Shown: piece by piece, positions 1 through 32,000 of the stretch
Numbering within the stretch: position 1 is the stretch's first letter
Layout of the letters: each line of letters opens with the position of its first letter
Assembly: GCA_040757595.1 (NCBI GenBank)
Contig: JBFLWP010000002.1
Location: forward strand, 231,832 to 263,831
DNA length: 32,000 bases
Source: Nitrospirota bacterium
GTDB lineage: Bacteria; Nitrospirota; Nitrospiria; Nitrospirales; Nitrospiraceae
Reading direction: 5' to 3'
Translations under genes and position numbers: made by a program
The notes under the pieces: model-generated
Told to the model about the DNA's origin: nothing
What the model saw: the letters and a program-made list of their open reading frames with translations, nothing else
Database searches by the model: none

Positions 1-362
1 AGGTGCTCAAGAAGGTGGTCGAGGAGGCGGGGGAGGTCGCGCTGGCGGCCAAGGGCGGAAAGCGGGAGGAGATCGTCTACGAGGCGGCCGATCTCCTGTT
101 CCACACCCTGGTCGCGCTCGGCTATCACGACGTCACCCCCCAAGAAGTCTATCAGGAGCTGGCAAGCCGGTTCGGGAAGAGCGGGCTGCGCGCCAAGACC
201 ATTGCGGCTGGGACGGGACCGTCGGGCCGGGAGCGTCGGGCCGGACGGGAGCGGCGGGGCAGCCGGGACCGCCGATCGGCTCAGGGCCAGCGGAGCGGGG
301 CGGAGCGGCGGAAGGGACCGGACCGGCGGCAGAGCCGGGAGCGGAGGGGGAGACGCGCATGA
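1..362 (+). CDS. hisE: phosphoribosyl-ATP pyrophosphohydrolase (HisE), 5' end cut by the window edge, with an Arg-rich C-terminal tail
   Basis: The ORF is open to the left edge. [42 protein letters not shown] matches the MazG-like HisE helices. The stop TGA at 360-362 overlaps the next ATG (ATGA). The last ~50 aa are [E/D]RR repeats. Confidence 0.8.
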
Positions 363-703
363 GCGACTGCATCTTCTGCAAGATCGCCGAGAAGAAGATT
401 CCCGCCAAGGTCGTCCACGAGGACGACCGCTGCCTCGCCTTCGACGACATCAATCCCCAGGCGCCCATCCACACGCTGGTCATCCCCAAGCGCCACGCTT
501 CCTCCATTGCCGAGCTGACCGAGGCCGACGCAGGCCTGCTGGGGCACCTTATGCTGACGGCGGGGGCGGTGGCGAAGCAGAAGGGGATCGCGGAGTCCGG
601 CTATCGGGTGGTCCTGAACACGGGCAGGAACGGCGGCCAGACGGTCTTCCACCTCCATGTCCACCTGCTCGGCGGCCGTCCGATGCACTGGCCGCCCGGA
701 TAA
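359..703 (+). CDS. HIT-family (histidine triad) nucleotide hydrolase
   Basis: 114 aa. It has an N-terminal CIFCKI motif and a C-terminal histidine triad, HLHVHLLGG. Confidence 0.9.
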
Positions 704-722
704 AGAGAGCAGCCAGCGCCAA

Positions 723-935
723 GCGGGGCCTGTCGCCGAGCACCCCATCCGTCCTCGCTTCGCCCATCCCCCCGTGGGGGCCTTTCAACTCTCTGGTCTC
801 TTGTCGGCTAGATGACACGGAATAACCGTTGGCACACCGCAGGTGCTCACCCCCTCCGCTGCGGGCAGCCTGGGGCCCTGCTCGGCGCCACCCGCCCGGT
901 GAAATTCCGATCCAGCCGAGGCTAAAAAACGAGAA
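723..935. repeat. direct repeat, copy A (about 178 nt near-identical core plus a degenerate tail)
   Basis: By hand alignment, 723-899 equals 1770-1947 except for one A/G substitution and one 1-nt indel. The next ~35 nt still align, at roughly two-thirds identity. Confidence 0.9.
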
Positions 936-940
936 GTGAC

Positions 941-969
941 GGGGCCAGGCAGATTCCAAGCCTGGCCCC
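941..969 (+). terminator. GC-rich hairpin, possible terminator after HIT and repeat A
   Basis: GGGGCCAGGC (941-950) pairs perfectly with GCCTGGCCCC (960-969) around a 9-nt loop. It is followed by TGGTTTG, which is a weak U-tract. Confidence 0.3.
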
Positions 970-1026
970 TGGTTTGCGGTCAACCCCGATCCGGACGAAG
1001 TGACGGATTGACGCCCGCTTGGGTTG

Positions 1027-1046
1027 ATGCTAGCATTGTGCTAGCA
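1027..1046 (+). promoter_or_regulatory. tandem palindromic operator candidate for the RHH antitoxin
   Basis: ATGCTAGCAT (1027-1036) and TGCTAGCA (1039-1046) are both self-complementary. They lie 20-40 nt upstream of the vapB ATG and overlap a TTGATG -35-like hexamer. Confidence 0.5.
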
Positions 1047-1065
1047 TGCTGAGGAGGGTGGAGCC

Positions 1066-1299
1066 ATGGCACAAGTACTTGTCCGACAGCTTGACGACAA
1101 GGTCGTGGAGCGGTTGAAACGCCGGGCCAAAGAGCATGGCCGGTCCTTGCAGTCCGAAGTCAAGACGATCCTGGAGGAGGCTGCGCCGGACTACGAAGCG
1201 GCGTGGAGGCGGATCGAGCGATTTCGAAGCCGGCTCAAACGGTCGGGGCGTCGGTTCAGTGACAGCGCCGAACTCCTCCGCGAGGATCGGGACCGGTGA
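1066..1299 (+). CDS. vapB: ribbon-helix-helix antitoxin (FitA/VapB type)
   Basis: 77 aa. VLVRQLDDKVVERLKRRAKEHGRSLQSEVKTILEEA fits the RHH strand-helix-helix pattern. The SD GAGGAGGG is at 1051-1058. The stop overlaps the GTG of the PIN gene (GTGA). Confidence 0.85.
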   Translation: MAQVLVRQLDDKVVERLKRRAKEHGRSLQSEVKTILEEAAPDYEAAWRRIERFRSRLKRSGRRFSDSAELLREDRDR

Positions 1300-1727
1300 A
1301 CCGTTATGTGGTGGATGCCAGCGTCGCGATCAAATGGTTCATCCCCGAGCGGCTTTCCGAGGCGGCGGGTCGGCTCCGCCAGGCGAACCACAGCTTGTCG
1401 GTACCGGCCTTCTTTTGGCTCGAAATCGGGAACGTTCTCGCCAAGAAGATTCGCCGGGGCGAGATCACCGGAGAAGAAGGCGACTTCATTCTGAAAGAAC
1501 TTCGGCAGTTGCCGTTCCGGCGGCATGCCGATGAGAGGCTGTTCCGCTCTGCCTACGCCCTTGCGTTGCAGACGCAACGCAGCCTGTACGATTGCCTGTA
1601 TCTGGCCTTGGCCGAAGTCATTGACGGGCGCATGGTTACCGCGGACCGCAAGTTCTACGCGGCGCTCATGGCCGGGGAACAGGGCCGACGGCTGCTCTGG
1701 GTTGAGGATCTGCCGCAGGCGACCTGA
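1296..1727 (+). CDS. vapC: PIN-domain toxin (VapC/FitB type)
   Basis: 143 aa. The PIN acidic residues sit in their usual contexts: YVVDASV, WLEIGNV, YDCLYLALA, VTADRKF. Confidence 0.9.
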   Translation: MNRYVVDASVAIKWFIPERLSEAAGRLRQANHSLSVPAFFWLEIGNVLAKKIRRGEITGEEGDFILKELRQLPFRRHADERLFRSAYALALQTQRSLYDCLYLALAEVIDGRMVTADRKFYAALMAGEQGRRLLWVEDLPQAT

Positions 1728-1769
1728 GAAAGCTTGCCGCGGCTGACGAATGGCTGAAGGAAGAACCGG

Positions 1770-1985
1770 GCGGGGCCTGTCGCCGAGCACCCCGTCCGTC
1801 CTCGCTTCGCCCATCCCCCCGTGGGGGCCTTTCAACTCTCTGGTCTCTTGTCGGCTAGATGACACGGAATAACCGTTGGCACACCGCAGGGTGCTCACCC
1901 CCTCCGCTGCGGGCAGCCTGGGGCCCTGCTCGGCGCCACCCGCCCGGCGAAACACCGTTCCATCCGCGGCGAAAAAGGAAAGGTA
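1770..1985. repeat. direct repeat, copy B
   Basis: See copy A. This copy starts 43 nt after the vapC stop. Confidence 0.9.
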
Positions 1986-2045
1986 TCGCGATGCAGGACC
2001 GGCCACCCAGTTGAAGTAACCTCGCACTAAGAATAAAAAAAGTAG

Positions 2046-2082
2046 AAAGGCGACGAGTCGCTTATTGGGACCCGTCGCCTTT
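2046..2082. terminator. hairpin flanked by an A-run/T-run at the left edge of the low-GC island
   Basis: AAAGGCGACG (2046-2055) pairs with CGTCGCCTTT (2073-2082). On the + strand it is preceded by AATAAAAAAAGTAG, so on the minus strand it reads as a hairpin plus a T-run. The + strand has only TTT after the stem. Confidence 0.35.
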
Positions 2083-2130
2083 CGTCGCGGTGAAGCACCG
2101 CGCCTCATTTGGAGCTTCGGCCTCGGCGGG

Positions 2131-2159
2131 TTGACACGATTCGCAACAAGACGTAGCCT
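2131..2159 (+). promoter_or_regulatory. candidate sigma-70 promoter for the island operon
   Basis: TTGACA (2131-2136), a 17-nt spacer, then TAGCCT (2154-2159). The -35 is perfect and the -10 is weak. Confidence 0.3.
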
Positions 2160-2241
2160 GTTGCTGCCTCACCACTGCCGCTGATAAGGAGCCCGTTTTC
2201 TTTCGTCCGACACTGTCTTTCAGGGCAGGTTCTGGGTTTCT

Positions 2242-2961
2242 ATGGAATCAGGACCTTCGGCAAGCACGTCGCCTCCATTCTCCACCGGAAGTTACTGGAC
2301 CCGTAACCGTATGGAACTATTAGCGTGGTTTCGACGGAATGCTCCTTCCTTGGGAGAACTCTATGAAGGCGCGGTCAAGATGTTGTTCGAGAACACCATA
2401 CCTGGGCGCACTCGCTTCATTGCTCATGCTGTTCGGGATATTCGAAACAGGCTTCCAGAGGTCATATCAGGTCTCAAGGGTGGAGCCCGCTTCGAGTGGA
2501 AGCAGCACTTGGATGAGCTCACAGACGCGTGGCAAAAAGCAGGGTTCTCCTTGGATAGCTCATTACCAGTTACTATGACCCAAAGTGGTACTTCCTCGGA
2601 TTCTCGATCATCCAATGTTACATTGCCGCCGCATCTTTTTCGTAGGATTGCAAAGATGCTCGAGGAGTATTCTCGCACGCGCGAGACAAGAAGATCAGCA
2701 GCCATCAGGCTTTTTGAGGGTTGTGCTCCAGAGAACAAGCAACAAAAAGATGCCCTCGAACCGATAGTCAGCCAATGGATGGACATCACCGAGTGGTTTG
2801 TCAACACAGTACACGACTCTGGTCAGCCTGATGGCGATTATGATTGTGCTGAGTTTACGAGGCATTTCCTTCTGTTCGAAGACACTTTAATAGCGCTACT
2901 AGGTCAATTCTTTACGACTATCAAAGGACTCGATGAGATCCTGGAAGACACCAACTCCTGA
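2242..2961 (+). CDS. hypothetical protein, 239 aa, no recognisable domain
   Basis: It is the only long ORF here in a region of lower GC. The sequence looks protein-like and helical. An alternative start is ATG 2311 (MELLAWF). The 3' end overlaps the next gene by 29 nt. Confidence 0.6.
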   Translation: MESGPSASTSPPFSTGSYWTRNRMELLAWFRRNAPSLGELYEGAVKMLFENTIPGRTRFIAHAVRDIRNRLPEVISGLKGGARFEWKQHLDELTDAWQKAGFSLDSSLPVTMTQSGTSSDSRSSNVTLPPHLFRRIAKMLEEYSRTRETRRSAAIRLFEGCAPENKQQKDALEPIVSQWMDITEWFVNTVHDSGQPDGDYDCAEFTRHFLLFEDTLIALLGQFFTTIKGLDEILEDTNS

Positions 2962-5806
2962 GCAGGTTGATAGGGCCATCGCTCTTCTCGCTCACCCAGA
3001 ACTGCGTCGGTACTTCTTCGACCGGCTTGAGAATCCTCACTGGCTTGAACCGCTGAAGCAAAAAGGATTCTTTGGGCATCCGCCCGCGGTTGTGAGAGAC
3101 GAGGGAAAAGGGACTGTTCGATTTCCTCCATGGCCAGAATCGCGGTATTTAGCCCGCATGGCAGTGCATAATCCAGCAAAGGTGCTCGAGATAGCGCTAT
3201 CGATCGAGACGGATAACATCCGCGTCAATGAAGATCTTTTGGACGCAGCGCTTGCAATGCCCGCCGAGATGGCAGCCACGCTAGCGTCGAAGGCACCAGC
3301 ATGGATAGAAAGGCCATATTCCCCTTTTTGGCCAGAGAAGTTCGGTGATCTGGTCGGGCATCTGGCGCGGGGCAATCAAGTGGAGGTCGCCCTGACACTG
3401 GCGCAGAAGTTACTCGCCGTTCTACCGAGCCAGGGAGCCCTTTCTCAGGCGCGAGCGCGATTCGAGGCCTGGCATTACGAAGGCATCCTTGAGAAGAACC
3501 TTCCCGACCTGATCGCGGCGGCGGGAGTGCGTGCCTTGAATCTTCTGTGCGATCTCCTCAACAGCGCTATGCAGTTGTCCCGCGAACACATAGACGAGGA
3601 GGGAGGTGAGGACTACTCATACATCTGGCGACCTGCAATCGAAGGTGAGAGACACAGGGGCTTTCATGAGATCAGAGACCTCTTGGTTTCAGCAGTCAGG
3701 GATGCCGCTATACAGATAGTCCGGAAGGATCAAACGTTGCTCGCATCGGTACTCGACGAGTTGGAGCGGAGACCCTGGAAAATCTTCCGGCGGATTGGAC
3801 TGCATGTTTCGCGTTCATTCCCGGGCAGTGAACCGGACTTGGTGCGATCGAGGCTTATGAATCGGACCCTGTTCGAAGACCGCGGGACCCAGCGCGAATA
3901 CGCTCTTATGTTAAGGAATCGGTTTAGCCTTCTCTCTGCGGATGACCAGACGGAGGTCTTAGGCTGGATAGAGCAAGGGCCCGACCTCGATCGGTTTTGG
4001 GAGAGCCGGAAGGCTTGGGGAGAACAAATACCGACCGAAGAGGAGTCAGCGGCCTATGCGGGGCAATGGCGCCTCAGGCGCCTAAGGTGGATTCGAGACT
4101 CACTACCCACGGAATGGAAGCAGCGGTACGACGCCCTTGTGCAGCAGTTCGGAGAACCGCAGGACCCGGAAATGGTCCCAAGAGCCGAGGCTGTAAGGGT
4201 TGGTCCACGAGCTCCGAAAAGTCAAGAGGAGCTTGGCGCAATGTCTGCTACCGAGGTGATCGCTTATTTGAAGTCGTGGCTTCCGTCTGACGATGCACTT
4301 GGTCCTTCACCAGAAGGGCTAGGGAGGCAATTAAAGAACGTCGTCGCTGCTGAGCCGGATCGCTTTGCCCAGAGCGCATTCAGTTTTCGGGAGGTTGATC
4401 CGACATATGTCCGCGCGGTTTTGGAGGGCCTCCATGATGCAGCAAGGGAAAGACCGTTTCCCTGGGAGCCCGTACTTGATCTGTGTTTGTGGGTTGTCAC
4501 TCAACCGAGGGAGATAGAAGGCCGGACCGTGAGGAAGTGGGATGCTGATCCAGACTGGGGGGCGACACGCTCTGCAATAGCAAGGCTTCTATCGGTAGGG
4601 CTTCAAGAAGGACAATATGAACTTCCGATGTCCCTACGTACCAAGGTTTGGAAGATTCTCTGGGAGTTGACGGAGGACCCCGAACCGTCACCACAGTACG
4701 AGAGAGAATTCGGTGGGACCAATATGGACCCAGTGGCTATGTCCATTAACACAGTGCGGGGAGAAGCCATGCACACTGTGGTGCGTTATGCCCTTTGGGT
4801 CCGTCGCTACATTGCGAAAGCTGAGGACGCTGAACAACGAATTACACGTGGCTTCGGAGAGATGCCTGAGGTGACGGAGGTTCTTGAAGCGCATCTAGAT
4901 CCAGCACATGATCCTTCTCTTGCAGTTCGCGCTGTTTATGGTGAGTGGCTTCCTTGGCTTGTGCTCCTTGACCGTGGATGGACCACCGACAACCTGAGCA
5001 GGATATTCCCGGACAACGACAATCAAAGGAACTTTCGAGATGCCGCATGGGAAGCGTACATTGTCTTTTGCCAGCCATATGACGACGCTTTTTATGTAAT
5101 AAAGGATGTATATGCTCGCGCTGTCGAGCGAATTGGCACGGTTGCTGCCGATAGTCGGCATCGTGGTGACCCGGATCAGCATCTCGCTGAGCACTTGATG
5201 GTTTTCTATTGGCGAGGCAAGCTGGATGTTAATGAGCAAGGGGGGGTACTGGGAAGATTTTACGAAAAGGCGCCAGATTCGCTTCGGGCGCATGCGATTG
5301 AGTTCATAGGGCGCAGCCTGAGTAACACCGAAGGTGCTGTGGAGGCAGGGGTCCTTGACCGACTTCGATCCATTTGGGCCATACGCCTTGGTTCCGCGCG
5401 CGCGGCGTCAAATCGTGAGACGCATGCTGGAGAGATGGCTGCGTTTGGGTGGTGGTTTGCCTCAGGTAAGTTTGACGACCCATGGGCGGTCGAACAATTG
5501 TTCGCTGCGCTCTCTTTGATACGAAAAATCGATGCAGGCTGGCTGGTTCTAGAGAGACTTGCTGCCCTAGCAGAGGCTATGCCCAATGAGAGTGTTCGAT
5601 GTGCATTGCTGATGATTGAAGGGGATTTGAAGGGCTGGGAAATTCACGGCTGGCGAAACGAGTTGCGTGCCATATTGTCCACTGTTATTCGGAGCACTCG
5701 CCCCAACGCTCTCCAAGGAGCGGTAGAGCTCGTCAATCGTTTAGGTGCCAAAGGGTTTCTTGAGTTCAGAGATTTGCTCCCATCGGGTGACTTATCGCTA
5801 GACTGA
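2933..5806 (+). CDS. hypothetical large protein, 957 aa, probably all-alpha (solenoid-like)
   Basis: An uninterrupted 2.9-kb ORF in ~50% GC sequence is unlikely by chance. The protein is rich in L/E/R/W/A. I saw no P-loop, nuclease or transmembrane motif by eye. Confidence 0.8.
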   Translation: MRSWKTPTPEQVDRAIALLAHPELRRYFFDRLENPHWLEPLKQKGFFGHPPAVVRDEGKGTVRFPPWPESRYLARMAVHNPAKVLEIALSIETDNIRVNEDLLDAALAMPAEMAATLASKAPAWIERPYSPFWPEKFGDLVGHLARGNQVEVALTLAQKLLAVLPSQGALSQARARFEAWHYEGILEKNLPDLIAAAGVRALNLLCDLLNSAMQLSREHIDEEGGEDYSYIWRPAIEGERHRGFHEIRDLLVSAVRDAAIQIVRKDQTLLASVLDELERRPWKIFRRIGLHVSRSFPGSEPDLVRSRLMNRTLFEDRGTQREYALMLRNRFSLLSADDQTEVLGWIEQGPDLDRFWESRKAWGEQIPTEEESAAYAGQWRLRRLRWIRDSLPTEWKQRYDALVQQFGEPQDPEMVPRAEAVRVGPRAPKSQEELGAMSATEVIAYLKSWLPSDDALGPSPEGLGRQLKNVVAAEPDRFAQSAFSFREVDPTYVRAVLEGLHDAARERPFPWEPVLDLCLWVVTQPREIEGRTVRKWDADPDWGATRSAIARLLSVGLQEGQYELPMSLRTKVWKILWELTEDPEPSPQYEREFGGTNMDPVAMSINTVRGEAMHTVVRYALWVRRYIAKAEDAEQRITRGFGEMPEVTEVLEAHLDPAHDPSLAVRAVYGEWLPWLVLLDRGWTTDNLSRIFPDNDNQRNFRDAAWEAYIVFCQPYDDAFYVIKDVYARAVERIGTVAADSRHRGDPDQHLAEHLMVFYWRGKLDVNEQGGVLGRFYEKAPDSLRAHAIEFIGRSLSNTEGAVEAGVLDRLRSIWAIRLGSARAASNRETHAGEMAAFGWWFASGKFDDPWAVEQLFAALSLIRKIDAGWLVLERLAALAEAMPNESVRCALLMIEGDLKGWEIHGWRNELRAILSTVIRSTRPNALQGAVELVNRLGAKGFLEFRDLLPSGDLSLD

Positions 5807-5868
5807 AGAAAGCATGCTAGAAGTCATTGTTATGTGAAGCTAGGCGGACGAGTGGGCGTTGAGGGGTT

Positions 5869-6201
5869 TTGGCGAATAGTGGCGAAGAATCCGAGGAGAA
5901 GGCCCTGCTCCAGACGTTGAGGTCATTGACGAACGACGAGAAACGCTTCACGAGGGACGGGGGCGGCTTTTTTGCCGAGCTGGTTGAGGAGGGACAACCT
6001 ATGGAGCTGGAAGAGGCCAGAGCGCGGATCGAGGCGGCCATCGGGCAGTACGGGCAGCGGGCGGCCAACGCGATCGAGTTGGTGATCAACGAGGTGCGCT
6101 CGGACCTCGGCGCGGCGGCCGTGAACGAGCTGATTGACGAATTCGACCTGGAGCTCCAGTACAACATCGCGCCCCTGGAATCGGACTATTCGAACTTCTG
6201 A
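5869..6201 (+). CDS. hypothetical small acidic protein (110 aa from TTG; start uncertain)
   Basis: The ORF is acidic and helical, returns to core-like GC, and lies directly upstream of the dnaG promoter region. The first in-frame ATG is only at codon 45. Confidence 0.45.
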   Translation: MANSGEESEEKALLQTLRSLTNDEKRFTRDGGGFFAELVEEGQPMELEEARARIEAAIGQYGQRAANAIELVINEVRSDLGAAAVNELIDEFDLELQYNIAPLESDYSNF

Positions 6202-6241
6202 CCGACCCCCCCGTCCTTCCTTTCCCGCCCTTCCCGCGCCA

Positions 6242-6270
6242 TTGACTTCCCCGTCACCCGTCTGTTAAAT
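6242..6270 (+). promoter_or_regulatory. candidate sigma-70 promoter of dnaG-rpoD
   Basis: TTGACT (6242-6247), a 17-nt spacer, then TTAAAT (6265-6270). Confidence 0.4.
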
Positions 6271-6357
6271 TGCAAGGTCAATTTTTCTGGATTTTCAAGC
6301 CCTTCCACTTCGACTGGCTCGGTTCATCACGGCACGGGATCACAGGAGCGGATTGGC

Positions 6358-8187
6358 GTGAGCCAGGGCCTCATTCCGGAAGACGTTCTCAACCACATCC
6401 GGGAACGAGCGGACATCGCGCAGGTCGTGTCCGACTACGTGACCCTCTCCCGGGCCGGGCAGAACCTCAAGGGGCTCTGCCCCTTCCACAGCGAGAAGAC
6501 CCCCTCCTTCACGGTCAGCCCCTCCAGGCAGATGTTCCACTGTTTCGGCTGCGGGGTGGGCGGGAACGTCTTCACGTTCCTGATGAAGATCGAGGGGATG
6601 GAGTTCCCGGAGGCCGCGCGCGAGTTGGGGCGTCGCACGGGGGTGGCCATTCCCGAGACCCGCGGGGGCCAAGCGCAGAGCCGCGGGGACCGGCAGAAGC
6701 TGGAGCAGATTCACGAGGCGGCGGCGGCCTGGTTCCGGCGGAACCTGGAGGAGGGGGAGACCGGCAAAGAGGCCCGGGCCTATCTCGCCCGGCGCGGGAT
6801 CACTCAGGAGACCATCGAGGCCTTCGGCGTGGGCGTCGCGCCGCCCGCCTGGGACGGGTTGATCCGCAGCCTGGGCCAGGCCGGTTACAAGCCTGCCGAC
6901 CTGGCTGCGGCCGGCCTGGCCGTGCCGCGGGAGCGGGACGGGAAGGGCCAGCCAGGCGCGGCCGGCTACTACGACCGGTTCCGCGGGCGCGTGATGTTTC
7001 CGATCCGGGATCTCCGGCAGCGGGTCATCGCCTTCGGCGGGCGCGTGCTGGACGATGCGGTCCCCAAGTACCTGAACTCGCCGGACACGCCGCTCTTCAA
7101 CAAGGGGCGGAACCTCTACGCCCTCGACCAGGCGCGCGAGGCAGCCGGGCGGGCGGACACCCTCGTGATCGTGGAAGGCTATTTCGACGCGATCGCGCTG
7201 CACCAGGCCGGAGTCCGGAACGTGGCCGCGACGCTGGGCACGGCGCTGACGCCCGAGCACGTGCAAACGCTCCGGCGGTTCGTCAAGCGGCTCGTGTTGC
7301 TCTTCGACCCGGATCCGGCCGGCGTGCGGGCGGCGCTGCGGACGTTGGACCTCTTCGTCGGCAGCGGGATGGGCGTGCGGGTCGTGTCGCTGCCGGCCGG
7401 CGAGGACCCAGACACATACATCCGCAAGACCGGGGCCGAGGCCTTCCTCCAATTGCAGGACCGGGCCCCCAGCCTGCTGGACTTTTCGGTCGAGCACAGT
7501 CTGCAGCAGGCGGCGTCCGGACTGCTGGAGGACCGGATCAGGAGCGTGGACGAAATTCTGCGGATTCTCCAGCGGACCGCCAACCGGATCGAGAAGGAGG
7601 AATGCACCCGCCGCGTGGCGGAGCGGCTGGGCATCGGCCAGCAGCGGCTGATCGAGCGGTACCCGGAGCTCCTGCCCAAGGAAGACCGTCGCGCTTCCCG
7701 ACCCGCTCCCAGGCCGCAGGCCGCCGCGGCCGAGCCGCGGTTCAAGGCCAGCCCGGAGGAGCGGGACCTGGTCCACCTCCTCCTGCACGGCAAGCTGAGC
7801 GCCGCCCACGTCCGCTCCCTTTCGCCCGAGTCGTTCTCCGTGCCGGCCTGCCGCCGCCTCGTGGAGCTCGCGCTCGCACACCTGGACCGGGACGGCCGGG
7901 TCCTGGTCCGGCCGCTGCTGGACGCGGCGATGGCCGAGCCCCGGTGCGCGGCCGTCGCGACCGAGCTCTCCCTGCGGGACTGCCACGTGGACGACCTGAA
8001 CGAGTACATCGCCGGCTGTCTGGAGACGCTGGAGCGGAAGCGGCACGAGCTGGCGCTGAACGAGCTGATCGTCAAGCTGCGCGCGGCCGAGCGGGAGGGG
8101 CGGGCCGAGGACGTGCGGCGGCTGAATGCCCAGGTCAACGATCTGCGGATGCGGAAGGCGGGCGTGCAGCACGCTCCGACCGTGTAA
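6358..8187 (+). CDS. dnaG: DNA primase
   Basis: 609 aa from GTG. It has the zinc finger [26 protein letters not shown] and TOPRIM motifs ([25 protein letters not shown]). Confidence 0.95.
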
Positions 8188-8209
8188 GGGGAGTGTCGAA
8201 GGAGTACCC

Positions 8210-10012
<1,803 letters not shown>

Positions 10013-10014
10013 AC

Positions 10015-10089
10015 CGTGAAACGTGAATCGTGGAGCGTAAAACGTAGGGAGAAGCGGAGTCTCACGCCTTACGGTTCACGTCTCACGGC
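10015..10089. repeat. inverted heptamer array (5 x CGTNNNN / 4 x TNACGNN) forming a long imperfect hairpin
   Basis: The left arm is cgtgaaa cgtgaat cgtggag cgtaaaa cgtaggg. The right arm is tcacgcc ttacggt tcacgtc tcacggc. The arms are largely complementary. Confidence 0.8.
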
Positions 10090-10095
10090 GGAAAC

Positions 10096-10172
10096 GGGCC
10101 CATAGCTCAGGTGGTCAGAGCGGCTGACTCATAATCAGTTGGTCCCAGGTTCGAGTCCTGGTGGGCCCACCA
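10096..10172 (+). tRNA. tRNA with CAT anticodon (elongator Met type, or more likely tRNA-Ile2 read via lysidine); CCA encoded
   Basis: Cloverleaf readable by eye: acceptor GGGCCCA/TGGGCCC, D arm TAGCTCAGGTGGTCAGAGC, anticodon loop CTCATAA, T arm CCAGGTTCGAGTCCTGG. G1-C72 is paired, so it is not an initiator. Confidence 0.9.
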
Positions 10173-10459
10173 TCCCAACCTTCGGTTGAGCCGCGCGCTC
10201 TTCATCGCTGTATCGCAACTGTCGCGCGCGGATAAAACCTTCCAGTGTTCCAGCCTTGATCCGCGGCTTCGTGAACCCGGCGGCCACTTCCCGACGGGGG
10301 TGGCCGCCGGAACCTTCAAGTAAACTCCTTCTTCCCTTTCGAGGTATCTTCAATTCATTGTGAGCATGACCTGGAACTGCGCCTTGCCGCTCACCCTGCG
10401 GTCGTGGGCGGCAGCTTTCCAAGCGAATTTAGCGGGGGCAATGGAAGGACCTTGACCGG

Positions 10460-10885
10460 TTAGCTTGTCGGTCCGGAGCGTATTGAAAAAGTCCGAGCCG
10501 ACCAGCGCTCCCCCGGCAGGCCGACCGATTGACTCAACCACTGTCCCAACTCCTTTTCTTTGATCGGCTGGGGGAGCACCGTTTCGGTCCCTTGATAGGT
10601 CTCGAGGCCCTCGGCCGTGGACGCATCCGATCCTTTCACCAGCAGAAGAACCGGCAAGAGCATGCCCCGCTCCCGAAGAAATCTGCGCACTTCAGAATGG
10701 CGGTTGGCCGGTGGATCGACATCGAGCAACAGTCCGTCGAAATGCCAGCGTTGGAGCATCATCAAGGCCTCGCTCTGGTTGGCGACAGTCCGGAACCCGT
10801 ACCCAAGCCCGAACAATAAATCTTCGAGCCTCTCTCTGGTATCCGGATTGCGCGCGACGATCAGGAGGTTCTTGGGCGTTGTCAT
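10460..10885 (-). CDS. single-domain CheY-like receiver protein, atypical active site
   Basis: 141 aa from ATG 10885, with SD GGAGGGG about 9 nt upstream. It has the receiver pattern LLIVARNPDTRERL..FDGLLLDVD..PVLLLVKG..PIKEKEL. The N-terminal acidic pair is replaced by A-R-N. Confidence 0.7.
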   Translation of the reverse strand: MTTPKNLLIVARNPDTRERLEDLLFGLGYGFRTVANQSEALMMLQRWHFDGLLLDVDPPANRHSEVRRFLRERGMLLPVLLLVKGSDASTAEGLETYQGTETVLPQPIKEKELGQWLSQSVGLPGERWSARTFSIRSGPTS

Positions 10886-11221
10886 CGCGTAGGCCCCTCC
10901 GTTGCGGATTTCGGATGGAGAGGATTTCGCAAGAGCTGTGCCCTGAGAGGATTCTTTGTTCCATCCCTGTTTAGCTTTTGGGGATGAGACAACTCCGTCC
11001 GTTTTTGTACAAAGCGATCCGGTTGGGGAAAGGAAGAATGCGGAGACTCCGATCAACCTTGGCCCCTGCTCAAAAGGCAGGTTCTGAGGCAATTGGCAAC
11101 AGGAGGCTCGTTCCTCACTGACCTCAAATGCCTCATTCTTGTTGGTTCCTGTTTGATCCTGCCCGATGCCGCCCGGACGCATTCCGTTGATTTACTTGCC
11201 GCGGTCTCTTTTGGTTGTGCG

Positions 11222-11237
11222 TGGCACTCAGGATGCT
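11222..11237 (+). promoter_or_regulatory. sigma-54 (-24/-12) type promoter candidate
   Basis: TGGCACTCAGGATGCT compared with the consensus TGGCACG-N4-TTGCW. The GG and GC elements are at the correct spacing. It lies 37 nt upstream of ATG 11274. Confidence 0.45.
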
Positions 11238-11273
11238 CTTATCCCGCCGAGTCCGAGGATCTCGGAGGCCGGC

Positions 11274-11534
11274 ATGGAGGATGCTATGGCTCAGCGCGCA
11301 GCAGTTGCCGACCGGATTCGGGACGCGGTCTCTCAAGCTCCTGGTTGCCTCCTCGACGATTTGGTCTCCGCCTGCTCGGATCTCACCTGGAATCAAATCT
11401 TCCTCGGGATCGATCATTTGGCCCGAACCGGGCACCTCCGGCTCAAGCCCGTTGGGCCGGGGCGCTACAGGGTTTGGCTGTCGGAGAGCCAGTGCCGTGA
11501 TCGGCTGCCCTTTGATCGCGGTGGACCGGCATGA
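11274..11534 (+). CDS. hypothetical small protein (86 aa), possibly winged-helix-like
   Basis: The ATG is preceded by GGAGG at 5 nt. The stop overlaps the next ATG (ATGA). The fold call is a guess from the pattern LARTGHLRLKPVGPGRYRVWL. Confidence 0.45.
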   Translation: MEDAMAQRAAVADRIRDAVSQAPGCLLDDLVSACSDLTWNQIFLGIDHLARTGHLRLKPVGPGRYRVWLSESQCRDRLPFDRGGPA

Positions 11535-11728
11535 AGACGCGTCCGAAGATCGTGCGACGCGCCGTTCCGCCCAGGTGCGACCGTTGCGGCGGTCTCCTGG
11601 TGTTTGAATGGATCGGCGAGCTGAACGGCGATGACGGAACCTGGCGCTGCGTGATCTGCGGAGAGCGGATCGATCCGGTGGTCGTCGCCCACCGCCGCGA
11701 GATGGCGGCTCACGAGCCGCGCCGGTAG
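11531..11728 (+). CDS. small zinc-ribbon protein (65 aa)
   Basis: It has two CxxC pairs, CDRCGG..24 aa..CVICGE, and is translationally coupled to the upstream ORF. Confidence 0.5.
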   Translation: MKTRPKIVRRAVPPRCDRCGGLLVFEWIGELNGDDGTWRCVICGERIDPVVVAHRREMAAHEPRR

Positions 11729-11764
11729 GGATTCTTGCGGCAGGCCATGACCGGGAGGTACGAG

Positions 11765-12307
11765 ATGCGAGGGGGCGGATTGGCGTTGTGGATGCTGCTG
11801 GTCTCGACGGTCCTGGCTTACGGGCCGTCTTCGCCCTTGGCGCTGGCCAAAGTCCAGGTCGTGCTGGATGCCCAAATCACGGCGGACGAGAAGACGGTGA
11901 GCGAGATCGTCGCCGCGTTCGACCAGGCCGAATCGGCCGTCCAGGCCCGTGATGTGGATACCCTCATGACCCTCTACTCGAAGCGGTACAACTACCACCG
12001 GTTGAGGAAATCCGATGCCAGAAGGCTCTGGGAGGAGATCTTTGAATACCACCGCCAACTGCACTCGACCCACTTGTTCACCCGGATCGTGACTGCTGAG
12101 TCCGGCGGAGAGCTGAGAGCGGAGGTGACCTGCACGGGAGCCCTGTGGGGGATCGGAACCGAGTCGGGTCAGAAGGTCACCATCGACAGCTGGTCCGACG
12201 AAGTCCACTACCTGGTCAAAGAGGACGGAAAATGGCGGATCATAGGCAATGCCGGGGTTGCGCCGGAGACCCCTCGGTTCGGCCATGCTCCCCATCCTCT
12301 GTTCTGA
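11765..12307 (+). CDS. secreted NTF2/SnoaL-like fold protein (DUF4440-like), 180 aa
   Basis: ATG 11765 follows GGGAGG. It has the signal peptide GGGLALWMLLVSTVLAYG. The body pattern VAAFDQAESAVQARDVDTLMTLYS...WRIIG is typical of NTF2-like domains. Confidence 0.55.
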   Translation: MRGGGLALWMLLVSTVLAYGPSSPLALAKVQVVLDAQITADEKTVSEIVAAFDQAESAVQARDVDTLMTLYSKRYNYHRLRKSDARRLWEEIFEYHRQLHSTHLFTRIVTAESGGELRAEVTCTGALWGIGTESGQKVTIDSWSDEVHYLVKEDGKWRIIGNAGVAPETPRFGHAPHPLF

Positions 12308-12347
12308 GCATCGGTCTGTCTGCCGCTCTCGAATCATGAGGAGCACT

Positions 12348-12578
12348 ATGCCACGGGGCATGATTCTGTTCGCGGCGTTGTTACTCGCCGGATGTATCCC
12401 GACTCCCGATCGGAACCCGCCGCCCCCGAAATCGGGGATGGCCAACCGGCACGCGGCCTTTACGGAGGACCGCCTCTTTCGTTTGTCCTTGGGTCGGACA
12501 AGCGGAGTGGAGGGCACGGCAACCTTGCCGCTTGGCAGCCGGTTCCCCTCGATCTTCGGTCGGCAACCCCGCTCCTGA
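12348..12578 (+). CDS. small lipoprotein (76 aa)
   Basis: MPRGMILFAALLLAGC has a lipobox (LLAGC). SD GAGGAG is at 12338-12343. Confidence 0.5.
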   Translation: MPRGMILFAALLLAGCIPTPDRNPPPPKSGMANRHAAFTEDRLFRLSLGRTSGVEGTATLPLGSRFPSIFGRQPRS

Positions 12579-12607
12579 TACGTGTCGCCCACTCCTTGCG
12601 TCGGAGG

Positions 12608-12627
12608 CCTGTACAGTTCTGTACAGG
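12608..12627. promoter_or_regulatory. perfect 9+9 palindrome, candidate operator
   Basis: CCTGTACAG-TT-CTGTACAGG contains two TGTACA cores spaced 4 nt apart. It sits in a 270-bp intergenic region. Confidence 0.35.
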
Positions 12628-12848
12628 TTGTTGCGCCGGGGACACAGTCCGCCAACGGGCCAATCCAGATCCATCGCGTTTAGGGGCACGCTCGTTCTAA
12701 CTTTTTACGAGACCGATCGTCTTTGTTCTCGCGGTCGCCATTCTGTTCCGGCGCCCTCGTTCGACCGGCCCTTCTCCGGCACGTGTTCGGCACGAATCCT
12801 GCTGCGTCCGCTTGGTTGCCGTGTGGATGGGAGGCGCGGGCCGGAGCG

Positions 12849-13139
12849 ATGGACCGGGGAGTCAAAGGCTACTTGCGGATTACGCGGCAGTTGGGAGGGG
12901 AGCCGGCCGTGCCCGGTACCTATCTGGTGCTGTTCGTCCCGTTTGGGATGGACAAGCCGACCCTCCAGCCCTGCCCCTGCGAGGGAGAGGCGGCGCTGGC
13001 CGCCTGTCTGCACGATCTGGGTCTCGGGCCGCCCGACGCAGCAAGGTTGGCGGAGGAGGCCAAGGTTTTTGCGCGTGCCACGGTCTGGGAGCTGGAGCTC
13101 TCCGACCAGCAGGTCAGGAAGTATTGGCCCCCTGTGTGA
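12849..13139 (+). CDS. hypothetical protein (96 aa from ATG 12849)
   Basis: The ORF is in the right orientation upstream of the COG1579 gene. There is no recognisable motif and the start is uncertain. Confidence 0.35.
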   Translation: MDRGVKGYLRITRQLGGEPAVPGTYLVLFVPFGMDKPTLQPCPCEGEAALAACLHDLGLGPPDAARLAEEAKVFARATVWELELSDQQVRKYWPPV

Positions 13140-13196
13140 ACGTCTCTCCGTCCTTCTCTCGCCGCCCCTTGCAACCGGGTCCGCCTTCGAGTTACG

Positions 13197-13994
13197 ATGG
13201 CTCTCCTCCTTAGTTGTTGCCCAGAGGCGCTGTTGAACCCGCAGCTTCAGCCGCTCATCGAACTGCAGACCCTTGATCTCCGGATCGGCGAGATCAGGGA
13301 ACACCAGCGAAAAGCCCCGGACCTCCTCTCCGCCGCGGAAGCCCCCCTCCGCGACGCGACCGCGATGCTCAAGGACGCGACCGCCGCCACCGAGACGCTC
13401 GGCAAGGAACGCCGCGATCGGGAGCGGGATCTGGAGGCCCAGGAGGCCCAGATCGAGAAACTCAAGGGCCGCCTCTCCGAGCTCAAGACCAACAAGGAGT
13501 ACCAGGCGCACCTCTTCGAGATCGAGATGGCGAACAAGAAGAAGGGGGAGATCGAGGAGCAGATCCTCGTGCTCATGGAGCGGATCGAGGCCCAGCAGCG
13601 GGCTCTGAAGGAAGCCAAGGCCAAGGTGGCGGACGCCGAGCGGCTGTTCGCCCAGGAGAAGGCCAGGCTGGAGGCCGAGTCCGCCGGTCTGGTGACCGAA
13701 CTGGCCCAGTTGGAGCAGAAGCAGGCGACCCTTGCGACGACGTTGGACCGGGAGTTGCTCGACCGCTACGGCAAGCTCAAGGCCATGCGCAAGGACCTCG
13801 CCGTGGTGCCGGTCAAGAACGGCACCTGCTCCGGCTGCCGTCTGCAACTGCCCCCCCAACTGGTTGCCGAGGTCAAGCGGTCAGACGAGATGAATGCCTG
13901 CCCCTATTGCCACCGGATTCTCTACTGGGACGGGGAACCGGTGAGCGTCTCGACGAGCCAGCCCCGACAGTTCGAGGAAGAAGAAACGGTCTAG
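13197..13994 (+). CDS. coiled-coil protein with C-terminal C4 zinc ribbon (COG1579/DUF164 family)
   Basis: It has LIELQTLDLRIGEI, a long heptad-rich region, and then CSGCRLQLPPQ...CPYCHRILY. An alternative start is TTG 13233. Confidence 0.85.
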   Translation: MALLLSCCPEALLNPQLQPLIELQTLDLRIGEIREHQRKAPDLLSAAEAPLRDATAMLKDATAATETLGKERRDRERDLEAQEAQIEKLKGRLSELKTNKEYQAHLFEIEMANKKKGEIEEQILVLMERIEAQQRALKEAKAKVADAERLFAQEKARLEAESAGLVTELAQLEQKQATLATTLDRELLDRYGKLKAMRKDLAVVPVKNGTCSGCRLQLPPQLVAEVKRSDEMNACPYCHRILYWDGEPVSVSTSQPRQFEEEETV

Positions 13995-13996
13995 AT

Positions 13997-14665
13997 CTAA
14001 GTCCCAGCCGACGCGGCCAGCACCGCTTGCGTCGTCTTGAAGTGGAGCTTGGCCACGGTCCCCAGCCGGTCCTTCCCGTGCTTTTTGAGGATCATCCGCG
14101 CCGCGAGCTCGACCTGCTGTGACGCGCCCTTGGGAAGCGGGAGCCCCAGTTCGTCGGCCAGACGCCTGAGCCGGGTCAGGAACTCGGCCCGGGCCAGGAC
14201 CGACGCGGCGGCGACCGCCAGGTCGGCTTCCGCCTTGGGCTGCTGGATCAATCGGATCTGCTTGCCCTTCTCCAGGAGCGCGTTCTGGATGAACCGCTCG
14301 TCCCCGAACTGATCGGCGATCGCCAGCGGGCACTCCACCCGCTCCAGCAGGTTTTCGAGCGCGCGGGCGTGGCCCCAGGCGAGCAGCCGGTTCAGGTTCC
14401 TGATCTTGGCGTAGAGCTCGTTGTAGCGCTGCGGGCCGATCGCGACCACGCTGTGCGGGCAGACCTGCTTGATGTCCGGGGCCAGCTCCAGGATCCGGTT
14501 GTCGGAGATCTTCTTGCTGTCCCGCACCTGCATGAGGGTCAGGTCCGACTCAGCGGCTTCATCCACGAAGACCGCCGCGACGACCAAAGGCCCGAAATAA
14601 TCGCCCTTGCCGGATTCGTCGATGCCGATCCGGCCGGTTCCCCGGTTGGGCTGTTCCGTGGTCAT
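13997..14665 (-). CDS. rnhC: RNase HIII-type ribonuclease H (catalytic domain only)
   Basis: 222 aa from ATG 14665. GIDESGKGDYFGPLVVAAV is the RNase HIII signature (DESGKG rather than the DEAGRG of RNase HII). It also has RDSKK and ADQFGDE. Confidence 0.8.
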   Translation of the reverse strand: MTTEQPNRGTGRIGIDESGKGDYFGPLVVAAVFVDEAAESDLTLMQVRDSKKISDNRILELAPDIKQVCPHSVVAIGPQRYNELYAKIRNLNRLLAWGHARALENLLERVECPLAIADQFGDERFIQNALLEKGKQIRLIQQPKAEADLAVAAASVLARAEFLTRLRRLADELGLPLPKGASQQVELAARMILKKHGKDRLGTVAKLHFKTTQAVLAASAGT

Positions 14666-14783
14666 GGGGTGTCGTCTGAAGGTGACGGGGGCATCGGTCG
14701 GGGAGCGTACTGTAGCAGAGGCCGAAAATCCGGTCAATCGGCTTGCAACCGGATGCCTCGGCGATTATACTGAATCGGCGCGA

Positions 14784-15201
14784 TGGAGGGGACCGGATGA
14801 TCGCTGGTGGGGAGACCGCCAGAGGAAAGTCCGGACTCCGCAGGGCGGGGCGCTGGGTAACTCCCAGGCGGAGCGATCCGACACCGGCACCACAGAGAAC
14901 AGACCGCCGATGGCCGGGGGTCCGCGACAGCGGGTCTCGGGATCAGGCAAGGGTGAAACGGCGGGGTAAGAGCCCACCGCGTCCGTGGCGACACGGACGG
15001 CACGGTAAGCGTCGCCCGGAGCAAGACCAAATAGGAGGGCGTCCGAGGCTCGACCATATGGGAGTCTCGGAACGGCTGGCCCGGTCAGGCCCTCGGGTAG
15101 GTCGCAGGAGGCTCGGGGCAACCCGAGCCCCAGAGAAATGATCATCCCCGTCGCAGAGACGATCTGAGGCGGGACAGAATCCGGCTTACAGGTCCCCTCC
15201 A
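14784..15201 (+). ncRNA. rnpB: RNase P RNA, bacterial type A
   Basis: P1 is formed by GGAGGGGACC (14785-14794) and GGTCCCCTCC (15191-15200). The P4 strands are AGAGGAAAGTCCGGAC near 14821 and ACAGAATCCGGCTTAC near 15174. Conserved GGTAAGAGCCCACCG and AGCAAGACCAAATAGG are also present. Confidence 0.92.
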
Positions 15202-15474
15202 GCGCGCCCTTTTGATCGCCCGTCGCAACTGCCCCTCCGTCACCTTGCCGGCGCAGGCCTCTCGCGCCTCGATCAGGACGACCGGGATCCGGCTCCCATA
15301 CCGGGCGGCGAGCGCCGCATCCTCGTCCACGTCCACGGTGAAGAGGCTGAACGGCGTCTCGGCCTGGAGCCGGCGCGCCATCTTGGCCACGACGTGACAC
15401 AGGTGGCAATCGCGTCGCGACAGGATCGTGACGCGGATCGCGTGAGGCGTCGAACGGGCGCTCGGCTGGGCCAT
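15142..15474 (-). CDS. glutaredoxin-like (DUF836/NrdH-fold) protein
   Basis: VTILSRRDCHLCHVV..FSLFTVDVDEDAALAARYGSRIPVV carries a CxxC motif. The start is ATG 15474, or further upstream at 15519. The 3' ~59 nt are antisense to rnpB. Confidence 0.75.
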   Translation of the reverse strand: MAQPSARSTPHAIRVTILSRRDCHLCHVVAKMARRLQAETPFSLFTVDVDEDAALAARYGSRIPVVLIEAREACAGKVTEGQLRRAIKRARWRGPVSRILSRLRSSLRRG

Positions 15475-15572
15475 AGCCCGGCTACCGTAGCACAGTCGCC
15501 CGACGGCCCAAAAGACCATGTCTCCGCGCAGCGAGGGCTCTCTGCCGGCGAGCCGGACAGCGGCGATTTCTA

Positions 15573-15602
15573 TTGACTTCTCCGACAGGTCGCTGGTACG
15601 AT
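15573..15602 (+). promoter_or_regulatory. candidate sigma-70 promoter of the ilv operon
   Basis: TTGACT (15573-15578), an 18-nt spacer, then TACGAT (15597-15602). Confidence 0.4.
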
Positions 15603-15726
15603 CTGCTCTCTTTCCTATTGTTTTTTCAGAGGGATTTCACTGTCGGCCGTGACGCGCGCTTGGAGGGGCCCTCGCCTGGGGAGCGAGCCCCGAAGGGCGG
15701 CGAGCCATACATACGGGAGCGGAGCG

Positions 15727-17502
15727 ATGAAACTCACCGGGGCTGAAATTTTCTTGGAGTCGCTCAAGCGCGAGGGGGTAAAGACCATCTTCGCCTTGCC
15801 GGGCGGCGTCGTCCTGAAGATCTTCGACGTGCTGCACCAGCAGAAGGACGTCGAGGTGGTGCTCACCCGCCACGAGCAGGGGGCGGGCCACATGGCCGAG
15901 GGCTATGCCAAGGCCACCGGCAAGGCCGGCGTGGCGCTCGTGACCTCCGGCCCCGGCATGACCAACGTGGTCACGGCTCTGGCCGACGCCTACATGGACT
16001 CGGTGCCGCTCGTCTGCTTCACCGGTCAGGTGCCGACCAGCCTGATTGGGAACGACGCCTTCCAGGAGGCGGACAACGTGGGGCTGAGCCGTCCCTGCAC
16101 CAAGTACAACTTCCTCGTCAAGGACGTGAACGACCTGGCGGTCACGATCAAGGAAGCCTTCTACATCGCCACCACCGGCAGGCCGGGGCCGGTTCTCGTG
16201 GACATTCCGAAGGACGTGTCCATGAACAAGACCGACTTCAAGTACCCCAGCTCGGTCTCGATCCGGGGCTACAACCCGACCTACGAGGGAAACAAGTGGC
16301 AGATCAAGCAGGCGGCCGACGCGATCCTGAAGGCCAAGAAGCCGGTCCTCTACGTCGGCGGCGGCGTGGTCTTCTCCGGCGCCTCAGAGGAGCTTCTGGA
16401 GCTGGCCGAGCTGGCCCAGATTCCCGTGGACATGACGCTGATGGCCCTGGGGGCCTTTCCCGGCGAGCATCCGCTCTCGATGGGGATGATGGGCATGCAC
16501 GGCACCTACTGGGCCAACATGGCCGTCCACTATTCGGACCTCGTGATCGCGGTGGGCGCCCGGTTCGACGACCGCGTGACCGGCAAGGTGTCGGAGTTCT
16601 GCCCCTACGCGAAGGTCATCCACATCGACATCGATCCGACCTCGATCCGGAAGAACGTCCACGTGGACATCCCGATCGTGGGGGACTGCAAGCGCGTGCT
16701 GCGGGAGCTGAACCAGATCCTGAAAGCCACGGTAAACGGGGAGCAGCGGGAACTGCGCAAGCCCTGGTGGGATCAGATCAACGAGTGGCGGCAGGCCCAC
16801 CCGCTCGCGTACGAGCAGGACCCGAACGGCGCGATCAAGCCCCAGCACGTGATCAAGCGGCTCTTCGAGCTGACCAAGGACCGGGACCCGATCGTGGCCA
16901 CGGACGTGGGGCAACACCAGATGTGGTCCGCCCAGTACTTCAAGCTGGCGAAGCCGCGCCGCTGGCTCACGTCCGGCGGGCTGGGGACCATGGGGTTCGG
17001 CGTGCCGGCCGCCATGGGGGCTCAGGCGGCCTTCCGGGACAAGCTGGTCCTCTGCGTGGCGGGGGACGGGAGCGTCCAGATGAACATGCAGGAACTGGCC
17101 ACGGCGGTCGTGCACAAGCTGCCGATCAAGGTCGTCATCATCAACAACCGGTTCCACGGCATGGTGCGGCAGTGGCAGGACCTGTTCTACGAGGGGCGGT
17201 ACGCGTCCAGCGACCTGGACACGGTGCCGGACTTCGTCAAGCTGGCCGAGGCTTACGGGGCCGTCGGACTGCGCGCGGCCAAGGTCTCGGAGGTGGACGA
17301 CGTCATCAAGCAGGCGCTGGCGGCGGACAAGCCGGTGATCGTGGACGTGCCGGTGGACCGGTACGAGAACTGCTATCCGATGATCCCGGCCGGCGGGTGC
17401 AACCACGAGATGATCCTGGGCGATCCGCCCGAGCTCAAGAAAAAGCAGGCTGCCGGCGCGCCGGTGACCCCGGAGGACAAGGACACGGTGCTGACGGCAT
17501 AA
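15727..17502 (+). CDS. ilvB: acetolactate synthase large subunit
   Basis: 591 aa from ATG 15727 (MKLTGAEIFLESLKREGV). ThDP-enzyme motifs are GPGMTNVVTALADAYMDSVPLV and GLGTMGFGVPAAMGA..VAGDGSVQMN. Confidence 0.95.
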   Translation: MKLTGAEIFLESLKREGVKTIFALPGGVVLKIFDVLHQQKDVEVVLTRHEQGAGHMAEGYAKATGKAGVALVTSGPGMTNVVTALADAYMDSVPLVCFTGQVPTSLIGNDAFQEADNVGLSRPCTKYNFLVKDVNDLAVTIKEAFYIATTGRPGPVLVDIPKDVSMNKTDFKYPSSVSIRGYNPTYEGNKWQIKQAADAILKAKKPVLYVGGGVVFSGASEELLELAELAQIPVDMTLMALGAFPGEHPLSMGMMGMHGTYWANMAVHYSDLVIAVGARFDDRVTGKVSEFCPYAKVIHIDIDPTSIRKNVHVDIPIVGDCKRVLRELNQILKATVNGEQRELRKPWWDQINEWRQAHPLAYEQDPNGAIKPQHVIKRLFELTKDRDPIVATDVGQHQMWSAQYFKLAKPRRWLTSGGLGTMGFGVPAAMGAQAAFRDKLVLCVAGDGSVQMNMQELATAVVHKLPIKVVIINNRFHGMVRQWQDLFYEGRYASSDLDTVPDFVKLAEAYGAVGLRAAKVSEVDDVIKQALAADKPVIVDVPVDRYENCYPMIPAGGCNHEMILGDPPELKKKQAAGAPVTPEDKDTVLTA

Positions 17503-17510
17503 GAAGAAGT

Positions 17511-17568
17511 ATGAAGTCTGAACGATGAAGGATGAAGTCAGCGTTCCGACTTCATCCTTCAGCCTTGG
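17511..17568. repeat. inverted heptamer array (ATGAAGN x4 / NCTTCAN x3) with a perfect 14-bp stem
   Basis: TGAAGGATGAAGTC (17526-17539) pairs with GACTTCATCCTTCA (17548-17561) around the loop AGCGTTCC. Confidence 0.85.
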
Positions 17569-17574
17569 TTTAGG

Positions 17575-19210
<1,636 letters not shown>

Positions 19211-19218
19211 AAGCGGTT

Positions 19219-19271
19219 GTCAGTCGTCAGTGGTCAGTTTCAACTGATGACTGATCACTGATCACTGAAAA
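19219..19271. repeat. inverted heptamer array (GTCAGTN x3 / CTGANNA x4)
   Basis: gtcagtc gtcagtg gtcagtt - tcaa - ctgatga ctgatca ctgatca ctgaaaa. Confidence 0.85.
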
Positions 19272-19280
19272 CTCGAAGCA

Positions 19281-19931
19281 ATGGCGGACCGGGCCGTCGG
19301 AATTCCGATCGTCAGGGAAGGGCTGCCGTTCGTGGCCGCGACGGGCGGCTCGGCGGCCTTGGCCGGAGCGCTCGGCTGGACAGGGCCGGCCGCGGTGCTG
19401 GCCGGGCTGGCCGCCTTTACCGCCTGGTTCTTTCGCAATCCGCGCCGGGTTGCGCCCCTCGCGGCCGGGTCGGTGGTGGCGCCGGGCGACGGTCGGGTCA
19501 TCGCGATCGCCGAGGAGTTCGAGCCCCGCTACCTGAAGGATCAGAGCATCCGGGTGAGCATCTTTCTGAACGTCTTCGACGTGCACGTGAACCGGATTCC
19601 CTGCGACGGCGCGGTCGAGGAGGTGGCCTACCAGCCGGGCCGGTTCGTGGCGGCCGACAGGCCGGAGGCGACGCTGCGGAACGAGCAGAACGCTCTGATG
19701 ATCAGGACCGCCCAGGGCGCCAAGGTGCTCTGCGTCCAGGTGGCCGGGCTGATCGCGCGGCGGATCGTCTGTTGGGCTTCGCCCGGCGAGCAGGTCCGGT
19801 GCGGCGACCGGTACGGCCTGATCCGGTTCGGCTCGCGGATGGACCTGTTCCTGCCGCTCGGGGCGAAGCTGCTGGTCCGGGTTGGGGAACGGGTGAAGGG
19901 GGGCGAGACCCTGCTCGCCCAGTTCGGCTGA
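19281..19931 (+). CDS. psd: phosphatidylserine decarboxylase proenzyme (short type)
   Basis: 216 aa with the self-cleavage motif LIRFGSRMDLFLP. Confidence 0.9.
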   Translation: MADRAVGIPIVREGLPFVAATGGSAALAGALGWTGPAAVLAGLAAFTAWFFRNPRRVAPLAAGSVVAPGDGRVIAIAEEFEPRYLKDQSIRVSIFLNVFDVHVNRIPCDGAVEEVAYQPGRFVAADRPEATLRNEQNALMIRTAQGAKVLCVQVAGLIARRIVCWASPGEQVRCGDRYGLIRFGSRMDLFLPLGAKLLVRVGERVKGGETLLAQFG

Positions 19932-19944
19932 GGGGGAAGCGATC

Positions 19945-20754
19945 ATGCGTCCACCGTTCATGAAAACCGGCCGGTTCAAGTTCATGAAGGATCCGAAACG
20001 CCGGCGCGGGGTGTACCTGATTCCGAACCTGCTGACGACCGGCAACCTGTTCAGCGGACTCTTCTCGATCCTGGCCGTCTTCGACGCCAACTACGTGGCC
20101 GCGGCGGTCGCGATCCTCGTGGCGATCGTCTTCGACATGCTGGATGGGAAATCGGCCCGTTGGATGAACAGCACGAGCCAGTTCGGCGTGGAGTACGATT
20201 CGCTGGCCGACCTCGTGTCCTTCGGGGTGGCCCCGGGCCTTCTGATCTACTCCTGGGCGCTCAGCACGCACGGCATGCTGGGCTCCGCGGTCCTGTTTGC
20301 GTTCGTGGCCTGCGGCGCGCTGCGCCTCGCCCGGTTCAACGTGATGACGGCGACGACCGAGAGCAAGTACTTCACGGGGCTCCCGATCCCGGCTGCGGCG
20401 AGCGTGATCGCGACGCTGGTGATCTTCGACCATCACATCGTGCGGATGGGAGCCGAGATCAAGCCGCTCCTGATCCTGATCGTGACGCTCTCGTTGGCCT
20501 TCCTGATGGTCAGCACGGTCAAATACCGGAGCTTCAAGGATCTCAAGTTCCGGGGCGGGCAGCACTTCAATTACCTGGTCTGGGCCATCCTGGGGCTGAT
20601 GCTCGTGGTCGCCTGGCCGCAGTTGATGCTGTTCGTGCTCGCGGCCGGCTACGCCCTGCTGGGGCCGGTCGAAAAGGGCGTCACCCTCGTGGCCAAGACG
20701 TTCGGGAGGCGGGAGCCGGCCGCGGAGCAGCCGGTGCTGGAATCGAAGGACTAA
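19945..20754 (+). CDS. pssA: CDP-diacylglycerol-serine O-phosphatidyltransferase
   Basis: It has the CDP-alcohol phosphatidyltransferase motif DMLDGKSAR..G..YDSLADLVSFG and is a multi-pass membrane protein. Confidence 0.9.
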   Translation: MRPPFMKTGRFKFMKDPKRRRGVYLIPNLLTTGNLFSGLFSILAVFDANYVAAAVAILVAIVFDMLDGKSARWMNSTSQFGVEYDSLADLVSFGVAPGLLIYSWALSTHGMLGSAVLFAFVACGALRLARFNVMTATTESKYFTGLPIPAAASVIATLVIFDHHIVRMGAEIKPLLILIVTLSLAFLMVSTVKYRSFKDLKFRGGQHFNYLVWAILGLMLVVAWPQLMLFVLAAGYALLGPVEKGVTLVAKTFGRREPAAEQPVLESKD

Positions 20755-20779
20755 ACAGGGTAGACTGGAACGGCTGGGA

Positions 20780-21043
20780 AGAGGAGTAGTAGGCGGTCCC
20801 GACGGAAGGGAGAGAGCTGGTGGATGGTGCGAACCAGCCTGGCGGCCGCCGAACTCGCCTCGGAGCCGGGCCCGTGAAATCTCCGGAGTCGGAGGGGGTA
20901 ATGGGTCCCGCCTGACCCCCGTGACGGGTCCAACGAAGGGTGCCCGGGGCGACGCTGGACGCCGGGCGCTGAATCAGGGTGGTACCACGGAGCGCGTAAG
21001 CCTTCGTCCCTGGCCTGCCTGGGAGGAAGGCTTTTTCGTTTTT
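20780..21043 (+). promoter_or_regulatory. T-box riboswitch leader, leucine specifier (CUC), with intrinsic terminator
   Basis: The T-box motif AATCAGGGTGGTACCACGG is at 20972-20990. Stem I has an AGAGAG bay and the distal loop GCTGG-TGGATGGTGCGAA-CCAGC. The specifier context is GAA-CTC-G, with CTC at 20854-20856. The terminator stem is AAGCCTTCGTCCC/GGGAGGAAGGCTT, followed by TTTTTCGTTTTT (21032-21043). Confidence 0.8.
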
Positions 21044-21058
21044 GAGGAGGGTTGAGCC

Positions 21059-22612
21059 ATGACGCGCATGATCCGGATCTTCGACACCACCTTGCGCGAC
21101 GGAGAACAGTCGCCCGGAGCCAGCATGAACGTGGAAGAAAAGGTCATGGTGGCCAAGCAGCTGGCCAGGCTGGGGGTTGACATCATCGAGGCGGGGTTCG
21201 CCTACAGCTCTCCCGGCGACTTCGAGGCGGTCCGGCGGATCGCCCTTGAGGTCGAGGGGCCCACGATCTGCAGCCTGGCCCGGGCCAGGCCGGAGGACAT
21301 CGACCGGGCCTGGGAAGCCCTCAAGGGCGCGCCCAAGGTGCGCATCCACACGTTCCTCTCCACCTCGGACATCCACCTGAAGTATCAGTTCCGCATGACG
21401 AGGGCCGAGGCCCTGAAGCGGGCGGTGGAGATGGTGCAGCGGGCGCGGGGGTACGTGGAGGACGTGGAGTTCTCCCCGATGGACGCGACCCGGTCGGATC
21501 CCGGCTACATGCACGAGGTGCTGGAAGCGGTGATCGAGGCCGGAGCCGGGACCGTGAACATCCCGGACACGGTCGGCTACACGACGCCGCAGGAGTTCGG
21601 GCGTCTGATCCGAGGGATCCGCGAAAAGGTGCGCCGCATCGACCGGGCGGTCATCTCGGTCCATTGCCACAACGACCTCGGCCTGGCCGTGGCCAACTCG
21701 CTGGCGGCCGTGCTGGAAGGGGCCGGGCAAGTCGAGTGCACGATCAACGGGATCGGCGAGCGGGCCGGCAACGCGTCGCTGGAGGAGGTCGCGATGGGCC
21801 TCCGCACGAGGAAGGACGTCTACGGGGCGGACACCGGCATCCGGACCGAGGAGATCACCAAGACGAGCCGGCTCGTCAGCAAGATCACGGGCATGGTCGT
21901 CCAGCCGAACAAGGCGATCGTCGGCGCCAACGCCTTCGCCCACGCCTCCGGCATCCATCAGGACGGGCTGCTGAAGGAGAAGAGCACCTACGAGATCATG
22001 AGACCGGAGTCGGTCGGGCTGGTGCAGAGCAAGCTGGTCATGGGGAAGCTCTCGGGCCGGCACGCGTTCCGGCAGAAGCTGGAGGAGATGGGCTACAAGC
22101 TCACCGAGGAGGAGCTGCACCACGCCTTCGCGCGGTTCAAGAAGCTGGCGGACCAGAAGAAGGAGGTCTACGAAGAGGACCTCGAAGTGATCGTGTCCGA
22201 GGAGATCGCGAAGATCCCCGAGCGGTACGTCCTCAAGCGCCTCCACGTGGAAAGCGGGACCGACCAGGTGCCCACCGCCCAGGTGGAGCTGGAGATCGAC
22301 GGCCGTCTCATCAAGCAGTCAGGGACGGGCGACGGGCCGGTGGACGCCGCCTACCGGACCATCGCGGCGATGGTCCGGACGAAGAGCCGCCTGCTCTCCT
22401 ACGCGGTCGAAGCCATCACGGGCGGCACGGAGGCCCAGGGGGAGGTTTCCGTACGGGTCGAGGAGGGAGGCAAGACCACGACGGGCCACGGGGCGGACAC
22501 GGACATCATCGTCGCCTCCGCCAAGGCCTATCTGAACGCGCTCAACAAGCTGGCCTTCTGGGCCTCCAAGCACTTCGATCCGGAGCAGAAGGCCGGCTTG
22601 ATTTGGCAGTAG
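21059..22612 (+). CDS. leuA: 2-isopropylmalate synthase
   Basis: 517 aa, with [31 protein letters not shown] and the C-terminal LeuA regulatory domain. SD GAGGAGG is at 21044-21050. Confidence 0.95.
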
Positions 22613-22646
22613 GGCGCGGGTAGAGTCGGGAACCGGGACGCGAGCG

Positions 22647-22728
22647 CGTCGTACGTCACTCGTGAAGCGCTAAACGCAAGAATTTTTCTCTCGCGCTTCA
22701 CGAACAACGCTTCACGAAAGACGCCTTG
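22647..22728. repeat. inverted heptamer array (CGNNNNN period 7 on both arms) with a 10-bp perfect stem
   Basis: The left arm is cgtcgta cgtcact cgtgaag cgctaaa cgcaaga. The right arm is cgcttca cgaacaa cgcttca cgaaaga cgccttg. CGTGAAGCGC (22661-22670) pairs with GCGCTTCACG (22693-22702). Confidence 0.8.
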
Positions 22729-22741
22729 GAGGAGTTCGGGG

Positions 22742-23818
22742 ATGAAGGTGAAGATTGCGGTGCTGGCCGGGGACGGGGTGGGACAGGAGATCGTCCCCGA
22801 GGCGGTCAAGATTCTCAAGGCGGTGGGGGAGAAGTTCCACCACCAGTTCGAGTTCGCGCCCGCCGTCGTCGGCGGCCAGGCCATTGACCGGACCGGAGCG
22901 CCGCTGCCGCCGGAGACGCTGGCGCTCGCCAAGCAGAGCGATGCGGTGCTGCTGGGGGCGGTGGGCGGTCCCAAGTGGGAGGGGCTGGACTACTCGATCC
23001 GGCCGGAGCGGGCGCTGCTCGGGCTGCGGGAGGAACTGGGCCTCTTCGCCAACCTCCGGCCGGCGAAGCTCTACCCGATGCTGGCCGATGCTTCCACGCT
23101 CAAGCGGGAGGTGATCGAGGGGATCGACGTGCTGGTCGTCCGGGAGTTGATCGGGGGCATCTATTTCGGCAAGCCCAAGGGGATCGAGAAGACCCCGGAG
23201 GGGGAGCGGGGCGTCAACACGGAGGTGTACACGACCCAGGAGATCCGGCGCATCGCCAAGGTGGCCTTCGAGGCGGCCAAGAAGCGGCGGCGACGGGTCA
23301 CCTCCGTGGACAAGGCCAACGTGCTCGAATCCTCGGAGCTCTGGCGGCGCGTCGTGACGGAGGTCCATCGGGACTATCCGGACGTCGAGCTGGCCCACAT
23401 GTACGTGGACAACTGCGCGATGCAGTTGATCCGGAATCCGAAACAGTTCGACGTGCTCGTGACGACCAACCTGTTCGGGGACATCCTGAGCGACGAGGCG
23501 GCGATGCTGACCGGCTCCATCGGCATGCTCCCGTCCGCGAGCCTCGGCGCCCATGCGGGCCTTTTCGAGCCGATCCACGGGAGCGCGCCGGACATCGCGG
23601 GCAAGAACGTCGCGAACCCGATCGCGACGATCGCCTCGGCCGCCATGATGCTGTCCTACACGTTCCAGTTGGACAAGGAAGCCGACGCGGTCGAACAGGC
23701 GATCCTCAAGACCCTGCAGCAGGGCTATCGGACGAAGGACATCCAGGGCCCGGGCTGCACGCTGGTCGGCACGGTCGAGATGGGAAGCGCGATTCTCAAG
23801 AATCTCCAGCGGGGATGA
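22742..23818 (+). CDS. leuB: 3-isopropylmalate dehydrogenase
   Basis: 358 aa, with [18 protein letters not shown] and [26 protein letters not shown]. Confidence 0.95.
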
Positions 23819-23827
23819 GCCAGGACC

Positions 23828-25051
23828 ATGATCGCTTCAGGAAAGCAGGGAACCATCGTGACAGTGGCCGGCACCGGGGAGCCGGGCTTCGGGGGCGACG
23901 GGGGCCCGGCGATCTCGGCCCGCCTGAACGAGCCCAAGAGCCTCGCGCTCGACGGGACCGGCCTCGTTCTGTACATCGCCGATTCGGAGAACCACGCGAT
24001 CCGGAGGGTGGATCTCCGGACCGGGATCATCGAGACCGTCGCCGGAAGCCCGGATGAGGCGGTCTCTGCGACGGCCGGCTGCGGCGATCAGCCGGGCTCC
24101 TGGCCAGCACCGCCGGAGGAGGATCCCTTCGACGGTCCCAGGCTGGCCGGGCCGGAGCGGTTCACCCAGGTCGGCGACCTGAGCGGGACGGTCCGGTTCA
24201 CGGTCGGGACCGCGCCGAAGACCGGACGATTCGAAGGAGACGGAGGCCCGGCAATCGAGGCGAAGCTCCACTTCCCGTCAGCCGTGGCGGTGGAAGGGGC
24301 AGGGCACGTCTATATCGCCGACACGATGAACCACCGGATCCGGAAGGTTGAGGCGCGCACGGGCCTGATCACGACGATCGCGGGCAGCGGGAAGCCGCGC
24401 TATTCCGGGGACGGAGGGCCGGCCGTGACCGCCTCGCTGAACGAGCCGACGGCCCTGGCGTTGGACGGGTGCGGGGCGCTCTACGTCGCCGATCAGAGCA
24501 ACAACCGGGTTCGCCGGATCGATCTGGCGACCGGGATCATCACGACGGTGGCCGGCACGGGCGAGGCTGCTTACACGGGGGACGGGGTTCTCGGTACGGA
24601 GGCGGCCTTGGCCGGGCCCAGCGGTCTCGCCTTCGGGCCGGACGGGCAGCTCTATCTCGCCGACACCTTCAACGGGCGGATTCGAGCGCTGGACCTCACG
24701 AGCGGCGTGATCAGCACGGTGGCCGGGGACGGGAGCGAGTACCGGTTCCAGGGGGTCGCCGGAGAATTCTCGACGAGCCTCTCGCGGCCTTACGGGATCG
24801 CCGTAGACCGGGAGGGATCCATTCTGATCACCGACTCGGACAGCCACCTGATCCGCCGGTGGGACCGGCGCAGGAAGATCATCGCGCTCGTGGCGGGCAA
24901 CGGAACGGCCCAGTTCGGCGGCGACGGGGGACCCCCGCAGGCCGGCAGCCTGAACTATCCGTTCGGCGTCGCGGTTGACGGGCAGGGGAACATCTACATC
25001 GCCGACACGTTCAACCACCGGATCCGGATGATCTCGGCCGAGAAGCGGTGA
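23828..25051 (+). CDS. NHL-repeat beta-propeller protein
   Basis: 407 aa. It has about six repeats of the unit G.G...(Y/F)(G/S)GDGGPA...L..P..(L/V)A(L/V)D..G..(Y)(I/V)AD..N(H/N)RIR(R/K)(I/V). I saw no signal peptide. Confidence 0.85.
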   Translation: MIASGKQGTIVTVAGTGEPGFGGDGGPAISARLNEPKSLALDGTGLVLYIADSENHAIRRVDLRTGIIETVAGSPDEAVSATAGCGDQPGSWPAPPEEDPFDGPRLAGPERFTQVGDLSGTVRFTVGTAPKTGRFEGDGGPAIEAKLHFPSAVAVEGAGHVYIADTMNHRIRKVEARTGLITTIAGSGKPRYSGDGGPAVTASLNEPTALALDGCGALYVADQSNNRVRRIDLATGIITTVAGTGEAAYTGDGVLGTEAALAGPSGLAFGPDGQLYLADTFNGRIRALDLTSGVISTVAGDGSEYRFQGVAGEFSTSLSRPYGIAVDREGSILITDSDSHLIRRWDRRRKIIALVAGNGTAQFGGDGGPPQAGSLNYPFGVAVDGQGNIYIADTFNHRIRMISAEKR

Positions 25052-25101
25052 CGAGTGATGGGTGGACGAGTGACGAAGGTGCTGGAAGAGGAGCGGAGGG
25101 G

Positions 25102-26196
25102 ATGCTGACGAAGAAACCGGCCTACAAGGTGGCGGTGGTCGGCGCGACCGGTGCGGTCGGGGCCGAAATGATCGAGGTGCTGGAGGAGCGGAAGTTCCCC
25201 GTGGAGACGCTCCTTCCCCTGGCATCGTCCCGATCGGCCGGCGGCTCCGTGACCTTCCGCGGCCAGGACGTGACCGTCAAACTGTTGACCAAGGACTCGT
25301 TCGGGGGGGTGGACATCGCTCTCTTTTCGGCCGGCACCGACGTGAGCCGGGAGTACGCGCCGATCGCGGCCAAGGCTGGAGCCGTGGTCATCGACAACAG
25401 CGCGGCCTGGCGCATGGAGAAGGACGTGCCCCTCGTCGTGCCGGAAGTCAATCCGCAGGATGCGGGCCGGCACCGGGGCATCATCGCCAACCCGAACTGC
25501 TCCACGATCCAGATGGTCGTGGCGCTCAAGCCGCTCCACGACCGGGTTCGGATCAAGCGGGTCGTCGTGACGACCTTCCAGTCGGTCTCGGGAACGGGCA
25601 AGGAGGCCATGGACGAGCTGATGGAGGAGTGTCAGGCGCTCCTCAGCTTCAAGGAGCCGCAGCCCAAGGTTTATCCCTATCAGATCGCCTTCAACTGTCT
25701 CCCGCACATCGACGACTTTCTGCCCAGCGGGTACACGAAGGAAGAGATGAAGATGGTCAACGAGACCAGGAAGATCATGGGGGATCAGACGATCCAGGTG
25801 ACGGCCACCACGGTGCGGGTGCCGGTCTACGTCGGCCATTCGGAGGCCGTCAACATCGAGACCGAGCGGAAGCTGACGGCCAACGAGGCGCGCGCGATCC
25901 TGGCCGCCGCGCCGGGCGTGCTCGTGTTCGACGACCCCTCCCGCAAGGTCTATCCGATGCCGCTGGACGTGGCCGGGAAGGACGAGGTCTACGTGGGCCG
26001 GATCCGCGAGGACGAGTCGATCCCCAACGGCTTGAACCTCTGGGTCGTGGCGGACAATCTCCGGAAAGGAGCGGCGCTCAACGCGGTCCAGATCGCCGAG
26101 ATCTTGGTTGGACTCCCTAGCGAGCGAGGCGAGCGAGAGGGGGAGGCTCCATCCGGCTTCGCCGGTGGAGGGGGCGACGCGAGCCCCTGGAACTGA
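25102..26196 (+). CDS. asd: aspartate-semialdehyde dehydrogenase
   Basis: 364 aa from ATG 25102, with KVAVVGATGAVGAEMIEVL and the active-site region IIANPNCSTIQMV. Confidence 0.95.
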   Translation: MLTKKPAYKVAVVGATGAVGAEMIEVLEERKFPVETLLPLASSRSAGGSVTFRGQDVTVKLLTKDSFGGVDIALFSAGTDVSREYAPIAAKAGAVVIDNSAAWRMEKDVPLVVPEVNPQDAGRHRGIIANPNCSTIQMVVALKPLHDRVRIKRVVVTTFQSVSGTGKEAMDELMEECQALLSFKEPQPKVYPYQIAFNCLPHIDDFLPSGYTKEEMKMVNETRKIMGDQTIQVTATTVRVPVYVGHSEAVNIETERKLTANEARAILAAAPGVLVFDDPSRKVYPMPLDVAGKDEVYVGRIREDESIPNGLNLWVVADNLRKGAALNAVQIAEILVGLPSERGEREGEAPSGFAGGGGDASPWN

Positions 26197-26211
26197 CAAG
26201 TGAGGTGACCC

Positions 26212-26457
26212 ATGCCGGACTGGAGCTGGCTGGGCAAGGTGCTGATCGTGATGGGCCTGGGGCTCGCCCTGATGGGGGCCCTCCTGTCCCTCCTCGGCAA
26301 GCTGCCCGGATCCGGCAACGGCCTGGGGTGGTTCGGCAAGCTCCCCGGGGACATTCTGATCAAGCGGGATCACTTCACCTTTTACTTCCCCCTGGCCACC
26401 AGCCTCCTGATCAGCGTGGTGCTGAGCCTCCTCTGGTATTTTCTGTCCAGACGGTAA
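26212..26457 (+). CDS. DUF2905-family small membrane protein
   Basis: 81 aa, with two hydrophobic helices flanking GKLPGDILIKRD. Confidence 0.75.
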   Translation: MPDWSWLGKVLIVMGLGLALMGALLSLLGKLPGSGNGLGWFGKLPGDILIKRDHFTFYFPLATSLLISVVLSLLWYFLSRR

Positions 26458-26462
26458 TCGTG

Positions 26463-27614
26463 ATGCGCGTTGTCGCCACTTTCTGCCTCGTGCTCTGCTG
26501 GTGGGCCCTGGCCTGTTCCGCCAGGGCCGAGGGAATCCGGGTCCTGCTGGCCCAGGAGGCCCAGCGGGTGACGGTGACGGCTGACCGGGGACTCGTCGCT
26601 CTGACCCAAGCAGGTCAGGAGCGGAGCTTCGCCGGCCCGCTGGTCGTGACCTCCGCTGCGGACGGGACGGGGCTCATGGTGAACGGCGAGGCCTGGCCGG
26701 ATGGCTCCCTGCTGGTCCGAGCGCAGGAGGGAGATCTCTGGCTTGAGCGGCCTGAGCGGATCGCGGTGGGCGGAGCCCTTCAGATCGCCAGCCGCGGCCG
26801 GGGCCTCATGGCAGTCAACCGGGTGGAGTTGGAGGAATACGTCAAGGGAGTGGTGCCGGCGGAGATGAACGCCGGCTGGCATCAGGAAGCGCTCAAGGTG
26901 CAGGCGGTGGTGGCGCGCACCTACGCCCTCTACCAGAGGCGTCTCAACCGGGACCCGGCCTACGACGTGGTCGCAACCGTCCAGGATCAGGTCTATCGGG
27001 GCCGGGCCGGGCTGGATCAACGGGTCCAGCAGGCGGTGGAAGCCACCAGAGGGCTCGTGCTGACCTTCCGGAACGTGCCGATCTTGGCTGCCTTCTCGTC
27101 TACGGCCGCGGGCCCGACCGAAGACGCGCTGACCGTCTGGTCCAAGGACCTGCCTTATTTGAAGGGGGTTGATTGCCCCTTCGACCAGGGCTCTCCCTAT
27201 TATCAGTGGCGGGCGGAATTCACCTTGCAGGATTTGGAAGACAAGCTCAGAAGGCAGGGCCTGCGCGTGGGGGCCATCGCCAGCCTCACGCCCTACGCCT
27301 TCACACCGGCCGGACGGGTCACGAAGCTGCGCCTGCTCCACTCACAGGGAGAATTGCTCCTCCGGGGCGAGGACCTGCGTCGGGCGGTCGGCTACGGGGT
27401 GATTCCCAGCACCCAGTTCGAGGTCGAATCCATCGGCCGCTCCGTCGTCTTGACGGGCCGAGGGGCCGGGCATGCGGTCGGGCTCTGTCAGTGGGGGGCC
27501 AAGGAAATGGCCGAACTGGGCTATCCGTTCGACACCATCCTGCGCTATTACTTTCCGGGAACCGACCTCAAGGACCTGCGAACGGTTGACCTGGCTCCTC
27601 CCGCCGCCCGTTGA
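26463..27614 (+). CDS. SpoIID/LytB-domain protein (amidase enhancer type)
   Basis: It has the signal peptide MRVVATFCLVLCWWALACSARA, plus LEEYVKGVVPAEMNAGWHQEALKVQAVVARTYAL and GHAVGLCQWGA. Confidence 0.85.
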   Translation: MRVVATFCLVLCWWALACSARAEGIRVLLAQEAQRVTVTADRGLVALTQAGQERSFAGPLVVTSAADGTGLMVNGEAWPDGSLLVRAQEGDLWLERPERIAVGGALQIASRGRGLMAVNRVELEEYVKGVVPAEMNAGWHQEALKVQAVVARTYALYQRRLNRDPAYDVVATVQDQVYRGRAGLDQRVQQAVEATRGLVLTFRNVPILAAFSSTAAGPTEDALTVWSKDLPYLKGVDCPFDQGSPYYQWRAEFTLQDLEDKLRRQGLRVGAIASLTPYAFTPAGRVTKLRLLHSQGELLLRGEDLRRAVGYGVIPSTQFEVESIGRSVVLTGRGAGHAVGLCQWGAKEMAELGYPFDTILRYYFPGTDLKDLRTVDLAPPAAR

Positions 27615-28633
27615 TGTTGCTGGCCGATTTTGATTTTCCCTTTGATCCCGAGCTGGTCGCAACCCGTCCGGTCGAGCCCCGCGACCAGGCTCGGCTCCTG
27701 CTCGTGCCCCGAACCGGCGGCTCCTGGTCTCACCACCGGGTCCATGACCTGCCTGCATTGCTCCGTCCCAACGACCTGCTCGTTGTGAACGACACGAGGG
27801 TGCTGGCGGCCCGTCTGGTCGGTCGCAAGCGCCCGACCGGCGGGAAGGTCGAGCTGCTCCTGGTAAAGGAGCGCGAAGAGCGGACGTGGGAGGTGCTGCT
27901 CAAGGGGAAAGTCGAGCCGGGGCAGGTCATCGAGCTGGGGCAGGGGGCCACCGTCACCGTTCTGCTGCGTGGCGCGGGCGAGACGGTCGTGCGGTTCGCC
28001 GGGTCCCGCCCTGTCCGGGAGCTGATCGAAGAGGTCGGCCTGATGCCGCTCCCGCCTTACATCAAACGGGAACCCACGGGGGAGGACCGGACCTGGTACC
28101 AGACGGTCTTCGCCAGGACGGACGGCTCCATCGCCGCCCCGACGGCCAGCCTGCACTTCACGGAGCGGCTCCTCGATGCCCTGCGTGGGCGGGGGATCGG
28201 GCTCGCCACCGTGACGCTCCACGTCGGGCTGGGCACGTTCCTGCCGGTGAAGGCACCACGGGTTGAGGAACACCGGATGTTGCCGGAACGGATCGTGGTA
28301 CCGACGGAAACGGCGGAGACGGTCGAGGAGACGAAACGCGGGGGAGGGCGGATCGTGGCGGTCGGCTCCACGGTCGCGCGGGCCCTGGAGGCCTCGGCCG
28401 GTGAGCGGGGGAGGGTCAAGCCGATCCGGGGCGAGACGGACCTGTTCATCGCGCCCGGCTACCGGTTCCAGGTCATTGACGCGCTCCTGACCAACTTCCA
28501 CCTGCCGCGGAGCACGCTGCTCATGCTCGTCTCGGCCCTGGCGGGCGTGGAGCGGCTGCGGGCAGTCTATGAAGAGGCGGTCAAGGAGCGGTACCGGTTT
28601 TACTCCTACGGCGACGCGATGCTGATCCTCTGA
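27614..28633 (+). CDS. queA: S-adenosylmethionine:tRNA ribosyltransferase-isomerase
   Basis: 339 aa, with FDFPFDPELVATRP, PTASLHFT and FHLPRSTLLMLVSA. The ATG overlaps the spoIID stop by 1 nt. Confidence 0.95.
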   Translation: MLLADFDFPFDPELVATRPVEPRDQARLLLVPRTGGSWSHHRVHDLPALLRPNDLLVVNDTRVLAARLVGRKRPTGGKVELLLVKEREERTWEVLLKGKVEPGQVIELGQGATVTVLLRGAGETVVRFAGSRPVRELIEEVGLMPLPPYIKREPTGEDRTWYQTVFARTDGSIAAPTASLHFTERLLDALRGRGIGLATVTLHVGLGTFLPVKAPRVEEHRMLPERIVVPTETAETVEETKRGGGRIVAVGSTVARALEASAGERGRVKPIRGETDLFIAPGYRFQVIDALLTNFHLPRSTLLMLVSALAGVERLRAVYEEAVKERYRFYSYGDAMLIL

Positions 28634-28636
28634 GGA

Positions 28637-28733
28637 AGCGGTCAGCAATCAGCCGTCAGCTATTCGCTTCGGGTAGAAGGGAGCCCCATCTTGTCCAGGC
28701 TGCAAGCTGACCGCTGAGGGCTGACGGCTATTA
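28637..28733. repeat. inverted heptamer array between convergent genes (AGCNNTC x4 / GCTGANN x5)
   Basis: The left arm is agcggtc agcaatc agccgtc agctatt. The right arm is gctgcaa gctgacc gctgagg gctgacg gctatta. AGCCGTCAGC (28651-28660) pairs with GCTGACGGCT (28720-28729). Confidence 0.85.
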
Positions 28734-29429
28734 CAGCAATTCTTTTCTGATCTGGATCGGGATGCGGGCTTTGAGGGACTGGGTGTAGGCGACCAGAGCG
28801 CGCTGCTGCTTCTGCAGCAAGAAGTCTTGCAGGATCCGCTCCTTGGCCGACTGGCCGCCGGCCGCTCCGGTCGCCGGCTGGCGGGCCATGAGGGCCTCCG
28901 CCTCGGCGATCTCCGCCGGTGTCAGGGCCACCGAATCCCGCACGATCGTCTTGGCCTTGGCGGTCAGCAGCTCGCCGGCATAGATGGACTCGAACAGCGC
29001 CGGCGTCAAGCGGTTGGCGGCCAGAATGCGCCGGTAGAGCTCCGGGTCGAACTTGCCGTTCCGCTGAAAGTCCTGCCGGCTGAGAATGTCGTCGCGCAGC
29101 TCGGCCGGACTCACGGCCGCCCCCAGTTCCTTGGCGGCCAGGGTCCACAGCTTGTTCTCGACCATGCTCTCGATGACGAACTGCTTCATCTCCTCTTCCT
29201 TGATCTCGCCCTTCACGTTGTCCCGGTAGAACCGATAGGTGTTCTCGTAGCTCCGTCGGAACTCGTCGCGGGAGATCGTCAGATCCCCCACGGACGCGAC
29301 GGCGTTGGATTCCTGTTCGCCGAACCCCCACCAGCCCATCGTGATCACGAAGGCGATGGCCAGGGCTCCCATGATGGATTTCAACAGCCAGGGATACTTG
29401 TGGGCGCTGTCCCGCATGAGCTTGATCAT
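28731..29429 (-). CDS. PpiD/SurA-N-terminal-domain periplasmic chaperone-like protein (no parvulin domain)
   Basis: 232 aa from ATG 29429, with SD AAGGAG. It has an N-terminal membrane anchor (LLKSIMGALAIAFVITMGWW) followed by a SurA_N-like helical region. Confidence 0.7.
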   Translation of the reverse strand: MIKLMRDSAHKYPWLLKSIMGALAIAFVITMGWWGFGEQESNAVASVGDLTISRDEFRRSYENTYRFYRDNVKGEIKEEEMKQFVIESMVENKLWTLAAKELGAAVSPAELRDDILSRQDFQRNGKFDPELYRRILAANRLTPALFESIYAGELLTAKAKTIVRDSVALTPAEIAEAEALMARQPATGAAGGQSAKERILQDFLLQKQQRALVAYTQSLKARIPIQIRKELL

Positions 29430-29519
29430 GATGCCGCTCCTTGCTCGAATTCGAAGGGAAATTGTACCGGTCACGGCCGGGAAAGGCAAGACATGATATG
29501 CCTGAAAATGTTGAGAAAT

Positions 29520-29548
29520 TTGTGATGGGGCATGAACTTTGTTATACT
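29520..29548 (+). promoter_or_regulatory. candidate sigma-70 promoter upstream of or inside the annotated RDD ORF start
   Basis: TTGTGA (29520-29525), a 17-nt spacer, then TATACT (29543-29548). ATG 29532 lies inside the spacer. Confidence 0.3.
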
Positions 29549-30032
29549 GACGCGACCTTTGCATGGAGGACGCTTGTCGGGAGAGGGGCGGGAAGGGAAC
29601 CCTTTGGGCGAGGGGGTGTATCCCAAAGCGCACACCCTCAACCGTCTGATCGCGAAAACCGTGGATTTGATCATCGTGGCTGCGGCCGACCGGCTGGTTC
29701 CTCCGGTCGGGTGGCTGGCGGGGCTGGTCTACGTGCTCATCGCCGATGGATTCTCGGGCGGAAGCAGTGTCGGCAAGCGGCTGATCGGTCTGCAGACCGT
29801 GGTCACGCGCACTCAGGAATTTGCCGGTTTCCGGGAGTCCATCGTCCGCAACTTGCCCCTCGCGCTGGCGTACCTGCTGTTACCGCTCCCTTACATCGGG
29901 TGGGCGCTGGCAGCCGCCATCGCCGGGTTCGAAACGCTGTTGATCATCGGCAATGACCGGGGTGTCCGGCTCGGTGACGAAATCGCGCAGACGCAGGTCT
30001 TGGATGCGGGCCAGCTCGACTGGCGCGACTGA
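29532..30032 (+). CDS. RDD-family membrane protein (start uncertain)
   Basis: Hydrophobic segments are interspersed with R/D residues (VGKRLIGLQ, GNDRGVRLGDEIAQTQV). The true start may be downstream (TTG 29604 or GTG 29616) if the promoter call is right. Confidence 0.65.
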   Translation: MNFVILTRPLHGGRLSGEGREGNPLGEGVYPKAHTLNRLIAKTVDLIIVAAADRLVPPVGWLAGLVYVLIADGFSGGSSVGKRLIGLQTVVTRTQEFAGFRESIVRNLPLALAYLLLPLPYIGWALAAAIAGFETLLIIGNDRGVRLGDEIAQTQVLDAGQLDWRD

Positions 30033-30081
30033 CCCGACACGTACCCAGTTGGCCGGGCGCGGTCGCCGTGACCGTGCCTGA

Positions 30082-31149
<1,068 letters not shown>

Positions 31150-31168
31150 CCGCTCCATCCGCACGGGC

Positions 31169-32000
31169 ATGGCCATGTTGCGCACGACATCCGGAACCAG
31201 GCGGGTGGTGCTGGGGTTCTTCATCCTGCTCCTGTCGGTCGTCTTCGTCCTTCCCAAACAGAGCCAGGGGCTGCTGCAGAACGTCGGCAAGCCGATCGCC
31301 CAGGTCCTCGCCCTGCCCCTCGGGGCGTTCGCGGCGTTGGACCGCTCAGCGCGTGACCTGTGGGAGAGGTACCTGGCGCTCAGGGGCGTGGCCGAGGAGA
31401 ATCAGCGGCTGCGCCGCGAGGTGGAGGCCCTGCGGGGGCGGAACAACGAGCTGCGGGAGATCGCGGCGGCCGGGCAGCGCCTGACCGCGCTGCTGGCTTT
31501 GCAATCCAGCCAGGAGCTCCGGACCGTCGCCGCGCAGGTGATGGGGCGCGACGCGACGAACTGGTACCGGGGCCTCGTTCTGAACAAGGGCGAACGGGAC
31601 GGCATTCGGGCCGAGATGGGTGTGATGACGCCGGCCGGGGTCGTGGGGCGTGTGGTGAAGACCACGCCGGTCTCGTCGGTCGTGCTGCTGATCACGGATC
31701 CGAACAACGCGGTGACCGGGTTGATCCAGCGGACCAGAGACGAGGGCATCGTCGAGGGCACCGCGGAAGGCAAGGCGCGCATGAAATACATCCCGCTCCT
31801 CTCGACGGTGCGGCCCGGGGACGTCGTGGTGACGTCGGGGCTCACCGGCGGGTTCCCGAAGGGGCTCGCCGTCGGGACGGTCACCCGCATCGAGAAAGCC
31901 GAAGGGGACCTGTTCCAGTCGGCTGAGATCGTGCCCGACGTGGAGACCCGGAAAGTGGAAGAGGTGCTGGTGATCACGGACCCCCGTCCGCTCGGGACGG
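31169..32000 (+). CDS. mreC: rod-shape-determining protein MreC, 3' end cut by the window edge
   Basis: This frame is not in the ORF track because it has no stop before the window edge. My own translation gives MAMLRTTSGTRRVVLGFFILLLSVVF (membrane anchor), the coiled coil ENQRLRREVEALRGRNNELRE, and then DPNNAVTGLIQRTRDEGIVEG...GDVVVTSGLTGGFPKGLAVGTV. Confidence 0.85.
   Translation, partial: MAMLRTTSGTRRVVLGFFILLLSVVFVLPKQSQGLLQNVGKPIAQVLALPLGAFAALDRSARDLWERYLALRGVAEENQRLRREVEALRGRNNELREIAAAGQRLTALLALQSSQELRTVAAQVMGRDATNWYRGLVLNKGERDGIRAEMGVMTPAGVVGRVVKTTPVSSVVLLITDPNNAVTGLIQRTRDEGIVEGTAEGKARMKYIPLLSTVRPGDVVVTSGLTGGFPKGLAVGTVTRIEKAEGDLFQSAEIVPDVETRKVEEVLVITDPRPLGT

Follow-up and report, generated by a model that had tools for sequence, protein, structure and literature searches.

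Genes A and B, two overlapping genes in a Nitrospirota genome, most probably form a horizontally acquired system of the Dsr1/Avs7 sensor family, belonging to its non-STAND branch and split over two genes, with an anti-phage role and with an uncharacterized helical effector replacing SIR2; we put the probability of this reading at about 70%. The pair lies in a window of 32,000 nucleotides, the whole stretch of DNA that was analyzed, and the features discussed below are the following.

2045-2083, no strand assigned: strong hairpin, A-rich on its 5' side; -27.7 kcal/mol; z = -4.6 (plus strand) and z = -5.2 (minus strand)
2113-2162, plus strand: hotspot backbone block with promoter-like TTGACA-17 nt-TAGCCT; 84% identity with the closest relative, L077
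2163-5990, no strand assigned: acquired cargo, without counterpart in L077 (pairwise alignments) and marked by GC and GC3
2242-2961, plus strand: gene A, ORF of 239 aa; helical protein in effector position
2933-5806, plus strand: gene B, ORF of 957 aa; Dsr1/Avs7-type alpha-solenoid sensor without SIR2 and without NTPase domains
2933-2961, plus strand: A/B overlap junction, GATGAGATCCTGGAAGACACCAACTCCTGA, 29 nt

A first-pass annotation of this DNA had described a low-GC island with two overlapping ORFs on the same strand, and the ORF calls, sliding GC, and GC3 bore this out. GC was 0.48 to 0.58 over approximately positions 2000 to 6000 versus 0.62 to 0.75 in the flanks, and GC3 was 0.504 in A and 0.552 in B versus 0.904 for HIT, 0.921 for dnaG, 0.953 for rpoD, and 0.73 and 0.77 for vapB and vapC. 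Overall, A and B have 0.50 to 0.55 versus 0.83 to 0.95 in host genes. The island had been given a span of 2020 to 5870; its low GC was correctly seen, but alignment with L077 moved its bounds to ∼2163 to 5990. An A-rich hairpin noted near 2030 to 2082 is real and was placed at 2045 to 2083, where it is followed by a U-run on the minus strand, giving it a terminator-like appearance. The block at 2113 to 2162 is predicted from its sequence to act as a promoter; a consensus promoter scan did not flag it, and its counterpart in L077 immediately precedes another cargo gene, the one for Mrr.

The reading frame of B is shifted by +1 from that of A, and the two genes overlap by 29 nt. The C terminus of A (...LDEILEDTNS*) and the N terminus of B (MRSWKTPTPE) meet such that the ATG of B falls within the invariant Asp-Glu codons of A. 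Among 32 split A-B loci, 24, across phyla, have an overlap of precisely this length, and we count the coupled expression of A and B that had been suggested earlier as supported. In 17 of 49 loci, A and B are fused in a single ORF in which A occupies the place that SIR2 has in Dsr1; the junction of these fusions is collinear and read through, for example, LDEILEDTNS-TPEQ. For A, the conservation of W19 and R23 in the family speaks for a start at ATG 2242 and against M24, the start given in GenBank.

The pair sits between the core genes hisE-HIT and dnaG-rpoD and was absent from all 80 related (syntenic) loci that we compared. In the syntenic relatives L084, L093, and L132, the site is empty (∼420 nt), other relatives carry other cargo, and in L077 the slot of A-B holds a type IV Mrr enzyme (mREase_IV, E = 1.5e-87). 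The low GC3 and the absence from syntenic relatives establish that A-B was acquired horizontally, as had been supposed, and its site is a variable hotspot occupied elsewhere by a restriction enzyme. Depending on the genome, the HIT-dnaG interval is empty or contains vapBC, Mrr, A-B, or other cargo behind a common promoter-like block, and in this Nitrospirota lineage it represents a clean, small, cargo-swapping defense hotspot. We rejected vapBC as a part of the A-B module, since L077 carries vapBC (94% and 87% identity) without A-B, while the A-B loci L001, L003, and L006, whose neighbors we read, are without vapBC; each thus occurs independently of the other. An unrelated PIN gene lies close to the fused A-B locus L007.

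Protein B is homologous to the sensor (post-SIR2) region of Dsr1. Its residues 178 to 898 matched positions 505 to 1176 of the 1,227 in the PADLOC Dsr1 profile PDLC04166 (E = 1.4e-43), and the NCBIfam Dsr1 equivalog NF041818 gave a partial match (E = 3.9e-9) whose 34.8 bits are far below the full-length equivalog cutoff of 1,400 bits. In tblastn searches, B retrieved SIR2-type Dsr1 of Bacillus (E = 8e-14) and haloarchaeal ATPase-fused sensors (E = 5e-49), the identity to Dsr1 and Avs7-like sensors being only ∼20 to 25%. For comparison, a true Bacillus Dsr1 matched the PADLOC Dsr1 profile with E = 2.6e-143 and carries an N-terminal SIR2_2 (E = 2e-13), and in the canonical A-B fusion P0262, residues 219 to 1120, right after the A domain, matched profile positions 290 to 1167. 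B-like sensors were found fused to SIR2, P-loop ATPases, and A-like domains. The view that the locus had no recognizable domains therefore holds for Pfam, which found nothing in B, SIR2 and SIR2_2 included (E ≤ 1), but not for the PADLOC and NCBIfam Dsr1 profiles, and the statement that nothing here matched a nameable system was not supported, because B is clearly homologous to the Dsr1 sensor region and the Dsr1 family has a published trigger.

The structure model of B is an all-helical alpha-solenoid (pLDDT 85.3), as the annotation had anticipated. Its top PDB fold match was 8dgf, Avs4 bound to a phage portal (E = 2e-6), with a TM-score of 0.37 and among generic solenoids. A pattern scan of A and B agreed with the earlier reading in finding no Walker A, HNH-like, or PD-(D/E)xK pattern and no TM-like hydrophobic segment; it found no HExxH either, and B contains a single HxxEH (HLAEH, residue 750). 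Searches of Pfam, NCBIfam, and PADLOC assigned no NTPase family to either protein.

Protein A had no match in Pfam (SIR2 and SIR2_2 included, E ≤ 1), NCBIfam, PADLOC, or PDB. Its model is all-alpha (pLDDT 78.8), in line with the helical character noticed earlier, and a fold search with this model gave no known-fold match. The family comprises at least 1,129 cluster representatives from bacteria and archaea and shares a block, PGRTRF(I/V)AHAVREIRNRLP, within which R58, H62, R65, and N69 are invariant, as are H191, E213, D231, and N238 further on. The annotation had found R56-x5-H62 weakly reminiscent of a HEPN Rx4-6H site. This motif is present in the protein, yet only 28 of the 36 family members keep R56, whereas R58, H62, R65, N69, and H191 are each kept in 36 of 36, with the invariant spacing R58-x3-H62-x2-R65.

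An A-like domain found in forms of ∼1,100 aa is homologous to A at moderate hhalign significance (E = 1.9e-5 and 2.7e-4, probability 42 to 77%). This A-like family is collinear with A over residues 34 to 237 and has in common with it AH-x2-RE (H-x2-R-E) and a later His. The N-terminal domain of a Streptomyces NBC_00212 protein belongs to it (E = 6e-40), and the NBC_00212 and NBC_00271 proteins fall into one cluster at ≥90% identity. The sensor protein of Streptomyces sp. NBC_00271 has been labeled a "HEPN-like RNase" (Extended Data Fig. 2, PMC13581612), a label derived from modeling a distant relative. The HEPN suggestion has a parallel in the literature on this distant fused relative, but R56-x5-H62 is not the conserved element. 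The canonical Rx4-6H motif is not conserved in the A family, nor was one found in the A-like family, where no conserved Arg lies 4 to 6 residues ahead of the invariant His residues, and sequence and fold searches did not confirm a HEPN assignment of A.

A was found only together with B, adjacent or fused: B follows A at every locus with enough sequence, and all longer A-containing proteins are A-B fusions. The linkage is therefore obligate, with A holding the SIR2 position, and the earlier caveat that the two genes might never co-occur elsewhere does not apply. The pair is sporadic, occurring in 47 of 185,579 species genomes from more than 15 phyla and including one archaeon, and no conserved third gene accompanied it among the neighborhoods read. 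In other genomes, AbiE, type I R-M, Mrr, N6/N4 methyltransferase, SLFN/AlbA, ParE, HicB, integrases, and recombinases are among its neighbors; the enrichment for defense genes is qualitative only, and many neighbors are metabolic genes. The proposal of a small effector beside a giant repeat-type sensor with a role in conflict or defense is supported.

Dsr1 and Avs7 sensors are homologous, and both SeAvs7 and EcDsr1 are triggered by the major capsid protein (MCP) alone (PMC12803255, PMC13581612); the Dsr1 trigger was identified by Lee et al., Nature 2026 (PMC13581612). The sensor is bilobed and sharply bent and envelops the HK97-fold MCP (PMC13581612), and disruption of the effector abolishes toxicity and defense in Avs7/Dsr1 (PMC12803255, PMC13581612). 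We infer a defense function for this pair, the identity of its trigger, and a catalytic activity of A. B, a large alpha-solenoid homologous to post-SIR2 Dsr1, would be the receptor and, by homology, would bind a conserved structural protein that phages produce late in infection, most likely the HK97-fold MCP. A, in the position of SIR2, would be constitutively associated with the N terminus of B, to which it is covalently fused in many genomes, and would be the effector switched on by trigger binding, leading to growth arrest or abortive infection. The best lead for its chemistry is a putative metal-independent HEPN-like RNase or other hydrolase using the H62/R65/E(D)66 helix and H191. More tentatively, A could instead represent a novel class of enzymatic immune effectors outside HEPN, with R58-x3-H62-x2-R65-(E/D)66-x2-N69 and H191 as its active site. 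The capsid-sensing solenoid would then activate it allosterically, in cis in the fused form and in trans in the split form, and the 29-nt overlap would set the A:B stoichiometry via termination-reinitiation.

B might also serve a sensor-effector defense system triggered by something other than MCP, either another protein of a phage or mobile element or a host perturbation. We consider this rather unlikely. The low identity of B to Dsr1-type and ATPase-fused sensors means that its trigger may differ, its best PDB match is the Avs4 sensor, which binds portal protein, and Avs sensor families differ in target, recognizing at least 13 different phage proteins. However, the 8dgf match has a low TM-score and lies among generic solenoids, and SeAvs7 and EcDsr1, the two tested members, both respond uniquely to MCP despite belonging to distinct clades (PMC13581612). 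Somewhat more doubtful is a nonenzymatic A, acting as an adaptor, oligomerization, or regulatory (lid) domain while B defends by sequestering a phage protein or recruiting an unlinked effector. A lacks a catalytic family or fold match, the sensor family includes members with effector-associated adaptor domains (EAD) (PMC13581612), and a weak, subthreshold TetR_C-like match in one A homologue hints at a ligand-binding helical domain. Against this, polar residues clustered on single helices (R58, H62, R65, N69, H191, E213, D231) are invariant over more than 15 phyla, and H-x2-R-E and the later His are kept even in the divergent A-like family, a pattern typical of an active site; in the neighborhoods read, the pair also has no conserved third gene with it.

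Two further readings dispense with phage sensing. That A-B is a toxin-antitoxin-like addiction module, with A as toxin and B as antitoxin, or else a decaying pseudogene frameshifted from a fused gene, is highly improbable. It is true that the pair adjoins vapBC in a mobile hotspot and that the split and fused forms differ by a junction frameshift, but it would be unparsimonious to read as an antitoxin a protein of 957 aa with homology to a known phage sensor, and vapBC and A-B occur independently. Moreover, all 23 of 23 loci with the 29-nt overlap, across phyla, have an intact ATG and full-length ORFs despite 21 to 86% identity, showing that both frames are under purifying selection. The placement between core genes would fit a housekeeping role or lineage-core status in this Nitrospirota genome, an outcome that the first-pass annotation had left room for; GC3, absence from 80 of 80 related loci with an empty site or other cargo in their place, and sporadic occurrence across phyla refute it, leaving it a negligible probability.

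The split member of the Dsr1/Avs7 sensor branch that we favor bears on a sensor recognized in 2026 as a widely reused capsid-recognition module combined with many effectors (PMC13581612). A-B is a natural two-gene version, with its sensor and its effector made as separate polypeptides, beside fused relatives, and the presence of both forms in one family offers a ready-made system for comparing sensor-to-effector signaling in trans and in cis without an NTPase. Its effector domain, with at least 1,100 sequence clusters, is without assigned fold or chemistry in the searches made, and as A is invisible to Pfam, NCBIfam, and PADLOC, defense annotation pipelines are expected to miss it or to give just a weak partial "Dsr1" match.

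Among known systems, Dsr1 (defense-associated sirtuin 1) was reportedly described by Gao et al. in 2020 and Garb et al. in 2022. Like A-B, it is a single-locus, horizontally mobile system in which an N-terminal effector precedes a large helical-repeat sensor without an NTPase, and the homology covers its whole post-SIR2 part (profile ∼290 to 1170 of 1227). Unlike A-B here, it is not split into two overlapping genes, and it has a SIR2 NADase where A-B has the unrelated all-helical A; identity of its sensors to B is only ∼20%, with an NCBIfam Dsr1 score of 34.8 versus 1,400. Avs7 has a homologous sensor, with haloarchaeal ATPase-fused relatives matching B, and swaps its N-terminal effectors modularly among at least 20 types (PMC13581612), but it is a STAND NTPase with a Walker A, which A-B lacks; NTP-dependent tetramerization and EF-Tu scaffolding cannot be assumed for A-B. 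DSR2 likewise places an effector before an alpha-solenoid sensor, which makes direct contact with a phage structural protein and needs no NTPase; it differs in effector (SIR2) and trigger, the tail tube protein, which is sensed by a HEAT-like C-terminal domain, and A and B had no sequence match to any solved chain, DSR2 structures included. The Streptomyces NBC_00271 protein shares with A-B an N-terminal helical domain (∼190 aa) followed by this sensor, although its relation to A is remote (hhalign E of 2e-5 to 3e-4), its sensor matches the Dsr1 profile only at E = 1.7e-6, and it is fused, S. venetus having a split version. A-B shares with the non-STAND effector-sensor proteins of the Avs7/Dsr1 superfamily a homologous sensor combined with an N-terminal effector without an NTPase; A is joined to the N terminus of B in 17 of 49 loci, and in the others its gene lies immediately upstream.

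The low-GC stretch between HIT and dnaG carries two ORFs that lie on the same strand and overlap by 29 nt.

2242-2961, + strand: gene A, ORF of 239 aa
2933-5806, + strand: gene B, ORF of 957 aa

Sliding-window GC is 0.48 to 0.58 at ~2000-6000 versus 0.62 to 0.75 in the flanks. The difference widens at third codon positions, with a GC3 of 0.504 in A and 0.552 in B versus 0.904 in HIT, 0.921 in dnaG, and 0.953 in rpoD; vapB and vapC (0.73 and 0.77) and the small ORF before dnaG (0.829) were also scored. On the 5' side of A-B, a family search identified a FitA-like RHH antitoxin and a PIN toxin. A pattern scan of proteins A and B found no Walker A, HNH-like, PD-(D/E)xK, or HExxH pattern and no TM-like segment. 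The first-pass annotation had described the ORFs, the overlap, the GC drop, a hairpin, and the absence of motifs correctly at each point that we checked. In GenBank, A (AB1411_03010, 216 aa) begins at M24, the stretch at issue being window positions 2242-2313. Since the family-invariant residues W19 and R23 precede M24, the gene more likely starts at or close to 2242.

Protein B had no match in Pfam. In contrast to the first-pass view that nothing nameable matches, defense-specific profiles and literature from 2026 gave it a relationship. The PADLOC model of Dsr1 (SIR2 plus sensor) matched residues 178-898 of B over profile positions 505-1176 of 1227 (E=1.4e-43), and the NCBIfam Dsr1 model matched partially (E=3.9e-9), far under its equivalog cutoff. 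Searching plasmids with B by tblastn retrieved a Streptomyces hypothetical protein (E=1e-52), a haloarchaeal protein annotated as "ATP-binding protein/AAA ATPase" (E=5e-49), and, from the Bacillus cereus group, a "SIR2 family protein" (E=8e-14). Taken as full proteins, the Bacillus relative is a genuine Dsr1 (PADLOC E=2.6e-143) with an N-terminal SIR2_2 domain; in the Natronorubrum relative, the sensor (Dsr1 profile 417-1213) comes after a P-loop region, and in the Streptomyces relative, it comes after an N-terminal domain of ~190 aa. The AlphaFold model of B is a confident alpha-solenoid (pLDDT 85.3) for which the top PDB structure is the Avs4 sensor in complex with a phage portal, with generic solenoids next; PDB sequence and profile searches with A, B, A1, A2, and A4 gave no significant match. 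[quoted passage not shown] B is very probably a sensor of the Dsr1/Avs7 type.

We then considered how A and B are linked in other genomes. Wherever the sequence extends far enough downstream, A is directly followed by a B homologue, and no A without B was found among these loci. A and B form a single ORF of 1130 to 1213 aa in 17 of 49 loci and are split in the other 32, 24 of which have an overlap of exactly 29 nt. The fused junctions, e.g., LDEILEDTNS-TPEQ, equal the C terminus of A followed by the N terminus of B, and all longer A-containing proteins found in an exhaustive search were A-B fusions, complete or truncated. In the canonical fusion P0262, the Dsr1 profile match begins at profile position 290, right behind the A domain, so A occupies the exact position of SIR2 in Dsr1. 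By this Rosetta-stone argument, the fused and split forms, the collinear junctions, and the SIR2 position mark A and B, at the level of sequence, as parts of a single functional unit in which A takes the place of the effector.

The overlap DNA is almost invariant, and the ATG of B sits in the invariant Asp-Glu codons of A (G-ATG-A). A +1 shift at the stop of A would recreate the natural fused junctions. Programmed +1 frameshifting to an A-B fusion was nevertheless rejected, since the codon before the stop varies (UCC, ACC, GCC, GGC, GGA, AGC) and a slippery motif is lacking. The conservation of the overlap is explained by dual-coding constraint together with ordinary translational coupling; Shine-Dalgarno sequences did not discriminate split from fused loci (11/23 versus 5/15). 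Among individual loci, a ~1.5-kb insertion separates a truncated A from B in L028 (10001-14879), and an IS3 element lies within the sensor gene on Legionella plasmids (L136, 3329-6846). In Streptomyces venetus, P0417/P0419 (230 to 232 aa) and P0447 (855 aa), with adjacent locus tags, are a split version of the Streptomyces fused family, and fission of an effector-sensor protein thus occurred more than once.

At 90% identity, the A family comprises at least 246 clusters, and at 50% identity, at least 1,129 representatives; nearly all members are 220 to 260 aa long, and the family matched nothing in Pfam, NCBIfam, PADLOC, or the sequences of the PDB. The model of A is all helical, with nine helices (pLDDT 78.8), and had no structural neighbor in PDB or BFVD. 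A conserved block, PGRTRF(I/V)AHAVREIRNRLP, stands out in the family alignment, in which R58, H62, R65, N69, D91, H191, E213, D231, and N238 are invariant. In the R56-x5-H62 motif singled out earlier, H62 is thus invariant, whereas R56 is kept in only 28/36 members. Two other assignments were discarded. TetR_C_4 was a single subthreshold match for an archaeal A homologue. A DinB- or HD-like metal site formed by H62, H143, and H191 is contradicted by Y143 in the A protein of the window, versus His in 33/36 family members, which disfavors an essential role of H143, and by an HD pair that is not conserved (D192 is present in 30/36, and the A-like family has AHR there).

A subset of B homologues of ~1100 to 1157 aa bears a more divergent N-terminal domain, termed A-like, that is collinear with residues 34-237 of A (hhalign E=1.9e-5 from 20 sequences and 2.7e-4 from 13) and keeps AH-x2-RE as well as an invariant His further on. 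The N terminus of a plasmid protein of Streptomyces sp. NBC_00212 falls in this family (E=6e-40), and WP_328755779.1 of Streptomyces sp. NBC_00271 clusters with that protein at ≥90% identity. Specialists have already interpreted this domain as HEPN-like, apparently on the strength of an AlphaFold3 model; our searches did not reproduce that interpretation. The fused A-like domains had no match in Pfam or NCBIfam, HEPN profiles from these libraries matched neither A nor A-like domains, Foldseek on the A model found no HEPN structure, and the defining Rx4-6H motif is not conserved in either family. A HEPN-like RNase is the leading hypothesis for the chemistry of A, not an established one, and we consider it less likely than not.

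To place the pair in its genomic context, we fetched 80 related loci with the conserved small gene upstream of dnaG and compared the interval where hisE-HIT...orf66-dnaG synteny was visible. A or B was found in none of the 80, and the gap from HIT to orf66 varies.

Content between HIT and orf66 in related loci
L084, L093, L132: ~420 nt, effectively empty
L077 (closest relative; vapB 94%, vapC 87%): vapBC followed by a low-GC Mrr restriction enzyme of type IV (PADLOC mREase_IV, E=1.5e-87)
L058: GGDEF protein
L070: unknown 293-aa protein
L111: YaaH-like protein

In L077, Mrr (9032-9928; Mrr_N plus Mrr_cat; GC 0.51) fills the slot of A-B, and alignment with this locus sets the cargo limits at ~2163-5990. 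Directly upstream of A-B and of Mrr lies a 50-nt block (2113-2162; TTGACA-17 nt-TAGCCT; 84% identical to L077 8899-8950), which suggests a resident hotspot promoter driving any inserted cargo. The absence from 80 loci, the varying interval content, and the L077 alignment identify A-B, on comparative grounds, as recently acquired cargo of a small variable hotspot in which the nearest relative has a restriction enzyme. The 110-aa ORF at 5869-6201 is probably a 66-aa gene from ATG 6001; only residues ~45 to 110 are conserved in the 80 relatives. It is always upstream of dnaG and could be assigned to no family. In relatives, a TPR gene of 105 aa lies ahead of it (e.g., L084 1232-1549); this gene is missing from the genome of the window.

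Several repeats and hairpins accompany the hotspot. The hairpin reported near 2030-2082 is real (2045-2083, -27.7 kcal/mol, z = -4.6, or about -5). It has an A-run on its 5' side and reads on the minus strand as a hairpin followed by a U-run, a textbook terminator; there is no minus-strand gene right of it, and earlier cargo may have left it behind, or it may insulate against antisense transcription. A direct repeat of ~207 nt (723-928 and 1770-1976; 99% over 121 nt, 92% over 87 nt) flanks vapBC, its copies beginning just past the HIT and vapC stops. The second copy (about 1741-1990) is missing in L077, though vapBC is retained there. The window holds no further copies, and Rfam had no match in window 1-7000, this repeat included. 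A GC-rich hairpin, GGGGCCAGGC...GCCTGGCCCC (931-975, -25.5 kcal/mol), recurs in the hotspot of relatives, on both sides of vapBC in L077 (7920-7965 and 8853-8893) and in L070, L073, and L075, and may be a module boundary or terminator. The first ORF (3-362) has an Arg-rich tail from imperfect 22-nt repeats at 212-355 (window 200-360), overlapping the HIT start.

The A-B pair occurred in 47 of 185,579 species genomes, covering >15 bacterial phyla and one Methanoperedenaceae archaeon. Neither A nor B was found in phages, and A was not found in plasmids. The neighbors included an N6/N4 methyltransferase, SLFN/AlbA, PhdYeFM-ParE, and a serine recombinase at one locus; an integrase and AbiEi/AbiEii at another; Mrr and HicB at a third; and, at a fused locus, a complete operon for type I R-M, on the final base of whose hsdS the fused gene begins. 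A scan of 148 neighboring ORFs found R-M, GmrSD, integrases, and transposases amid metabolic genes. This defense-type neighborhood is suggestive and qualitative only, as the family counts do not support a statistic.

We put the probability that A-B has a defense role at roughly 80%. In the model that the data support best, B would sense a structural protein conserved among phages, and homology points to the HK97-fold MCP as the likeliest one. A, bound to the N terminus of B, where it is fused in other genomes, would be released or activated as an effector upon trigger binding, and the outcome would be growth arrest or abortive infection. That A is the effector is probable, given its SIR2 position; the rival is a nonenzymatic adaptor, and A matches no catalytic family or fold, though it keeps invariant Arg, His, Asp, and Glu residues. 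For MCP as the trigger we see an even chance: the Avs7-type sensor envelops MCP, the closest structure to B is a portal-bound sensor, and the rival is a trigger other than MCP. A TA-like or decaying module would also suit a pair next to vapBC; we rate it as improbable beside the sensor homology and the conserved, intact split form. The view that A and B are housekeeping genes is refuted: they are not core genes of this position with host-like composition, and the presence/absence comparison with the related loci is decisive. The two genes also recur together in other genomes, and neither outcome that would have overturned the first-pass reading was observed. The architectural intuition of the first-pass annotation, a small putative effector with a giant putative sensor, was sound.

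A-B is not Dsr1, since the SIR2 domain of Dsr1 is absent from A-B and the match lies far below the equivalog threshold; nor is it Avs7, whose NTPase it lacks. The pair falls within the Avs7/Dsr1 sensor superfamily, in its non-STAND effector-sensor branch. Two features set it apart from the described members: an uncharacterized helical effector, recognized by no annotation library, and a split-gene form that recurs with a conserved overlap of 29 nt.
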